This document shows positions 1 through 64,000 of a stretch of 64,000 nucleotides of DNA, one piece after another. This stretch comes from an uncultured virus (IMG/VR IMGVR_UViG_3300037508_001402). Lineage: Duplodnaviria > Heunggongvirae > Uroviricota > Caudoviricetes. Location: the IMG/VR virus record IMGVR_UViG_3300037508_001402; one strand, written 5' to 3'. Made by a program: the position numbers and the translations under genes. The stretch's first letter is position 1; every line of letters starts with the position of its first letter. The notes beneath the pieces were generated by a model, which was given only the letters and a program-made list of their open reading frames with translations, made no database searches and was not told the origin of the DNA.

Positions 1-2
1 GC

Positions 3-1118
3 CTGCGTCATCTCTACCCCAAGGCATGGCCCGCCCCTGAGCCCGTCAATGGCCGCAAGATACGCTTGGGGTACATCTCAGCAGACTTCAGTATTCACAC
101 AGTTATGTTCCTGCTGTGGCCCCTGATCTCAGGGTATGACCGCGATGGCTTTGAGGTCTATTTCTACTCCAACAGCGCATACTCTGATGCCAAGACAGAG
201 GAAGTTAAGGCCTTGGGCAATTGGCGCAATATCTCAGGCATGACAGACCGCCAAGCATATGCCACGGTCAAAGGGGATCAGCTCGATTTGTTGGTCGACC
301 TGTCCGGGTACTCAGCAGGACACCGCCTGTCACTGCTTGCCCGAAAACCTGCCCCACGCATCGCCACAGGCCTGGGATTTATCACCCCCATTGGCTCACC
401 GATGATTGACTATGCCCTGCTGGACCCGTGGATGCTGCCCGCTGATTTGGCCCATCTCATCCCAGAGAAGAGCGCAGGGATCAAGACAAACCTGTATTTC
501 TCCCCCGGTGAAGAGATGCCGCTGGAATCACAAGAGCGTGAGCATATTGTCTTTGGCTCAGGCAATGCGCTGTACAAAATGACGGCCCCCGTGGTCAAGC
601 TGTGGTCTGAGGTGCTGAAGCGTGTCCCTGGATCTGTGCTGTCACTCAAGAGCAAGACCCTGACCGATCCCGGTGTGCAACTGTTGGTTGCTGCTCGATT
701 CGCAGAGCATGGCATTGGGCAAGACCGCCTGAGATTCACGGGTACCACGACACGCCGGGAACACATGCAATGGTATAGCTCAGTGGATATCTGCCTTGAC
801 CCATTCCCGTACCAGGGAGGCTATACCACACTCGAAAGCCTGTATATGGGCTGTCCGGTGATCTCGCTCAATGCAGGTGGCATCAGCACCACGATTGGGG
901 CTCTCAGCCTGTGTGGGCTCGACACATATATTGCCAACAGTCCCAATGAGTATGTGGCCCTGGCTTGCTCTTTGGGCATGATGCTGCAAAGCCTGAGTGC
1001 TGAATCCCGCATGAAGATCAGGGAGCATGTTCGCCAATCCCTGCAAGCGTCCGTGATCATGGATGGCAAAGCGTTCACTGAGGATATAGAAGCTGCGTAT
1101 AGGAGGATCTGCGCGTGA
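3..1118 (+). CDS. SPINDLY/OGT-like protein O-glycosyltransferase (GT41), 5'-truncated by the window
   Basis: Frame is open from nt 3. It carries RKIRLGYISADFSIHTV, DLLVDLSGYS, LARKPAP and DICLDPFPYQGGYTTLESLYMGCPV, typical of the two GT41 catalytic halves. Confidence 0.9.
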   Translation: MRHLYPKAWPAPEPVNGRKIRLGYISADFSIHTVMFLLWPLISGYDRDGFEVYFYSNSAYSDAKTEEVKALGNWRNISGMTDRQAYATVKGDQLDLLVDLSGYSAGHRLSLLARKPAPRIATGLGFITPIGSPMIDYALLDPWMLPADLAHLIPEKSAGIKTNLYFSPGEEMPLESQEREHIVFGSGNALYKMTAPVVKLWSEVLKRVPGSVLSLKSKTLTDPGVQLLVAARFAEHGIGQDRLRFTGTTTRREHMQWYSSVDICLDPFPYQGGYTTLESLYMGCPVISLNAGGISTTIGALSLCGLDTYIANSPNEYVALACSLGMMLQSLSAESRMKIREHVRQSLQASVIMDGKAFTEDIEAAYRRICA

Positions 1119-1555
1119 GTAAAGTTTTAGAACTGCCTGAAGATATTGAATTTAAGACAAGCGCTGGCGTTTTTGTCGTGGGTAAAGACGGTATGCCTGT
1201 GATGCGGGAGCCCAAGCGTGGCCCGCTGGGTGGAGAGTTAAAGCGGCTTGACCAATGCAAGGTTGGGCAGCGGGTGATTGTTGAGGCTACGGTTGGCGAA
1301 AACTGTTGCTTGGATTTCGCGGGCATCATCGGTCGCAATCTGATTGTAGAAACCAATGTGCCACCGCGCCAATCATTGATGGGTGAAAAGATGGCTGCGG
1401 GAGAGGCTGCGGCTACTGATGGCATTGTTGGCCGGTGGGTGGCTGTGCAGGTTACTGAAAACGACTTTGCAAGCCAGCTTCCTTTATATTTCCAGCGATA
1501 TTGTATTGGTTCAGTTGTACCCGTAATCCTTTTACCAGAGGGCTTTGGCCAATGA
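1115..1555 (+). CDS. Hypothetical phage protein, paralog of 61880-62275
   Basis: Shares KRGPLGGEL, VETN(V/I)PPR, GRWVAxQV and VILLPEGFG with the paralog; overlaps both neighbours by 4 nt. Confidence 0.75.
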   Translation: MSKVLELPEDIEFKTSAGVFVVGKDGMPVMREPKRGPLGGELKRLDQCKVGQRVIVEATVGENCCLDFAGIIGRNLIVETNVPPRQSLMGEKMAAGEAAATDGIVGRWVAVQVTENDFASQLPLYFQRYCIGSVVPVILLPEGFGQ

Positions 1556-2073
1556 TAGAAGTAACCGCCCGCCTGCTCCCATCAGAGCAAGACCTGAAAC
1601 TGCTCAAGGACACATTCGCCGAAGTGCAAGCCGCCTGCCTGTGGGTCCATGACTTTGAGAAGACAGGAGAGACAGATACCCAAGAGCTGCGCAGGAAGTG
1701 CTATAACTCGCTGCGCAAGCAAACCCTGCTGGGATCTGCGCTTTGCACCTATGTTTTGGATATTGTCAGCACCTATCGCCGAGCCAATGAGCGCCTGTCT
1801 GACGTGCCCCTGCTGATTAAGCAGATCAGCCTCTACAGCAACGGGATCACCATTCAGAACTCGCGTCAACTGAGCATTTGTTTGGCTGATGATGGCCGCT
1901 GCTCGCTGGACTTCGACCTGCCCAAGCCAGAGGACTATGCCGCCGTCAAGGCCCACAAGCTGAGACGGGGGGATCTGTACTGCCAAGAGGGGGTGTTCTA
2001 TCTGCGCTTGCATTTGGCCCCCACCCATCTGGCCTACCATCCCACTGAAGGGGTGAGCTATGGGCAGGTCTAG
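1552..2073 (+). CDS. TnpB (IS200/IS605) N-terminal WED/REC-like lobe without RuvC
   Basis: RLLPSEQDLKLLKDTF..ACLW, LRRKCYNSLR..LGS and RRGDLYCQEGVFYLRL resemble TnpB N-termini. The ORF ends before any G(V/I)D RuvC-I motif. Its ATG overlaps the upstream TGA. Confidence 0.6.
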   Translation: MIEVTARLLPSEQDLKLLKDTFAEVQAACLWVHDFEKTGETDTQELRRKCYNSLRKQTLLGSALCTYVLDIVSTYRRANERLSDVPLLIKQISLYSNGITIQNSRQLSICLADDGRCSLDFDLPKPEDYAAVKAHKLRRGDLYCQEGVFYLRLHLAPTHLAYHPTEGVSYGQV

Positions 2074-2413
2074 TTTAGTTGATGAGATTGTCAATGCTGC
2101 GACTGATTGGGCAGATCAGAATCAAATTGATGGGCGTCGAACAATTTCACTCAGAACCCATTTGAGAAAAAACCTGGAGAAAATGGGCTTTGTGTCTGGA
2201 GATAAGCCCATCACAAAAGAACAGAAAAAGAACGAGCTGCTGATCCTGCTGAGAAAAAACAAAACAAAATCTCTCAGAGCATTGGCCAAAGCCCTTGGAT
2301 ACAAGAGCCATGACACGGTTCATAAACTATTGCTTGAACTTGAGCAAGAGGGGCTTGTGAAAAGAGAAATGAAAGGATGGTTTATCTGTGAACAACCAAC
2401 AGATCAAGATTGA
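2060..2413 (+). CDS. LexA-type winged-helix DNA-binding protein
   Basis: [32 protein letters not shown] matches the LexA N-terminal wHTH pattern; no peptidase domain. Confidence 0.7.
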
Positions 2414-2906
2414 ATTTGTACCAGGTGCAACGCCTGAGACGCATATGCCACGGTACGCAACGCAGGGGGCCGCTGGGATGGATCTGTGTGCCAGGCTGGA
2501 TGATCATACCTGGAAAAATGCTTGGATTAAGCCCGGTAAGATAATGCTGATCCCCACGGGTTTCAAGATCCAACTGCCCTATGGAATCGAAGCACAGATC
2601 CGGCCCCGTTCGGGCTTGGCTCTGAAACATGGGATAACCGTGCTGAACGCCCCTGGAACAATTGACAGTGATTACCGGGGAGAGGTGGGGGTTATTCTCA
2701 TCAACCACGGGCAAGAGACTTTCATCGTCAAGCATGGGGATCGCATTGCTCAAATGGTCTTTGCCCAAGTCCAGATGCGTGAGCCCTTCCTTGGCACAGT
2801 CGAAGAGACTGAGCGGGGAAAGGGCGGGTTTGGCTCGACGGGATATGCAAGCGGTAACCTCACCGATCGGCATATTTCGCTGGGAGAGGATGGGGAATAC
2901 CAATAA
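2388..2906 (+). CDS. dut: Trimeric dUTPase
   Basis: Motifs [28 protein letters not shown] and [10 protein letters not shown] are all present. Confidence 0.97.
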
Positions 2907-3145
2907 TGAGCACCTACAGAGTTATCAGGCCAACAATGGGTGAAATTCAAGGCGCAATCATGGCGGCATTGCAAAAAGCGGGTGTTGATTGCGGTTATGA
3001 GATTCAGGTCAAGCTGCTCAACAATGCAGTGATGCATGTGCAAGATGCCATTGTTTCAAGCGGTTCGCATTTTATAGTTCCTGAGGCTGTTGCTAAGCAG
3101 GATACAGAAGATAATCATGGTCGTGAATGGAACCCAAATGCTTAA
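2906..3145 (+). CDS. Hypothetical protein
   Basis: Translationally coupled ORF (TAATG). Confidence 0.55.
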   Translation: MSTYRVIRPTMGEIQGAIMAALQKAGVDCGYEIQVKLLNNAVMHVQDAIVSSGSHFIVPEAVAKQDTEDNHGREWNPNA

Positions 3146-3368
3146 AGTGCTGATCCTTATCCTTGCCTGGATCGCCCTCACCTCATGCGCAAAGCCTGAG
3201 TATGAAAAGGTGTGTGGGTATGAGGTCAACATCAAGGGGTTTTTGGGTGATGTGAGATGTCTGACTGAGCCTGCCAAGCGTCCTGATGGCCTGTTCCAGT
3301 GCGTGAACAGTGAGAGCAAGTTGGTGGCAATGGCAGATGTAAGGATGATACAGGAGGGGTGTTGGTGA
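3138..3368 (+). CDS. Putative lipoprotein
   Basis: MLKVLILILAWIALTSC is a hydrophobic signal ending in a lipobox-like LTSC. Confidence 0.6.
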   Translation: MLKVLILILAWIALTSCAKPEYEKVCGYEVNIKGFLGDVRCLTEPAKRPDGLFQCVNSESKLVAMADVRMIQEGCW

Positions 3369-3838
3369 TGGAGATTATAGTCTGTTCTCGCAAGAAAGCA
3401 AGCCTGCATGTGGCTCGTAACAATAACTGCAACATCATCTCAATCGTGGACTGTGGGTACCCGCATCCTGAGTTTGTTGATTTCAATCGCAGGCTTCGGC
3501 TTCGCTTTGATGACATTGACACGCCTCACGATATGGGGCCAAGTGTTGCGCATGTCAGAGAGATTATTTCATTCGCCCATGCAATTGATGAGCGTCCCTT
3601 GATCGTGCATTGCAAAGCGGGCATCTCTCGCAGTTCAGCCGCGGCCTTCATTGTCTATGCCGTGAAGTTTGGCCCTGCTGGAATCCGCGATCACTTTCGC
3701 CCCATGCTTGGCTTAATTTACCCTAATGCTGAGATGCTGCGCTTGGCTGATGGGATGATTGGCAATGACGGGGCCTTGATAGCTGCTGGTGAGCATTTCA
3801 GGAATTGGGATCTGTTGGTGGATAGAAAAGATGAGTGA
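3368..3838 (+). CDS. Tyrosine/dual-specificity phosphatase-like protein
   Basis: IVHCKAGISRSSA (HCX5R), LRFDDI acid loop and PN motif. Confidence 0.85.
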   Translation: MEIIVCSRKKASLHVARNNNCNIISIVDCGYPHPEFVDFNRRLRLRFDDIDTPHDMGPSVAHVREIISFAHAIDERPLIVHCKAGISRSSAAAFIVYAVKFGPAGIRDHFRPMLGLIYPNAEMLRLADGMIGNDGALIAAGEHFRNWDLLVDRKDE

Positions 3839-4037
3839 CCGCATCACCCAATTGATCGACACAGCAATCGAGAATGTGCAGGCAGAAGAGAACTCAGGGC
3901 GGGCTGTGGTCAGGGCCTTGGACTATTTGAGAGAGATTAGATCCAAGCACCTACTCTCTCAATGCAAACCCATCCACACGCATGAGCCCCCTATGATAGA
4001 CCACTCCACCCCATTCAACACGGATAAACAAGGATAA
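3831..4037 (+). CDS. Hypothetical protein
   Basis: Short ORF overlapping the upstream stop. Confidence 0.5.
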   Translation: MSDRITQLIDTAIENVQAEENSGRAVVRALDYLREIRSKHLLSQCKPIHTHEPPMIDHSTPFNTDKQG

Positions 4038-4050
4038 ACAGGGTTAAATC

Positions 4051-4476
4051 ATGACAAAACCCACAATCGAACTCTGCCCAGATCAGAATGACCTGTACCT
4101 GATCTATCTCTGTGAGTCAGGGGTGGAATACACAGCGCAGACCAATGGCTTTAGCTGCAATCACCCGTCAGCAGAGGGGGTGTTGATACCACTGGCCAAT
4201 GAGCATTATGGCAAGCTGGATCTGTCAGGCTTTTGCTGCATGACCCATGATTTTGAGGATACTCACACCCATGATGAGATCAACAAGGTTATTACCCAGG
4301 CAGAGTTTGAGTACACGTTTGGGTATAAAATGACCGTGGATTCCCTGTCTCTGCATCCAATAGAAGAGGCGTGGGTGCCCGTGACTCTTGAGCGGGTGGG
4401 TGAGGCATGGCTTGATACGTTTGAAAACTTCCCTGACAAATTCCAGGGGATCTTGGTGTGGCTAAACTGTGATTGA
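4051..4476 (+). CDS. DUF6210-like protein
   Basis: SGVEYTAQTNGFSCNHPSAEGVLIPL, EAWVPV and terminal GILVWLNCD resemble DUF6210 as recalled. Confidence 0.6.
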   Translation: MTKPTIELCPDQNDLYLIYLCESGVEYTAQTNGFSCNHPSAEGVLIPLANEHYGKLDLSGFCCMTHDFEDTHTHDEINKVITQAEFEYTFGYKMTVDSLSLHPIEEAWVPVTLERVGEAWLDTFENFPDKFQGILVWLNCD

Positions 4477-4479
4477 AGC

Positions 4480-4604
4480 AAAGGGGTACAAAAGTGGTAC
4501 AAGTTTATATAAACCATTTTCGCCTGTAACTCTTTATTCATCAGGATTTTATAAAAAAGTTGGTGGCACGATCCGGGGAATTTGTACCACTTTTGTACCC
4601 CTTT
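4480..4604. repeat. Perfect 23-bp inverted repeat
   Basis: AAAGGGGTACAAAAGTGGTACAA (4480-4502) and TTGTACCACTTTTGTACCCCTTT (4582-4604). Confidence 0.95.
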
Positions 4605-4638
4605 TTGGGCGGTGCCACTCTGTTTTTATTGGGAATCA

Positions 4639-4677
4639 TTTTGGGACACTTTTGGGACACTTAAAAATGGGACAGTT
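4639..4677 (+). repeat. Tandem TTTTGGGACACT direct repeats
   Basis: Two copies at 11-bp period plus a degenerate TGGGACAGTT. Confidence 0.85.
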
Positions 4678-5034
4678 GAAAAAAGCGAGTGTTCATGCGG
4701 GTTACGGAAAAGTGGTTGTACAGGATAAGGGCGACTCTTGTACAAACAAAAGCGCCCCTGCTCAATGAAGAGAGGGGCGCTTGCCTGTACATAAGAAGGG
4801 ACTATGGCGGCTTGGTTTCACTGTAAGACTGCCACGCCTCACAAACCCCGCATACGTTGCAAATATGCTACGGCCAACCGGTGAAGGTTGGTAGGGAACC
4901 ATTCAAATAGATCATACCCCTTCCACCGCTCAAAAACAAGCCCCTGAGAATATTAAATTCTGTGAATCAAAACTTGGTGAATCATGGGCGCATGGCCGAT
5001 TATGGATGTATAACCAAATAACCACAGGTGCCCC

Positions 5035-5172
5035 ATGAAACGCCAACCCCGCAAAATGATCGTCAAAGTCCTGTCTATCCCTGAGCATGAGCGCCACTTC
5101 TTAGAGCAAAGGTTGAATCAGCTTTTGGCTCAAATTGCCCGTGAACTGGGAGAGCAGCGCCGTGCGGGTTGA
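5035..5172 (+). CDS. 45-aa ORF overlapping the integrase start (possible regulator or RDF)
   Basis: MKRQPRKMIVKVLSIPEHERHFLEQRLNQLLAQIARELGEQRRAG; below the ORF-track cutoff. Confidence 0.45.
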   Translation: MKRQPRKMIVKVLSIPEHERHFLEQRLNQLLAQIARELGEQRRAG

Positions 5173-6589
5173 TATCTGGATCAGGGTTTCGTCAGACATG
5201 CAAGTTGAGAGCGATAGCCCCGCCATCCATCTCAGTCGTGCCATGGACTATTGCAGGGATCGTGGTCATGAGGTCAACGAGATCCACCAACTCGACGGGG
5301 TGAGCGGGTGCGCAATCTGGGATCTGCCTGTTGCTCAAAAGATGCGTTTTAATATCGAGACAGGGAAATCGCAGGGCTTGGTATTTACCGCCTTGGACAG
5401 GTTGGGCCGTGATACTTTGGAGCTGTTGCAGTTTGAGCGCTTTTTCAGGGATCACGGTGCTTGCCTCATTTCGATTTTTGATAATATCGACACTTCCACC
5501 TCTGACGGGATGCGGTACTTCCAGGGCCTCGCTGCCCAAGCAGAGTATGAGCGTCGTAAACTGAGTGAGCGTGTTACCCGTGGGATCTTGACCCGTCAAA
5601 AGCGGGGTGAGATATTCGCCCACAAAGCCCCTTTCGGTTATGTCAAAGAGCAAAAGCGCCTCTACTTGCACCCTGTCGAAGCGCCAATTGTTGAGTTAAT
5701 TTTTGAGCTCTTTTTGCAAAGCCAATCCACTGCCAGGGTAGCCAAAGAGCTGAACCTGCGAGGGTACAGAACCAGCGCGGGCAAAGAGTTCAGTTATATG
5801 AGCGTGTCATCAGTCCTGAGAAACCCCACGATGAAAGGGGATCACTACGTCAACAGATACCTGGGCAGGCATAACAAAAAGCCCCGCGAGCAGTGGGTTA
5901 AAATCGAGGTGCCTGCAATTGTCTCAGAGGAAGTTTGGGCCAAAGCCAATGCAATATTGAAGCGCAATCACAAGCCCCACAAAAAAGCCGTGAACGCATA
6001 CAGTGGTCTGCTTCGTTGCCACTGTGGCACTGTGATGTATTTCAGAGGCAGGTATGGCGGCAAGAACAAGCCCCAATACTTTTGTCGAACATGCGCCAAC
6101 AAGATCCAGGCCCCCGACCTCGATCAAGCCATTGCCAGTGTGATCAATTCCTTTGCCCTGGACCAACTCCCCAAAGAGGCCACATTCGAAATCTCGACAG
6201 AGTTTGAGCAGAAAAAACGTCTGCTTGCCGGGTTGACTGCTTCTGTGCAAAAGCTGGAAAGGGAGAAAGATAAACTGATTGAGTTGTTCACGGCTGAGGC
6301 TTTGACCATGGAAGAATTTAAAGCCAAAAAAGAGCCGCTAGCCCAAAGACTGGCAGAGGTTGACAAAGAGCGGGCAGCGCTGGAATATGAGTTGAATGAC
6401 CTGCGTGGGCAGCAGCTGGCAGAGAGAGGGCTGAAGCAGGCCCTGAAAAGCCTCCCATGGAATGAAATCAGAGAGCAGCGAAAGAATGAAGTCTTGCACA
6501 CGTTCGTGAGAGAGATCACGCTGAATCAGGACACAATTGAGCTACAGTTGCTTTATGTGCCAGCGAATCTCAAAGAGAAAAACGTGTAA
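5162..6589 (+). CDS. Large serine recombinase (integrase)
   Basis: IWIRVSS catalytic Ser, LDRLGRD, IDTST, APFGY, Zn ribbon (LLRCHCG...YFCRTC) and coiled coil. Likely GTG start at 5162 after GGAGAG. Confidence 0.95.
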   Translation: MRVDIWIRVSSDMQVESDSPAIHLSRAMDYCRDRGHEVNEIHQLDGVSGCAIWDLPVAQKMRFNIETGKSQGLVFTALDRLGRDTLELLQFERFFRDHGACLISIFDNIDTSTSDGMRYFQGLAAQAEYERRKLSERVTRGILTRQKRGEIFAHKAPFGYVKEQKRLYLHPVEAPIVELIFELFLQSQSTARVAKELNLRGYRTSAGKEFSYMSVSSVLRNPTMKGDHYVNRYLGRHNKKPREQWVKIEVPAIVSEEVWAKANAILKRNHKPHKKAVNAYSGLLRCHCGTVMYFRGRYGGKNKPQYFCRTCANKIQAPDLDQAIASVINSFALDQLPKEATFEISTEFEQKKRLLAGLTASVQKLEREKDKLIELFTAEALTMEEFKAKKEPLAQRLAEVDKERAALEYELNDLRGQQLAERGLKQALKSLPWNEIREQRKNEVLHTFVREITLNQDTIELQLLYVPANLKEKNV

Positions 6590-7094
6590 AAGCAATGTTG
6601 TAGCCATCTCCCCAAGTGCTTTTGCACGTTATCTTGTCCTGACTATCCCAAGGCCAGATAGACCCGCATCACCATTGGGCAGGCAGGCATGGGGTTGGCA
6701 CATCAGGCAAGTGCGGCGAATCCGCGGAATTGACCCACGGCAAGCAGCCAAAGAGATCGGCATCGCAAGACAGACGCTCTATGGGTGGGAGTCAGGTGAT
6801 GCTGTGCCCAAAGTGATGTTTATCCCCGGCATCGTCAAATTCCTGGGCTATGTGCCCCTCTGCTTCAGCCCGTACCAAGCGACACTTGGGGCCTGCTACA
6901 GGGCAGCGCGTGAGCTTCGAGGGCTGCGCATAACTGATCTTGCTGCATTGGCGGGGCTTGGCTTCAAACAGGTTTGGAATGTCGAGAATGATCGCGGGTC
7001 TGTTTCGAGCCAGGGCAAAATAGAGAGAGCCCTCTCAATTCCTGTGCGCAAATGTTTCCTGAGTCACAACAAAGGGCGGGGCGCGGGGTTATGA
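6555..7094 (+). CDS. Tandem XRE helix-turn-helix protein (start uncertain)
   Basis: Two HTH units: IRQVRRIRGI..AAKEIGIARQTLYGWESG and RAARELRGL..DLAALAGLGFKQVWNVEND. Confidence 0.8.
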   Translation: MCQRISKRKTCKSNVVAISPSAFARYLVLTIPRPDRPASPLGRQAWGWHIRQVRRIRGIDPRQAAKEIGIARQTLYGWESGDAVPKVMFIPGIVKFLGYVPLCFSPYQATLGACYRAARELRGLRITDLAALAGLGFKQVWNVENDRGSVSSQGKIERALSIPVRKCFLSHNKGRGAGL

Positions 7095-7101
7095 TTGCGA
7101 C

Positions 7102-7482
7102 ATGGAAACAATAATTGGAATCGACGTAAGGCAGCGCCAGCATTATGTTGTGGCGATCACTGAGCGGGGTGAATTGTCGTTCGTGTTCACTCATCGCAGA
7201 GTGGGCTTCGAGAGCTTCAGCAAGTGGATCTCTGAGGTCGCCCCGCTGCCCAGGGCTTTTGCCGTGAACAAAAACGAGCCGTTCACAACCGCTGTGGCCG
7301 CTTGGCTGCGTGGCAATGGCGAAACTGTGCATGTGAGCGATCAGCAGGCAGCGGCACAGCAGTTGGCCCAATCGCTCAGAAGCGGCGTGGCAGTCGAGCA
7401 GAGGCCACAAAAGCAGAGTGTGAAAGAGCTTTTGGATCTTGCCGTGTTCTATCTGCGGATATCGATCGCCGCAATGAGTTAA
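7102..7482 (+). CDS. Degenerate IS110-type DEDD/RuvC domain protein
   Basis: IIGIDV..HYVVAI..G, GFESFSKWI and VAAWLRGNGETVHV follow the IS110 N-terminal pattern. The catalytic E appears replaced (FAVNK), KTDxxDA is absent and there is no C-terminal Tnp domain. Confidence 0.6.
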   Translation: METIIGIDVRQRQHYVVAITERGELSFVFTHRRVGFESFSKWISEVAPLPRAFAVNKNEPFTTAVAAWLRGNGETVHVSDQQAAAQQLAQSLRSGVAVEQRPQKQSVKELLDLAVFYLRISIAAMS

Positions 7483-7495
7483 CCCCAAAAAACAG

Positions 7496-7526
7496 AAAAA
7501 ATCCCCCGGCCAGAAATGACCGGGGG
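7496..7526 (-). terminator. Intrinsic terminator of the late operon
   Basis: CCCCCGG/CCGGGGG stem with an A-tract on + (U-tract on -), between convergent genes. Confidence 0.65.
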
Positions 7527-7548
7527 TGAACCTTTGGAGAGCGAGCAA

Positions 7549-7794
7549 TCAGGGAGTTATATCTGCAAACAGAGAAACAACGTTCTCAAACTGCTCTGTA
7601 ACACCGTCTGCCAGAGCTTCCAATTCTTCAGACTTTGCGCGCACCTCATCAATAAACTGATTCAGTTTATTCAAATCTGCCTGTACATATCCGCTGCGTA
7701 AGGCCATGATGTTCTCACGCTTATGCTGCTTGAATCCATGCACTGTTTCGATATGAGCGCCTGCTGCGCTTTTAATTTGTTGAATTGTTGCCAT
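7549..7794 (-). CDS. Small coiled-coil protein after the tail fibre
   Basis: MATIQQIK start 1 nt after the fibre stop codon. Confidence 0.55.
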   Translation of the reverse strand: MATIQQIKSAAGAHIETVHGFKQHKRENIMALRSGYVQADLNKLNQFIDEVRAKSEELEALADGVTEQFENVVSLFADITP

Positions 7795-7795
7795 T

Positions 7796-8878
7796 TTAGT
7801 ATGTTGCTCCAATCACCAAAGTATTTAAAAGTGAGTTTGAATTATTTGGCGTAAATGGTGTGGTAAAAAACAGCTTTTGCCCTGGTTCAAGCCAGAAAGG
7901 CCCAGCATTGAAGACAGGGTAAGAATTGTGATTCACAAAACCCACTTGTTTGCATTCAGCTTCAGACTGATTGCAGGTGTTCACAAGATTTGCGCCAATC
8001 ATAATTTGTGTTGGCTGTGCAGCACCGCTAAAATTGTATCCAGCCCAAGCTACGTCAACTTTGCAAGCCTCCGAGACAGTAATATAGCCCCCGTTTGCGG
8101 TACTGTTTGTCACAGTAAAGAGATCAGTCTCGCCATCAGTTTCAGCAGGGGCTGGTATCTGCATAATAAAGCCATTTGTTGAGCCTTTTTGCTGAAACGC
8201 TGTGAAGCGCAGAACAGAAGATCTTGCAACACCAGAACCAGCAGGTCCAGCTTCACCTTGGGGGCCTTGTTCACCAACTCCGGTCATTTTCCAGCAATCA
8301 ACATAACTATACTGACCGATTTTGTCGGCTGTACTCGCCACGATCTCAACTGACGTTAAATTTGTGATTGCAGCAGTATAGACCGGAGCTTGGGATCGAT
8401 CCGCTTCTGACCGCACAAAGATTGCGCCATAAATCAGGCCCGCAGTATCTTCGTGAAACTGAACGCTTAAATCAAACTGAAATGAACCGCCAGACGCGAG
8501 AGTGTGCAGGGTTGCAAGGTTTGTCGCGTCTCCGTTTGCTCTCAAATAATATGTAACAGAGCCTGCGCCGTTTTGGGCAACCGTCCCGCTGATCTCATAA
8601 CGCTTATCAGTGTTTAGGTCAAGATCTGTCAATTGCAGCGTTGTTTTAGTGTTGCCGACTGTGACAGAATCAGATTTGAACGGTGTTGATCCGCTGCTAG
8701 CCAACGCCCAGGCCCCGTCACCACGCAGAAACGTCGATGCTCCAGGGGTGCCCGTTGCGTTAAGTTTTGCGATCCCAATTTCACTGTTTGGGATCTGAGT
8801 GTTTGCCAAAGTTCCGGTAAGCTGAGAAAACGACGATGCACCGCCGCCTCCACCGCCCCATCCTGTATTAATACCCAT
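7796..8878 (-). CDS. Tail fibre / receptor-binding protein
   Basis: GTPGASTFLRGDGAW fibre motif and a collagen-like GEQGPQGEAGPAG; AGGAG RBS. Confidence 0.75.
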   Translation of the reverse strand: MGINTGWGGGGGGASSFSQLTGTLANTQIPNSEIGIAKLNATGTPGASTFLRGDGAWALASSGSTPFKSDSVTVGNTKTTLQLTDLDLNTDKRYEISGTVAQNGAGSVTYYLRANGDATNLATLHTLASGGSFQFDLSVQFHEDTAGLIYGAIFVRSEADRSQAPVYTAAITNLTSVEIVASTADKIGQYSYVDCWKMTGVGEQGPQGEAGPAGSGVARSSVLRFTAFQQKGSTNGFIMQIPAPAETDGETDLFTVTNSTANGGYITVSEACKVDVAWAGYNFSGAAQPTQIMIGANLVNTCNQSEAECKQVGFVNHNSYPVFNAGPFWLEPGQKLFFTTPFTPNNSNSLLNTLVIGATY

Positions 8879-8888
8879 TGTTTTGCTC

Positions 8889-10304
8889 CTACTCAAAATA
8901 TCCAACAGGTGTCACAGTCACTCTGATTTGCTGTGATGCCGTTGCTAATCCAATTGGCATTTTTAAAAGCACGTGAAACACGTTTCCTGCTTCAATAAAC
9001 AAAGGCGAGGTAAAATCAAGCTGAATTGGCGTTGCTTGTGCGCCAATTGCCGCCGCAGCTGGAAACGTCTGAAAGCCCAAAGCTAAACGCCTGGCAATTT
9101 TAGTCCCTGCACCCTCTGCGGTGGCTAAACTGGCAGCGGTTGACCCAACAGCAACACCCCACTGCAATACCGTCGCAGTTGCGCCAACAGCCGCGCCCGT
9201 GTTGATTGCGTCAATACGAATCCCTGTGATAACAAGGTTTTTGCCGCTCACTGTGGCAGAAGCAGCAGGAACAGTAAAAGCGAAAAGACAGTAATCTGTT
9301 TCTGCCCCTACTGTGGCAGGAATCAACAAATGACCGCCAAGGGCTGTGCTGCTTGGGGTTGTGTTTGACAGGGTTGCCGTTGGTGGCGCTGCACTGTTTG
9401 TATAGTTTGACGTTTGGCCCTGAGTTTGTCCCGGCTGAGCTTGATACGCACCGCCGCCGTTTCCAACCTGCTGAACTTCCCAGCCGCGCGAAACATGGCC
9501 GTCACCGAGAGAAATAAACATTTCAGCAATCAAGCCCTGCACAGCAACAGCAACGGTATTGCTGTTATAAATGCGTGTCACCATCGGCAGATAGTTTGAA
9601 GCCGTTGGGCTGTCTTGGCTTGCGGGTGTTGGAATAAGCGCCATCAAAATGTCGTCAATCCAAAAATGCACCATGTCTTGGCAGGCTGAGATTGAGTATT
9701 TGTGCCGCTCGTTTGCTGTCGGTGGGGTTAATGGGTCTGATTGGGTTTCTGTGCCTGCATTATTCAGAACGCAACGCAGTTCACCGCCTGCGATTCGGAA
9801 AAACAATCCGTCAGTGGGTGCAGACGTGCCGGATACAAATCCTGGGCCAATTTCGATCACGTTGTTTGCCTGAACAGACGTAAACATAAACGCCTCTTCA
9901 AAATAGGTCGGAAAAGCGCCGTACAGCGGAAATGTGCGATAAGTTTGAACAACCGCAGAGTGACCAGAGGTTACGCTGTTGCCCGTGTTTAAGCGCAAGA
10001 ATCCGCCCGATTGAGCGGCTGTCATTGTAGTGAGAGTCTGTCGAATATTGGCGGTGTCGATCACTGTGCCCAAAAATGCCTGATTAAAAACAGGCGTATC
10101 AATGCCCACGCGCAAACGAAAGTCTGACGTTATTTCGCCGGGCACAACCGTTCTATCTCCGGTTATGGTGCCTGCATCTGTTTCAGCGGCAAGCAGGGCA
10201 AAACCTGCATTATCAGCGCTGGCTGGCAGAGCTACTTTCATCTCTTTATTTGGAGTTACGTCTGCAAGATCTGAAGAAGATCCGCTTTTAATTGCAATGC
10301 TCAT
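8889..10304 (-). CDS. Beta-rich virion protein, probably lectin-like
   Basis: Thr/Ala/Gly-rich, with a ConA-like segment HKYSI..VHFWIDD; lies between the two fibre genes. Confidence 0.55.
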   Translation of the reverse strand: MSIAIKSGSSSDLADVTPNKEMKVALPASADNAGFALLAAETDAGTITGDRTVVPGEITSDFRLRVGIDTPVFNQAFLGTVIDTANIRQTLTTMTAAQSGGFLRLNTGNSVTSGHSAVVQTYRTFPLYGAFPTYFEEAFMFTSVQANNVIEIGPGFVSGTSAPTDGLFFRIAGGELRCVLNNAGTETQSDPLTPPTANERHKYSISACQDMVHFWIDDILMALIPTPASQDSPTASNYLPMVTRIYNSNTVAVAVQGLIAEMFISLGDGHVSRGWEVQQVGNGGGAYQAQPGQTQGQTSNYTNSAAPPTATLSNTTPSSTALGGHLLIPATVGAETDYCLFAFTVPAASATVSGKNLVITGIRIDAINTGAAVGATATVLQWGVAVGSTAASLATAEGAGTKIARRLALGFQTFPAAAAIGAQATPIQLDFTSPLFIEAGNVFHVLLKMPIGLATASQQIRVTVTPVGYFE

Positions 10305-10738
10305 ACTGTTTCTGCTCCAATGCACAAAATTTTATATTGTCCAAAAGTGCCCTGGGGCGCTCTTGCGTGAAGGGTGAAGCCGACGCCGGGGTTAAGGTCG
10401 GTTATTGAAAAAAGAAGCTGCTCTAAAATGCCATCAATAGGCTCATGGGTTGCGGTTGTGTCATCGTCTAGCTGTGCCCAAATGCGCGTGTTTGCCGTCA
10501 CCCAAGTGGCAGCAACATCAACGGAGGTGTATCCGCTTTCGCCGCCAGAAGCAAAGCCGAAATCAACAACGGCTTGCACTTTTTTAACGGCAAGAGACTC
10601 AAGGGCCGCAACAAGGCCGGATACTTTTGACTGAGAAAGCTCACCAATTGGCACTTGGCTGTTAGCTAGAGAGCCTGATAAACCAGAGAATGAAGAGGCC
10701 CCACCCCCAGATCCTCCCCAGCCTGTGTTAATACCCAT
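10301..10738 (-). CDS. Short fibre-like virion protein
   Basis: N-terminus MGINTGWGGSGGGASSFSGLSGSLANSQVP is nearly identical to that of 7796-8878. Confidence 0.65.
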   Translation of the reverse strand: MGINTGWGGSGGGASSFSGLSGSLANSQVPIGELSQSKVSGLVAALESLAVKKVQAVVDFGFASGGESGYTSVDVAATWVTANTRIWAQLDDDTTATHEPIDGILEQLLFSITDLNPGVGFTLHARAPQGTFGQYKILCIGAETV

Positions 10739-10741
10739 GGG

Positions 10742-11320
10742 TTAAGCTCCTTTCGGTTTCTGAGCAATGATTCCCCAGCCACGGGTGCCATTGACCTGCC
10801 AGCGGGGCGTTAAGTTTTTGCGAGAGTAGAGCAGCTTTTGGCCGTTGTGAGAGCCGGGATAGCCGCCATTGATGAGATCCAATTCGCCATAGGGGTCATG
10901 CACGATGTACTGATCATCATTGACCGTGCCCGTGTCATTGGACTTCTTGCCGATGATGATGAACCAGTGGCCCCCTGAGAGCTGTCCGCCCAACTTGCCG
11001 TGATGCAGAATCCCAATGGGCACAGGGATCCCCTTTTCGAGTTGTGCGTCCACGTCTGCCCATTCCAGGTTTGTTCTGAATTGGGCATTGATGCCGAAAT
11101 CACGCAAAGCCCTGATCTGAGCATCTGCGCTGGTCGTGTCTCCGTACTTAAAGACAGTCTTGAGGTATTCATCATCCCCATTGGGGCCTTTGAGAGTCCC
11201 TGGCTTGAGGGTCTGCAAGAGCATTGCATTGGAGCTTGAATAGCACATACGCCAGGCATGGCCGCTTTGACTGTCACGCTGGGAGTAATAGGGTACTGAG
11301 AGCAGTGGATTTTTCTGCAT
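10742..11320 (-). CDS. C39-like cysteine peptidase, probable endolysin
   Basis: VPYYSQRD, RMCYSSSNAM (Cys), GGHW (His), VHDPYG (Asp); close to the holin. Confidence 0.8.
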   Translation of the reverse strand: MQKNPLLSVPYYSQRDSQSGHAWRMCYSSSNAMLLQTLKPGTLKGPNGDDEYLKTVFKYGDTTSADAQIRALRDFGINAQFRTNLEWADVDAQLEKGIPVPIGILHHGKLGGQLSGGHWFIIIGKKSNDTGTVNDDQYIVHDPYGELDLINGGYPGSHNGQKLLYSRKNLTPRWQVNGTRGWGIIAQKPKGA

Positions 11321-11817
11321 TACATTAACCCCTGCTTTTCGAGGTTGGCAAGGAAGGTGTGACCGTCCAAAGTGGATAGATCATCTGCTAGACCAAAGCT
11401 CAGTTGATCGCCTTTGTCCCCACGCAGGATGATGGGCTGTGGGAACTTGATGAACACGGTGATCGTGCGTGTAGCGGCTGCTGAATCGTTGATGGGGTAG
11501 ACACGGCCAAACTTTGCCCAGTGTGAGAGCTGTTTGACTGCTTGCCCGCCCAGCAGAGAATAGACCTCGCTGATCGTGCTGCCTTGGATTGTTTCGCGCT
11601 TGAGTGTCACACCATTGGCCAGGGCTGCGATATTCCCATACTTGTTGTAGTCTGTGTCAGAATCAGCGATACAGACCACGATCTCATTCACGCGATAGAG
11701 ATCTGTCGAGGCTGGTTTGAGTGTCCAGCGCTTGGGGGTTGTGGCGTCAACTTTGGCGTCAACGGTCGTGCCGTCAGCGTCCTGTGTGAAGAAAATTTGA
11801 TGGAAGCCGTCTTGCAT
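11320..11817 (-). CDS. Hypothetical virion-associated protein
   Basis: Coupled ORF with GGAG RBS; beta-rich. Confidence 0.55.
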   Translation of the reverse strand: MQDGFHQIFFTQDADGTTVDAKVDATTPKRWTLKPASTDLYRVNEIVVCIADSDTDYNKYGNIAALANGVTLKRETIQGSTISEVYSLLGGQAVKQLSHWAKFGRVYPINDSAAATRTITVFIKFPQPIILRGDKGDQLSFGLADDLSTLDGHTFLANLEKQGLM

Positions 11818-11983
11818 TTGCGTTCTCCTGTCGATTAAAAATTAAGAGCCCACAGTGCGAGATCAACAGCATCAGAACCACTGCTCTGAGCCAGTTGCCG
11901 ATCTTGTGTGTGTGCTTGTGAAGTTGGTAAAAGAGCCAAACTATGGCCAGGGTTTCAAGAATCAGAATTGTCAGTGGGTACAT
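11774..11983 (-). CDS. Small two-TM membrane protein of the lysis cassette
   Basis: Two hydrophobic stretches; follows the holin. Confidence 0.45.
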   Translation of the reverse strand: MYPLTILILETLAIVWLFYQLHKHTHKIGNWLRAVVLMLLISHCGLLIFNRQENANARRLPSNFLHTGR

Positions 11984-12290
11984 CGCCCAGCCTCCGAAGT
12001 GCTATTTTTTCGAGAACTGAGAGAAACACCCCGCCTGTCCAGCCGCTCATGCCAGCGAGGAACAGCGTCCAATAGGGATCGAGGTGCATGATTCGACTCA
12101 GGGGAACCATGAGCATTCCGCAAAAGCCAGCGACAAGCCCATTGGTGGCCACGATTGCCATCAGGGCCATGCCCTGCTTTTTACGGCTTTTGAGCAGGTT
12201 GTCTGAGAGTGTTCTGGCCACACTGCCCAAAAAGGCAAAGCCGCCCAAAAGAGCGGCCTCAAATAAGTCTTTGGGGTTGATATCATTCAT
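11955..12290 (-). CDS. Holin
   Basis: Three TM segments with GFCG and AGMSGWTGG (LydA-like pattern). Confidence 0.8.
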   Translation of the reverse strand: MNDINPKDLFEAALLGGFAFLGSVARTLSDNLLKSRKKQGMALMAIVATNGLVAGFCGMLMVPLSRIMHLDPYWTLFLAGMSGWTGGVFLSVLEKIALRRLGDVPTDNSDS

Positions 12291-12603
12291 TAAGCGACAA
12301 CTCCCAACCGAAGAGCTTGAAGCGTTTCACTGCGTCCTCAATCATGTTGGACAGGAACGGGATCAGGTCTTCTTTTGCCACTGCGTCAACAAATTCAGGA
12401 CATTCGAGAGAGGCATCGGCCTGATCGTATAAGCGATCGAGGATAGCCTTAACCCCTTGATAAACGATGCCTTTCTTGTCTTGCCCGCTGGTTCCTTTGA
12501 AGTTGGTTTCAGCAAAATGCACCCCCTGAGTGACAATGTGTTGTAAAAACTGCTCTGCCACAGGTGGCAGTTGATCTTGATTCATAGCGATCTCCTTAAT
12601 CAA
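12283..12603 (-). CDS. Hypothetical lysis-region protein
   Basis: AE..F.G.SGQDKK and IEDAV resemble the cytoplasmic part of LL-H-type holins. Confidence 0.5.
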   Translation of the reverse strand: MIKEIAMNQDQLPPVAEQFLQHIVTQGVHFAETNFKGTSGQDKKGIVYQGVKAILDRLYDQADASLECPEFVDAVAKEDLIPFLSNMIEDAVKRFKLFGWELSLNE

Positions 12604-13240
12604 ATGGATGTTTAACTTCGATGACCCGGTAATAGTTCACGCCTTCGGAGCGGTAAATATTATTGAAGTGGTTCAGGATGGCCTTCTCTGCCTCAGCAAA
12701 GGTGCCGGGGGCATAGAGGATCTGCCCGTTGGCTGCGCTGTTTGTGTCAAGTACGGCCGTCCACTTTTTGCGTGAACCATCCCAGAACTCGATGCCACAC
12801 AGGACGTGGTTCCATTTCATGTGGGTGACCTGTTGACCTGGGTGAATGAGCAGATTCAAGACTTTGGCAAAGCCCCGGTTGATGCCACACTCACGCGCTA
12901 AGTCCACGCCATAGACCGCAAAATCGTCGCAGTCACAGGGGAAGTTCTGAGAATTGGCAGAATTGGCCAATAGTTGGGTGTAATGGCCAGGGTTGTAAAA
13001 GTCGAATGTTCCCATATTGGGATCAGAGACATAGCGCAGTTTCCCCAATTGGGAATTGATGGCCTGAATGGTTTGAATGGAGATCCCCCCGTCTGTCCCT
13101 GCCTGCCCCAATTTAGGCAGAGGTGCGCGGTCATAATTGCCGTTAAAGATTTGACGGCTTAAGCGCTCTTTAGGCGCCAAGATGAAATTGCGCACGAAGG
13201 TGACAAACCAATCGTCGCGGCTTGTATCAATATTAATCAT
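12596..13240 (-). CDS. Transglutaminase-like Cys protease
   Basis: CDCDDFA (Cys), NHVLC (His) and VLDT (Asp) triad. Confidence 0.65.
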   Translation of the reverse strand: MINIDTSRDDWFVTFVRNFILAPKERLSRQIFNGNYDRAPLPKLGQAGTDGGISIQTIQAINSQLGKLRYVSDPNMGTFDFYNPGHYTQLLANSANSQNFPCDCDDFAVYGVDLARECGINRGFAKVLNLLIHPGQQVTHMKWNHVLCGIEFWDGSRKKWTAVLDTNSAANGQILYAPGTFAEAEKAILNHFNNIYRSEGVNYYRVIEVKHPFD

Positions 13241-14703
13241 GAGACCTTTCCGTTCCATAAAAGATTTGCATAATGGGATTGGCTTGCCCGCCATGTGATG
13301 GTGCCTTGGATGCCGAATGTCACAGAGGTGATGTTGGCGACCGTTGACGTGTACTGCCCGCGAGCAATACCCATGCCCGTTCTGTGGTTAAAATTCGCGT
13401 TGATCATTGGGTAGGATGCAGAGCCGTCAACATCCGACAGGGCCAAAGTGCCATCAATGAATACAGGCTCATCAAAGCCTGAGAAACTGGAGGGCCTGCC
13501 AATTACCCACTGAGATTGGTTTGCCTGTTGCTGACGTGTCCAAGCGGAAACTGTGTCCCAATTCGCGCAGGAGTCATAAGAAGAGGATGACGACCCGTTG
13601 ATCCGGCATTGAAATTCGCCCCCTGATCCGCTGTTTGTGGCAGACCCTACACCAATCTCAAAGCGAATGGCCCCGCCATAGGCAACCAAATCCAGGTTTG
13701 AGAATGTCACGGTGTCAGCATTTGATCCAGCATTCACATACCGGGCAAGCAGGGGGTTAAACGTGGGGTATTGCTGCCCCAAGACATGCAGGACTGTTGA
13801 ACTCTCGACATAGACCACGGGCAGGAAAAAGCCTAGTGGGGTTGTGGGGTCGCCAACGGGTTTGGTGGTGGTCAGCAGTCCAGCCGTGCCAGCGCTCAGG
13901 TAGTAGAGCGATCCAGCGCTCAGGCCGTGGCTTGCAAGGGTGACTCTGCCAGATTTGACAGCAACGAAATCATCGCCACTGACAGACAGGACAAGCCAAG
14001 TCCCGGTGCATTTTGGGATGGTGTCACCCTGGGCTTTCACCCATGATGTGCCGTTGTGCCTGATCACGTCCTTGGCTGCAAAGCCGTGGCCTGACTGGGT
14101 AAACTTCTGAGGGCCATTGGCAGGACTCATGAAGCTGATCACGCCCGCGCCATTGGTGCCCAAATACTGGTAATTGTTCCCGTCAGAGGTGGGGAAAGAA
14201 CTGATCCAATTGGTGTCTCGAACCCATGATGGGCCAAAGACTTCAAGGAGCCATCGACCCGGGCCGGTGGTGGGGTCAATGATTTTGTGGTCGTCGTCGC
14301 TACCTGTGCCGGCAGTATCGAGGCGGTAGATCCCCTTGTCTTTAACAACCACGCGAGTGCCATCAGGCATACCCGTGGTATCGACTGCTCTCAGGGATGT
14401 GGTGGTGGCCTCACGCCAAAGGGCTGATTCATTCAGCTTGTCGTTGAAAATGGGTTGATGATAGCTCACGACATCCCCGCCCACGTCAGGGGCAGAACTC
14501 AGGGCAGGGCTGAATGTCAGAGCGTTGCCCGTGATGCCTGTGAGAAATGAGCGGGTGGGTGTGCCTGACACGTCAAAGTAGACGGCCATGCCCTCACGCA
14601 AAGATCCCACGCTTGCCACGGTACATGAGGTGGTGGTGGGTGATGGGCTTGCGCTCACGGTGGTGGAATGGGTTGCCGTTTGGCCCCATGTGGTAAAAGT
14701 CAT
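13237..14703 (-). CDS. Tail tip / fibre protein
   Basis: Ser/Thr/Gly-rich; contains HGLSAGSLYYLS..TAG and IIDPTTGPGRW segments seen in phage tail proteins. Confidence 0.7.
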   Translation of the reverse strand: MTFTTWGQTATHSTTVSASPSPTTTSCTVASVGSLREGMAVYFDVSGTPTRSFLTGITGNALTFSPALSSAPDVGGDVVSYHQPIFNDKLNESALWREATTTSLRAVDTTGMPDGTRVVVKDKGIYRLDTAGTGSDDDHKIIDPTTGPGRWLLEVFGPSWVRDTNWISSFPTSDGNNYQYLGTNGAGVISFMSPANGPQKFTQSGHGFAAKDVIRHNGTSWVKAQGDTIPKCTGTWLVLSVSGDDFVAVKSGRVTLASHGLSAGSLYYLSAGTAGLLTTTKPVGDPTTPLGFFLPVVYVESSTVLHVLGQQYPTFNPLLARYVNAGSNADTVTFSNLDLVAYGGAIRFEIGVGSATNSGSGGEFQCRINGSSSSSYDSCANWDTVSAWTRQQQANQSQWVIGRPSSFSGFDEPVFIDGTLALSDVDGSASYPMINANFNHRTGMGIARGQYTSTVANITSVTFGIQGTITWRASQSHYANLLWNGKVS

Positions 14704-14713
14704 AGTTTTCTCC

Positions 14714-16435
14714 CTATCCTGCGGTAATGCTTAAATAGCCGGGGTGGTATGTGTAATCCAGTTCGGTGTAGGCAATGGCGTCAGGCCACTCCAGGGGCGA
14801 GGCCTCTGTCTCGACTTCCATCACAGAGTCATCATCATCAAGCTCGGCAATGGGTTCAACGATGTGGGCGCAGTCCTTCATTGCCAGCCAATTCTCAAAG
14901 AAGGCCACGTCCGTGATGTAAGAGCTTGTGGTGGTTTGCAGCTTGCGGGTGGATCTGAACAGTGCGCGGATCTGCTCATAGTCCGTGTACATGCTGGGTG
15001 TGAAGTCCAGATCGATGCTTAGGGCAAAGCATTTGCGACCATCGGCAAAGGTCTGCTGACTGCCAATGTCCTGCCTGCGAATCGTCTCTTGTCTGACTGT
15101 GGCCACCACACCATGAGAGGTGGGCAGGTTGATCGGAAGGGTCTTGCCAGGGTAGAAGTGCAGCCAGTCTGCGTTATAACTGGTAGCGATCAGGCCCTTC
15201 CCCCGGTAGTATTCGCGGGAATAGAGCGAGAGTTCAAAGGACGCGATCAGCGCTGCCTCTGCATAGCTGTATGGGGCATCATCCCTGACGATCACTTTGG
15301 AGCGAACGCCATCACCGCCCCTGATTGCCTGCATCCGCTCGATGGCTTGATCGTCACGCCTGCGAATGGGGGTTAAGGCCCCGCGGATGACATAAGAGAC
15401 ATTTGTGGCGGTGGTCTCTTCATAATTGCTGCTGAGGATCAGCTCGTTGGTGCCTGAGCTGTTGGAGTTGTTTTTCTGTACCCGGTAGACTGCCCCGGTG
15501 ACCGTGTTCTCAATTTCAAGGCTGTCAGCAACATTCAACTGTGCCCAATCTTCATCTCCTGTGAACCCCACCACCACATTGCTGCCATTCTGGAAATTGG
15601 CGCCGCCTTTGGTATGCTTGCGGCGGTACTTCATCAGCACTTCATTGGCATAGTCTTCTTGGGCAGGGTTCAGCTCGAAACTGTTGGGGTCAAAGACCTT
15701 GAACCAGTTGAGCTCATCAATGACCAGATTGGCCCTTGTCAATTCGCTGTCTTTGGCCCCGGCATAGACACGGGGGGGATCGTATTGCACATCCAACCAA
15801 TAAGTCCAATCCAACAGAGACATGATGCGCTCTGCCACTGCTGACGGGTAATCATCGTTCACGGCAAAGGCTTCCAGGGTGGGGCCTGCTGTTTGGTCAA
15901 TCTGCGAGCCGTCCAGCCCTGCCCGTGTCACTGCGTCATACAGGACATATCCCGCTTTGACGTTCGTATAGTTGTATGAGTAGGGCTTGGACTCCATCAA
16001 AGACCAGGCATCTTCACACTCGACTTCGATGATACGCATATACGTTCCATCGGCCCGTTGCTGCCCATAGGGCTTTTTGAACACGTTGCGGATGAACCAA
16101 TACCCGAGCACTGAGGCCCCTGTGAGGTCTTTGATAATGACCTTCTGAAAGCGGGTTGGCACAAAGGGCAGGTTGAAGCCTGACTTATTATTGTCATCAA
16201 TCTGGAATTTGCAGGATGAACGGCTTGCCCAGATCAGCTCATCACTGTAGGTCTTGGAGACATAATGCCGTGCGAAATCGTAGGCGGTGGAATCGACATA
16301 AATATTGAGTTGGCACCACGCCTTGGGTTGTCTTGTGGGCTCGACATAGGCCGCATTGATGAAGTCAGGATCGTCAGCAGGGTTGTAAAGCTGTCCTATT
16401 TCATCATTTGTAATCGAGCATTCAATATTCGGCAT
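14714..16435 (-). CDS. Baseplate hub / tail tip protein
   Basis: 573 aa, second gene after the TMP. Confidence 0.6.
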   Translation of the reverse strand: MPNIECSITNDEIGQLYNPADDPDFINAAYVEPTRQPKAWCQLNIYVDSTAYDFARHYVSKTYSDELIWASRSSCKFQIDDNNKSGFNLPFVPTRFQKVIIKDLTGASVLGYWFIRNVFKKPYGQQRADGTYMRIIEVECEDAWSLMESKPYSYNYTNVKAGYVLYDAVTRAGLDGSQIDQTAGPTLEAFAVNDDYPSAVAERIMSLLDWTYWLDVQYDPPRVYAGAKDSELTRANLVIDELNWFKVFDPNSFELNPAQEDYANEVLMKYRRKHTKGGANFQNGSNVVVGFTGDEDWAQLNVADSLEIENTVTGAVYRVQKNNSNSSGTNELILSSNYEETTATNVSYVIRGALTPIRRRDDQAIERMQAIRGGDGVRSKVIVRDDAPYSYAEAALIASFELSLYSREYYRGKGLIATSYNADWLHFYPGKTLPINLPTSHGVVATVRQETIRRQDIGSQQTFADGRKCFALSIDLDFTPSMYTDYEQIRALFRSTRKLQTTTSSYITDVAFFENWLAMKDCAHIVEPIAELDDDDSVMEVETEASPLEWPDAIAYTELDYTYHPGYLSITAG

Positions 16436-17443
16436 TTAGACGCCCACGATGCGCACAGTGATCGCGCTCTCAATAAAGATGGCCTTGGGGTTGGTGGTCG
16501 CGTTGCCCTTGTTGTATCCACCATCAGCGATGCGTGAGCGGGTTCCCAGCACAGAGTTGCCATTCACAAGCAGGCCTGTCTCTCCCCAAATCTGCTGAAC
16601 AGTGGCCCCCACGGTTGGGGCTCCTGTCAGGGCTTCATCGAGGGTCACAGTCACGCCTGAGAGATTGGCAATGGTGCGCTTTTGGCCTTCGATCTCAATG
16701 CGGTCGCCGGTCTGGAATCCAGTGGCAGAGGTCAGGGTGAAGCTCAGGGCACTGGCAGCGGTGGCGACGGTGGTATAGGCCCCATTGTTGTCTGTGGTGA
16801 TGAATGAGGTCAGGAACGTGGTTTGGTAACCGGTATACGTCGAATCATCAGGGGCTTTGGCTGTACTCAGTTGGTGATCGAGGGCTGTTTGGGTAGAAGC
16901 AGGGGCAGAGTACCCTGCACCCACAACCACGCTCTGGACTTCCAGGGTATCGTTCACGCCCCCGGTCCCACGAAGCAGTTTCGAGAATGAGGTGGTGAGC
17001 AAATCTGTGATCTTGTTGTGCTGCTCCCAATCCTTTTGGCCAGTGAAGCCCAAGGCCCCTTGGTTCAGTAGGTCGAACGATCTGCGAATCTTGAGCGAGC
17101 GCAGGATCTCAAGCTGGTCTGAAAGGTGATGACGGATTACGCCAGGTAAGGGCAAGGTAGCCGCTTCGATGTAGGGCGCGAACTCTTTGGCGGTGCCCAT
17201 GAAGCCCAGCAAGAACTTGATCTGCTCTTGGCTCAGAAGGGTGTGCTGCATCAAAAGGCCGCGCACTTCACGGGTCTTGTTCACAATCTCAGGGGTTTGG
17301 GCATAGCCGGGAACCCTGGACCGAACTTCAGATAGCAGTCCTGTGATACTTTCCCCTTGCATGGATGCGGGCATGTCGGGATAACCCCAGCCTGCCCATG
17401 TGCCTATCATCCCCAGGGCGCTGTGCGCTGGTAAAACTTGCAT
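16436..17443 (-). CDS. Minor tail protein
   Basis: Directly after the TMP; Thr-rich C-terminal half. Confidence 0.6.
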   Translation of the reverse strand: MQVLPAHSALGMIGTWAGWGYPDMPASMQGESITGLLSEVRSRVPGYAQTPEIVNKTREVRGLLMQHTLLSQEQIKFLLGFMGTAKEFAPYIEAATLPLPGVIRHHLSDQLEILRSLKIRRSFDLLNQGALGFTGQKDWEQHNKITDLLTTSFSKLLRGTGGVNDTLEVQSVVVGAGYSAPASTQTALDHQLSTAKAPDDSTYTGYQTTFLTSFITTDNNGAYTTVATAASALSFTLTSATGFQTGDRIEIEGQKRTIANLSGVTVTLDEALTGAPTVGATVQQIWGETGLLVNGNSVLGTRSRIADGGYNKGNATTNPKAIFIESAITVRIVGV

Positions 17444-17455
17444 ATTGTCTATCCT

Positions 17456-20400
17456 TTAGTTTCTGCTGAGTGAGTTGATTCCCCAGCGCTTGACGCCAAG
17501 GGAGCCTCTGTTATTGGCAAACTTGTCGAACAGGGCCTCAAGTTTATTCAGATCCACATCATTGGCCACGTTCAGTTGAGAGATATTCACGCCACCGGCA
17601 CCCATGCCAGCAAAGCCACGGGGCAGCTCGAAGAACTGCAACATGTTCTCCATGCGGCGGTTGAACTGGGTTTGAAGTACCCGCTCCCCTGCTGATGCAC
17701 GAATCACAGCCCCGTCGTTCTCGAAGTGGGAATAGTTGGGAATCACCCCACCCTCGGCAAAGGCCCGAAGCCCTCCGATGATTTGAGGCATGGTGTTTTT
17801 GACGGCTTCTGCTGCCTGCATCTGAGATGTGGACAGATACCAATTGCCGTCTGAGCCCTGCACGGAGAACGATCCATAAGAGTCAACCATCTGTTTGTCT
17901 CTGCTTTGGATGCTGCTGCTTTGGGCATAGCCCCCGGATGACATCAGAGAACCGCTTGCTGTCGATCCCCCGCTTGCGTTGCCCAAATTGACAGGCTTGG
18001 CAAACTCATCACGGATCGCCTTCATGCTTTCAATGGCAGATTGGGCCTGTGCTGCCAGGGTGGGAGCGATGGCCTTCAGCGATTCAATCCAGCCTGTGGA
18101 TGTCTCAGAGACGCCCGCGATCTGCTCGTCAATCTGCCTGAGTCTCAGGTCATAATTGGCTTGCAGTTCGTCAATCTTGGCTTTGTTGAAGTCGATGGTT
18201 ACTTGGGATTCGTCTTTGAGGCGGTTGTTACTGGCAATAAGTTCGTCATTGGTTCTGCGCTCTAAACTGCGACGGGCATCAATAGCATCCTTTTGCAGCT
18301 TCTGATAAGCCACATACTGCTCTGCAAACTGCTTGTTGAGGTCTGCTTTTTCCTTGTCATTCTGCGCGTCAAGCATGGCCTCTTGGATAGCGCGAGCTCT
18401 CAGCAATGTGATGCGCGTCATCTCTTCGGTGTACTGAACCTGGGAGATCTCTTCTAACTTGAGCTTGCTGTCTGCCTCTTGGGCTTGCAGGTCAAGCAGT
18501 TCATTCAGGCCACGGATCTGTGTTTCGCGTGAGGTGCGGTCTGTGATCGTGCCGTTGATGATATCCTCATTGGCTAGGTAATTGGCCCCGGCTGTGAGCC
18601 CACCTGCCAAGTCCACACCGCCCAAGCTCTGTTTAAAGAGAGATGTGTCCTGTTGATCAAAGAGGGCCTGTTCCTTGGCAAAGCGCTCATCAATGAGTTG
18701 GTTCTGACGCTCAAGGGCTGCGTTCTGCGTGTCAATCGCTTTGATGCGGGTCTGCTCTTTGTCGATGATGTCTTGCAGGGGTTTGGACTGGGCTTTGATG
18801 GCCTTCTCTTGCTCAGAGGCGTACTTGTCCCGGTAGGTCTTGATGCCCTCTTCGAGCATCTTCTTGCTTTCAGCTTCACGCTTGAGGACGTAATAGGCGC
18901 GGATCTGCGTGATGACTTCCTCTGCGTCCTGATACTTTTTGCGGGCTTCCTCGATCTGGCTTTGCTCTTGCTCAAACAGATCAGCAAAGCTCTGACGTGT
19001 GCCAGCAGCAAGCAGATCCCCAGCATTGCCGCTGATCTCTGCCTTGAGTTGGGCAATGCCAGCAGCGAGTGAGCGCAGTTCTTTGGCCCGGTCTTTGCCT
19101 GCCTGTTCAATGCTCTGATTGATGGCGGCATTGGCAGCGAGAATGATGTCAACCTTTTGAGTCTCAAGGCGTTGGCGCTCGACACTGCCAGCTTCCAGGG
19201 CGTTGATCTCGATGTCCAGCAAAGCGATCTCTCTGTTGAGGGCAAGGCGCTGGAGTTCAATGCTACGGTCGAAGGTTTCAGCCTGAAGGTTCAGCACTGC
19301 TTCTTGGTGGTCGAAGTAGGCCTCTTTCTCTGCCTTGAGGGCATCTGCCCGTACCTCTGCCCGTTGCTTGGCTGTCTCTTTGTCCAGTTGGAGCAGGAGG
19401 GTATCGCGGTTGGCTTCGATGTCCACCGTGTCAGAGGCACCGCTCTCAATCGCTTCTTTTTTGGCCTGTTCAGCATCACGCATGATCTCATACCTGCGTT
19501 GGTTGAACTCGACATCGATGTCATCCATCTTGTCAGCAGTCATCGCAGCAAGGGCGGCTTGAGTGCTGTAATAGCGTTCATCTTGGGCAAGCAGGCGCTC
19601 TTTGGTCTTTTGCTCTTCAGCTATGCGCAATTCGCGGATCTGCTTTTGGCGGTCAAGTTCGTTTTGAAACAGTTCTCGGGCAACTCTGTCCAATTCCTGG
19701 GCTAAGTTTTTGGCGTCCTCGACAGTGGGCAAGCCAAAGATCCCTGATCCCTGTTTTGATTTGGCGTTCTCTCTTTGCTGCTTGAGCGTGTTGATTCTGT
19801 GGTCAGCTTCTTTGTTGACGAAATCTATCTGCTCATCAAGGGTGGCCTTGCCTGCTCTTTTGCGGGTTTCAAGCAGGTCTTTTTGCAGGGCAATTTCTGT
19901 CTCTCTTGTGAAGTTGGCCTCTTCGATAACCCGGTCTTTCAGCAGTTGTTTGGTAGACTCATTCACATTGATCATCTCAGTGATAGAGCCATAAAACAGG
20001 CTTGCCGCTTGAGTGATTAATCCAACCACAGAAGCGATGTTCTGAGGATCGCCCAACAGGGCCTCAAAGCTGAACCCGTCTTTATTCGCTGCACTCAGCT
20101 TCTGAAAGATGCCGCTTACCTTTGAGGCATTATTGGCAAAGTCAGCAGTCCAGCGCACAGCAGCGGCAATATTGCGGCCTGTCTCACCAAAGGCAGAGGC
20201 CAAACCGGCAACGGCTTCAGCGGCCCCACTCACCAAACTCTGAAAGCGCTCCTGCTCTTTATTGATATTCGCCAAGCGCTTCTCAAGATCGTCAGCGGCT
20301 CCCTGTGTGGATGCGTCAAAGTCCATCTTTGCCAGGGCTTCAGAGAGCATGTTGGCTTGCTCCGTTGTCAGACCAAGGCCACCCGTGAACTTCTCCAGAT

Positions 20401-23400
20401 AATCGTCAGAGGATTCGAGCTTTTGGATGAACTCTTTGAGGCTGTCACCCGAGGCGGTGATACCTTTGATCTCTTCGGTGACGGCGTTGCGGGTCTTCTG
20501 AGCAAGCAAGTCCTCGCGGTCGTCTCTGTCCTCTTGGACTTTGAGCAGTGCCCGCTCCAGGGTGGCACGCTTGCCCAGTAATTCATTGATCTGTGCCTGC
20601 TGTTCCATGGAGGGATTCTTGCCGCTTTGCTTTTGGAGGGCCTTGATCTCTTGGTCAAGGTTCAGGATCCCCATGTAGCTGTCTGCCAGGGTTTGATCAA
20701 TCGCTTCGATCTCACGCTTGGCATACTTGGCTGACTTCTCAGCAGCACTCAGCTGGGCATCTTCAAACTCATCCACCATGTCTTGATTGGACTTGGCAAC
20801 GCTTTGCAGGGTGTTCTTGATGGTGTCTTCGAGCTTTTTATAATCTGTCTCGATGGCCTTGATGGTTTCACCAATGGCCTTCTGAATCTCTTTCTGTGCG
20901 TCCTCATGGGCCTTCTTTTGGGCTTTGATGAGATCGACTTCAGACTTACCTGTAGCCAAGCGCAGTTCTGCAATACGTTTATCGAGCGCTTCAGACTTTT
21001 GGCCCGCTGCCTGTAATTGGCCCTGAAGACGGATCAGCTCATCATACTGCTGTTTGAGAGCGTCCATCTTGATCTGTTTTTCTTTGATGTCCTTGGTGTT
21101 GATGGCATCAGGCTTGAAGGCTTTTTCATTCAAGCGAATCCCGTGAACATCATCGCCAGCAGCAAGAGAAGAGGAAAAGGCAGCTTGAATGGTGTCAGTG
21201 GTAGCAAGCTGTCTCAGGCCCACACGACTGCCAGCGCCCTGACCTGCGTGAACCACGTTTTTATTGTCAATGGCAACACCAATATGGCCCCGTGTGCTGT
21301 TGGGGTCTTTGGAGTACCCGAGCACCAAGTCCCCTGCCTGAATGTCTTTGAGTGCGACTTTGGAGGCAAGGCCGGCAGTGATCAGGCGATCATAATCAGG
21401 CACCCAATTCTTGTTTTTAACAACACCTTGAAGGTCTTTGGTGACGCCTGCCATTTCGAGGATCTTGGCTGTGGTGGCTGCGCAGGTAAAGCCAATGTCT
21501 TGAACACCCTTTTGGAAAGCGATGGCACCCTGCCTGTCAGCAGCAAAGGCTTTGGCGGCATCACCAATTTTCTTATTGAGGTCTTCAACCGCGGCGCCCG
21601 TGTCTTTGACGGATTCAGCCTTCTTGAGTTCTGCGATCTCCCACTCTTCAGCGTTTTGGCGTACCCGGTCAATCTCAGCCTTAACGCGATCATCAAGCTC
21701 TTTTTTCGCCTTGTCGCCTGCGTTCTTGCCGTCATAGGTTTCAGTGGGGGCCACCGTGGGGGATTGGGTAGTGGATTTCTTTTTCTGCTCATTGCGCTTG
21801 GTGATTTCGTCAATCTTGAGCAGTTCACGGCCCTTGTCAGCAAGTCCAGCAGCGCCCTTGTAGACCGAATCAAAGGCACCATTCCAGGCCTCTCCCACCA
21901 AATTGCCCATGCGAGAGACGGCGGTGCCAATCGTTTCCAGGCCTGCCTTGATGCGTTCCGCCCCTGCGTTGGGGTTGGTGGGGTTGGTGATGTTGTCGAT
22001 AAACCCTGCCCACACTTCGGACAGACCGCGCACAGACATCTGGAACAACTTGCCAAACTTGGAGAAGAACTGGCCAAAGTTCTTCATAATGAAGGATGCG
22101 CCTGAATTACCCATGTCTATGATGGTCTTCCACACGCCTGACCAATTGCCTGCCATGGCGTCAGAGATCAGCCTGAAGACAATATCTATTGAGCCAAACA
22201 GACCACGTAATACCTGATCAATAATAGCGACCACGGCAAAGGTGGTGTCTTGAATGGTGATCCAAGTAGCGTTCCAAAGGGTTTGCCAATCGACCATACC
22301 AAGGCCTGCATCACTGAGGGCCTGACCAATGGCATCCATGGCATTTTTAAAGATGTCCTGAAACCCACCGAGATTATACTCCCATGCCACATACAGGGCA
22401 GCGGGCAGCGCAATCAGTGGGGCAGCGGCGGTCAGGAATCCTGTGATGGCTGTGCCAAAGCCTGCGCCAGCAGTGACAGCAGCACCCGGCAAAGCCTTGA
22501 AGCCAGCGCTCACGCCGGTCAATGCTGTGCTGATACCTGTCACCCCACCAGCGACAGCAGGGGCTCCTGTGGTGAAAGCGACAAGCGCATTGCCCAATGT
22601 GCCCAGGGCGATGATCGAGGTATTTGCAGCGAGGGCGATCCCACCGATGGCCGTGGCGATCAGGCCAATACCTGCGACAAACAGAGTGCCATTGGCGATC
22701 AGGAATTGCAGGGGCTTAGGCAGGCTTACGAACGCATCAGCAGCGCCTTTGATAAACTTGGTCAGGGCTTCCAGGGCAGGGGCCATGTTTTCGATAAACA
22801 CCTGTTGGGCGACCTGTACAGAAGCCTTCATTTGATTGAAAGAATAGAGCAAGCCCTTTTGCATGTCTTTAGCAACACGGTCTTGCACACCGCTCCAGTT
22901 GAGCATGGTGGCTTCGGTCTTACGGATCTCATCCTGCGTTTTGGCCATGAGTGCCAGCAGGGGATTGACGGCAACCTCTCCGAACTGGTCTTTGAGGAAA
23001 GCTGCTTGATCTGCTTTGCCCATCTTGCCAAGGCCCTTTTGAAGCTCGATCACGATGTCGGTCAGCTTGCGCACGTTGCCTTGAGCGTCCACGGCATCGA
23101 CACCCACGCCTGTGAGCGCTTTTCTGACAGCAGGGTCTGTGAGTCTCAGCAGGGCATTTTGGAGGCCGTTGCCTGCCTGTGAGGCTTTGATACCACTATT
23201 GCCCAGCATGACCAGCAGTGCGTTAATTGTTTCAAGGGGTTGACCTGTCTGCTTGGCTGTTGAGCCCACATATTTGTATGATTCAGCGAGGTCTGAGATG
23301 CCGATCTTTGATTCGTTTGCGGCCAATACAAGGCCATTGGAGACGCGATCAAACTCATCAGCAGAGAGGCCAAACTGTGAGCGCACAGAGTCCACTGTCA

Positions 23401-24244
23401 TGCCCATTGCCATCAAGTCCTCTTGGGTTGCCACAGATGCCACGGTGACGGTCTTCATGGCTTTGGCGACTTCATCAGCACTCAGGCCCGCTTTGGCAAA
23501 CTCGACGCCCAATGCAGCAACCTCAGTGGAGGTCTTACCAAACTCAGACATGTCACGGGCAAGCTGTTTGAATTGGCCCATCTCTTCAGCGGTGGCCTTG
23601 GAGATCGCTTTGAAGGCCACCAACTTGCCCTCGAACTGGCTGAACTCCTGCCCAGCGCTGGCAATACCTGAAATAATTGCAGCAGAGGCCACGCCCAAGA
23701 CCATGCTGATGTCACGGATGGCCCCGCCTGCCTGCTGGTATGCGTCCTTGACTTCTTTGGCCTGTCTCTGGAGAGCGGCAAAGGATGTCATCTTCTGCTG
23801 TTCAGACATGAGGCGGTTGATGCGCTCTTGGGTGTCTGCGATCTGTTGGTTGATCTTTACCCGCTCTTCATCGGTGGCAGTCAAGGCAGCGGCTTTGGTC
23901 TTCATTTCGTCAAGCTGTTTGCTGGCCTTGGCGATCTTCAGAGAGTAATTGTCAGCAGCTTTCTCCCACTTGGACATGTCAGCTTGTCGCATAGACTTAG
24001 AGATGTTTTCAATGTCCTTTTCGACAGCCTTGAAGATTTTGCCAATGGAGTTGCCAAAGGCCGTGATCTCATCGACGGCGGGCTTTGCTTTTTGCTTGAA
24101 GTCGTCAAAGGCATCTTGAAGGGTTTGGCCCATGTCATTCAAGGCCTTGTCAATGCTCTTTACTGCGCCCATCACCTCTTGCAAGGCTTTGGTCAGATCA
24201 GAGGCACTGAGGCCCAATTCCCAGGTATATCTGTTTTCAGCCAT
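17456..24244 (-). CDS. Tape measure protein (TP901-type core) with an internal NlpC/P60-like domain
   Basis: 2262 aa. Core DLAESYKYVG..GIKASQAGNGL, a TM stretch, coiled coils, and TCAAT..AGDLV..GHIGV..VVHA. Confidence 0.95.
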   Translation of the reverse strand: MAENRYTWELGLSASDLTKALQEVMGAVKSIDKALNDMGQTLQDAFDDFKQKAKPAVDEITAFGNSIGKIFKAVEKDIENISKSMRQADMSKWEKAADNYSLKIAKASKQLDEMKTKAAALTATDEERVKINQQIADTQERINRLMSEQQKMTSFAALQRQAKEVKDAYQQAGGAIRDISMVLGVASAAIISGIASAGQEFSQFEGKLVAFKAISKATAEEMGQFKQLARDMSEFGKTSTEVAALGVEFAKAGLSADEVAKAMKTVTVASVATQEDLMAMGMTVDSVRSQFGLSADEFDRVSNGLVLAANESKIGISDLAESYKYVGSTAKQTGQPLETINALLVMLGNSGIKASQAGNGLQNALLRLTDPAVRKALTGVGVDAVDAQGNVRKLTDIVIELQKGLGKMGKADQAAFLKDQFGEVAVNPLLALMAKTQDEIRKTEATMLNWSGVQDRVAKDMQKGLLYSFNQMKASVQVAQQVFIENMAPALEALTKFIKGAADAFVSLPKPLQFLIANGTLFVAGIGLIATAIGGIALAANTSIIALGTLGNALVAFTTGAPAVAGGVTGISTALTGVSAGFKALPGAAVTAGAGFGTAITGFLTAAAPLIALPAALYVAWEYNLGGFQDIFKNAMDAIGQALSDAGLGMVDWQTLWNATWITIQDTTFAVVAIIDQVLRGLFGSIDIVFRLISDAMAGNWSGVWKTIIDMGNSGASFIMKNFGQFFSKFGKLFQMSVRGLSEVWAGFIDNITNPTNPNAGAERIKAGLETIGTAVSRMGNLVGEAWNGAFDSVYKGAAGLADKGRELLKIDEITKRNEQKKKSTTQSPTVAPTETYDGKNAGDKAKKELDDRVKAEIDRVRQNAEEWEIAELKKAESVKDTGAAVEDLNKKIGDAAKAFAADRQGAIAFQKGVQDIGFTCAATTAKILEMAGVTKDLQGVVKNKNWVPDYDRLITAGLASKVALKDIQAGDLVLGYSKDPNSTRGHIGVAIDNKNVVHAGQGAGSRVGLRQLATTDTIQAAFSSSLAAGDDVHGIRLNEKAFKPDAINTKDIKEKQIKMDALKQQYDELIRLQGQLQAAGQKSEALDKRIAELRLATGKSEVDLIKAQKKAHEDAQKEIQKAIGETIKAIETDYKKLEDTIKNTLQSVAKSNQDMVDEFEDAQLSAAEKSAKYAKREIEAIDQTLADSYMGILNLDQEIKALQKQSGKNPSMEQQAQINELLGKRATLERALLKVQEDRDDREDLLAQKTRNAVTEEIKGITASGDSLKEFIQKLESSDDYLEKFTGGLGLTTEQANMLSEALAKMDFDASTQGAADDLEKRLANINKEQERFQSLVSGAAEAVAGLASAFGETGRNIAAAVRWTADFANNASKVSGIFQKLSAANKDGFSFEALLGDPQNIASVVGLITQAASLFYGSITEMINVNESTKQLLKDRVIEEANFTRETEIALQKDLLETRKRAGKATLDEQIDFVNKEADHRINTLKQQRENAKSKQGSGIFGLPTVEDAKNLAQELDRVARELFQNELDRQKQIRELRIAEEQKTKERLLAQDERYYSTQAALAAMTADKMDDIDVEFNQRRYEIMRDAEQAKKEAIESGASDTVDIEANRDTLLLQLDKETAKQRAEVRADALKAEKEAYFDHQEAVLNLQAETFDRSIELQRLALNREIALLDIEINALEAGSVERQRLETQKVDIILAANAAINQSIEQAGKDRAKELRSLAAGIAQLKAEISGNAGDLLAAGTRQSFADLFEQEQSQIEEARKKYQDAEEVITQIRAYYVLKREAESKKMLEEGIKTYRDKYASEQEKAIKAQSKPLQDIIDKEQTRIKAIDTQNAALERQNQLIDERFAKEQALFDQQDTSLFKQSLGGVDLAGGLTAGANYLANEDIINGTITDRTSRETQIRGLNELLDLQAQEADSKLKLEEISQVQYTEEMTRITLLRARAIQEAMLDAQNDKEKADLNKQFAEQYVAYQKLQKDAIDARRSLERRTNDELIASNNRLKDESQVTIDFNKAKIDELQANYDLRLRQIDEQIAGVSETSTGWIESLKAIAPTLAAQAQSAIESMKAIRDEFAKPVNLGNASGGSTASGSLMSSGGYAQSSSIQSRDKQMVDSYGSFSVQGSDGNWYLSTSQMQAAEAVKNTMPQIIGGLRAFAEGGVIPNYSHFENDGAVIRASAGERVLQTQFNRRMENMLQFFELPRGFAGMGAGGVNISQLNVANDVDLNKLEALFDKFANNRGSLGVKRWGINSLSRN

Positions 24245-24258
24245 GGGTCAAACTCCTT

Positions 24259-25383
24259 TCATTTCAAGATCGGTTCAAGCGCCTGCTTGAGTTGGCGGTA
24301 TTGGTCTTTCACCAGGGGATTGGTGGGGCACTCCCTGAGTGATTGTGTGAGGTAGAGGTATGCTGTTTCGTATTGGCCCAATTTGAGCCAAATGTTTGCG
24401 ATGCCAAAATAAGGCTTCCAGCCCAGGCTTGAGCGGTCGATGCGGGTGTTGGTCTTGAGCCCTTTCCAGGCAAAATCAGCGGCGGCTTCGTAGCAGGCAA
24501 TGGCCTTGTACCACTCTTCTTTGGCTGTCCAGTAATGGGCAAGGACGTTCCAATAGTCAGGGGAAAGCTCGCAGCCTTCGGGGGCATTGTGGGCCACAGA
24601 TTCAAAAGCGTCAGGCCCATGCAGTTGCAAGGTGAGCGTGAGCAGTTGCACCCATGCGGTAATCTCCCAAGCTGCGCTCTGATCGCCCAATAGTTCCAGG
24701 GCCTTTTTCACCACTTCCAGGGCCTTGGGGTTGTCGCCCATCACTGAGAGCGATTGTGCCAGGTTGAAATAGTGGAATGGGTTCTCAGGCTCATCAGCGA
24801 TGCTTTGCTCAAGCAGGGCTTTGTTGCGCTCGGACTTGCCACGCTCTGCGACAATCTCAGGCAGATACCCCAAGTGCCAGATCGTTGCGTCCTGACACCA
24901 GCGGCGGGGTATGGCAAAGTCCTCAGAGTGGCTTGCAATCTGTTCATGGATGCGGCCCACAAATCTGAGAGCGGGGTTATTTGGGAATAGTCGAACGATG
25001 TAATGCTCTGTAGCAGTCTCTTTGTTGCCCTTGTCGGCATAGTTGCGGATCTTCAGTTCATAGGCCGCTTGGGGCTCACGGGCCATCAGTTCACGAATCA
25101 CACCATGGGATTCAGCATCCAAGCGCTCATCGGCATCAAGGATCAGAATCCAGTCTCCTGTTGCCTGTTCGAGCGATTCATTGCGAGAGGCCGCGAAACT
25201 ACCGGCCCACGAACGGGAGAGAACAGTGGCACCGGCAGTCTGGGCTATCTCTTGCGTGTCATCGGTGGATCCTGTGTCCACCACAATGACTTCATCAGCC
25301 AAACCCTGAACGCTATCAATCGCGCCCTTGATGTATTTGGCCTCATCTTTGGCGATCATGCAGACAGACAGTTTTAATCCCAT
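24259..25383 (-). CDS. GT2 glycosyltransferase with TPR repeats
   Basis: LSVCMIAKDE, VVDTGSTD, FAASRN, LDADE (DxD), GRIHEQ and HLGY, followed by TPRs. Confidence 0.92.
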   Translation of the reverse strand: MGLKLSVCMIAKDEAKYIKGAIDSVQGLADEVIVVDTGSTDDTQEIAQTAGATVLSRSWAGSFAASRNESLEQATGDWILILDADERLDAESHGVIRELMAREPQAAYELKIRNYADKGNKETATEHYIVRLFPNNPALRFVGRIHEQIASHSEDFAIPRRWCQDATIWHLGYLPEIVAERGKSERNKALLEQSIADEPENPFHYFNLAQSLSVMGDNPKALEVVKKALELLGDQSAAWEITAWVQLLTLTLQLHGPDAFESVAHNAPEGCELSPDYWNVLAHYWTAKEEWYKAIACYEAAADFAWKGLKTNTRIDRSSLGWKPYFGIANIWLKLGQYETAYLYLTQSLRECPTNPLVKDQYRQLKQALEPILK

Positions 25384-25763
25384 CTGAGATCCCCTTTCTG
25401 CCACCCACGGCGCAATGTGCCGGGTTTGTGGGTTTCGGTGTTGACCTTGCCGATCGGTGTACGGTCGATCACCTCTTGCAGGAACTTGTCTTGAACATCC
25501 TCCATCAACCCCTCGATCTGCTCTTTGGTTGGGGGGAATGGCAGATTGTGAAACTCTTGGGTCATGAAATCCTCAATGGCAGGCATTGAGCGTCTGACCA
25601 TGGCGCGGGGAGCCATCTTGCTTGTGCCATACTCGACATACTCCGTGTAGGGCACTTCGTTGTAGATCTCGACAGTACATGCCTTTTGGTTGATCGCGGC
25701 CAGGGTTTGCTCTATTTGTTTCAGGATGCCGTTGGTGGGGCTTTTGACAGTCACTTTGGTCAT
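25374..25763 (-). CDS. HK97 gp10-like tail completion protein
   Basis: YTEYVEYGTSKMAPRAMVRRS motif. Confidence 0.75.
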   Translation of the reverse strand: MTKVTVKSPTNGILKQIEQTLAAINQKACTVEIYNEVPYTEYVEYGTSKMAPRAMVRRSMPAIEDFMTQEFHNLPFPPTKEQIEGLMEDVQDKFLQEVIDRTPIGKVNTETHKPGTLRRGWQKGDLRWD

Positions 25764-26500
25764 ATCTGGAACCTCATGTAATAGAGCGCGTTTACTGCCT
25801 GTTCGAGCAGGTATCTTTTGAGTGTCGTTTCTGCCTTGGCGCCAAGCTCTTGGGCTTCTTTCTCAATGGCAGAGACAGAGATGTTTGCCACGTCAATGGG
25901 CAGGATGGGCAGGGTAGGAACGTCAGCACCACCCTTGGGCTCCCACCACCCACACACGGGCTCATCGCCTTTGAGGGCTTGGGTCTGTGTGAGTAGGAAG
26001 TGCAAGCGCCCATTCTCAACCGTCGTGCCACGGTCAAACCAGGGAGAGAGCGGGTCTGTGAGCAGTTCGAGATACCTGCATACCCGTGTCCAATTGACGT
26101 TGGAGCCAACCACCAATTGCAGCATGTGGCGCGGCATCTGTGTGGAACGGCCCAAGCAATCGTCAATCAGGCGGGTCAGGCACTCGAAGACATAGGCCTG
26201 GAATTGGTCGTATTTGTCGGAGGGCTCACCAGGACAAGACCCCCATGGAAACACGCCAATCACTTGAGCGTGGGGGAATGTGGTCAACGTCTTCTTGCCC
26301 TTGCTCTCAATGTCCTTGAGCGAGATCCGAAAGCTCAGAGAGCCGTTCAGGTCTTCAGTCAGCACCTCAAACACAAAGAAGGGGTGCCACGGTTTGAGCA
26401 GGGAATAGATTTTGACACGGTGGGGGTTTTGAATGGGGGTGATCAGTTCGCGGGCTTTGCCAGGGAAGGCGGGGGGTGCCACCCCAATTTTAAGGGCCAT
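25760..26500 (-). CDS. Hypothetical tail-region protein
   Basis: Coupled to both neighbours (TAATG and ATGA overlaps). Confidence 0.6.
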   Translation of the reverse strand: MALKIGVAPPAFPGKARELITPIQNPHRVKIYSLLKPWHPFFVFEVLTEDLNGSLSFRISLKDIESKGKKTLTTFPHAQVIGVFPWGSCPGEPSDKYDQFQAYVFECLTRLIDDCLGRSTQMPRHMLQLVVGSNVNWTRVCRYLELLTDPLSPWFDRGTTVENGRLHFLLTQTQALKGDEPVCGWWEPKGGADVPTLPILPIDVANISVSAIEKEAQELGAKAETTLKRYLLEQAVNALYYMRFQI

Positions 26501-26930
26501 TATTCGGAGTACCCGCAATAGCCACGAATGTATTTTGAGAAGTTTTCAGCACTTTCGTGAGCCCACCTTAAGACACGCTTGCTACGGCGCTTGTGGTCTG
26601 TGTCTGACTCTTCTTTTGACTTTTCGGCTGATCGCCAGTCGATGTACCCGGCTTTGTCTTTTCTGCGCTGGGCTGCTGTTTTGTAGCGGTAGGCTTTGAC
26701 AAGATCGAAGCGTCTGATCTCTGCTTCGCTGAATCCGTACTCTTGGGCAATGGGGTCAAGCCATTCGTCATACCACCATTGGCAATCCCACCAGCAGAAG
26801 CCAGGCCCGTCGCCGAGTCCGAGATCTTCTTGCTGTACGTCTTTATAATCCCCGTAATCTTCCCAAAGTTCATATCCAGCCAAATGCGGATATTCCCAGG
26901 AACCTCTTGCCACAGATCTGTAAAAAAAAC
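26500..26930 (-). CDS. Tail assembly chaperone, -1 frame extension (gpT-like)
   Basis: Open -1 frame encoding WLDPIAQEYGFSEAEIRRFDL; slippery GTT TTT TTT at 26930-26922. Confidence 0.6.
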
Positions 26931-27512
26931 CTGGTTGACTTCGACCAGCTTTCTGACTGATTTGATGACTTGTCCCGGCAGACAGCCACGCAGGTATCCC
27001 GCGGTGATTGTCTGACCTGTCAGGGGATTGCTCAGGCATTGCGCCAACTCTTCATAGAGCTTGATCATGAACTTGGTGGGCTTGCCTTTGCGTACGTCTG
27101 CCACGCCTACGGCCATCACGTCTTTGAGCAGGGTCTGGAAGTCCAGCTTGCCAGACTTGAGGAAGCCGGGGCCTTTCTTATAAACATAGCGAACCACGTC
27201 AGGGATATACGCACTGAGGCGGGTGAAATCGTCAATGTTGAGGTATCTGATGGTGATGGTCTTTTCGTTTGGCCCCATGCCCAAAACGACTTGATGATCG
27301 CTCTCTGTGTAGAACTCGACAGGGAACTCATCTGTACCCACCTCGAACTCAGCAGAGACTTCTTCAATCACCTCTTGGCGCAATTCTGCCTTGAGCTGTT
27401 CAGGGCTGGCCATGAGACGGCCAAAGAGTGCGTTTAATTCGTCTTGAGAAACCCCTTCGAGTTTACTCATGGCCTCATAGGCCTTGGATAGCGTGGAATC
27501 CTGTAATGTCAT
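26568..27512 (-). CDS. Tail assembly chaperone (gpG-like)
   Basis: Downstream of the tail tube; EVNQVFF sits at the slippery site; low-complexity tail overlaps the gpT frame. Confidence 0.7.
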   Translation of the reverse strand: MTLQDSTLSKAYEAMSKLEGVSQDELNALFGRLMASPEQLKAELRQEVIEEVSAEFEVGTDEFPVEFYTESDHQVVLGMGPNEKTITIRYLNIDDFTRLSAYIPDVVRYVYKKGPGFLKSGKLDFQTLLKDVMAVGVADVRKGKPTKFMIKLYEELAQCLSNPLTGQTITAGYLRGCLPGQVIKSVRKLVEVNQVFFTDLWQEVPGNIRIWLDMNFGKITGIIKTYSKKISDSATGLASAGGIANGGMTNGLTPLPKSTDSAKQRSDASILSKPTATKQQPSAEKTKPGTSTGDQPKSQKKSQTQTTSAVASVS

Positions 27513-27967
27513 ATCTTCAAATATCTCCCGTTTGAAATTTGCAGCTTGCCCTTCTCCCAAAGGTCAAAGATGCGCATGTCGATGTAATGCTGGGCGTACC
27601 CTGTGACGATCCGGACGCCGGTATGCCCTGGAACTGGATCACCGTTCAAACTGCTTTCGAGTTCGACGATATTGCCGACCACACGCTTGATGTGGCGGTA
27701 GTTGTAAACTGCGTCCTTGTGGGTGTTGCCAACAGGGATGCGCAAAAAAAGCCCCTTCCAAAGATTCAGAGGGGGATTTGCCATGGGGTTTGTTTTATCG
27801 AATCTTTCGATTCTGAGGTAGGAACGTGTGAGTGGGGCTGTATTGCCGATTCGCAGATTGTCGTCAGGCAGGAGTGTGTAGTCCTGAATAGACTCCACAC
27901 TCCCATCCTGTGGGATCAATGCCGTGAAATCTGGGAACAGCGCCTCTGTGCGAATGCGCTGCCCCAT
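27509..27967 (-). CDS. Hypothetical tail protein
   Basis: Between tail tube and chaperone genes. Confidence 0.55.
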   Translation of the reverse strand: MGQRIRTEALFPDFTALIPQDGSVESIQDYTLLPDDNLRIGNTAPLTRSYLRIERFDKTNPMANPPLNLWKGLFLRIPVGNTHKDAVYNYRHIKRVVGNIVELESSLNGDPVPGHTGVRIVTGYAQHYIDMRIFDLWEKGKLQISNGRYLKI

Positions 27968-27970
27968 GGA

Positions 27971-28798
27971 TTAAGTCAAGGCCTTGGCGATGTTGCGGGG
28001 GATCATGTACTCAGTCGAGAACTTGGGTACAGATACGCCTGTGCCGGTGTACTCTGTCGCGTTGGCAGAGACGGTCAAGTCCATGCCCATCACTTCATTG
28101 TTGCCGCCCTTTTTATTGGTGGCACCTGTGACGATGGCAGAGGGATAGTCCACCAAGTGGATGCTCTGATCATCGCCGGAGGTTTTAATATTGAAGTGAC
28201 GCTCTTTGTAGTCACCACCACCCTCAATCTGGCTGATATTCACAGCGCGATAGATGGGTTGATCTGTGGCAGGGGCTTTAGAGAAGGGGGTGCGCAGGGT
28301 GACAGTATTGGAACTGACTTTCTTGACATACCGCTCTTCAGTGAAGGCTGTCAGCTGGCCGCTGTTGAAGGTGGTGTAAACCAAATCATCAGTGGTCAAA
28401 CCGGTGGCGCTTGCCAGGGTCAATTCAGTGGACAAAGAGCCCGCTTGAATCGTGCCCAGGGTAAAGCCGCTTGTGGCAGCGGTAAACACGGGGGTGATGC
28501 TGCTCATGTTGGCCAAAGAGGTCATGATCGCAGAGGCTTCGTTCACAGAACACTGGAAACCAGCAGAACGCTCAGACATGTGGCGCTCATGGGTGACAGC
28601 AGTGGTGCCGTGCTTGACTTCGACCTGCGCGGTACTGGGCTGAAACTGGAGTGAACCGGGAACGAGGTTCCCTGCTACTTGAAACTCAGCAGAATCATAC
28701 GCGAGCAGTGCGTCAGGGTTCTGAACACGCAGCTCTGTATTGGATGTTTTGGAGGGCATCCGCTGCCCGCCATAAAGGTCGGGTTTATTACTCGACAT
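27971..28798 (-). CDS. Major tail (tube) protein
   Basis: Position after the tail terminator, GGAG RBS, beta-rich with an inserted domain. Confidence 0.65.
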   Translation of the reverse strand: MSSNKPDLYGGQRMPSKTSNTELRVQNPDALLAYDSAEFQVAGNLVPGSLQFQPSTAQVEVKHGTTAVTHERHMSERSAGFQCSVNEASAIMTSLANMSSITPVFTAATSGFTLGTIQAGSLSTELTLASATGLTTDDLVYTTFNSGQLTAFTEERYVKKVSSNTVTLRTPFSKAPATDQPIYRAVNISQIEGGGDYKERHFNIKTSGDDQSIHLVDYPSAIVTGATNKKGGNNEVMGMDLTVSANATEYTGTGVSVPKFSTEYMIPRNIAKALT

Positions 28799-28810
28799 GG
28801 GGTATTCTCC

Positions 28811-29311
28811 TTACTCAAAATAGAGGTTGAAATTGGTAAACAAATGACTCAGCGTCGGGTCTTCGTCTGGCTGGGTTTCCCACCCGTTTCGATTCGTCAA
28901 CGTGAGAGTCATGTCATGCAGGGGCAGCGCGGTACGGGGCGGGGTTGCTTTTGCTGCCTCAGAGTCTGTCTGAGCAATGCTGCACTCCATAATTGAGAGC
29001 GCGGGGTCTAACCCCAGACGGGTGAATACTTGACCGGCAATCCTTTGGGCCAAACCCAATTGATTACCAGCGGTGTAAACGTCTAATTGGATGGCTGAAA
29101 CCAGCTTTTGCCGCTGATTATTCCAGCCACCTGAATTGAGAAACCAGCCTGCGACATAGGGATACACAGGGGTTGTGGGCTTGCCACCGTGGGGGTACCA
29201 AGTGACGGTCACGCCCAGGGCTGTGCTGATCGCGGTGCAAATGGCTCTCATGCGGGCATTGAATGAGGTGGATGAATTGACTGTGGCGTCTGCCCAGTTT
29301 TGGAGGCTCAT
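28811..29311 (-). CDS. Tail terminator-like protein
   Basis: YPYV..., IQLDVYT motifs and synteny. Confidence 0.65.
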   Translation of the reverse strand: MSLQNWADATVNSSTSFNARMRAICTAISTALGVTVTWYPHGGKPTTPVYPYVAGWFLNSGGWNNQRQKLVSAIQLDVYTAGNQLGLAQRIAGQVFTRLGLDPALSIMECSIAQTDSEAAKATPPRTALPLHDMTLTLTNRNGWETQPDEDPTLSHLFTNFNLYFE

Positions 29312-30039
29312 TGCTGTAACCTCTTGAGGTAAATGGCGTAATGATGGGTCTTGAGAAACTTGATGCCGTCACTGTTCCAGAGGGTGTACTTGATCGCACT
29401 TCCCCCTTGTGGTGTGAGGGTGAAATATTCAGCGCCCGTCAGTTGGGCCTCAGAGACAACAGAGCGATCAACGATCACCATCGCATCGCCAATCTTGCGA
29501 GCGCGGGGGCCGTCGTCTTCGTACTGCTCGGACAGGTCAACATTTTGGTATGCGATGCTGGCAGGGGTGGGCGTGGCTGTGCCGGGGTCGCCAGCGTCGG
29601 GGTCTGCCCCTGTGTATGTGGTGCTCACCCTGGCAAAGGCATAGGTATTGGCAAAGGCTTTTCCTTCGAGGGAGTCGGCAAAGACCACTTCGAGCAGCTT
29701 GGACACTTTGGTCATATCGAAGCCACGGACGATCAGATAACCTTTAGCCTCTGGACCATCAGGGGTGCGCTTGCTGCTGTGCTCTCTGCTTTTGCGAAAG
29801 TGGACTTGGGCCTTGAAGTTCTTGGCGGTGCCTGTAGTGACAGTGCCACCAGAAAAGGTCTGTGTGCTGATGGCAGCAACTTCACCCTGAATGATGGTTG
29901 GGACGATCCCGCCCACGGGCAGGGGCTTCACGTCGATCACATACAGATCCCTGGAAACACCCGCAATGGTGCTGATCTTGTCTGTGGGGCTGATAAGTAC
30001 CGATGCGCCTGTTGTGTCAATGGCGTAATAGCTACACAT
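29308..30039 (-). CDS. Head closure / neck protein
   Basis: Synteny between adaptor and terminator; start uncertain. Confidence 0.5.
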   Translation of the reverse strand: MCSYYAIDTTGASVLISPTDKISTIAGVSRDLYVIDVKPLPVGGIVPTIIQGEVAAISTQTFSGGTVTTGTAKNFKAQVHFRKSREHSSKRTPDGPEAKGYLIVRGFDMTKVSKLLEVVFADSLEGKAFANTYAFARVSTTYTGADPDAGDPGTATPTPASIAYQNVDLSEQYEDDGPRARKIGDAMVIVDRSVVSEAQLTGAEYFTLTPQGGSAIKYTLWNSDGIKFLKTHHYAIYLKRLQQ

Positions 30040-30709
30040 TAAACGCGATATCCCTGGCCATGAACTGCTTGAGGATCATGTCCACAATGGGGACGCCGGT
30101 TAGGTTGCCGCCTGACATTGCCTCAGAGAGCTTGTAGCTGTGGCGGTCTGTCTTCTCTTCGGTGATGCCGTAAGAGCGCAGGACTGCCAGCAATTGGCCC
30201 CCACCAATCTGATCGAGCCAAGCCACAGCCAAAATGCTCACAGCTTTTTTAATCAGCTTGGGGACGCCAAATGTCCCGTCAGGGTAGCGTGAGAGCCATC
30301 CCCATGAACCAGTGACCGCTATATTCAGAGTGCCCTCTGGGAACGCTCCAAAATAGCGGCTTTCAATATCCCAAGAGTTGGAGCGAAAGATCGCGATCTT
30401 GGGGTACGTCTGGTCTGTGGGGATGCGGTTATAGGCTTTAAATTCCGTCAGCGGCTGCTCAATCCATTGGGCATTGCCAAACTGTTGCCACTCCACTTTT
30501 GTGAGCGACACAATAGGCATGTCCAAGGGCAGAGTCTCAGACCCGTTCCCGTCGAAGTACCGGGTTTCGGTCCGGGCCTCGAAGTACTTCTGAGTGATGC
30601 GATCCACATACTCAGAGGCAAAATCTATCGCGGCCTGAACTGTGCTGTCCCCATAGAGATCAGAGGATACTCCATCAGTGCGCAGGTCTGAGACTGTGAC
30701 GTATGCCAT
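30032..30709 (-). CDS. Head-tail adaptor
   Basis: MAYVTVSDLR, ASEYVDRIT, NIAVTGSWGW and VPKLIKKA. Confidence 0.8.
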   Translation of the reverse strand: MAYVTVSDLRTDGVSSDLYGDSTVQAAIDFASEYVDRITQKYFEARTETRYFDGNGSETLPLDMPIVSLTKVEWQQFGNAQWIEQPLTEFKAYNRIPTDQTYPKIAIFRSNSWDIESRYFGAFPEGTLNIAVTGSWGWLSRYPDGTFGVPKLIKKAVSILAVAWLDQIGGGQLLAVLRSYGITEEKTDRHSYKLSEAMSGGNLTGVPIVDMILKQFMARDIAFNV

Positions 30710-30969
30710 TATTTCCCGCCTTTGGCCTTGGGTTTAGCTTCGGGCTTGGAGGGTTCGCTGGGAGTGCTTTCCTTGGCTTCCACTTCGGAAGGTTCTGCCT
30801 TGGGTGCATCTTCGATCTCTTTGATGTCAAAGTGACCATCCACAAACAGAACGTCATTCACATATTCAGAATCATCTTCTGAAAAGTGATAAACGACTCC
30901 AGGCAAATACTCTTCACGAAGAAGGGGGCCACTTAGTGACCCCCCTTTTAAGGTGACTTCATATCTCAT
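30709..30969 (-). CDS. Small capsid-associated protein
   Basis: Follows the MCP; E/K/P-rich tail. Confidence 0.6.
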   Translation of the reverse strand: MRYEVTLKGGSLSGPLLREEYLPGVVYHFSEDDSEYVNDVLFVDGHFDIKEIEDAPKAEPSEVEAKESTPSEPSKPEAKPKAKGGK

Positions 30970-30979
30970 GGATCACCTC

Positions 30980-32230
30980 TTAGGATGCGACTACAGCGTC
31001 TTGGATGTTGATAGCGCGAGCTACCCAACCTTCTTTGACAAACTTGAAGTCAACACGGGTACGACCGACGATCTTGACGATGCCTTCATCAATAAACTCT
31101 TGAGTCTGGACATTCATGTTGTTCACATCAATGGCCACGATGAAGTTGTTACGCTTGGTCAAGAAGATCTGAGGCAGCACTTGATAGGTCACTTTCACCA
31201 CGTCACCGCTGCCAATTGAGCCAGTGGTAACACGGACAATCGAGCCGGTGGAGGTGGTCAAGGTGTAGTCAGTTGTGGCCGCATAGGGAGCGGTGGCAGA
31301 ACTGCTCAAGGCAGAGGCGTTCACAAATACATTGGATGCGCTGGGCAGGTTGGTGTATTTGAGGCTGACAGGGGTGGTGCCGGTCAGGGTGATATGCTCA
31401 GTCACATAGGGGTTGGTGTCCAGCAAGGGGCAGGGCACAACCAACACGCCACGGAACATGATCATGTTGTCTTCGGTTAAGAAGAGATCGCCTTCAGCAG
31501 TGTCACGCTTTTTCAGGTAGCTGCGCAGGTTCTCATCAATGTTGCTGGGAACGTAGAAGCGCAGTTCAGACTTCTCTTGGCGATAGTCAGCAGGCAGCTT
31601 TTTCAAGGTGTTGTGCAGGATCAATTGGATGTCTGCACTGTTGCTGGCATTGTAGGTCAGCACACCAGAACCAGAGGCATCAGCAGCCGCGATCAAGCCA
31701 TTGAACTGTGCAAAGGTTGTGTCTTTGATGCGGTTGGTGGCGTGGCCGGTGCCGTTGTTTTTGAAGTCAGCTTCTGCAATGGAGGGTCCAAGGGTGTTGG
31801 AGCCCCAAACCATTTTTTCCATATCGTTGGCGATGACGGTGGACATGGCGTTTGCCAGGGCGTTGGTCTTGCCAGCGGTGTCTTGATTGGTGCCCAAGCG
31901 GCGGATGTAGCTGTGATGCAGAGGCAAGACAGCTTTCACGTCTTTGGGGTCGAACTGTACTTTGGTGGTGGCAGGGGTGCGACCACCGGAGGTAGAGCCG
32001 TCATCCAGTTCGAGGTAGCGGCCTGTCAGTTCCAGGGTGTCATAGTCCAAGCGGTCATACAGTTTGACAAAGGTGGCATGATTGGCCAATACGGAGGCAT
32101 TGATGGTCAGGTCTGCCAGCTCTTCACGCTGTTCGGGGTTCAGGGTGGCGGTCACGCTGGAAGCGGTCAGGGTTTTGTTTACCTGCTGTTCGAGGCGTGC
32201 CAATTTCTGTTCGAGGGTTTCAGTTTGCAT
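30980..32230 (-). CDS. Major capsid protein (HK97 fold, PBSX/P2-like) with an inserted beta domain
   Basis: LNPEQ, IANDMEK, FNGLI, LPADYR, GVLVVPCP and RVDF. Confidence 0.85.
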   Translation of the reverse strand: MQTETLEQKLARLEQQVNKTLTASSVTATLNPEQREELADLTINASVLANHATFVKLYDRLDYDTLELTGRYLELDDGSTSGGRTPATTKVQFDPKDVKAVLPLHHSYIRRLGTNQDTAGKTNALANAMSTVIANDMEKMVWGSNTLGPSIAEADFKNNGTGHATNRIKDTTFAQFNGLIAAADASGSGVLTYNASNSADIQLILHNTLKKLPADYRQEKSELRFYVPSNIDENLRSYLKKRDTAEGDLFLTEDNMIMFRGVLVVPCPLLDTNPYVTEHITLTGTTPVSLKYTNLPSASNVFVNASALSSSATAPYAATTDYTLTTSTGSIVRVTTGSIGSGDVVKVTYQVLPQIFLTKRNNFIVAIDVNNMNVQTQEFIDEGIVKIVGRTRVDFKFVKEGWVARAINIQDAVVAS

Positions 32231-32247
32231 TTTCCTTTTCCTTTCGA

Positions 32248-32955
32248 TTAGGCCATTTCGGCAATTTTTTCAAATACGGAACCGCTAAACACGGCCTTCT
32301 TTTGAGGGGCAGGTGTAGCAGAGCTACCCTTTTCGACTTGACCAGCTGGGCGCTGATTGAGGATGCTTGTAACCATGGCTTTTAATTCAGCGGTGGAATT
32401 GGCCAGGGCTTTGATCTGCTCGGCGGTGGCGTCAGTGACAGGGGCGACGGGGGCCTCTTTGCTGACTTCGGGAGCTTTGTCTTCCATGGGGGCTTTGTCT
32501 TCGACCTCATCAGCTTTGGGGGCTTCGAGAGCTGCGACACGGGATTCAAAAGCGGAGAACTTTTCTTCCCAGGGTTGGAGGGCTGCATCAATGAGGGCTT
32601 GGACTTTCGCCAAGTCTTCATCAGTCAGCACTTTGTTTTCAGTGGCCTCGCTGGCCGCTTGTTCAGACATAGGATCGGTTCCTTTCTGTGTGGCCATTGG
32701 GGCCATAAGTTTTTTGAAAAGGTCTTGAATGTCGCTCATGAGTGCTGAGCGCAGTTGTTTGAAGAGGCTGGGCGCTTCACCGGGTTCGATCCCGTTAGCT
32801 TTCAGCTCTTCGATCTGTTGGGGGGTGAATTGGCCAGCGTTTTTACGCACAAGGAAGGGGCGATCATTGGCGGGGTAATCCACCAGCGAAGTCTCTTCGA
32901 CCATGTAGTCAGTCAATTTGCCGGGGACAGGCATCCCCGAGGCTTTATTCGTCAT
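32248..32955 (-). CDS. Scaffold protein with an N-terminal protease segment
   Basis: VEETSLVDYPAN followed by an acidic, Ala/Pro-rich coiled region; GGAGG RBS. Confidence 0.65.
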   Translation of the reverse strand: MTNKASGMPVPGKLTDYMVEETSLVDYPANDRPFLVRKNAGQFTPQQIEELKANGIEPGEAPSLFKQLRSALMSDIQDLFKKLMAPMATQKGTDPMSEQAASEATENKVLTDEDLAKVQALIDAALQPWEEKFSAFESRVAALEAPKADEVEDKAPMEDKAPEVSKEAPVAPVTDATAEQIKALANSTAELKAMVTSILNQRPAGQVEKGSSATPAPQKKAVFSGSVFEKIAEMA

Positions 32956-33967
32956 CTGATTCCTCCTGTTTGGGTGATGCCCACACTGTCCCGATGCCAC
33001 CGGGACTCAGGCCATTGATTTCGTAATTCTTGAGCATGGCGACACCGCGCTCTGATACCGCTTGATAGGCTTGAAGCCAAGTGCCAGGCTTGACCTTGTA
33101 ACCGCCAATGATGGGGCAGCCGTATTCAATCCAGTTGCGAACACACACAAAGTCCGGGTGGTTGATCCCCTGCTGTTCAGCCCATTCGTTGTGTTGGATG
33201 CCCACCCGTTGGTGGTAGAGGCTCCAGTTGTCACAAGAGCGCTCGATGTCTTCAGCGCTCATCCATTGGCCGTGAAGGTCAGGCCTGTCGGGTGATCCCG
33301 GTTCAAGCACGATGCCGATCACGAAGCCTTGGAAGTCTGCGACCGCTTTGGTTTCTGTGGTCAGGGTGGGCTCTGCGCTCAGGCGACCAAGCGAAAGGGG
33401 ACGAAACTCGCTTTTTGTCTGTTTGCCTGTCTGGATCTCAGGGAGTTCAATGATGCGTTTAGAGAGGTTGCGAGAGACAAATCCAGCCATGAACGTGGCC
33501 AGATCGGTGATCTCAGGAATGGCAGGGAGAGATCCTTCAGACAGGCATTTGATGACATGCTGGTCGATTTGCTGAACGTATTCAGCCACGGCTTGATCTG
33601 CCATTTTGTTTTCCTTGTCTTTGATTTTTTCGTTTATGAGGTTCTTCATGTAGGCCTGGCCCCGTGAGCCAATTACGCCCCATTTGATTTGAGCGACCAC
33701 ACCGGGCAGGCGAAAGTCTTTGAGATGTCGTGCCGCCCATGCTTCCCGCTCTCTGATCCAGTCCAAGACCGCTTCAGTCTCGGAGTCTTCACGGGCCTTG
33801 CCCCACAGGGAGAAGGCATCATTGCCGCGAATATTGCCCCCGGCTTTCCAGATGTCCGGGTGATTGGCCTTAAGCCTTTCAGCCCAGGCCCTGTCAAACT
33901 GTGGGTACTGACTGTTTCTGAGCGAGACTTTCAGGTCGTCGCCCTGTTGGGGGAAGTTGGTAGGCAT
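32945..33967 (-). CDS. XkdF-like prohead protease with an extra N-terminal domain
   Basis: GIVLEP..PDLHGQWMSAEDIE, IQH, KPGTWL and INGLSPGG. Confidence 0.75.
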   Translation of the reverse strand: MPTNFPQQGDDLKVSLRNSQYPQFDRAWAERLKANHPDIWKAGGNIRGNDAFSLWGKAREDSETEAVLDWIREREAWAARHLKDFRLPGVVAQIKWGVIGSRGQAYMKNLINEKIKDKENKMADQAVAEYVQQIDQHVIKCLSEGSLPAIPEITDLATFMAGFVSRNLSKRIIELPEIQTGKQTKSEFRPLSLGRLSAEPTLTTETKAVADFQGFVIGIVLEPGSPDRPDLHGQWMSAEDIERSCDNWSLYHQRVGIQHNEWAEQQGINHPDFVCVRNWIEYGCPIIGGYKVKPGTWLQAYQAVSERGVAMLKNYEINGLSPGGIGTVWASPKQEESDDE

Positions 33968-34031
33968 TTTTTCCTCAGAGAAAAAGGAGAGGTTTTTAGG
34001 CCTCTCCCAGATGGTCATGAGTCACTGAAAA

Positions 34032-35768
34032 CTATTTTTTATGCAGGCTTTCGAGATCGAGAACTGCAATGTGTCGAACGTCTTTGCCCAGGGCCTTGGA
34101 TAGCGCAGCCTTGAGTGATTGGGTGATCTTGCTGTCGTCAGGGAATGAGGCGATCACAGAGCCTTTGAGTGAGGGTGGCACATTGGCCTCTTCCTCTGGG
34201 AATAAGGGCAACTCACCGGGGATGATCGAATCAAGCAGTGAGCGGCGCTCATTCAGGGTCAGGTCTTCTTTGCCTGCGTTCAGGACTTTGACGGTCGCGT
34301 CTGTTCTGTCTACACTGAAATTGTTCAGAGCAAAGCGCCAATGCTTCACACCTTTTTGGTTGTTTGGGCGCTGACTCCACAGGCTGACTTCTGGCAGGAA
34401 CACATCGTTGATGATCATCTCAATCGCGTTGCGCTCGGGTTGGAATACCATTTGCTCAGTGATGCGGATTGCCTCTTCAGCGGTGGCACGGTTCAGGGTA
34501 GACTCCACTTTACCCACGATGATTTGTGGCAGGCGAAACAGAGCACAGATGCTTTTATCTAACCAATCGAGGTACTTGAGGAACATTCCTTCATTGGCCA
34601 GGATGCTCGACAGGTTTTCGATTCTGACTGATGGCTTGATGACTTCTTTGGCAGTGCCTGAACCAGCGGGCTCGGCTTCCACTTGGATAATCACTGCTTT
34701 GCTGCGAGATTCACGGCCTTTGATGGCTTTGAGTTGGTCACGAATCAGTGAGGCCAGTTTGGGGTTATTGGCCCCTTCTACGATCACTGCCATCGGAGGG
34801 GTGGCGTTATTATCCAGAATATCCAGATTGACGATACGGATCGCCCTGGCAGCAAGAACGTCAGGCAGGCCGGGTATCCACTCAGGGGCAGGGATTTCGT
34901 CACCCACTGCCACGATGGGGAACCACAGGATCTCTGTGGCCAATTGCCACTCAGCAGGGGGCGGGGTGGTCTGTGTCCAAAACTCCCCTGTTTTGCTGTT
35001 CATGGGGCGAGGGTCAAGGAACTCTTTGAAGTAGGTCTTTTTGATGGTGCTGGCCTGGAATGAGCGATTGGGCCTGATCTCCTGAATGAAACGGCGAAAG
35101 CGACGCTGCTCAGGCTGTGATTCGATTCTATTGCCGATGCGGATCTGTCTGTCTACAGTGATCACCTGCTCATCGACTGCGCAGATTTTGATTGTTTTGA
35201 GGTCTTCGATTGGGTTGACGCCAACCACTTGATTGAGGGTGTTGCGCAGGATCTCCCAGGCACCGAAGGCATAGCGACGACGGCCCTCAAGTACCAAACC
35301 AATGACGTCGTTGGCGCTGCGATTGGGGCAGATGTAGCGAAAGAAGGCGTCCAATTCATCACGCTCGTTTTCAATCTCTGCAATCTTGGCGGCGTCGGTC
35401 ACTTCATCGAGCTTTGAGCGGTCATTCAGAGGGAGCAGTTTAAACCCTTGCCCGCCCGTGCCAATGCTGTGCGCTTTGATGGTGCGTGAGAGTTCAGGGC
35501 ACTCTTCAATCACCAACTCCAACACGCTCAAGGGATACTTGGCGCGAATCTCCACAGGGCTCTTTGAGCTTTGGGTGTACTCCTGAGACTTGGCAGCACC
35601 TTTTCTTGTGGCGGCCCGTGAGCCTTTGGGCTTGTCTGCCTTTTCCTCTTGCATGGGTTGGGGGAACACGCTCAGGAGTTCATCATTGCGGCGCTCCAAT
35701 GTCTTGCCCATGTCCAGGGCAATCACTGAGGCATCAGCCGTTACCCTTTTCTGTTCAAGCGTTGACAT
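34032..35768 (-). CDS. Portal protein (PBSX family)
   Basis: NNATPPMAVIV, FRLPQIIVG, NRATAE and LTLNERR; downstream of TerL. Confidence 0.85.
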   Translation of the reverse strand: MSTLEQKRVTADASVIALDMGKTLERRNDELLSVFPQPMQEEKADKPKGSRAATRKGAAKSQEYTQSSKSPVEIRAKYPLSVLELVIEECPELSRTIKAHSIGTGGQGFKLLPLNDRSKLDEVTDAAKIAEIENERDELDAFFRYICPNRSANDVIGLVLEGRRRYAFGAWEILRNTLNQVVGVNPIEDLKTIKICAVDEQVITVDRQIRIGNRIESQPEQRRFRRFIQEIRPNRSFQASTIKKTYFKEFLDPRPMNSKTGEFWTQTTPPPAEWQLATEILWFPIVAVGDEIPAPEWIPGLPDVLAARAIRIVNLDILDNNATPPMAVIVEGANNPKLASLIRDQLKAIKGRESRSKAVIIQVEAEPAGSGTAKEVIKPSVRIENLSSILANEGMFLKYLDWLDKSICALFRLPQIIVGKVESTLNRATAEEAIRITEQMVFQPERNAIEMIINDVFLPEVSLWSQRPNNQKGVKHWRFALNNFSVDRTDATVKVLNAGKEDLTLNERRSLLDSIIPGELPLFPEEEANVPPSLKGSVIASFPDDSKITQSLKAALSKALGKDVRHIAVLDLESLHKK

Positions 35769-37455
35769 TCTGAGCAAACCTTCGTTTAAATATTTTGTCG
35801 TAGTCCCAAACTTCCATTAAAAGTTTGAAGGCCACAGATAGACCCATCAGGTGATCGTCATGGGTTCCACTGCCTTCGGGAGCGCCCATCTTATTGCCGT
35901 CAAGTTTCTGGAAGTGATCCATTTCATCCACGGTGTCTTGGTCGCTGAGCCTGAGCCCTATCACCGCTTTGCTGTCGGGGTCTTGGGTGTAATGCTCGAC
36001 AGCTTCACGAATCGCGGCCCGCATGAGGTAGATGGTATTAGGCTTTTCGCCCAGGGTTGGCAGACCGTCATAAGTTCGGTTTCCACAATGCACAAACTCA
36101 TCCCAGTCTTTGCAGAGTTGGACTTGTTCACCCCTCTCATTCGTGATCAGGGTTTGATCATTGCGGGCCTGTGAGATAGTGGCGCGGCCTATGCCGTTGG
36201 TTTCAATCCCGACGACGCCGGGGTATTTCTGCCAGATGCGATGCACTTCTCTGTGCAATTGCGTACTGTCGATCAGATTGCTTGACCATTTATACACTTG
36301 CTCTTGGGTGACGGCATCAACCACTTGAATCACGCTATTGTCGCCACCGGCCCCGTCGCTCACGTCCACCCCAATCACATGAATGTGGCCAGGGATGGCA
36401 TCACGCTTTTGGGTGGTCAGGGTCTTAAGGTCAACGTCAGGGTCATGAAAGATGCTCTTGCCAGTGGCTTCAAAACAATCTTTGTCATTTTCAGGGTATT
36501 CCTGAATAAAGGCCATCGGCCCCTTGGCTGCGAGCTGTGGGTCTGCTTTTGTTTCGCGTCTCCACTTGATCTGCTCCTCAGTGAGCTCCATCATCCATTC
36601 GATCTTTACATACTCGATGAATTTCTTCTCTTCATCCGTGAGGCTTTCGCGTACCGCTTGGCGCTCTTTTTCTGAACCTATGATTGCCTGGTATTTGTCA
36701 TGCAGGAACCAAGGCCAAAAGCGGGACTTCCATTTGCTGGTACCAGATTTTGCAAGCTGATAAAAGTTGTAGAAGTAGTCCCCTTTGAGACGGGGGCTTG
36801 ATTCAATGAAGATGTTTGTTGTCTCATCTTCGAGTGCAGGCCTTAAGCCCTGGATCAATTCACCGGCAAAGGGCCATTCTGCCAACTCTGAGAGCAGTGC
36901 ACCGCGCAGGGTAATTGAGCGGCCTTTGCCACGGCTGACAGCTTTGCTTTTGCCAGGGATGCGGGCTTTGATTCTGCTCCCTGTTTCGGTGAAGCCAAAC
37001 TCTTTGGAGTTGCTGACATCTGCCTTGGGCAAGACAATCAGGTCGTCGCCCTCTTCATCAATGCTCTGAAAGTAAAACTTGATTTTCTCTTCGAGCATGA
37101 TCTTCACTGCGTCATCGTCTTGGCAGAATACCCAATTCTTTGTGTTCTCAAAGAAGGTGACATCATGCAAGAGTAGTGCGCAGATAAAAGAAGAGAGGCC
37201 AAACTGACGGGCCTTTAGGTTGACTTCACGGACGCCCTGAAGGCGTTTGGCCCATTTGCCTGAGTCGAGCTGAAAGGGCTTTAGGTAGAGCTTTTTCAGT
37301 TCTTTCCAGTAGAGCTTTTGAATCTTGTTGAGCTTGAAGGAAACGACTTTGTTTTTGGGGGTCAGGATCTTGAGGCAGCGCTGAATCCAGAGAATGGGGT
37401 TATCTCTGAATTTTCTGAACAGTCGTTTCTGTTGGCTCTTGAGAGTTGAGGACAT
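35755..37455 (-). CDS. terL: Terminase large subunit
   Basis: LKARQFGLS (Walker A), LLSELAEW, IESSP, IGVDVSDG and HDDHLM. Confidence 0.95.
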   Translation of the reverse strand: MSSTLKSQQKRLFRKFRDNPILWIQRCLKILTPKNKVVSFKLNKIQKLYWKELKKLYLKPFQLDSGKWAKRLQGVREVNLKARQFGLSSFICALLLHDVTFFENTKNWVFCQDDDAVKIMLEEKIKFYFQSIDEEGDDLIVLPKADVSNSKEFGFTETGSRIKARIPGKSKAVSRGKGRSITLRGALLSELAEWPFAGELIQGLRPALEDETTNIFIESSPRLKGDYFYNFYQLAKSGTSKWKSRFWPWFLHDKYQAIIGSEKERQAVRESLTDEEKKFIEYVKIEWMMELTEEQIKWRRETKADPQLAAKGPMAFIQEYPENDKDCFEATGKSIFHDPDVDLKTLTTQKRDAIPGHIHVIGVDVSDGAGGDNSVIQVVDAVTQEQVYKWSSNLIDSTQLHREVHRIWQKYPGVVGIETNGIGRATISQARNDQTLITNERGEQVQLCKDWDEFVHCGNRTYDGLPTLGEKPNTIYLMRAAIREAVEHYTQDPDSKAVIGLRLSDQDTVDEMDHFQKLDGNKMGAPEGSGTHDDHLMGLSVAFKLLMEVWDYDKIFKRRFAQNVNA

Positions 37456-38007
37456 TTAATCCTCGTCATCATCATCGTTATCAGCGTCTAAAATGTCTCT
37501 GAAGGATGTTTTGATGCCTTCAGGCTTTGCTATTTTCTTCTGACCGTCTGAGAGGGTGACGATTTTAATCATTGATTGCCGGATACTCTCAAGCGCTCTT
37601 GCCCCTGATTCCAGGGTGCGCATTTTGTCCAGCTTGTTTTTTGCCGCCTGGTTGTTTAACCCAGCGAGAGAGGAAAAGTTTGCTTTGTCTGCCCCATCGC
37701 TATCAAAGGGGTCAAGGTTCTCATCTGAAGTTGAGAGCTCATAAATCAGTTCGCTGATCTCTTCGAGCTTTTTCTTGTAGGACTCATTCAGGGGAATGAC
37801 TTCAGGAGGTAGACCGGCCCCTTGCCCAAGGTAATAACTCCTGAGCTTGTCGCCTATGCTGTCGAGCTTGTAACGCTCTGCCATGTTTGACAGTGCAGAC
37901 ACGCTTTTGTACCCGTAATCATGAGCTATTGCGTTGATGCTTTCGCCTGTGAGACGTGCAACCAAGAGCCTTAAAACTATCGTGGGGCTGGGCTCAGGCT
38001 TTGGCAT
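37456..38007 (-). CDS. Terminase small subunit (putative)
   Basis: Immediately upstream of TerL; N-terminal HTH-like region, acidic tail. Confidence 0.55.
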   Translation of the reverse strand: MPKPEPSPTIVLRLLVARLTGESINAIAHDYGYKSVSALSNMAERYKLDSIGDKLRSYYLGQGAGLPPEVIPLNESYKKKLEEISELIYELSTSDENLDPFDSDGADKANFSSLAGLNNQAAKNKLDKMRTLESGARALESIRQSMIKIVTLSDGQKKIAKPEGIKTSFRDILDADNDDDDED

Positions 38008-38008
38008 G

Positions 38009-38488
38009 TCATTTGTTCACTTGTTCACTGTCATTCAAAACAAACTGGACGAAAGCCCGCCCCAATACGTTGAAAGCCTCTTCGGTGTGGCTTGTGTTGG
38101 GCTTGGGCATCAGTTCATTTTTCTTGGCGTAGGTCTTTTCCATCTTCAGGAATACCCTGATGACGTACTCCAGCCATCCGTCCACCGTGATCCCAGCCAC
38201 CACACAGCGCATGCTGCGAACATGCCGCATCACTCTTTCCATGTCCTCATGAGACACATCAGCGATCAGCGGTTTGCCTTGGGGGCCTCTGGCAACGTCA
38301 CGTCCGTCAATACGCTCGATGGTATAGACAGAGGGGAGGATGCCTTTGCAGCCGTGGGGGATGGGTTGATTGTCGTTTGCCAGGAGCCCACCGGCATAGT
38401 AAGAGCGCACTAGGCTGATCAGTTGTGGGCGATCAACCTGTTCCCAGAGAGTGGGTGGTGTGCGGGGATTCTTAGACTTTTGTGCCAT
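38009..38488 (-). CDS. Hypothetical protein at the start of the late operon
   Basis: ORF ends 1 nt before the TerS start. Confidence 0.6.
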   Translation of the reverse strand: MAQKSKNPRTPPTLWEQVDRPQLISLVRSYYAGGLLANDNQPIPHGCKGILPSVYTIERIDGRDVARGPQGKPLIADVSHEDMERVMRHVRSMRCVVAGITVDGWLEYVIRVFLKMEKTYAKKNELMPKPNTSHTEEAFNVLGRAFVQFVLNDSEQVNK

Positions 38489-38610
38489 ACTAACATCTAC
38501 TCTACCCCTTGACTTCGCGCACTCAAAGAATCCCCGCGATTATTTGAGGGAGCAGTTAAACGATTTACACCCTTTTCTTTAACTGTCAGTTAAAACAGAA
38601 AATAGACACA

Positions 38611-38643
38611 AAAAAAGGCCCTTAGAAGTTAATCCAAGGGCCT
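38611..38643 (-). terminator. Intrinsic terminator
   Basis: AGGCCCTT/AAGGGCCT stem with an A-tract on + (U-tract on -). Confidence 0.7.
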
Positions 38644-38647
38644 GGGT

Positions 38648-39349
38648 TTAGGCGGTCTTTCTCACGGGATGCCACAGCACCGCTTCACCCAACTGCTCTG
38701 CAAGATGGTGGGCATAGGCGGTCAGGTATGGCCTATCGTCTTTCTCGAACAGTTCAGCGATGGCAGAGGCAGACTTGAACCCCAACAGATGGGCGATCTC
38801 TGTCTTGGCATTGTAGGGGTAGCCTGTGAGCCGCTGGAACTCTGACCTGCACACATAGAGCTTTTGGCCCTTGAAGGGCTTGCACTCAGGCAGGGCAGCG
38901 GTGATCGTGGGCTCTGAGAGGATAAAGGAATCATCCCCAAAGGCTTTGGCACAGCGATCCGCATGACTCCAAAGTGTCGTGTTTTTGGTGTGGTAAAGCG
39001 GGGCGATGTGTGACAGACTGGCAAAGCCCAATGAGCGGGCAAGGTCTGACGGGCTCAGGTTCAGCGTGTGAGCGTGGGCATAAAAGGCCTGCTGGAATTT
39101 GGGGATGCTGATCAAGCGCTTGCTTGGTTTGTCAGGGGTGGCCTTAGTGATGCGGTAGAGGGTTTCCCACATATTCTTTTTCACCAGGGTGATCAGGTAT
39201 CTCTTGCCCTGGAACTCGAATGGCACAGGCTCATTGACAGGGGTGAACGAAGCAGGAATCCGAAGCGTGTCAGGATTGTATTCCGTGCCTGAGTTGTGCC
39301 AGACCGTGAACATGCTGAGGGTGATTTCTTGGAGTTTGGCGGGGGTCAT
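38648..39349 (-). CDS. Putative DNA-binding protein with two HTH-like repeats
   Basis: DLARSLGFAS and EIAHLLGFKS. Confidence 0.55.
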   Translation of the reverse strand: MTPAKLQEITLSMFTVWHNSGTEYNPDTLRIPASFTPVNEPVPFEFQGKRYLITLVKKNMWETLYRITKATPDKPSKRLISIPKFQQAFYAHAHTLNLSPSDLARSLGFASLSHIAPLYHTKNTTLWSHADRCAKAFGDDSFILSEPTITAALPECKPFKGQKLYVCRSEFQRLTGYPYNAKTEIAHLLGFKSASAIAELFEKDDRPYLTAYAHHLAEQLGEAVLWHPVRKTA

Positions 39350-39954
39350 TTTGCGGCCTTTCGCTTTTGTTGATATTGCCTGCACTTGGCTCGTTGATCT
39401 TGCATGTATTCAGTCTGCACTCCAGACAGATCCATCCTCACCAAGCACTTTTCTTTCATCTCTTTGATCAGCTGCCTGATGTGGGCTTCGTCTATGTACC
39501 ACCGATCCCCATGCCTGACGCCACGGATAAATCCAGCAAGCAAAAGACGGGTAACATGCGTCTCTGAATAGCCAAGCAGTTTGATGGCCTGAGTTTTGGT
39601 GAGGGTATAGGTCTTGGGGATGGGTTTGTACTTTTGGCAAAGGGAATCAAAATCTGCCAGGGTTATAAAGACGCACTTGCCAGAGGATTGCAAGGGCTTT
39701 ATTCTGCCCTTTTTAATCTCGCGATAAATGACGTTGACGCTAAACCCGCCCAATTTTGCAGCCTCTTGAACGGTCAGGCAGCCATCGGCTTTGTCATACT
39801 CCAGCCCATGCCTTTTGGCTTGTAGAGATACGGCGACCTTGCTCCTTTTATTGCCGTCAATCTTGGATATTTTGGCCGCCAATTTCTCACAGGTCAAAAG
39901 CCCATAATTGCTCTTGAGGCAGGTTAGTTCTTGCTCGGTCCAGGGAGGGCTCAT
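39346..39954 (-). CDS. Myb-like plus excisionase-type HTH protein
   Basis: WTEQELTCLKSNYG, LTVQEAAKLGG and LTKTQAIKLLG..GDRWYI. Confidence 0.7.
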   Translation of the reverse strand: MSPPWTEQELTCLKSNYGLLTCEKLAAKISKIDGNKRSKVAVSLQAKRHGLEYDKADGCLTVQEAAKLGGFSVNVIYREIKKGRIKPLQSSGKCVFITLADFDSLCQKYKPIPKTYTLTKTQAIKLLGYSETHVTRLLLAGFIRGVRHGDRWYIDEAHIRQLIKEMKEKCLVRMDLSGVQTEYMQDQRAKCRQYQQKRKAAK

Positions 39955-41549
39955 GCTGTCACCTTGTATTGAGATAGATCAAACATGGCCATCTGCTCAC
40001 CAGGCTTAACCATGCCAGGCTCCCACTCCTGCAATGAGGGGCCAATGTCTTTTGTTGCTCCAACATTGGCGCGAACAATGGCAGCTCCAGCCAATGGGCT
40101 CACGCTATTGCCACACATACGTACTTGGGCAGCTTTGGAAAGCGGCTTCCCCTTGTATTCGATCTCAGTGACATACGAAAGGGGGAATCCTTGAGCCGTG
40201 AACAGTTCGCGCGGTGAAAGCATCCGAAGCCCAATGTCTGCGATCTGGTAATCCTGCCCAGCCACAGTTACCAAGCCAAAACGGTGTTTGGTGGTGATGG
40301 TGTGCAGGGGATCCGTCAAGACTGGATCTTGGTCAGAACCATAATATTTGATCAAAAAAGCTCGAACTTCTGCCAAGTGCAGCCCGCCGGCGGTGATCGT
40401 TGGTGCTGGGGTTCGCATGTCTTGAGCGGTTTGGTGGTGAGTAACCGTTGAGCCCCGCAGCTTTACTAAATGAGAAGTCACCAAGCTGTGATGGTCAACG
40501 GTAGTGACTGTCCCAATTGGTGCGGGCAATTCCTGCCCAGTTACGCCACCATAATGTTTTGCCAAAAAGGCGGATACCAAAGCATATTTACCACCACCGG
40601 CCATGATTGTTCCTGTGGGTTGATGCAGATCCACAGGGGCGCGCTCTCGACCGTCGCGATCAGCATGGCCCAATTCAGCCAGAACGGGCGCAATCAAGCA
40701 ATGCTCTGCTTTTGTCGTAATTGTGCTGAGAGGCTCCTCGATGTCACGCACTTTCCCAGCGTCACCATGCCCAGTATGGCCAATTCTGACGATAAAAGGA
40801 TCCGCGCTCTCCAGCACATACCGTTTGATCCCCCGCGCAATTCGGCGCAGCGTGTTTTCTGCCAGCGGTTTTTTTCTGCCAAAAATAGACCGACAGGGGA
40901 TTGACCAATCAATGCACTCAGCCGCTGTACGGTATGGGTTTTGAGTGCCAGGGCCATGCGTAGGTTTAGGCCAAACGATTGGCAGCCCATCACGACGCGC
41001 CACAATAAACAGACGTTTGCGGGTGGTTGGGGCTCCAAAGTCGCAGGCCCGAAGCTCTTTATATTCAACGCGATAACCCAAGGATTTCAGCTCCCCAACC
41101 CAGCGGCGAAAGGTAAGGCCTTTTTGAACTGGGCAGGGCTTGTTGTCTGGACCAAGCGGCCCCCAAGACTGGAACTCCTCGACATTTTCAACGATAATAA
41201 TGCGAGGCTGAACATCACGCGCCCAGCGAATCACAACCCACGCCAGGCCCCGAATAGTTTTGTCTACAGGCTTGCCGCCTTTGGCCTTTGAGAAGTGCTT
41301 GCAATCTGGACTGAACCAAGCCAGACCAACAGGGCGACCAGCGCAGGCTTTGCGCGGGCTCACATCCCAAACGCTCTCGCAGAAATGGCGGGTGTGGGGA
41401 TGGTTTGCTGTGTGCATCGCAATCGCTTCGGGATCGTGATTGATGGCAATATCCGGGCCACGGCCCAGGGCCAACTCAATGCCAAGCGAAGCACCACCGC
41501 CGCCGGCAAAGCTGTCCACGATAATCTCACCAGGGTATAACTGAATCAT
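39951..41549 (-). CDS. DNA cytosine-C5 methyltransferase
   Basis: DSFAGGGG, SPDCKHFS, ENVEEF, RKRLF and GNSV; long repeat-containing variable region. Confidence 0.95.
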   Translation of the reverse strand: MIQLYPGEIIVDSFAGGGGASLGIELALGRGPDIAINHDPEAIAMHTANHPHTRHFCESVWDVSPRKACAGRPVGLAWFSPDCKHFSKAKGGKPVDKTIRGLAWVVIRWARDVQPRIIIVENVEEFQSWGPLGPDNKPCPVQKGLTFRRWVGELKSLGYRVEYKELRACDFGAPTTRKRLFIVARRDGLPIVWPKPTHGPGTQNPYRTAAECIDWSIPCRSIFGRKKPLAENTLRRIARGIKRYVLESADPFIVRIGHTGHGDAGKVRDIEEPLSTITTKAEHCLIAPVLAELGHADRDGRERAPVDLHQPTGTIMAGGGKYALVSAFLAKHYGGVTGQELPAPIGTVTTVDHHSLVTSHLVKLRGSTVTHHQTAQDMRTPAPTITAGGLHLAEVRAFLIKYYGSDQDPVLTDPLHTITTKHRFGLVTVAGQDYQIADIGLRMLSPRELFTAQGFPLSYVTEIEYKGKPLSKAAQVRMCGNSVSPLAGAAIVRANVGATKDIGPSLQEWEPGMVKPGEQMAMFDLSQYKVTA

Positions 41550-41785
41550 TTCTTTAACTCCTCCTCAATTCTCTGCCTGAGATCGTGGGCCTCTTGCCCA
41601 AGGATGTTGATGATGTTTTGGTTCGTGCTGAGTTCGGGATCATATCCACCCAATGAGCGCAGGTATTCATTCATTGCCTCCACATTGCGCACGGGGGCGG
41701 GGAGCCCTGGAGTGTTTAGGTATGGGCGATCTGTGAGGTCGTACCACTGATCAAGCAGGGCCTGTGTTTCGGTTGTGATTCTCAT
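41546..41785 (-). CDS. Hypothetical protein
   Basis: MRITTET start coupled to the upstream stop. Confidence 0.5.
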   Translation of the reverse strand: MRITTETQALLDQWYDLTDRPYLNTPGLPAPVRNVEAMNEYLRSLGGYDPELSTNQNIINILGQEAHDLRQRIEEELKK

Positions 41786-42288
41786 ACAGCCCCCTGCCAG
41801 TGGTTTGCCCGGTAGTTCATAAAGCTGTGGTAATTCACGCCAATTGCAGCGGCCACTTCTGTGAGCTTTTTGCCCTCTGCTCTCAGGGCCTCGATCCGCT
41901 CTCTGTTCTGCTCGATCAGGGCAGCAATACTCAGGGTGTGGACTTTCCTTGTGTACAGGCCGATCTGCGTCAGGTACTTGCGAGCCAGCCACGGGTTGAT
42001 CTCTTGCCCGCTGCGCTTTGCCACCCATGCGGCGATGTACTCCATGGAGCGATGGGGAAGCATTTCTTTAACCTGCTCCAGGTGAGCCTCAATGGCAGCG
42101 CCTACGATTGAGAGCTTGGTGACTCTCACGACACGGGCCTTGGTCTTGGGGGTGGGCTCATCAAAGGCAAAGGCAGCTTTACGGGCAGCGGTGAACCTTT
42201 CGGCCTTTCCTTCTGCCAGTTGGCAGGCTTGGGCCATGGCTGCGCGGGCAAGATCGAACAGGGACAGGTTATTTGGGATGGTGGTCAT
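41782..42288 (-). CDS. HTH-containing protein
   Basis: C-terminal LRAEGKKLTEVAAAIGVNY. Confidence 0.6.
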   Translation of the reverse strand: MTTIPNNLSLFDLARAAMAQACQLAEGKAERFTAARKAAFAFDEPTPKTKARVVRVTKLSIVGAAIEAHLEQVKEMLPHRSMEYIAAWVAKRSGQEINPWLARKYLTQIGLYTRKVHTLSIAALIEQNRERIEALRAEGKKLTEVAAAIGVNYHSFMNYRANHWQGAV

Positions 42289-43826
42289 GCTGTGAACCTT
42301 TCTTCAAAATATTTCTTTCTCAGGGCTTGGCGCTCTTTGGCGCTCATGTTGAATTGGGGTGTGTCCCAAAACACGGCATCAGAAGAGAACACCACACGGA
42401 TCTTCTCTTTGGTGTCTATAGCCACGGTCAAGATGTTGCCCTTGTGCCGGGTAACAATCCCGTAGTGAGGGTCGGGTATTTGATAGCAGAAAATGCTATC
42501 CCCAATCCCAATCTCTTCGACTGAGGCGATCCTGATATTGCGCAGGTATGCCTCTTTGCGGGCTGTGATCTCGCTGTTGACGTAGGCCTGAATGATCCCC
42601 TTGAGGGCCTGCTTGGCTTCACCGTTGGACAGCTCTGCCCAGATGATACGGCCCGCAAGCCATTCAGCTTCGATCAGGTTGGTGGTTTTAGACATTCCAA
42701 CTGAGCCTCAGCAAATCATTGAACTCTGTCACAATCTCACGGGCACGGCGGCCATAGCTGCGCTCCATACCCTGGAGCATGGTCAAGCTGTTCTCTTCAA
42801 GCCATGCAGGGCTGAATGAGTTGAAGATCGACATGGGGTTAAACAGAGAGTCCAGCCCAGTCAGGTCTTGAAACTCGATATCAAGCCCTGCCATTTGGCC
42901 AGACAACTGCTCAAACTTTTCGGTGTTCAAAACTTAAGCCCTCCCATTTTGGCTAAATTCTCAATGTGGGTGCGTGTCTGCCAGATCTCCCACAGCATGA
43001 ACTGAGGGATGTTTTGCACCCCTGCCAGCCGGGGGCGCTGAGCGAGTAATCTGTGGGTCTGGAGGATGCACTGATAAATTAAAGCGATGAGGATCAGAAT
43101 CAAGAGCAGGTTCATCAAAAATACATTCACGGGGTTTACCTCAATTTAAAGAGATTTCGATAACATAGGGACGCTCGACAGGGATCGGTGCCAGGGGCAG
43201 GGGTTGAAGCCGTGGGGCTTGCTTCTCTGCTTCAGGGGCGGCGGGGGCCTTGGATGTGCTGAAATAGAGTCCCAGCATCACGCCAAAATACAGGCCAATA
43301 AAGGCGATGATGATCATGTATGCGGTATCAGACATTGATGTCCACCTCCAGCATTGCCTGAATTTCTGCTAACATCTCTTCGATTTCAGCGAGGGTGATG
43401 TCTGTTTCGTAGAACAGGGCTTTGATTTCAGACATGGGCCACCTCCAGCTCGCGGGCCTTGAGCAGGTCTTTGACAAAATACTCGACATCCATCTTGGCG
43501 TAATCGAGAAAGCCGTTATGGCACACGAGCTTTTCGTCAGAGTCAGAGTCTTGATCGTAGGCGTGAAGCACCACACCTTTGTACACGTCATGGCCTTTAT
43601 GGGTCACAGGGTACACACGGCCCATTTTCTGGCCCTGGTATGTCATGGTGTGGCTTTCGTCTGCCTCTTCAGTCCAGGTGAAGCCGTTGTGGGCCTCGTG
43701 CGCTTTTACCAGGGGCTCAGTTTCGTCGATAATGCTCAGGATGTCGCCAAACAGCTCAGGTGAGCATTTGGAAAGCAGCATTTCTGCGTGGTGTTGGATC
43801 TTGATCACTTGCTCGATGGTCAACAT
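42285..43826 (-). other. Run of small coupled hypothetical ORFs (42285-42695, 42688-42930, 42927-43130, 43141-43335, 43428-43826), two with single TM helices
   Basis: Overlapping start/stop codons and GGAGG-type RBSs. Confidence 0.6.
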
Positions 43827-44614
43827 TAGACGGCACCCCCTGCCATAGAGGCCTCATACTCAGCTGACAAAGCGAGGTTTTGCTTGCGTTCAGCGGCCCG
43901 TTCATTGAGCTGTTTGATCAGGCTCTCAGCTTGGGGCTGGGTCAGGCGGTTCCAGGCCATGCCACGGTTCTTGAGGATGGGCTGCAAACCTTTGCCGTCA
44001 AGACCAGCGGCCTGGGCAGCCAGCATGACATCGTTCTTGAGGGCTTCTGAGGCCAGGGGAGCGGTAGGGGCCTGGGAAGCGGGGGCGGCTTGCTGCTGAA
44101 CAGGCGCGGCCTGCTGTTGCTGTTGGCGTTGCTCTTGATCGCGGAACTCATTGCGCAGGGATTGCACATAGCGGCTGTCGTCAAACTTTTTCAGGAACAC
44201 GTCAGCACTGAAGCCCAAGCGAGAGAGGCCCTTGGTCATGGCATCGGTGGATACCTTTTTATGGGACTCTTCAACACGTTTCCACTTCTTGCCGCCGGTC
44301 GCTTTGTCGTTGACCTCTTCAAAGAGTTCGATGTCTGAGGTGATGTCGAACTCACCGTAGGCAGCGCCATCTTTAAACCAAAGGATGCCAGTGTACTGGA
44401 GAAGGTTGTAATGGGCGTCGTTGGGGTCAACGGTCAAAAGGCTGAACTTGGACTCTTTGACACCCCAGCCCATGCCAAACGGGCCAAAGACTTCGGTAGC
44501 CTTCATCACTTGGTAATTGGCATCAATGGCGGTGAATTTGCGGCCCACGTTCACGTCGCGGGTGTACTTGGGGTTGGTCTTCTCGACTTGGTTCCAGATT
44601 CTCATGTTTGTCAT
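43826..44614 (-). CDS. Sak/Rad52-like ssDNA annealing protein
   Basis: TAIDA.YQ..ATEVFGPFGMGWG and KKVSTDAMTKGLSRLGFSADVF. Confidence 0.75.
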   Translation of the reverse strand: MTNMRIWNQVEKTNPKYTRDVNVGRKFTAIDANYQVMKATEVFGPFGMGWGVKESKFSLLTVDPNDAHYNLLQYTGILWFKDGAAYGEFDITSDIELFEEVNDKATGGKKWKRVEESHKKVSTDAMTKGLSRLGFSADVFLKKFDDSRYVQSLRNEFRDQEQRQQQQQAAPVQQQAAPASQAPTAPLASEALKNDVMLAAQAAGLDGKGLQPILKNRGMAWNRLTQPQAESLIKQLNERAAERKQNLALSAEYEASMAGGAV

Positions 44615-44683
44615 CGTCTTGTCTCATTTCGTGGTTATTTGGGATGCACCGGGATTGCCCGCCCGGTCGGGGGTTATTTGGGA

Positions 44684-45145
44684 CTAGATGAACCGTGCGA
44701 ACAGTTCCTCTGCGCTGGGCTCCTTTCTTGCGGGGGCTGCGGGTTGGTCAAGCTCCAGATAGTTGAGCAGGCTCCAGGTGGGCTGTGCTTGCTGAGTCAC
44801 AGGTTGACCGTAGAGGCGATCAATCGCGGCCCGGGCAATGGCGTGTTGCTCTTGAATCGAGCGGGTGATCTGAGAGGGTTGGCCGGGGGCCTTGGCTTCG
44901 ATTGTGCGGTTGGTGGCACGAAGCCAGTGAACATGTTTGCAGCAACGATCTTTGCTGATGGGGTCGATGTAGCTGCCGCCTGTGGTGCCATCTTTACGGA
45001 TGCGCTCGAAGTCAGGGCAGGTACAACTATTCCAGGTCGTGCCGTAATAGCGAATCTTGCCCATGTCGGTATTGGGGATCAGCTTGCCGGTTGCGTCGCT
45101 GTAGATTGCGGGCAGTTCTTCATTCACTGATTTGGTTGCTTTCAT
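44684..45145 (-). CDS. SWIM zinc-finger protein
   Basis: SCTCPDF...CKH. Confidence 0.8.
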   Translation of the reverse strand: MKATKSVNEELPAIYSDATGKLIPNTDMGKIRYYGTTWNSCTCPDFERIRKDGTTGGSYIDPISKDRCCKHVHWLRATNRTIEAKAPGQPSQITRSIQEQHAIARAAIDRLYGQPVTQQAQPTWSLLNYLELDQPAAPARKEPSAEELFARFI

Positions 45146-45197
45146 TTGGAAACTCCTCTTGGCTGGTTAGGCCGGTTTGTTATGCTTTATACTGTTA

Positions 45198-45226
45198 ATT
45201 ATAATTACATGCTGCACTCTTGTCAA
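45198..45226 (-). promoter_or_regulatory. Consensus sigma70 promoter of the leftward early operon
   Basis: TTGACA-17 nt-TATAAT on the minus strand. Confidence 0.85.
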
Positions 45227-45360
45227 GCACCAAATAAAAAAGATCACAAGCCGCTCTATGATTCAATTATTTTGAACTGCTTGTTAATTATGTTTGACAG
45301 TTATTTAGTAATTATGATTACATGGATATAGGTCACTGAATGAAAAGAGGAAATCGTGTA

Positions 45361-45618
45361 ATGTCGGTAGTTATGGCAATACAAAAAGTGCCTTACAAAC
45401 CTGAGACTTTAAAAAAGCTCAGGGAGGCAAAGAGTCTTAGCTATCAAGACTTAGCGAGATTGACAGGTATGACACGTCAATCGATCATGAAGTATGAGTC
45501 AAATGAAATAGTCCCTACAGAGAGGGCTCTTGTTCATCTTGGCCGTGCTTTGCACGTTCTCTTTTATGCTGATTGGGAAAATGAAAGGCCCTTCCCTGAT
45601 TCGTCAAGGAAGGGCTAA
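45361..45618 (+). CDS. XRE repressor
   Basis: LKKLREAKSLSYQDLARLTGMTRQSIMKYESNEIVP; divergent from the SWIM operon. Confidence 0.85.
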   Translation: MSVVMAIQKVPYKPETLKKLREAKSLSYQDLARLTGMTRQSIMKYESNEIVPTERALVHLGRALHVLFYADWENERPFPDSSRKG

Positions 45619-45763
45619 AGCATAACTCACCGGGGAACCACCCCCAAGAGTTATCTATATCCTATCACAGTGACCGCTCACCAGTAGTCTGGAGGGGCGG
45701 TGTACATTGACAACCAGGGGAGCCCGAAGGGGCAACAGTAGGACTCCCCGCGCCCCATTGGGG

Positions 45764-46339
45764 TTATATCAAAGACTGTGATTTTTTTATTGACTCAATC
45801 AAAGTGGTGAAATGCTGCTCATTCATGGCCACTTCATCAACGCCAAAATAAAACCTGGCATAGCCTTTTCTTGCCCTCAGTTGAAAGTCAACGCCCGAGC
45901 GAGACAGGAATGAATACCTGAAAACCTCATTGTCTGCTGGCTGGTAAGATTTGGACTTCTCAAGCATTTCAGCAAAGGCCACGATCAGACCAGGTATCTC
46001 ATCGGCATCGAGAAAGAGATCTTCCCGCGAGATAAAGTCTGCTGCTGTGGGCAAAAACTTGATTGCAGACATTTTCTCTCCTGTGCTTTTGGTGGCCGTC
46101 ACAACACTGACCAAAAATTTATCAGATGTCTCTGACTGGATTTCTTCGATCTTTTTTTCTGAGATTGAATAAACCCCTGGCACAGAAATAAATTCTTGAA
46201 ACTTGGACTTTTGCGGCTGCTCAATAAAGACCTTTTGGGGTCGCTGCGATTTTATGAACCTTTGAGCATTGCTTGGGGATGCTGCCAAGGTTTGAGTTAT
46301 GGCCAATACTGCCAGGGCCAGGGCTAGTTTTTTCATCAT
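45764..46339 (-). CDS. Exported protein (moron-like)
   Basis: Sec signal MMKKLALALAVLAITQTLA; stands alone. Confidence 0.65.
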   Translation of the reverse strand: MMKKLALALAVLAITQTLAASPSNAQRFIKSQRPQKVFIEQPQKSKFQEFISVPGVYSISEKKIEEIQSETSDKFLVSVVTATKSTGEKMSAIKFLPTAADFISREDLFLDADEIPGLIVAFAEMLEKSKSYQPADNEVFRYSFLSRSGVDFQLRARKGYARFYFGVDEVAMNEQHFTTLIESIKKSQSLI

Positions 46340-46430
46340 ATTATCACCATCAATTCAGAATTGACACGATCATAACACGGCCTGGCTCTTGGGGCTGTGA
46401 CAAATTAAGCGAGGTAAAAAAGTAGAGCTT

Positions 46431-47241
46431 ATGAAACGAATAGGCGAATATTCCAACGATCAATTGCAGGCACTTGAGCCTGGCGCTTTGATCAAAGACG
46501 AATCACGGATCGTTTTGCAGATCGAGCAAGTGCTTGAAAAAGCTGAGAATGGATACAGGCATAAACAACACTCTGTTGATATTGATTCAGATGCAACACC
46601 CGCTCAAACTCTTTTGGCTGCAAGAGTGCTGCTTAAAATGGCAAAGCAAAAGTGCTCCAAAGAGCTGTGGGATGCAGAACTGCCAAATACTTTGGAAAGC
46701 ATCACGGGGTAAGCAATGGATATCACCTGTATCAAGCCAGTCACACGCCTGTCGTTCTACGCATCCGAGGGCCACGGCCTGAGAAAGCGCGATCCTGTTG
46801 TGATTGTGCTGGGCTCTGGGAATACTCAGTGGCAACAGGCAAACAGGGTGCAAGAGGTTATTGGGGATTTGGTTTTACTGCAATATGAGATGGAGCAAAA
46901 GCCTGAACCAGGGGCAAAGGTTTGGAAGCTCGAAAGAATAAGCGAGGTAAAAAGTGGATATTAAAATCATTGCGCTCACGGTTTCTCTTGGGAGTTTGGC
47001 CCTGTCTGTCTTGGCTTATCTTTTTGGCAAAAAGGTTGAAAAAATGGCAGAGGCAGCACTGAAGCAAGCAGAGGCAGAACTTGAAGTTGCGCTTAAAGAG
47101 CAGCATGAAGCAGAGCAAAGGCTTAAGGCTCAAAAGAAAGAATATGCTGAGTTCACTCAGTTCATGGACCAATGCCAAAAGGACGGGCACACAAAGACTG
47201 AGTGCCAAATGATGTGGAGGTTTACGGCTTATGGGGGTTGA
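46431..47241 (+). other. Three small hypothetical ORFs (46431-46712, 46716-46964, 46954-47241); the last has a TM helix and coiled coil
   Basis: Closely packed; TAAGCGAGGTAAAAA precedes two of them. Confidence 0.55.
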
Positions 47242-47254
47242 TGCGAAAAATAGA

Positions 47255-47281
47255 AAAGCCCCTGGGGATTAACCAGGGGCT
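47255..47281. terminator. Hairpin between convergent genes
   Basis: AGCCCCTGG/CCAGGGGCT stem. Confidence 0.65.
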
Positions 47282-47298
47282 CAATTGCTTTGATTGCT

Positions 47299-47792
47299 TT
47301 ATTTGTAGGCCAGGGCAAAGGCTCTCTCAGACAATTCTTTGGCCTTTTTCTTCAATTCAGGTGTTGACCATGCGGTTCTTTTGATTTGGTGATACATTAC
47401 TCCAAATGTTGATCTGGCAGGGGTATCTTGCCCCTGTCCTGCTTTGCCAAACTCACCCATTTCACCAGATTCAATATCAGCCTCAATTTGTGCGAGTGTC
47501 ATAAAAATTCTCCCTATTTGTTATTTTTGGCAGTCAAAGATGCCGCATACTCATTTTCAACACCATTCAGTTCGTTGATTCTGATAATGGCATCAGAGAT
47601 CATTGCTGCGATGTCATCATAGCCACCTTCAACCAAGGCAACATAAACAGCTTCCCAGTCTTGACCGTTTGGCTCCCAGTTGGAGAGAGGGCTTTTCATT
47701 GAGCCCATCATTGTTTTGGTTTCGCTCAAGGTTGTGTTGACCAATTCGACGATATCACTCTCTTTGGTCATCGCTTGGATTTTGCTGTTCAT
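47299..47792 (-). other. Two small ORFs (47299-47502, 47514-47792)
   Basis: GGAG and GAGG RBSs; downstream of the 47824-47864 promoter. Confidence 0.55.
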
Positions 47793-47823
47793 TTTTGTTT
47801 GCCTCGTTTGATTTGATGATCTA

Positions 47824-47864
47824 ATCATACAGGTTAATTTATAAAATTGCAATACATTTATAAA
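47824..47864 (-). promoter_or_regulatory. Promoter with TTTATAAA boxes, copy 1
   Basis: TTGCAA-17-TATGAT, with the -35 flanked by two TTTATAAA palindromes. Confidence 0.7.
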
Positions 47865-48206
47865 TTAAATTTTGATTACAGGCTCAGGATCTGGGTACCC
47901 ATTTGCCAAAGAGAAGGCTTGCGCATCTTCCCAGCGAGTGAACAACTTAGGCTTTTTGCCAGGGATGTTGACCGACCACTTGCTGACCTGTTGCAAAAGC
48001 GCAGTTTCAACCGCTTGGGTCTGGCTCATCTTCCAAGCCACAGCCAGGGCCTTTTTGGCTGCCAGCGCAGCAGCAGACAGGCGCATTGATGTTGAGCCTG
48101 ATTGTTTTACCTTGGCAGACTTCGCACCCTTGGGCTTACCCCAAGGCAGGCCCTTTTCGCTTGGGTCTCTGGGCTTGCGCCCTGACTTTCCTTTTACTCC
48201 AGACAT
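47865..48206 (-). CDS. Small basic protein, possible ribbon-helix-helix
   Basis: GKSGRKP, then TSMRLS..LAVAWKMSQTQAVE. Confidence 0.55.
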   Translation of the reverse strand: MSGVKGKSGRKPRDPSEKGLPWGKPKGAKSAKVKQSGSTSMRLSAAALAAKKALAVAWKMSQTQAVETALLQQVSKWSVNIPGKKPKLFTRWEDAQAFSLANGYPDPEPVIKI

Positions 48207-48862
48207 GGTTCCACCTCCTCATAAGATGCTTCCCAGGCTTCAGAGAAATCACGATCAGCAAACAGTTCAGCAAGGCCTGAGATTTGTTTGAGACGAAGAA
48301 CCTCGTCAGGCTCCATGCCCAGCTCTTTAGCAATCTTCTGATCGTTCCAATTGCGGCGGGCAAGGTCTTGCACGATCTCTGACATGGCGTCAACCTTATG
48401 TTTGCCCCTTGCGCGATTGTGGCGAATGGTAGAGGCCATGCGATCATTAAGGTCTTGCCGATCAGCTTTAACCAGGGTGATGGGCAGATAGCCACGGACA
48501 CGGGCGCAGACCGCTTTGTCTTCTTTGCCTACCCTGTTACGATGGAACCCGTCAATCACCTCATAATACCCGTTTGTTCCCCAGGCCACGATAGGCTGAG
48601 TATAACCGTCCTCAGAGATACTGTGAGCCAAGAGCTTCATCTCAGGCGGAGCCACGCTGTTGGGGTTGTAATCATTTGCCTCAACAGAGTCATTTTTAAC
48701 CCACAGCACACAGTCCACTGGTTCATCACGCATGGGGCTGGCTTCGTGCAGGGCCTGACGAATTTCGTTTAATACTGTGATGGCGGTCTCTGGATCAAGG
48801 GCTGCAATTTCAGCGGCCAATTCTTTGCCTTTCTCGATCAGGCTTGATTCAAACAGGTTCAT
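48194..48862 (-). CDS. ibrB: IbrB/YbdM-like ParB-domain protein
   Basis: EPVDCVLWV, ANDYNPNSVAPPEMKLL, DGYTQPIV, VIDGFHR and STIRHNRARGKH. Confidence 0.85.
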   Translation of the reverse strand: MNLFESSLIEKGKELAAEIAALDPETAITVLNEIRQALHEASPMRDEPVDCVLWVKNDSVEANDYNPNSVAPPEMKLLAHSISEDGYTQPIVAWGTNGYYEVIDGFHRNRVGKEDKAVCARVRGYLPITLVKADRQDLNDRMASTIRHNRARGKHKVDAMSEIVQDLARRNWNDQKIAKELGMEPDEVLRLKQISGLAELFADRDFSEAWEASYEEVEPCLE

Positions 48863-48915
48863 AGTTGTTTCTCCATTTTCGTGTATTTCTTTAAATTCGA
48901 GGGCTTCATTGGCAA

Positions 48916-50112
48916 TCAAATGTAACTCCATTTTGCTCTTCTCTTTTTCATGATTTTTTTGTACTGAAAATATGCCGTGGACTTGGTGGGGCTGAAAGAC
49001 AAGCTCTTTGCCCAGTAATCGTTTTTCAAAAGCATCTTGCAAATTCGCTTCCAACTTGGGGAGCTTTTGTCTGTCGGTCCATCGTCGGGGATCGCGCCAA
49101 ACTGAAACCCCCGCATGTGGTACCAATTCAGGAACACAGAGATCTTGTTTTCATAATGCTCTCTGGTTTGAGGCGGTAGGCTTTCAAGCAGTAGCTTTGC
49201 AAAGCTCTCCCAGGTGTGGCCTTCGGGCTTTGATATGGTGATCCGTCCCAAGATGTTGCCCGACTCGCTGGCATACAGCGCCCCCTGGTTTGCACCATTG
49301 ACACGCGCCACAATCTTGCTCCATGTCTCAGGCTCAATCACATGATAGAGCCACAATCCCCGGCGCTGATCGTCTCCGTAGGGCTGGCAGATGCGGGCTT
49401 GATGAATGGTGAGCCCGGCCCGGTGCATCCGGTCATACAGTTTGTTGTAGGACTTTTCAGGGAATTTGCCGTGATACGTCCAGATGTCCTCTGTGCGCCA
49501 ATCATAAATTGGGTATGCGTTATACACGCCCCCGCTTTTCCAGGTTGTCCATTTAAAGCCCTGGTAATTGCTGCCCCCTGCAATAGCTCTGAAGCGGTTC
49601 AGCGATTCATCAGAGCGAATCCCCACAAAACAGCAGGTCAACTGACCGTTGCCATACCAGTGGCCAAAATGCTCGATAAACTCTTCAAACTCCATGGCGT
49701 AGGTATAAAAGGGGAATTTTGCCTGATCAGTGATCGCGTATTTCGGAGGGGTACGAACCCAATCAGCCTCTCTGCCTGGCTCCCAACAGACCCATTGGGG
49801 CTCAAACTGACTGACGGCATTGCGCAGATGGATGGGCAGAGATACCCAAAAGGGCTCAATGTGCAGGCCATACTCTTTGAATGTCGCGTCAATATGCTCG
49901 ATAGTGAATTTATACTGTGCTTCGAGGTCGATAAACAAAAGCCCGATCTTGCGATTGCGCCTGATCGCCTCCTCCATGACAAGGTGCAGCATCACGGTTG
50001 AATCTTTCCCGCCTGAATAGCTCAGGTAGATTTTAGGGAAATCATCAAAGGCTTTTGCTATGCGCTGACGGGCAGCGGTTAAAACATCCATTCCAAGGCC
50101 AATTTTAGGCAT
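48916..50112 (-). CDS. ibrA: IbrA/YbdN-like PAPS-reductase-family (DUF3440) protein
   Basis: SYSGGKDS PP-loop, IDLEAQY, GIRSDESLNR, YPIYDW, RICQPYG and WKRICKMLLKNDYW. Confidence 0.9.
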   Translation of the reverse strand: MPKIGLGMDVLTAARQRIAKAFDDFPKIYLSYSGGKDSTVMLHLVMEEAIRRNRKIGLLFIDLEAQYKFTIEHIDATFKEYGLHIEPFWVSLPIHLRNAVSQFEPQWVCWEPGREADWVRTPPKYAITDQAKFPFYTYAMEFEEFIEHFGHWYGNGQLTCCFVGIRSDESLNRFRAIAGGSNYQGFKWTTWKSGGVYNAYPIYDWRTEDIWTYHGKFPEKSYNKLYDRMHRAGLTIHQARICQPYGDDQRRGLWLYHVIEPETWSKIVARVNGANQGALYASESGNILGRITISKPEGHTWESFAKLLLESLPPQTREHYENKISVFLNWYHMRGFQFGAIPDDGPTDKSSPSWKRICKMLLKNDYWAKSLSFSPTKSTAYFQYKKIMKKRRAKWSYI

Positions 50113-50476
50113 TTTCTTCCTCCAGTTTTGTTCTTTGTCCGAGGATAGAATCAACTTCCTCTTGGGTGATCTCGACGATCTGCGCTTCTCGCACTTGGCA
50201 GAAATAGCGTTTAAAATTGCGCCAACTGATTTGCTCTTGCACCTGGTAGACTTTGCCCTCGTCGAGCAGATACCAGCAGTAGACGCCCCGTGTTCCTCTT
50301 GAGTTTGAATGCGTGTAATCGCGTTTGCGCTCAATAAACTTGCGGCGATAACCGTCAGGGGTGTGCCCCAAGATTTCAGCGACCCATGGGTTTTTTTTGC
50401 GCATGGCGGCTTTTTCGCTTTCGCGCTTGTAAAGCTGATTGACATCAAAATATTCTAGGGATAGCGTGGTTTTCAT
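50105..50476 (-). CDS. Hypothetical protein upstream of ibrA
   Basis: PWVAEI.G and DY..SNSRGTRG; coupled to ibrA. Confidence 0.7.
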   Translation of the reverse strand: MKTTLSLEYFDVNQLYKRESEKAAMRKKNPWVAEILGHTPDGYRRKFIERKRDYTHSNSRGTRGVYCWYLLDEGKVYQVQEQISWRNFKRYFCQVREAQIVEITQEEVDSILGQRTKLEEENA

Positions 50477-52177
50477 TTACAGCTCCAGAAATATTTCAGC
50501 ATTGGATTGGTATTTCTCGCAGGCAGATTGAACCCGCTCCCAGAGTTCAACAGAGTCAGGAACACGCTTGCCCACTGCCCCGGCCCCACCTGTGCGCACA
50601 TTGTTGATTGCCCAAAAATCACCATCATGACCATTGTTGACCACAGCCCAGATATGGGATTCTGTGCGCACAAACCAGCGACCGCCACCATAAATGTTTT
50701 GGGGGTCAAAAGGAAAGTCAATGCGTGAACCCTCAAGCTCGACAGGATGATCGTAATCACCCACAGTTTCACCGTCTTTCATAATCTGTGAGTGGATGGC
50801 GGTCAATTCAGCGGAGGCCTGCTTGCGCTCTGTTTTGCGGGCATCCTCAGCCAAAAGCGGGGCTGATTCATCTTCGGTGGCCAATACATACTCATAACGG
50901 GTATACCATGGCATATCTTCATCAGGGCTGCCAAAGCTCAGGGGCTCTTGGGTATATTTCGGCTCCTCAACGCGAACCACTTTGATGATCTCTTTGGTGC
51001 CATTGAGACGATTTTTGCGCATGATTTGACCCTCTTGGATAGGCGCATATCTTGAAGCACTCCAGGCAGTATCACAAGAGACACCCTGAGCAGCCCGCTG
51101 GGTTCTGCGCTCTGCTTCTCTGTCTGCCATTTCTTTGATCTTGGCGGTCTGTTTGGCTTCTTTGTCTTCAAAGATTTTGCGGATCTTTGTCAGGGCTTGA
51201 CGAGATTCTTCGAGGTTTTCAAATGGCAGCAACCAAGCTTTTTTGGTTCCGTTGTACTCACGTCCTTTGACTGACCGGGCAATCTCAACAGCATCAGGCT
51301 CATACGGGAAAGCCACACTGATGTATTGACCTTCACGGCTCAAGGCATAGTGAACAGAGCGAAACTCTTCAAAGATCCCAGGCCAGGCTTGTTCTGAAAA
51401 TTCCAAGAGTTGTTGTTTGGTGGCGGCTTTCTCAGCAAAGAACCCGCGAATGTCTTCAATCGCTTTTTTAATTGCTTCGGCATTGTCACCAGTGACATCA
51501 ATAACCCAGCGGTTCATCATCTCAGGTTGAAACTTAAACCCGGCCAATTTAGCGATTTCTGAAGCAGATGAACTTTTGGGCATCACCAAGATCAACTGAG
51601 TTGTGTGAAAGGAATTAAACACAACCTCAACGCCCAAATGCTTACCGCAAATAGATTTAAGGCTCTCTGCTGCAATCATGGATTGCTGACGGGTATAAGC
51701 CTCATCAGCAAGTTTTTGGGCCTGCTCTTTGTTTGCTTTCTTATCACGAGCTGCCAAGGTCTTTTTGACTTTCAAGGCAACCTCTTCAGCCTCTTCAGCA
51801 TCAAGCACAGTCTGGAGTGCCCATACGTTTGCATAGGAGTTATAACGGGCTCCGGGGCGCGTGACATCAATTTTGCCCTCAGACTCGCCCAGGTGATCTG
51901 TAATCATTTTTGCGGTCCAGCCACGGGCCTCGATCTCTTTTTTCTTGATCCAGCCCTCAGCAGGGGGAGCAACAAGAAAATCCTCAATTTCAAAATCTTC
52001 AATTGACTCCCACTCAGCAGGGATGTCAATACGGAAGTGGGCCATGTCGCTGCCCAGAACGTAAAAATACTGCCCGTCCAAATTGGTGAGCAGCATTTTT
52101 TTATTGGGGTTCTTTGTGCGAAAGAATTTGACAGCGGCCCCGGTCTGGATGCTATCTTTGAGTTGAGTTAAATTCAT
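50477..52177 (-). CDS. Large hypothetical protein with HARP-like segments
   Basis: VAFPYEPDAVEIARSVKGREYNGTKKAWLLP; GGAG RBS. Confidence 0.6.
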   Translation of the reverse strand: MNLTQLKDSIQTGAAVKFFRTKNPNKKMLLTNLDGQYFYVLGSDMAHFRIDIPAEWESIEDFEIEDFLVAPPAEGWIKKKEIEARGWTAKMITDHLGESEGKIDVTRPGARYNSYANVWALQTVLDAEEAEEVALKVKKTLAARDKKANKEQAQKLADEAYTRQQSMIAAESLKSICGKHLGVEVVFNSFHTTQLILVMPKSSSASEIAKLAGFKFQPEMMNRWVIDVTGDNAEAIKKAIEDIRGFFAEKAATKQQLLEFSEQAWPGIFEEFRSVHYALSREGQYISVAFPYEPDAVEIARSVKGREYNGTKKAWLLPFENLEESRQALTKIRKIFEDKEAKQTAKIKEMADREAERRTQRAAQGVSCDTAWSASRYAPIQEGQIMRKNRLNGTKEIIKVVRVEEPKYTQEPLSFGSPDEDMPWYTRYEYVLATEDESAPLLAEDARKTERKQASAELTAIHSQIMKDGETVGDYDHPVELEGSRIDFPFDPQNIYGGGRWFVRTESHIWAVVNNGHDGDFWAINNVRTGGAGAVGKRVPDSVELWERVQSACEKYQSNAEIFLEL

Positions 52178-52206
52178 GGGGCATCTCCTTTTAGTGTGAT
52201 ACCCCT

Positions 52207-52247
52207 ATTTTATTATGTATTTTATAAAATTGCAATACGTTTATAAA
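52207..52247 (-). promoter_or_regulatory. Promoter with TTTATAAA boxes, copy 2
   Basis: TTGCAA-17-TAAAAT; 26 of 27 nt identical to 47838-47864. Confidence 0.7.
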
Positions 52248-52248
52248 A

Positions 52249-54231
52249 TTATTTCTGTCTTTGCGCCAAATCAACCAGATCACGGGTCTCGATTTCGAGA
52301 AGCCTGTTAGTGGCTGCGTGGACGGCTTCAGCAGGAAAAAAGTTTTTGCTTTGTTCAGTAATTGCTGTGTGCAATTTTTGGCCAAATTTATTGGGCATGG
52401 TCAACTGTCGAATCACAACCACTTTTCCAGTGTTGGCATCGAGAAGATACACGGTCAAAACTGGCATTTGGGTCTCTGTTAAAACAGGAGGGATTGCCCG
52501 TCTATCCTCTGGCATGGCCCAATAGCTAAAAAAAGCATCACACCAGGGCTGTGAGCCAAACTTAAACAGCAAAACCAGCGTCTCAGGCTGCACATAAACC
52601 TGGAATTTAACAGGCCCTTTGCGGATGTCTTCAATCTCTTGGGCTGTCGGTGAGCCATACATCATAATCAGCTCATGGCCTACATCATAATAGTTGTACT
52701 CATTGCGCTCAGGTAGTTCTGTCCTGTTTGGGAAAAAGAGATCGCCGATACCGATTGCGTGCATAATTATTCTCCAGACGTTTTGATAGATTTTATCATG
52801 CACACCTGACAAATCCTGTCATGTTTGGCCCGCGCTTCCTCTGCCCACTTCTGAATCATCGACACCAGCGCCACAAACTCATCCCGGCATGGCCTCTCCC
52901 CCGTGGTCTGGACGATCATAAGCTGGGCAGCGCAGAGTTCTGAGATCTTGGTGAGGGGGTCTTTGGGTGGTCTGGGCATCTATCCCACCATCAGCTCATC
53001 ATTGTCAGTGCTACGGCCCTTGCGCTTCTTTTTGCCGTATGGCTTCTTGCTCTGCTTGGGCGGCTCATTGGCCCTCTGCCAGGATTCATCAGACCACTCC
53101 CAGCCACGGGCGGAAACCTCATCACGGGCAAACTCTTCAGCAAACATGCCGTATTTTTTCACAGCCCTGCGCATAGCGTTGAGCATCCTGATCTTGATCT
53201 TGGTTTCTTCAGGCATGACCTTTCGGGGTTTTTCGTCCACATAGACATTCACCAGATGATTGAGAGTTGGATGCAGGCGCATGAAGTCTCGAACCTTGGC
53301 GCGATCCTCCATGGGCAACTCATTGGCAAAGATGGTTTGGAACGGCCCCAACTCATACCGCTCTCTGGGCTGGACGTAGGGATTGCCTGTGCCCATGATG
53401 ATGAACTGATCGCGTGGACGGGCAAGCACATGCTCAGGTGCATCAGGCAGCTCCATCATCTTTTCGTACCAGGGAATAGACACAGGCCTGGGCATGAGGG
53501 CGGGGTTGACCGGGAACGTGGGCAGATCAAACAGCTCACAGATATTGTCTCTGAGATAGTCAGGCATGTCGATCCAGTTATCGCGGGAGTCCCAATAGTC
53601 GAAGCCCTTAGCTTTGATCAGGCGCTCAAAGTTGTATTGAGCAGGTGAGCCAGGGCCGCATGAGATGGCCACCAATTTGTTCATCTGCTCTTTGATTGTG
53701 AGCCCTGATAAATCAGCAGCCTTGACCGCATACTTGATCTTTGCTGTGGGCTCACAGGCGGGCTTGGGTCTGTCGAAGATGCTCAATTGTGACATTTCAG
53801 CTACACCTCTTGATTATTTACTTATAAAACTATACGATTGTATGTAATCGTATTTAGTTAGAGCGAGGGGTAACATGGGACTCCCCACACTTGGCGCACT
53901 TGGCGCTGCTGACAATATTGAGGGCGTCTGCCACGGGCAGGCTCACCCACTCATGGGTACAGGTTTGGGCCTGGGCGGCTTGGTGATAGGCGGCAAACTC
54001 AGCAGCCTTGATCTCCTTGCCTGCGTTTATTTCTGCAATGGCAGCAGAGATGAACTGGGCGATCTTGCGCTCTGCTTCGGCGATGCTTTTGGCCTCAAGG
54101 TTGAACGTCATGCCTTGGTGCTGGGCTTTGATCTCGATGCCAGACAGGCCCTTGATCGCATCAAAGTACATCAGGCCACGGCTTGCACTCCAACCTGTGG
54201 GGGTCTTTTTGAGTTTGAGCATCTTGGGCAC
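52249..54231 (-). other. Four hypothetical ORFs (52249-52764, 52767-52979, 52980-53795, 53854-54231)
   Basis: Co-oriented with RBSs; the last has C/H metal-binding motifs. Confidence 0.6.
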
Positions 54232-54350
54232 CTCTGTTTGTTTCTTATGTTATCCATACTAACATAACAGACAGGGGTAAATCAAGATATTTTTATACTG
54301 TGATTGATTATTCGTTGACAATATTTGGTTAGTGAGGTTAACATAGTGGT

Positions 54351-54668
54351 ATGAGTCACAAAAATCTTGAACAAGAAGCTGTTATGCTGGTTTTGAATAA
54401 GTCAAACCTCCATGAATTTGGGTTTGATGAAAAAGGAAATCAGTTGAGATACATTCGGTTTTCCGCTGAAAACATCAAGCAGCTTAGAAAAGAACTCGCT
54501 CTGTCGCAGGATAAGCTCGCTTCAGCTATGGACGTGGCCAGAACCACGATCACCCATTACGAATCAGGCTACTTAGACAAGCCCTCTTTCGAGATTTTAT
54601 TGCAACTTGGCAAAGTGTTCTCAGAGCTTGCAGGGTACAAAATCGTATTCTACGCAGACTGGGAATAG
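54351..54668 (+). CDS. XRE repressor
   Basis: IKQLRKELALSQDKLASAMDVARTTITHYESG; ends FYADWE like 45361-45618. Confidence 0.85.
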   Translation: MSHKNLEQEAVMLVLNKSNLHEFGFDEKGNQLRYIRFSAENIKQLRKELALSQDKLASAMDVARTTITHYESGYLDKPSFEILLQLGKVFSELAGYKIVFYADWE

Positions 54669-54917
54669 CCTTTAGCAGCGTGACTCATGCGCTGTGAACC
54701 TTGACAAAAATCAGACCCCCAAAAGTGGGCACGGCCCCTGAAGCCTTGGAGCTTACCCACCTTTCAGCTCCTACGGTGGCGAGCAGCGTGGCTTGCGCTT
54801 ATGGTTATTGGTGCAAGCGTTGGCTGTAAGGCTGTTAGATTCAGCCTGTAACCGAATCACTGTGATCTCCTCTCGCAGTGTTGGCCGTGCTTTCCTTTGG
54901 GGGCCTGAGATGATTAT

Positions 54918-55061
54918 TGGCATGTAGCTCAGTGGTAGAGTCCCGTTCTGGACTTGGGAGGTCGCAGGTTCAAATCCTGCCCGGCTGTAATGGCCGCGTA
55001 GCGCAGTAGGGAGCGCGCCCAAAATAGGCGGAGGGTCGCAGGTTCGATTCCTGCCTTGCCG
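54918..55061 (+). ncRNA. Tandem tRNA-like pair lacking canonical anticodon arms
   Basis: D-arms TAGCTCAGTGGTAGAG and TAGCGCAGTAGGGAGCGC; T-arms GCAGGTTCAAATCCTGC and GCAGGTTCGATTCCTGC. Confidence 0.75.
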
Positions 55062-55269
55062 ACTATCCAAGAAAAATCCACAGAGGCAACCGTGCCCAAT
55101 TTGGGACACCTGCCATATTGATGAGCAGCCTGTGGACGGCAGCCTGCGAAATTAGCTTTTTATCGCAAACACTGAGCAAAGGACGCTTTGAGCGGTGGGG
55201 ATTGCTGGGAATACAAAAGCCGGAGTAAGGCACGAAAGCCTCACCGTAGATCTTCGGGTCTGCGGTTTT

Positions 55270-55342
55270 GCCCCCGAAGCTCTTGGGTAAGAGCGCTCCT
55301 GCAATACGGGAAAGGATGCAAGTTCGAGTCTTGCCGGGGGTT
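55270..55342 (+). tRNA. Pseudo-tRNA / tRNA mimic with a 5-nt anticodon loop and no CCA
   Basis: Acceptor GCCCCCG/CGGGGGT, D-stem GCTC/GAGC, TCCTG-CAATA-CGGGA, and T-arm GCAAG-TTCGAGT-CTTGC. Confidence 0.65.
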
Positions 55343-55427
55343 CTCCCAGAAATGGGAAACAATTAACAAATCGCCAATAGGCGTGAGGGTTAATTGCTCG
55401 GGTTCGTTTCGTTAAAGGAAAGATATA

Positions 55428-55457
55428 GGCCGGGGTCATGTGGCCCTGGCTTTTTTG
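55428..55457 (+). terminator. Intrinsic terminator
   Basis: GCCGGGGTCA/TGGCCCTGGC stem followed by T-tract. Confidence 0.8.
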
Positions 55458-55970
55458 CACCACAAAAGCAGCATAGCCCTTCTCTGTGCTGCTCTTGCGG
55501 GTCAAATAAACATCAAGGAGAGGAAAAGTCCCTTGGCAATTAGGAATGTGTTGTTCGGGCAGCCCGCGCCCGGTTTTTGCTCCCAATGACAGCATTGCCT
55601 TTCGAGCTTGTGCTGTCTTTAGGGGTAAAAAATACAGCAAAGGAAAAGGGAGAGATCATCGAGTGCATTGGCGGGCCTACCCCTGCCCGGTTTTTGTTCG
55701 CAACGGCTGCATGTTTGGCCCGTGCAGCCCTTACGGTCAAAAGCCGTAATAAATTGAAAAGGAGCAGTTTCTACGTTCTCGAAGTGGTTTAAATTTTTGC
55801 AACGGGTCAGGCTAAACCCTGGCCCATTTTTTCTCACAAAAAAAGCGGTAGTTCTCGCTACCGCATTTAAGATGCGCAGCACATAGTACAACACATCCCA
55901 AATAACCATCACCAATATACCACGCTGCGCCTCTCAATTATCACGCCAATCGGCAGAGAGGTCTTTTTAC

Positions 55971-57332
55971 ATGTTTCAACACGTCAAACAGTATCGGCAA
56001 AAGCACGGACTCACACAGGAGGCCATGGGCAATCTATTGGGGATGGATGCAAAGTTCATCTGGAATTTAGAGAAGCACAAGCCACGCATGAGCATCAATG
56101 GTGTTCGTGTGGTTTATTCCCCCCAAGAAGAGGTGATGCTGAAATCTGTTTTTGGAGATTCAGCAGACGCAGGCAAACACCCCAGCTATTTTGAAGGGCT
56201 TCCATCCATCACAGGACAAGATCTGTACAGCATCCGCAAACAGAAGCGCATGACGCAGGCTGAGGCGGGTGAGGTCATTGGTGTATCAGCCGCGCAATGG
56301 GGCGTACTCGAAGCAGGCAAAAGCAAAGAGGACACCCCCAACATCCGCCGCTGGTACACATTGCTTCTCGTTCACCACTTCCCCGAATACTTCCAGCCCA
56401 CAGAAATGACACTTGCTGACGAATCGCTCATGGTAGAGGCACAGGTTTTGACACCTGAACCCGAACCTGTTCAGGATGACTTTGCAGATCAGCCCGGCTT
56501 GATCCCTTTCGCGTATGGCTCTCAGAAAGTGCGTGTGAAGTGGATTGATGGGGAGCCATGGTTCATGCTTTTAGATGTCTGCAAAGCCGTTGGATACAAG
56601 TCTATCCAACACGCAGCTGAACTTATTCGGGAACGTGACATCCGCAAAGTGGAGTGCGCCGATTCACTTGGTCGGGTGACTGAAGCAAACTTTGTCTCAG
56701 AGCGTGGCATGTCTCAGTTCTTTTTAAGAGCTCGCGTGCCAGCTGTCGAGCAATTTCAGGATTGGGTATTTGATGAGGTACTGCCATCAGTTTATAAAAC
56801 AGGCGGCTACCAAGTTAATCAACCTCAGCAGATTCAGGCTTCCATCGATCCCCTTTCTCAGGTGCTGATGATTGGCCAGGCACTTCAGACAATTGCCCAA
56901 CAGATGCAGGCCCAAGCCAGCGAGATCAGTTCTCTCAAAGAGCAGGTTTCCAAAGTCAATTACCTGGAAGTATCCAAGACCGATCGCTCTGAAGTTCTCG
57001 AGATCGTGCAAAGCGAAGTGCTGGAATCAAAGCTCAAAGAGAAACAAGAGCAAAAGATCCACTATCGCAAGCGCAAAGAGCTTGAAAATCGTGTTTCTGA
57101 CCTTGGCTGGTCAATCGTGAAGGCTCACGGCGGCAACCATGGGGAAGTTATCAAAGGCATAAACAAGCGAATCAAAGCGGCTCTCAGGGGTGTGTATGGA
57201 TATGCCATTGCCAGGGAGCGGTACACCGATGAAGATTTTGCCCTGGCTTACCAGGTGATCGCAATGGTTGAAAAAGAGATCAAGGACTTTCCCAAACAGG
57301 GAGAAATAAATTTTGATGGAGACGCAGCATGA
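55971..57332 (+). CDS. Antirepressor: two XRE HTHs, BRO-N domain and coiled coil
   Basis: FAYGSQKVRV..DGEPWF..DVCKAVG and FQDWVFDEVLPSVYKTGGY. Confidence 0.85.
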   Translation: MFQHVKQYRQKHGLTQEAMGNLLGMDAKFIWNLEKHKPRMSINGVRVVYSPQEEVMLKSVFGDSADAGKHPSYFEGLPSITGQDLYSIRKQKRMTQAEAGEVIGVSAAQWGVLEAGKSKEDTPNIRRWYTLLLVHHFPEYFQPTEMTLADESLMVEAQVLTPEPEPVQDDFADQPGLIPFAYGSQKVRVKWIDGEPWFMLLDVCKAVGYKSIQHAAELIRERDIRKVECADSLGRVTEANFVSERGMSQFFLRARVPAVEQFQDWVFDEVLPSVYKTGGYQVNQPQQIQASIDPLSQVLMIGQALQTIAQQMQAQASEISSLKEQVSKVNYLEVSKTDRSEVLEIVQSEVLESKLKEKQEQKIHYRKRKELENRVSDLGWSIVKAHGGNHGEVIKGINKRIKAALRGVYGYAIARERYTDEDFALAYQVIAMVEKEIKDFPKQGEINFDGDAA

Positions 57333-57820
57333 CAGCAGTAAACCAAGTATTTTTGATTGGCCGTGTTGGCCAGGCCCCCGAAGTGAAATACACCAAAAGC
57401 GGCATGGCCTATGCCCAGGTCAATCTTGCAGTGAACAGAACCACCAAAGACGCAGCGGGCAACACGATCACAGACTGGATTCCTCTCCAGTTTTGGGACA
57501 AGCGGGCAGAGAACTTTGCCAAGTACGTCAGCAAGGGCGATCAGATCTCTGTCACCGGGCAGCTTCAGATCGAACTGTGGGAGCAGAACGGCGAAAAGCG
57601 CAGCAAAGCCAAGGTGATCGTGGACGGCTTTCACATGCTGGGCTCAAAGTCTGACAAGGCCCCTCAAGACCCTGAGAGCATCGAGCGCAATCAGGCAGTG
57701 AGACAGGCCACCGCTGCCATTGAGAAGAGCAAGAACCGCGATGCTGCGATAGATAGCGAGTTGTCAGGCGCGCATATTGACCCTGAGTTTGTGGATGATG
57801 AAGATCTACCCCCCTTTTAG
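57329..57820 (+). CDS. ssb: Single-stranded DNA-binding protein
   Basis: VNQVFLIGRVG, LAVNR, KGDQISVTG and acidic tail DDEDLPPF. Confidence 0.95.
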   Translation: MTAVNQVFLIGRVGQAPEVKYTKSGMAYAQVNLAVNRTTKDAAGNTITDWIPLQFWDKRAENFAKYVSKGDQISVTGQLQIELWEQNGEKRSKAKVIVDGFHMLGSKSDKAPQDPESIERNQAVRQATAAIEKSKNRDAAIDSELSGAHIDPEFVDDEDLPPF

Positions 57821-58224
57821 CGGTGCCGCTGCCTCTTTAGGTGCTGCGTACTTCACAGCGGTCTTGTGTGGAGTATGTGGCATCAGAGAGTGGGGCGCTT
57901 TGATTGTGACTGTGTTGGTGGGTGCCCTGACCTGTGCTGTGGTCAATTCTGTTGATAGCATTGCTCCCAGCGGTCAATTCACAGGGCTTCGCAAAAGAGC
58001 TTGGGGCCATGTGCCAATTGTCAAAGATGAAGTGCCCCCGCTGCCAAATATTGACCAAGACCCCCTGGCAATAAAGATCCAGCAAGCTGCTTATGATGCA
58101 GGGCTTACTTTTTTTCGTAAACCCCAAACAATGCCCAAATGGGCCAAACACTCACCAATTGTTGAGTACAGAATCGAAGATGTCTGCATCGTTGAATATC
58201 CCGCAAATATTGAAAGGAAAAGCA

Positions 58225-58633
58225 ATGACCAATTGGAACCTCCCCTATAAATGCCTGACATGTGGCAACCGCATGGACGTATACCCGCGCATCGCCTGTC
58301 GTGACGTGTTCTGCTCTGCCTGTGGCATCAACCGCTTTCAGCAGGTCGTGTGGGTGGGTGACGGCCCTGAGCCCTCACAGCCCAAAGAGACCAAGCAAGT
58401 GACACACTACGGCCCAATCATCGGCCACATTCCACCCATAGAAAGAGAGGCTGTAAATGCCTGAGTACGTTCGCACTGGAAACTATCAGGACACAGTTCA
58501 CTATTATCACCGCTGCCAGGGCTGTGGGAACATCTTCACAGCCTCAGACAGGGAAAAGGATTGCCCCAAGTGCAAGACCCGTTCTGTGGCCCCTGGACGG
58601 CCTGTATTCGCAACAAGGAGGATTGAGAAGTAA
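58225..58633 (+). other. Two small Zn-ribbon ORFs (58225-58464, 58457-58633)
   Basis: CLTC/CSAC and CQGC/CPKC pairs. Confidence 0.6.
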
Positions 58634-58808
58634 TGCAGACAGAGAACCCGTACTTGCGCTGCCAGAACGTGGCCAGGCTGATCAGAAAGGGAATCCCCAC
58701 CAATGAAGAGACAGAGCAGGCCCGTACATTGCAGGCAGCTTTGAGAGTTGCTGAGATTCGCAGGATTGAGGGGCAGACCAGCAGGAAGCGGGGGCCTCGG
58801 AGGGCGCG

Positions 58809-59048
58809 TTAAGCCTGGGAGGCAAATAGAGGGTGAGCGCAGTCTGGACGGATACGAATCTCTATCCCAAAGATTTGCGCCATTCTCAGCAGCACTTCAT
58901 AAGAGGGGATGTTGTCTCCCTGTTCATACTTCTGAACCATTGAAAGAGACACGCCAAGTTTCTCAGCCATTTTTCGCTGTGAAAGGTTCGCGTTCTCTCT
59001 AAGTTTCTTGAAGTCTTCCGGCAAGACATCCGCTGTCATTAAAAGCAT
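58809..59048 (-). CDS. XRE repressor
   Basis: FKKLRENANLSQRKMAEKLGVSLSMVQKYEQG; divergent from the replication operon. Confidence 0.85.
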   Translation of the reverse strand: MLLMTADVLPEDFKKLRENANLSQRKMAEKLGVSLSMVQKYEQGDNIPSYEVLLRMAQIFGIEIRIRPDCAHPLFASQA

Positions 59049-59205
59049 ATCCTCAGTTTATTTGATCTCAGATTTTTTATCTGTGACATTATACTAAAAG
59101 CGTAGTTTAAATGACATAGGTTTGTCAATGATTAAAATATCACTTGATTTTTAATATTGTTATGCGTAATAATACTATGTAGATAGATTGTGAAAGGCAA
59201 GTACA

Positions 59206-59370
59206 ATGCAATCCCAAATAACCCAGGCCCCCACGGCTGAACAGATCCGCTACAAGACCACCCTGGCCAATCCTACCCACGGCAACCGCCCCACCTGTGG
59301 CTGTGACATGTGGGTGGACTATGGCCGCTGTCGCCATATCAGTGAGATGAAAGAGGCCAGCAAGAAATGA
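59206..59370 (+). CDS. Mini SWIM-like Zn-finger protein (54 aa)
   Basis: IRYKTT..TCGCDMWVDYGRCRH; ATGA-coupled to the initiator; not in the ORF track. Confidence 0.65.
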   Translation: MQSQITQAPTAEQIRYKTTLANPTHGNRPTCGCDMWVDYGRCRHISEMKEASKK

Positions 59371-60557
59371 AAAAGTCTCGCGCTCTCATCGACAGAAACC
59401 CCATGGCTATTGATAAAGATTTGGCCAATGTCTTTGGGCTTGACCTTGCCGCTCTTTTGCAGCACATTCACTTCTCTATCACAGAGAAGGAATCAAACCC
59501 CAGAAAATACTTTAAGAGCTATAAAAACGGCTTTTTCTGGTATTACGACACAAAGACAGCTATTTCTGAAGAACTTCCATTCTTGGGCTCTACACGCACG
59601 ATTCAGCGCCTTATTTCAAAAGGGCAAGAAATGCAGGTTTTGATTGTTGAAGAGTTCAACTCTTTGCCAGGGGATAACACCAACTGGTTCAGAATTGATC
59701 ACCCAAAACTTGATGAAATCATGCAGGATTATTACTCAAAAAAATATCCTGAGATGGCAGAATTTTATGCTCAGGCTGATCAAGAACAAGACACCCCCCC
59801 AAGACAAATTGGCTGCACCCCCGAGACAAATTGTCCTACCCCCCAAGACAAATTGTCCTACCCCCCAAGACAAATTGTCTCGACCAATACCATAGACTTC
59901 TCAGAGACTTCTCATAGAAAAGATCTTAATACCCCCTTTAATCCCCCGCAGGGGGAAGCGAGCGATCAGAAAAAATCTTTGCCTGTTTGGATGCCTTCTG
60001 AGAAATTCAGGGAGGTTGCTGTTCAGGTTATGGATGATTACTCAGAAGCATTTCAAGCCCTGGCCAATAACCCACTGCCCCAAACAACCGAAAAAACACC
60101 GGAACCCCCCAGTTCCGCGCCCCCCCCTTTGCGCCTGGCTGGAACACTGGCCGGTGTGACTGAGGCAGAAATCGCAGAGGTTGTGGATCGCCATGTCGAA
60201 GCGGCCACAGCCAACCCACAGGGATTTGATGAGTTCTGGCAGCAGTACCCTGCAAAGGTTGCCAAGCCAGCCGCGCTTAAGGCCTGGAAAAAGCTCAAAC
60301 CCAGTGCAGAATTGCAGGCAACGATCCAGCACGACATAGCCAAACGCAAGCAGACGGATCGCAAGTGGCTTGGGGGATTCATTGCAAACCCTGCAACTTA
60401 CCTAAATCAGGCAAGATGGGCTGATCAAGTAGAAGCCCTGGCAATAACAGACACAAGCTCTGAAGCAATGCGCAGATCAAATCAACCAATGAGCCAGCAT
60501 GAGAAAAACATGCTTGAACTGAAGAAATACGCAGAGAAACACGGGGTTAATTTCTAA
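59367..60557 (+). CDS. Replication initiator
   Basis: N-terminal wHTH (DNTNWFRID), internal iterons, and FDEFWQQYP.K..K..A.KAW / PATYLNQARW C-terminal domain. Confidence 0.85.
   Translation: MKKSRALIDRNPMAIDKDLANVFGLDLAALLQHIHFSITEKESNPRKYFKSYKNGFFWYYDTKTAISEELPFLGSTRTIQRLISKGQEMQVLIVEEFNSLPGDNTNWFRIDHPKLDEIMQDYYSKKYPEMAEFYAQADQEQDTPPRQIGCTPETNCPTPQDKLSYPPRQIVSTNTIDFSETSHRKDLNTPFNPPQGEASDQKKSLPVWMPSEKFREVAVQVMDDYSEAFQALANNPLPQTTEKTPEPPSSAPPPLRLAGTLAGVTEAEIAEVVDRHVEAATANPQGFDEFWQQYPAKVAKPAALKAWKKLKPSAELQATIQHDIAKRKQTDRKWLGGFIANPATYLNQARWADQVEALAITDTSSEAMRRSNQPMSQHEKNMLELKKYAEKHGVNF
59793..59879 (+). repeat. Origin iterons, four copies at ~22-bp period
   Basis: CCCCC(A/G)AGACAAATTG repeated four times inside the initiator gene. 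Confidence 0.85.
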
Positions 60558-60558
60558 A

Positions 60559-61257
60559 ATGGCAAGCAAAGAAACGGTTATGCAAATGTTACGCAGGTTT
60601 TCAGTGGTGTTTGACCTGCGCATGGATCAGGACGCAATCGAAACCTGGGAGATGGCCCTGAACGATCTCTCTGACGAAGTTGTCCAAGCCGCAACGGTGC
60701 ATTTTGTCAAAAGCTGGGGCAGTCAGTACAACCGCAAGCCGCGCCCCGGCGATGTCCATGAATTTTTCAATGAAGTGTTTGACACGTCTTGGCGTGACGC
60801 TTGGGCAGAAGTGCAATTTTTAATGGTCGCCTGCCAGCAGCCGGGAAGCTCTGTTGAGTTTTCATCTCACGCAATCAAACTGGCTGTTGAAAGCCTTGGA
60901 CGTTTGCGGACAATTTACGAAACGCCCCCCGCCTTACTGCCAAAGCTGCGCGATCAATTCAGGGATGCCTACAAAGAGATCAAGGCAGAGATGAAGATCA
61001 AGGGCATTATTGAGCAGAAAAAAACCGCAAGAATCGAGTATTACGCTCCAGACGGTGAAGCGATTCAGGAGTATAACCCAGATGACAAATACGGCATTGA
61101 TCGCCTTAAGGAGCAACTGGCACAACTGCCCGAACCTGAAAACCATAACTGGCACACCTACGAAAGCGCCAAGCCAAAAACAAGCCTGAACTTGTCAAGC
61201 CTCAGAGGGCCTGAAGGTCAAGTGATCGATATTTCAAAAATCGTGAAAAGGGGATGA
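60559..61257 (+). CDS. Helicase loader/inhibitor (G39P-like)
   Basis: W..AL.DL..E.V..A, PRPGD and AWAEV; follows the initiator. Confidence 0.7.
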   Translation: MASKETVMQMLRRFSVVFDLRMDQDAIETWEMALNDLSDEVVQAATVHFVKSWGSQYNRKPRPGDVHEFFNEVFDTSWRDAWAEVQFLMVACQQPGSSVEFSSHAIKLAVESLGRLRTIYETPPALLPKLRDQFRDAYKEIKAEMKIKGIIEQKKTARIEYYAPDGEAIQEYNPDDKYGIDRLKEQLAQLPEPENHNWHTYESAKPKTSLNLSSLRGPEGQVIDISKIVKRG

Positions 61258-61610
61258 AGTGATGCAGAAAATCACACTCAACGCAAAGCAAGACCGCATG
61301 GTCCAGGCCCTCAGAGCTGCTGAGATTCACCGGGTCAACGGCTACAAAAGCGCTGCGATCACTGTCGAGGGCGTGGTGTTCCACGTCTACTACACCAAGA
61401 CTGGGCTGGTCGTGAGACAGCAGGAGGTGACTGCATGACCGCCAAATTCTTCCTCTACGAGTTTCGCCACTGTGGCAAGGAATGGCGCAGCACGTTTGAG
61501 GAAAGCAAATGCCGGGGCTGTCGAAAGATGATTGAAGCGTGGTCGAAAGAGCTGATGAATGGGCCTGAGAGTATCGATAGTTTTAGAGCGAAGTTTGCTG
61601 GAGTGCTGAA

Positions 61611-61883
61611 ATGACTCAAAATCCATTGTTTGATTTGTCTACTTTTGGCCCCGTTGATTTTGAGCCGCTTGGTTTAACTGCTGAATATTTCGCCAAGACT
61701 GAAAGGCTGGCTGAAATTCAACAGGAAATCAATTGGTGGGAGAGGAAGCGGCAAAGGCTCCTGCTAAAAGGGAAAGGCGCTTGGCTTGGTCCCACAGGCG
61801 ACTACAACCGCAAAATGCTTAAGCGGTGTGAGAACAAGCTGAAAAAATTGAATGAAAGAATAAAAGAGGTTGAAAACGCATGA
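61611..61883 (+). CDS. Hypothetical protein
   Basis: GGAG RBS; coupled to neighbours. Confidence 0.55.
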   Translation: MTQNPLFDLSTFGPVDFEPLGLTAEYFAKTERLAEIQQEINWWERKRQRLLLKGKGAWLGPTGDYNRKMLKRCENKLKKLNERIKEVENA

Positions 61884-62275
61884 GCAACGAAATTACCGCT
61901 CCAGATGGGTCTAAATGGCAATGGAAAGATGGGGAGTGGGTGAAAGCGGAGAAAAAGCGCGGGCCTTTGGGGGGCGAGTTAGATTATGTAAAAAACCTTG
62001 AAATTGGAGATGCTTGCTTTTTAAAAGCTGTTGTTGATGAAAAAGAGCATGGATGGGTTCATTTAAAAATAGATGACAGCGATTCAACAATGCCGGTCAG
62101 ACCTCAAACCATTGTCGAAACCAACATCCCGCCTCGCCTTGCCGGTGAGCGGATGACAGATGCTGAGCTTGCTGCTGAGGCTGGGACTGGTAATCTTGAT
62201 GGTCGATGGGTTGCTGCTCAAGTTGGGGGAGCCAATGCAGGCGTAATCCTGCTGCCGGAGGGCTTCGGGGAATGA
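61880..62275 (+). CDS. Hypothetical protein, paralog of 1115-1555
   Basis: Shared motifs KRGPLGGEL, VETNIPPR, GRWVA and VILLPEGFG. Confidence 0.75.
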   Translation: MSNEITAPDGSKWQWKDGEWVKAEKKRGPLGGELDYVKNLEIGDACFLKAVVDEKEHGWVHLKIDDSDSTMPVRPQTIVETNIPPRLAGERMTDAELAAEAGTGNLDGRWVAAQVGGANAGVILLPEGFGE

Positions 62276-63753
62276 GCGAGAATCAAATACCTGCGGAGTT
62301 TGAGTGGATTAAGCCGGGGGTGAAGGCTACATGTCAAAAGTCAAAGCGAAATGTGATTATCACAAGAGATATTGACCACAGTGCTGATGGCTTTGGTGGG
62401 CAGGATTGGTTCGTGTCTTGGTGCTATGACGGATCTGTGTATGGTGGCAGCAATTGCAAAGATTTGACACCAGGGCACACAGGCAATGTCACCCTCACCC
62501 TGACCCGCGAGCAGGCAGAGCAGTTAATTGAAGATTTTAGCACATCAAAAATTACCCGCTCTATGGACGATTTAAAGCAAATGATAAAGGAGAAACTGAA
62601 ATGAGCCAAACTAAAGGCATTGGATTAACCGGCGAATTGGTTGAAATGGCGCAATGTGATGACGACAAAGACAAGGTTGAAATAAAAGTGATCGTTGATA
62701 AAAGTGAGTTTGCAAAACTTTATGTCAACCTGCTTTATAAACGTGTAGATATTAAAATGTCAAATGAACAGGATAATCTGAAATGACCCCAGAGCAAAGC
62801 GCCGCAATCAACCAGTTTTGCATGTGTGATGATTATTCAAACAGAATCGAGGACGCTATTGAATTGATTGAAAAAGAGCCTAAAAACGACTTTTATTATA
62901 GCGTTTTGATGCCGATTAAACTTATTTTGCAAGGGATTAATGACAAAGATGAACAATGAACAGCTTGCCGCAATCGAGCGGCTGAGAGAGTTAGAGCCTT
63001 CGTTGAAAGAGTTGGTGTTTTATCAAACTAAAAAATATCCGGGCTCTCTTGTGATTGAAACAAAAGACGGTAGGTATTTTTTGGGGTTATATAAATCAAA
63101 TCCTGGGCTCCAAGAGCGTGAGTTTATTAAGGTTTTGGAGACTTATAACGAAGCCCTGCCGCTGATTGAAGCCCTTGCCGCTGAGAACGAGAGGCTTCTG
63201 TCAGAGAATGACGCATTGCGGGCATCTCACGACAAGACGCACCAAATGATTGACCGCATCCATGCGGCTTTGAATTATAAGGCATCAGGCTTTTCAACGC
63301 TTGACATGGCAAATGATTTGCATGAGATGAAAGGGCAAATCATCACAATTCTGGACGAAGTTTTGGACGAAGACACGCAGGAAAGCAAATGCGTGAAATG
63401 CGAGGCGCTTCAGGCAAGGATTGACGGGGCTTTGGGTGAATTGTCTAATGATTGGCATAGTGTTCGGGTTGTTGTCAGAGCAGTCGAGATTCTGAAGGGA
63501 GAGCAAAGCGGTGTCAATTAGAAAAGCAATGGCGAATCAGACAATTGATAACCTGCAAGTTCAGCTCAGGCAGTTCTTTGAAGACCCTGACTTTCAGCTT
63601 GATGGAGTCACCAAAGCAGGAATACATGGCTCTTTTGCCTGGATTGAAAAGAAGGCTCAGGCTGAATTTGCAGAGCGTGAAAGGTTTGAAAAAGACGGTT
63701 TGCCTGGTTTAGCAGAAATGATGGAGGCTTTGGGTAATGAGCGGCAAGGCTGA
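62272..63753 (+). other. Run of small coupled hypothetical ORFs (62272-62604, 62601-62786, 62940-63521, ~63511-63753)
   Basis: ATGA overlaps; no recognisable domains. Confidence 0.55.
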
Positions 63754-64000
63754 TCTGTGGTCAAAAGAAGAAACTGACTTGCTTAAAAAGAATCATGGCA
63801 AAATGTCTTGTCAGCAAATCGCTGAATTGATCAACCAAAAATACCGGGTTGGCATGAGGCAAAGAACAAAAAAGCAAGTCAAAGCAAAGGCTTTTTCATT
63901 GGGTTTGTTCACCACAAAAAAGGAGGGGTATGTCACTTTGAGTCAAGCAGTCTTTTTGACTGGGGTTTCACGCGAAAAACTAAGTCATATATTTAGCTCA
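63737..64000 (+). CDS. Myb-like plus HTH protein, 3'-truncated; paralog of 39346-39954
   Basis: WSKEETDLLKKNHGKMSCQQIAELI..RTKKQVKAKAFSLGL..VTLSQA. Confidence 0.7.
   Translation, partial: MSGKADLWSKEETDLLKKNHGKMSCQQIAELINQKYRVGMRQRTKKQVKAKAFSLGLFTTKKEGYVTLSQAVFLTGVSREKLSHIFSS

What the first reader, a model, noticed from the sequence alone, without database searches (positions are those of the whole stretch)
54918..55061. Strand-swapped double tRNA: a permuted tRNA nested in another tRNA's anticodon position
Seen: two tandem tRNA-like units with clean D- and T-arms, neither of which folds well on itself in the canonical register. They pair crosswise. CCCAA (55018-22) pairs perfectly with TTGGG (54954-58). 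CCGTT (54943-47) pairs with GGCGG (55027-31). TGGCATG (54918-24) pairs with CTTGCCG (55055-61) at 6 of 7 positions. CCGGCTG (54981-87) pairs with TGGCCGCG (54991-98) across a TAA linker with one bulge. Inference: the RNA forms an outer tRNA body and an inner circularly permuted tRNA body joined anticodon stem to anticodon stem, giving two elbows, no anticodon and no CCA. It could be a decoy or scaffold for elbow-binding host proteins or tRNA-targeting defence nucleases. Weaker self-folds exist (TCCCG/TGGGA; GCC/GGC with a 7-nt loop) but they disturb the D-stems.
Basis: partly seen in the sequence, partly recalled or inferred. Interest (0 to 1): 0.85.

Follow-up and report, generated by a model that had tools for sequence, protein, structure and literature searches.

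The report
Nested double tRNA mimic in phage
A lake phage carries a small RNA gene that seems to fold into two tRNA-shaped bodies, one tucked inside the other, with no anticodon; similar elements occur in a few other phages, and the layout resembles a proposed evolutionary step between tRNA pairs and bacterial Y RNAs.

Summary
Window 54918-55061 holds two tRNA-like units with intact D and T arms. Neither folds as a cloverleaf: ARAGORN calls none, and Rfam tRNA scores are 32.5 and 26.9 bits. All four cross-pairings exist as described.

The nested fold is supported. It evaluates at -46.1 kcal/mol against -31.6 for two cloverleaves. I found seven other elements with the same layout (L127, L136, L148, L166, L299, L309, L339). 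On the 8-sequence alignment the nested structure pairs 96.6% of cells, and the four discriminating helices pair at 85-100% with changes on both sides. The cloverleaf alternative pairs them at 46-59%.

Caveats: the members were partly chosen for fitting, and about 3% of genuine tRNA pairs show comparable cross-complementarity.

It is not a YrlA Y RNA. The 30.9-bit YrlA hit is what any tRNA junction gives, and there is no GNCGAA motif and no linked Ro60 gene.

Function is inferred only: a non-decoding tRNA mimic matured at its outer end like a tRNA. L299 encodes ACCA there.

The scan had noted single orphan permuted mimics in phages before, but not this nested form.

The parts
54918..54924 (+). 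outer acceptor-type stem, 5' strand (TGGCATG)
   Evidence: Pairs with 55055-61 at 6/7. Helix 1 of A3: 7 of 7 pairs change on both sides, 94.6% of cells paired. The same strand pairs with unit 1's own 3' strand in only 58.9% of cells.
54927..54941 (+). D arm 1 (stem GCTC/GAGT, loop AGTGGTA)
   Evidence: Helix 2 of A3 is 100% paired.
54943..54947 (+). outer linker stem, 5' strand (CCGTT)
   Evidence: Pairs with 55027-31 at 5/5. Helix 3 of A3: 4 of 5 pairs change on both sides, 92.1% paired.
54948..54953 (+). internal loop, 5' side (CTGGAC), between the two stacked linker stems
   Evidence: Length varies among members, from 0 to 6 nt.
54954..54958 (+). inner closing stem, 5' strand (TTGGG)
   Evidence: Pairs with 55018-22 at 5/5 Watson-Crick. 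Helix 4 of A3: 5 of 5 pairs change on both sides, 85.3% paired.
54964..54980 (+). T arm 1 (GCAGG TTCAAAT CCTGC)
   Evidence: Helix 5 of A3 is 100% paired.
54981..54998 (+). inner acceptor-type hairpin, closed by a 3-5 nt loop, one bulged C
   Evidence: Helix 6 of A3: 6 of 6 pairs change on both sides, 100% paired. Capped by TTCG in L148 and TGCG in L127.
55001..55016 (+). D arm 2 (stem GCGC/GCGC, loop AGTAGGGA)
   Evidence: Helix 7 of A3 is 100% paired.
55018..55022 (+). inner closing stem, 3' strand (CCCAA)
   Evidence: See 54954-58.
55027..55031 (+). outer linker stem, 3' strand (GGCGG)
   Evidence: See 54943-47.
55038..55054 (+). T arm 2 (GCAGG TTCGATT CCTGC)
   Evidence: Helix 8 of A3 is 100% paired.
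55055..55062 (+). outer acceptor-type stem, 3' strand (CTTGCCG) plus A at the discriminator place; no encoded CCA
   Evidence: In L299 the equivalent strand is followed by ACCA.
55270..55342 (+). third, free-standing tRNA-like unit 209 nt downstream (possibly the same transcript; not part of the nested fold)
   Evidence: Rfam tRNA 38.4 bits. ARAGORN-negative. Perfect 7-bp acceptor, aberrant 7-nt loop.
55428..55455 (+). first good terminator-like hairpin with T-run downstream of the tRNA-like units
   Evidence: stem 55428-55445 followed by CTGGCTTTTT.

Best explanation
Window 54918-55061(+) is one small non-coding RNA gene of about 144 nt in a temperate phage. It lies in the lysogeny-control region, between a Cro/CI-type HTH gene and an Ant-type anti-repressor gene. 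The RNA does not form two cloverleaves. The 5' strand of unit 1 pairs with the 3' strand of unit 2 to make a 7-bp acceptor-type stem that closes the whole molecule. D arm 1 and T arm 2 branch from that junction, giving an outer tRNA-like body. Its anticodon-type stem (CCGTT/GGCGG) stacks, across a 6x4 internal loop, on a second stem (TTGGG/CCCAA). That second stem closes an inner, circularly permuted tRNA-like body made of T arm 1, a loop-capped acceptor hairpin and D arm 2. The result is two L-shaped tRNA bodies joined tail to tail, with two elbows, one open acceptor end, one sealed acceptor end and no anticodon loop. Shown: the pairings, their recurrence and their covariation in seven other phage, prophage or metagenome elements. 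Inferred: (a) the outer end is matured like a tRNA (RNase P at the 5' end, trimming and CCA addition at the 3' end); (b) the RNA cannot decode and acts as a tRNA mimic that occupies or tethers tRNA-binding host factors through its elbows and acceptor end, as the effector module of YrlA Y RNAs is thought to do, but without a Ro60-binding module; (c) it arose from a tandem tRNA transcript and corresponds to the intermediate that Sim and Wolin's model places between dimeric tRNAs and YrlA. My odds: nested fold about 0.8; tRNA-type maturation of the outer end about 0.55; decoy or tether function about 0.35.
For: Pairings and register are read. Energies with all four arms kept: nested -46.1, two cloverleaves -31.6 kcal/mol. 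With only the arms enforced, the MFE is -48.7 with nested topology. On alignment A3 (8 sequences), 96.6% of cells pair against 66.1% in shuffles and 30-47% when slid. 30 of 41 pairs change on both sides, including 7/7 in the outer acceptor, 6/6 in the inner hairpin, and 4/5 and 5/5 in the linker stems. The cloverleaf pairing on the same alignment gives 58.9, 54.5, 46.0 and 46.9%. An alignment-free test anchored on the arms gives a swapped outer stem of 7/7 in L148, L136, L309, L339, L299 and L166 and 6/7 in the window, against a mean of 3.6/7 in 108 genuine pairs. Enrichment: 8 of 52 non-tRNA cores pass against 7 of 234 genuine pairs, Fisher p=0.0017. Evidence that it is a unit gene with a tRNA-type end: L127 has TTGACA-17-TACACT 5 nt upstream and a terminator downstream, L309 and L339 have a T-run right after the closing stem, and L299 encodes ACCA after the outer 3' strand. 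Inner hairpins are capped by TTCG (L148) and TGCG (L127), so they are meant to stay closed. In L309 and L339, position 15 of D1 is A and the base before T stem 2 is T, while D2 has G and the base before T stem 1 is C; both 15:48 tertiary pairs are therefore canonical only in the nested arrangement (the 15:48 rule is recalled textbook knowledge). Overlapping minus-strand ORFs match no family. The dimeric-tRNA origin model is quoted from passages of 10.1101/312249.
Against: There are only eight members. I picked them with a model and criteria that favour the nested fold, and A3 is fitted to that model, so the pair counts lean towards it. About 3% of genuine tRNA pairs (7 of 234) reach comparable cross-complementarity by chance. 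The improved model R2 scores ordinary tRNA pairs up to about 96 bits, so it does not define the family on its own. In L299 the linkers prefer to self-fold, and in L127 the constrained MFE recovers only 5 of 18 nested pairs. L166 and L335 can pair either way. The window's unconstrained MFE (-53.6) is no better than shuffled sequence (z=0.13). I found no close homologue of the window's own element: 0 hits in three collections. There is no expression data. Unit 1 keeps a tRNA-Pro-like loop in the self register. Function is pure inference.
Confidence: 0.6

Rival explanations
1. Two decaying tandem tRNA genes (pseudogenes) whose acceptor and anticodon stems have eroded. On this view the cross-pairing is chance or a leftover of sequence similarity between the two units, and the RNA, if made, has no structure-dependent role.
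For: Unit 1 resembles phage tRNA-Pro and tRNA-Gln genes at 81-83% over 61-66 nt and keeps TGG in a 7-nt loop in the self register. 7 of 234 genuine tRNA pairs show similar cross-complementarity by chance. The two 5' acceptor strands both start TGGC, so part of the swapped acceptor pairing follows from similarity.
Against: Decay should hit all stems alike. Yet all four D and T stems are intact (18 of 18 pairs), while the self acceptor and anticodon stems are poor and the swapped ones are 22-23 of 24. The same selective pattern recurs in seven unrelated sequences with compensatory changes. Inner hairpins are capped by stable tetraloops, and L127 has its own promoter and terminator.
Confidence: 0.1
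2. Only the inner permuted module (T arm 1, capped hairpin, D arm 2) matters: an orphan YrlA-like tRNA mimic of the kind already seen in phages. D arm 1, T arm 2 and the outer stem would be relics of the tRNA dimer it came from, or merely a closing helix.
For: Single and tandem permuted modules without outer arms are more common in the fetched loci than the nested form: L082, L131, L140, L143, L147, L150, L156, L157. Earlier notes of this scan describe orphan single modules in phages. The inner module aligns to YrlA model positions 19-90.
Against: The outer acceptor stem covaries at 7 of 7 pairs, and D arm 1 and T arm 2 are 100% paired with canonical loops in 8 of 8 members. The outer stem is 7 bp as in tRNA. 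L299 encodes ACCA after it.
Confidence: 0.13
3. A processing or stabilising element. The tRNA-like fold recruits RNase P, RNase Z or the CCA enzyme to cut the early transcript at defined points or to protect RNA ends, with no trans-acting role.
For: In the window no sigma-70-like promoter precedes the element; the nearest is upstream of the HTH gene at 54315-54344. The element is therefore probably co-transcribed, followed by another tRNA-like unit and structured RNA up to a terminator at 55428-55455.
Against: L127, L309 and L339 look like free-standing small genes. A single tRNA-like unit would suffice for punctuation, so this view does not explain the conserved nested double body or the sealed inner acceptor.
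Confidence: 0.12
4. A divergent YrlA-type Y RNA that works with a Ro60 (Rsr) protein supplied by the host.
For: Sub-threshold YrlA hits on the window (30.9 bits) and on other members (28.8-41.5 bits). The host genome is unknown.
Against: Genuine tRNA pairs give the same 26-34 bit YrlA hits, as the YrlA authors warn (PMC4201824, Methods passage). There is no GNCGAA motif on either strand of 54851-55130. None of the window's ORFs of 350 aa or more, and none of the 10 ORFs scanned within 4 kb, is a TROVE protein. No TROVE gene in the contigs of L127 (100% complete phage), L136 or L148. In Lentzea the only TROVE match lies about 4.1 Mb away.
Confidence: 0.05

Closest known systems
YrlA (Y RNA-like A; Rfam RF02553), tRNA-like effector domain of bacterial and mycobacteriophage Y RNAs (Chen et al. 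2014, PMC4201824, passages read; Wang et al. 2018 preprint 10.1101/312249, passages read)
   Same: The inner body has the YrlA layout: T arm, then a loop-closed acceptor-type stem, then D arm, closed by an anticodon-type stem. It has no free CCA on that stem and no anticodon loop. It probably shares the tRNA L-shape and elbow.
   Different: There is no Ro60-binding stem and no GNCGAAN0-1G motif, no linked Ro60 gene, and the score is far below the Rfam threshold. In place of the Ro60 module the closing stem runs into a second, normally ordered tRNA-like body with an open 7-bp acceptor end.
Dimeric-tRNA origin model for YrlA (Sim and Wolin 2018, as cited and summarised in 10.1101/312249; the review itself was not seen)
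   Same: The model takes the T arm from tRNA 1 and the D arm from tRNA 2, and has the leftover D arm of tRNA 1 and T arm of tRNA 2 pair with each other. The nested RNAs have exactly these four arms in that order.
   Different: The model predicts that the leftovers become a Ro60-binding helix. Here they remain intact arms and build a second tRNA body. Whether these RNAs are ancestors, offshoots or independent inventions is unknown.
Orphan single or tandem permuted tRNA mimics in phages
   Same: Phage-borne, lacking Ro60 where tested, with a capped acceptor and no anticodon loop.
   Different: Those modules each have their own closing stem and lie side by side. The window's element has one module nested inside a second tRNA body.
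Circularly permuted tRNA genes of Cyanidioschyzon merolae and some archaea (as summarised in 10.1101/312249; otherwise recalled)
   Same: The 3' half precedes the 5' half, and the acceptor is initially a closed loop.
   Different: Those are precursors of working tRNAs with anticodon loops, processed by a splicing endonuclease. Here there is no anticodon loop to restore: the internal loops range from 0 to 6 nt and vary among members.
Ordinary closely spaced phage tRNA pairs
   Same: Same order of arms, similar lengths, similar D and T arm sequences. Unit 1 is 81-83% identical to phage tRNA genes.
   Different: Genuine pairs have self acceptor stems averaging 13.5 of 14 pairs and are called by ARAGORN. 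The window has 9 of 14 and is not called.

Membership tests
tRNA (RF00005), each unit taken alone | 7-bp acceptor stem formed by the unit's own 5' and 3' ends | tested here: not met
   5 of 7 pairs in unit 1, and 5 of 7 with a deletion in unit 2. Across the 8 members the self acceptor helices pair in 58.9% and 46.0% of cells.
tRNA (RF00005), each unit taken alone | 5-bp anticodon stem with a 7-nt loop carrying U33 and an anticodon | tested here: not met
   Unit 1: 4 of 5 pairs only after deleting position 26, with C at position 33. Unit 2: a 3-bp stem at best. ARAGORN finds 0 genes.
tRNA (RF00005), each unit taken alone | D arm and T arm with the conserved elbow nucleotides (GG in the D loop, TTCRA in the T loop) | tested here: met
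   Both units. Rfam scores of 32.5 and 26.9 bits rest on these arms.
YrlA (RF02553) | Permuted tRNA-like domain: T arm, capped acceptor stem, D arm, closing stem | tested here: met
   54952-55025 aligns to model positions 19-90 of 114.
YrlA (RF02553) | Score at or above Rfam's gathering threshold (69 bits), and specific | tested here: not met
   30.9 bits. Junctions of genuine tRNA pairs score 26-34 bits.
YrlA (RF02553) | Ro60-binding module with a GNCGAAN0-1G motif near the 5' end | tested here: not met
   No GNCGAA on either strand of 54851-55130. Model positions 1-18 and 91-114 are unmatched.
YrlA (RF02553) | Encoded within about 4 kb of a Ro60/TROVE gene on the same strand | tested here: not met
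   None of the 10 ORFs scanned within 4 kb and none of the window's ORFs of 350 aa or more is TROVE. Absent from the contigs of L127, L136 and L148. The host genome is not available.
Permuted tRNA gene (precursor of a working tRNA) | After processing, yields a cloverleaf with a 7-nt anticodon loop | tested here: not met
   The loops between the stacked stems are 6+4 nt in the window, 2+2 in L148 and none in L127.
tmRNA (one- or two-piece) | tRNA-like domain plus a tag reading frame; detected by ARAGORN or Rfam | tested here: not met
   ARAGORN finds no tmRNA. No tmRNA hit on the window at gathering threshold or at E<=10 within 54300-55700.
Nested double tRNA mimic (class proposed here) | Order 5' strand, D arm, linker, T arm, capped hairpin, D arm, linker, T arm, 3' strand; outer strands pair; linkers pair with each other | tested here: met
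   Window plus 7 others. Covariation. Constrained folds: outer stem in 8 of 8, capped hairpin in 7 of 8, cross-linker stem in 6 of 8.

The most novel reading that the evidence does not exclude
These are a previously undescribed class of phage small RNAs in which two complete tRNA bodies share one continuous anticodon-type helix: one with an open, CCA-competent acceptor end, and one circularly permuted and sealed. On this reading the class is a living example of the dimeric-tRNA intermediate postulated for the origin of Y RNAs. It would work as a bivalent tRNA mimic that traps or bridges tRNA-binding host factors during infection or lysogeny, for example dimeric processing or modification enzymes, or tRNA-directed immune effectors that read the elbow or the acceptor end.
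Probability: 0.3. Interest if true: 0.85.

Novelty: new variant of a known kind. Interest (0 to 1): 0.68.

Why it matters
tRNA mimicry by non-coding RNAs is known in a handful of forms: tmRNA, viral 3' tRNA-like structures, mascRNA and YrlA. A single RNA that builds two tRNA bodies by swapping strands between two tandem units would be a new architecture.

It would give the first natural sequences that look like the proposed step between tRNA dimers and Y RNAs, which makes that evolutionary model testable.

Its occurrence in temperate phages of unrelated hosts, without Ro60, points to a tRNA-binding partner that is not yet known. This comes at a time when tRNA-targeting phage defences and phage tRNA countermeasures are being uncovered.

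It also shows that annotation pipelines either miss such genes or miscall them as weak tRNAs.

Tried and rejected
- **Unconstrained folding.** The MFE of -53.6 kcal/mol breaks T arm 1 and D arm 2 and is no better than shuffles (z=0.13; 104 of 200 shuffles fold as well). It is not informative.
- **YrlA as evidence.** I dropped the YrlA hit after the control.
- **Close homologues of the window's own element.** An exact 40-mer found 0 hits in viral contigs. A pattern fixing T arm 1 and D arm 2 found 0 in viral, metagenome and genome contigs. blastn against GenBank phages found only tRNA-gene similarity in 4 records. The Ant-like neighbour protein has no relative in viral contigs.
- **Whole genome.** None is held.
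- **Sequencing runs.** 21 runs listed and no RNA holder listed. Of the four runs laid, three hold the identical phage. X10 holds a relative whose flanks match at roughly 90-95%, but no contig of it lies on about 54941-55350 at 80% likeness or more, so I obtained no stem variants.
- **First broad pattern.** Of its 126 candidates, 89 had two ARAGORN tRNAs, 36 had one, and only L082 had none.
- **Third viral pattern.** It gave 97 D-T-D-T cores. 93 are genuine pairs, and the only nested one (L508) has the same sequence as L136.
- **Model R2.** It scores ordinary tRNA pairs at 75-96 bits, so I did not use its scores to define membership. L245, L326, L295, L262 and L193 were read by hand and rejected as self-paired tRNA pairs. 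L335 was left as ambiguous.
- **15:48 tertiary covariation.** It is informative only in L309 and L339; L299 is neutral.
- **Shared neighbour genes.** None among four contexts.
- **Literature.** Searches for a nested, double or tandem tRNA-like RNA in phages found no description. These cover open-access papers and bioRxiv only, and the Sim and Wolin review was not in the library listing.

Full report
**1. What is at the coordinates**

The window is a tailed temperate phage or prophage from a lake-water metagenome. It has a serine recombinase at 5135-6589, a 2262-aa minor-tail/tape-measure protein and a prohead protease.

The finding lies in a 1.3-kb ORF-poor gap. On one side is a Cro/CI-type HTH gene (54351-54668). 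On the other is an HTH plus Bro-N, Ant-type anti-repressor gene (55971-57332). The minus-strand ORFs that overlap the gap match nothing in Pfam or PHROGs.

The sequence shows two tRNA-like units with intact D and T arms. ARAGORN calls no tRNA anywhere in the window. Rfam scores the units at 32.5 and 26.9 bits, with a threshold of 29. Genuine phage tRNAs in my control loci score 39-80 bits, mostly 55-80.

**2. A trap avoided**

A permissive Rfam scan matched 54952-55025 to YrlA, the bacterial Y RNA-like family, at 30.9 bits against a threshold of 69. The match covers exactly the permuted tRNA-like domain, model positions 19-90.

The YrlA authors warn that the T arm of one tRNA and the D arm of the next can score as YrlA (PMC4201824, Methods passage). 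My control confirmed this: junctions of genuine tandem phage tRNAs give YrlA hits of 26-34 bits. The hit is therefore no evidence by itself.

**3. Single-sequence tests**

With all four arms kept, the nested structure evaluates at -46.1 kcal/mol and two cloverleaves at -31.6. With only the arms enforced, the free-energy minimum (-48.7) has the nested topology and recovers 18 of the 23 discriminating pairs. The unconstrained minimum breaks two arms and is no better than shuffled sequence.

**4. Relatives**

No close homologue of the window's own element exists in the three contig collections or in GenBank phages. Laid contigs of four lake runs gave no stem variants.

I therefore searched for the layout rather than the sequence. 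Of 259 unique cores, 161 have no ARAGORN tRNA across them. They fall into several kinds:

- tandem chains of self-closed permuted modules, for example L082, L131, L140 and L157;
- a longer chain-type RNA seen in Bacteroidota chromosomes;
- a small group with the window's order of parts.

**5. The nested group**

It gave full-length hits at 79.3 (L339), 79.0 (L136), 72.9 (L148), 68.9 (L299), 64.4 (L166), 64.0 (L309) and 40.9 bits (L127).

Read by hand, each has these features:

- a 5' strand that pairs with the far 3' strand, at 7 of 7 in six of them;
- two intact D arms and two intact T arms;
- a capped hairpin between T arm 1 and D arm 2;
- linkers that pair with each other.

On Infernal's alignment of the eight (A3) the nested structure pairs 96.6% of cells. 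Shuffles give 66.1%, and sliding the partners gives 30-47%. 30 of 41 pairs change on both sides.

| Helix | Pairs changed on both sides | Cells paired, nested | Cells paired, cloverleaf |
|---|---|---|---|
| Outer acceptor | 7 of 7 | 94.6% | 58.9% |
| Inner hairpin | 6 of 6 | 100% | 46.0% |
| Outer linker stem | 4 of 5 | 92.1% | 54.5% |
| Inner linker stem | 5 of 5 | 85.3% | 46.9% |

The cloverleaf figures are for the corresponding self helices and sit at about the slid-control level.

With only the arms fixed, ViennaRNA recovers the outer closing stem in 8 of 8 members, the capped hairpin in 7 of 8, and a cross-linker stem in 6 of 8.

**6. How far this can be trusted**

The members were found with a model of the nested fold and kept because they fit. 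The alignment is also fitted to that fold. I therefore added a test that uses no alignment, taking stem strands at fixed tRNA offsets from the arms.

Genuine tRNA pairs average 13.5 of 14 self acceptor pairs and 3.6 of 7 swapped outer pairs. Only 1 of 108 combines a swapped outer stem of 6 or more with linkers that prefer the cross duplex by 4 kcal/mol or more.

With criteria that ignore self-pairing altogether, 7 of 234 genuine pairs pass, against 8 of 52 cores that are not two tRNAs (Fisher p=0.0017). One of the eight is the L299 flanking tRNA paired with unit 1, so seven are true nested cores. L127 falls outside the geometric filter.

The class is therefore real but small, and a single case has a background of a few per cent. 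L166 and L335 can pair either way. A further viral scan anchored on D1, T1 and D2 gave 97 cores, of which 93 are genuine pairs, and no new nested member. The second model, R2, does not separate nested members from ordinary pairs below about 96 bits.

**7. What kind of gene it is**

- L127 has a good promoter (TTGACA, 17 nt, TACACT) 5 nt before the element and a terminator after it.
- L309 and L339 have a T-run directly after the closing stem.
- L299 follows a genuine tRNA and, like it, encodes ACCA after its 3' strand.

The whole nested unit thus behaves as one small RNA with a tRNA-type outer end.

The inner hairpin is sealed, by TTCG in L148 and TGCG in L127, and varies from 5 to 7 bp. No member has an anticodon loop: the loops between the stacked stems range from none to 6 nt.

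All contexts are phage or prophage. They share no neighbouring protein family, and none has Ro60, RtcB or an RNA ligase nearby. In the window the element is probably co-transcribed with the HTH gene. It is followed 209 nt later by a third aberrant tRNA-like unit (55270-55342, 38.4 bits), then by structured RNA up to a terminator at 55428-55455.

**8. Comparison with what is known**

The inner body has the YrlA design. The element nevertheless fails three of YrlA's four defining features: score, Ro60 motif and Ro60 linkage (see Membership tests). It is not a pair of tRNAs, not a permuted tRNA precursor and not tmRNA.

The YrlA structure preprint summarises a model in which YrlA arose from a dimeric tRNA transcript. 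The T arm came from tRNA 1 and the D arm from tRNA 2. The remaining D arm and T arm pair to form what became the Ro60-binding stem (10.1101/312249, Discussion passages). The nested RNAs have exactly that composition, but the leftovers are still arms and build a second tRNA body.

Full-text searches found no description of such an RNA. Earlier notes of this scan record orphan single permuted mimics in phages, but no nested form.

**9. Mechanism**

- **Shown:** the fold and its conservation.
- **Inferred from tRNA biology (recalled):** a 7-bp acceptor stem with D/T elbow is the substrate determinant of RNase P and the CCA enzyme, so the outer end should be matured like a tRNA. M. smegmatis YrlA, which has a 7-bp stem, is cut by RNase P and receives CCA (PMC4201824, passage).
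- **Consequence of having no anticodon:** the RNA cannot decode.
- **Most economical reading:** a tRNA mimic that engages tRNA-binding factors through two elbows and one acceptor end. I put that at about one in three.

The recent literature on phage tRNAs that counter tRNA-cleaving defences (listings and abstracts only) makes a role in that conflict plausible but does not test it.

**10. Verdict**

The structural interpretation is supported, and the functional one remains open. This is a new variant of the tRNA-mimic kind. It is rare but recurrent in phages, and it bears directly on how Y RNAs arose.

Noticed in passing
window 55270-55342 (+): A third, free-standing tRNA-like unit: Rfam tRNA 38.4 bits but ARAGORN-negative. 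It has a perfect 7-bp acceptor stem, A instead of T at position 8, and a 7-nt loop GCAATAC without U33. A GNRA-capped hairpin and a long stem follow, up to a terminator-like hairpin at 55428-55455.
   Followed up: partly
window 55500-55840 (+): Three successive small units, each with a purine-rich RBS-like box, a very short ORF and a terminator-like hairpin. Two of the hairpins end in CCCGGTTTTTG (55555-55573, 55670-55689, 55804-55825). These could be leader peptides or small RNAs of the early region.
   Followed up: no
L082, L131, L140 (=L146), L143, L147, L150, L156, L157 (IMG/VR contigs): Tandem chains of two or more permuted tRNA-like modules (T arm, capped hairpin, D arm). Each has its own closing stem, and some chains are enclosed by a further outer stem. 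YrlA scores are 24.7-48.5 bits, all below threshold. No TROVE gene was found in the two contigs tested (L082, L131).
   Followed up: partly
L165, L175, L188, L192, L198, L204, L209, L264, L329, L337, L358 and many more (Bacteroidota genomes and metagenome contigs): A recurrent chromosomal RNA, seen in Chitinophagaceae, Pedobacter, Ferruginibacter and relatives. It has T arm, capped hairpin, D arm, a very short linker, T arm, capped hairpin and a divergent D arm. Many copies are preceded by a conserved TAGTGCAG...GTATGCTGTTG segment. The two loci scanned with Rfam (L165, L209) gave only sub-threshold YrlA hits, and 0 of 5 genomes tested have a TROVE gene. It may be an undescribed ncRNA family.
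   Followed up: partly
L180 (Arenimonas MAG) 254-387: Two adjacent self-paired mini tRNA-likes whose anticodon arms are replaced by 4-bp hairpins with GAGA and GAAA tetraloops.
   Followed up: no
L335 291-437 (-): Two near-identical tRNA-like units whose swapped acceptor stems are perfect (7 of 7 Watson-Crick, both), while the self stems are 6/7 and 5/7. ARAGORN still calls two tRNAs, one with a 4-base anticodon. It may be a transition state between a tRNA pair and the nested form.
   Followed up: partly
window 54915-54940 and 55034-55055, contigs of runs X6 and X7: A 104-nt contig from the lake joins the 5' strand plus D arm of unit 1 (1 difference in 26) to the T arm of unit 2, through 20 letters that read as an ordinary anticodon arm with GTT. 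In other words, a genuine tRNA in the same habitat resembles the outer body's two halves. This is a lead on origin or host only, because these arms are generic.
   Followed up: no
window 48194-50448 (-): A ParB-N-like gene followed by a PAPS-reductase/DUF3440 gene, a pair often seen in mobile elements.
   Followed up: no
L008 47-247 (-): A cyanobacterial-type permuted tmRNA (102.6 bits) inside an IMG/VR phage contig, next to a tRNA cluster.
   Followed up: no
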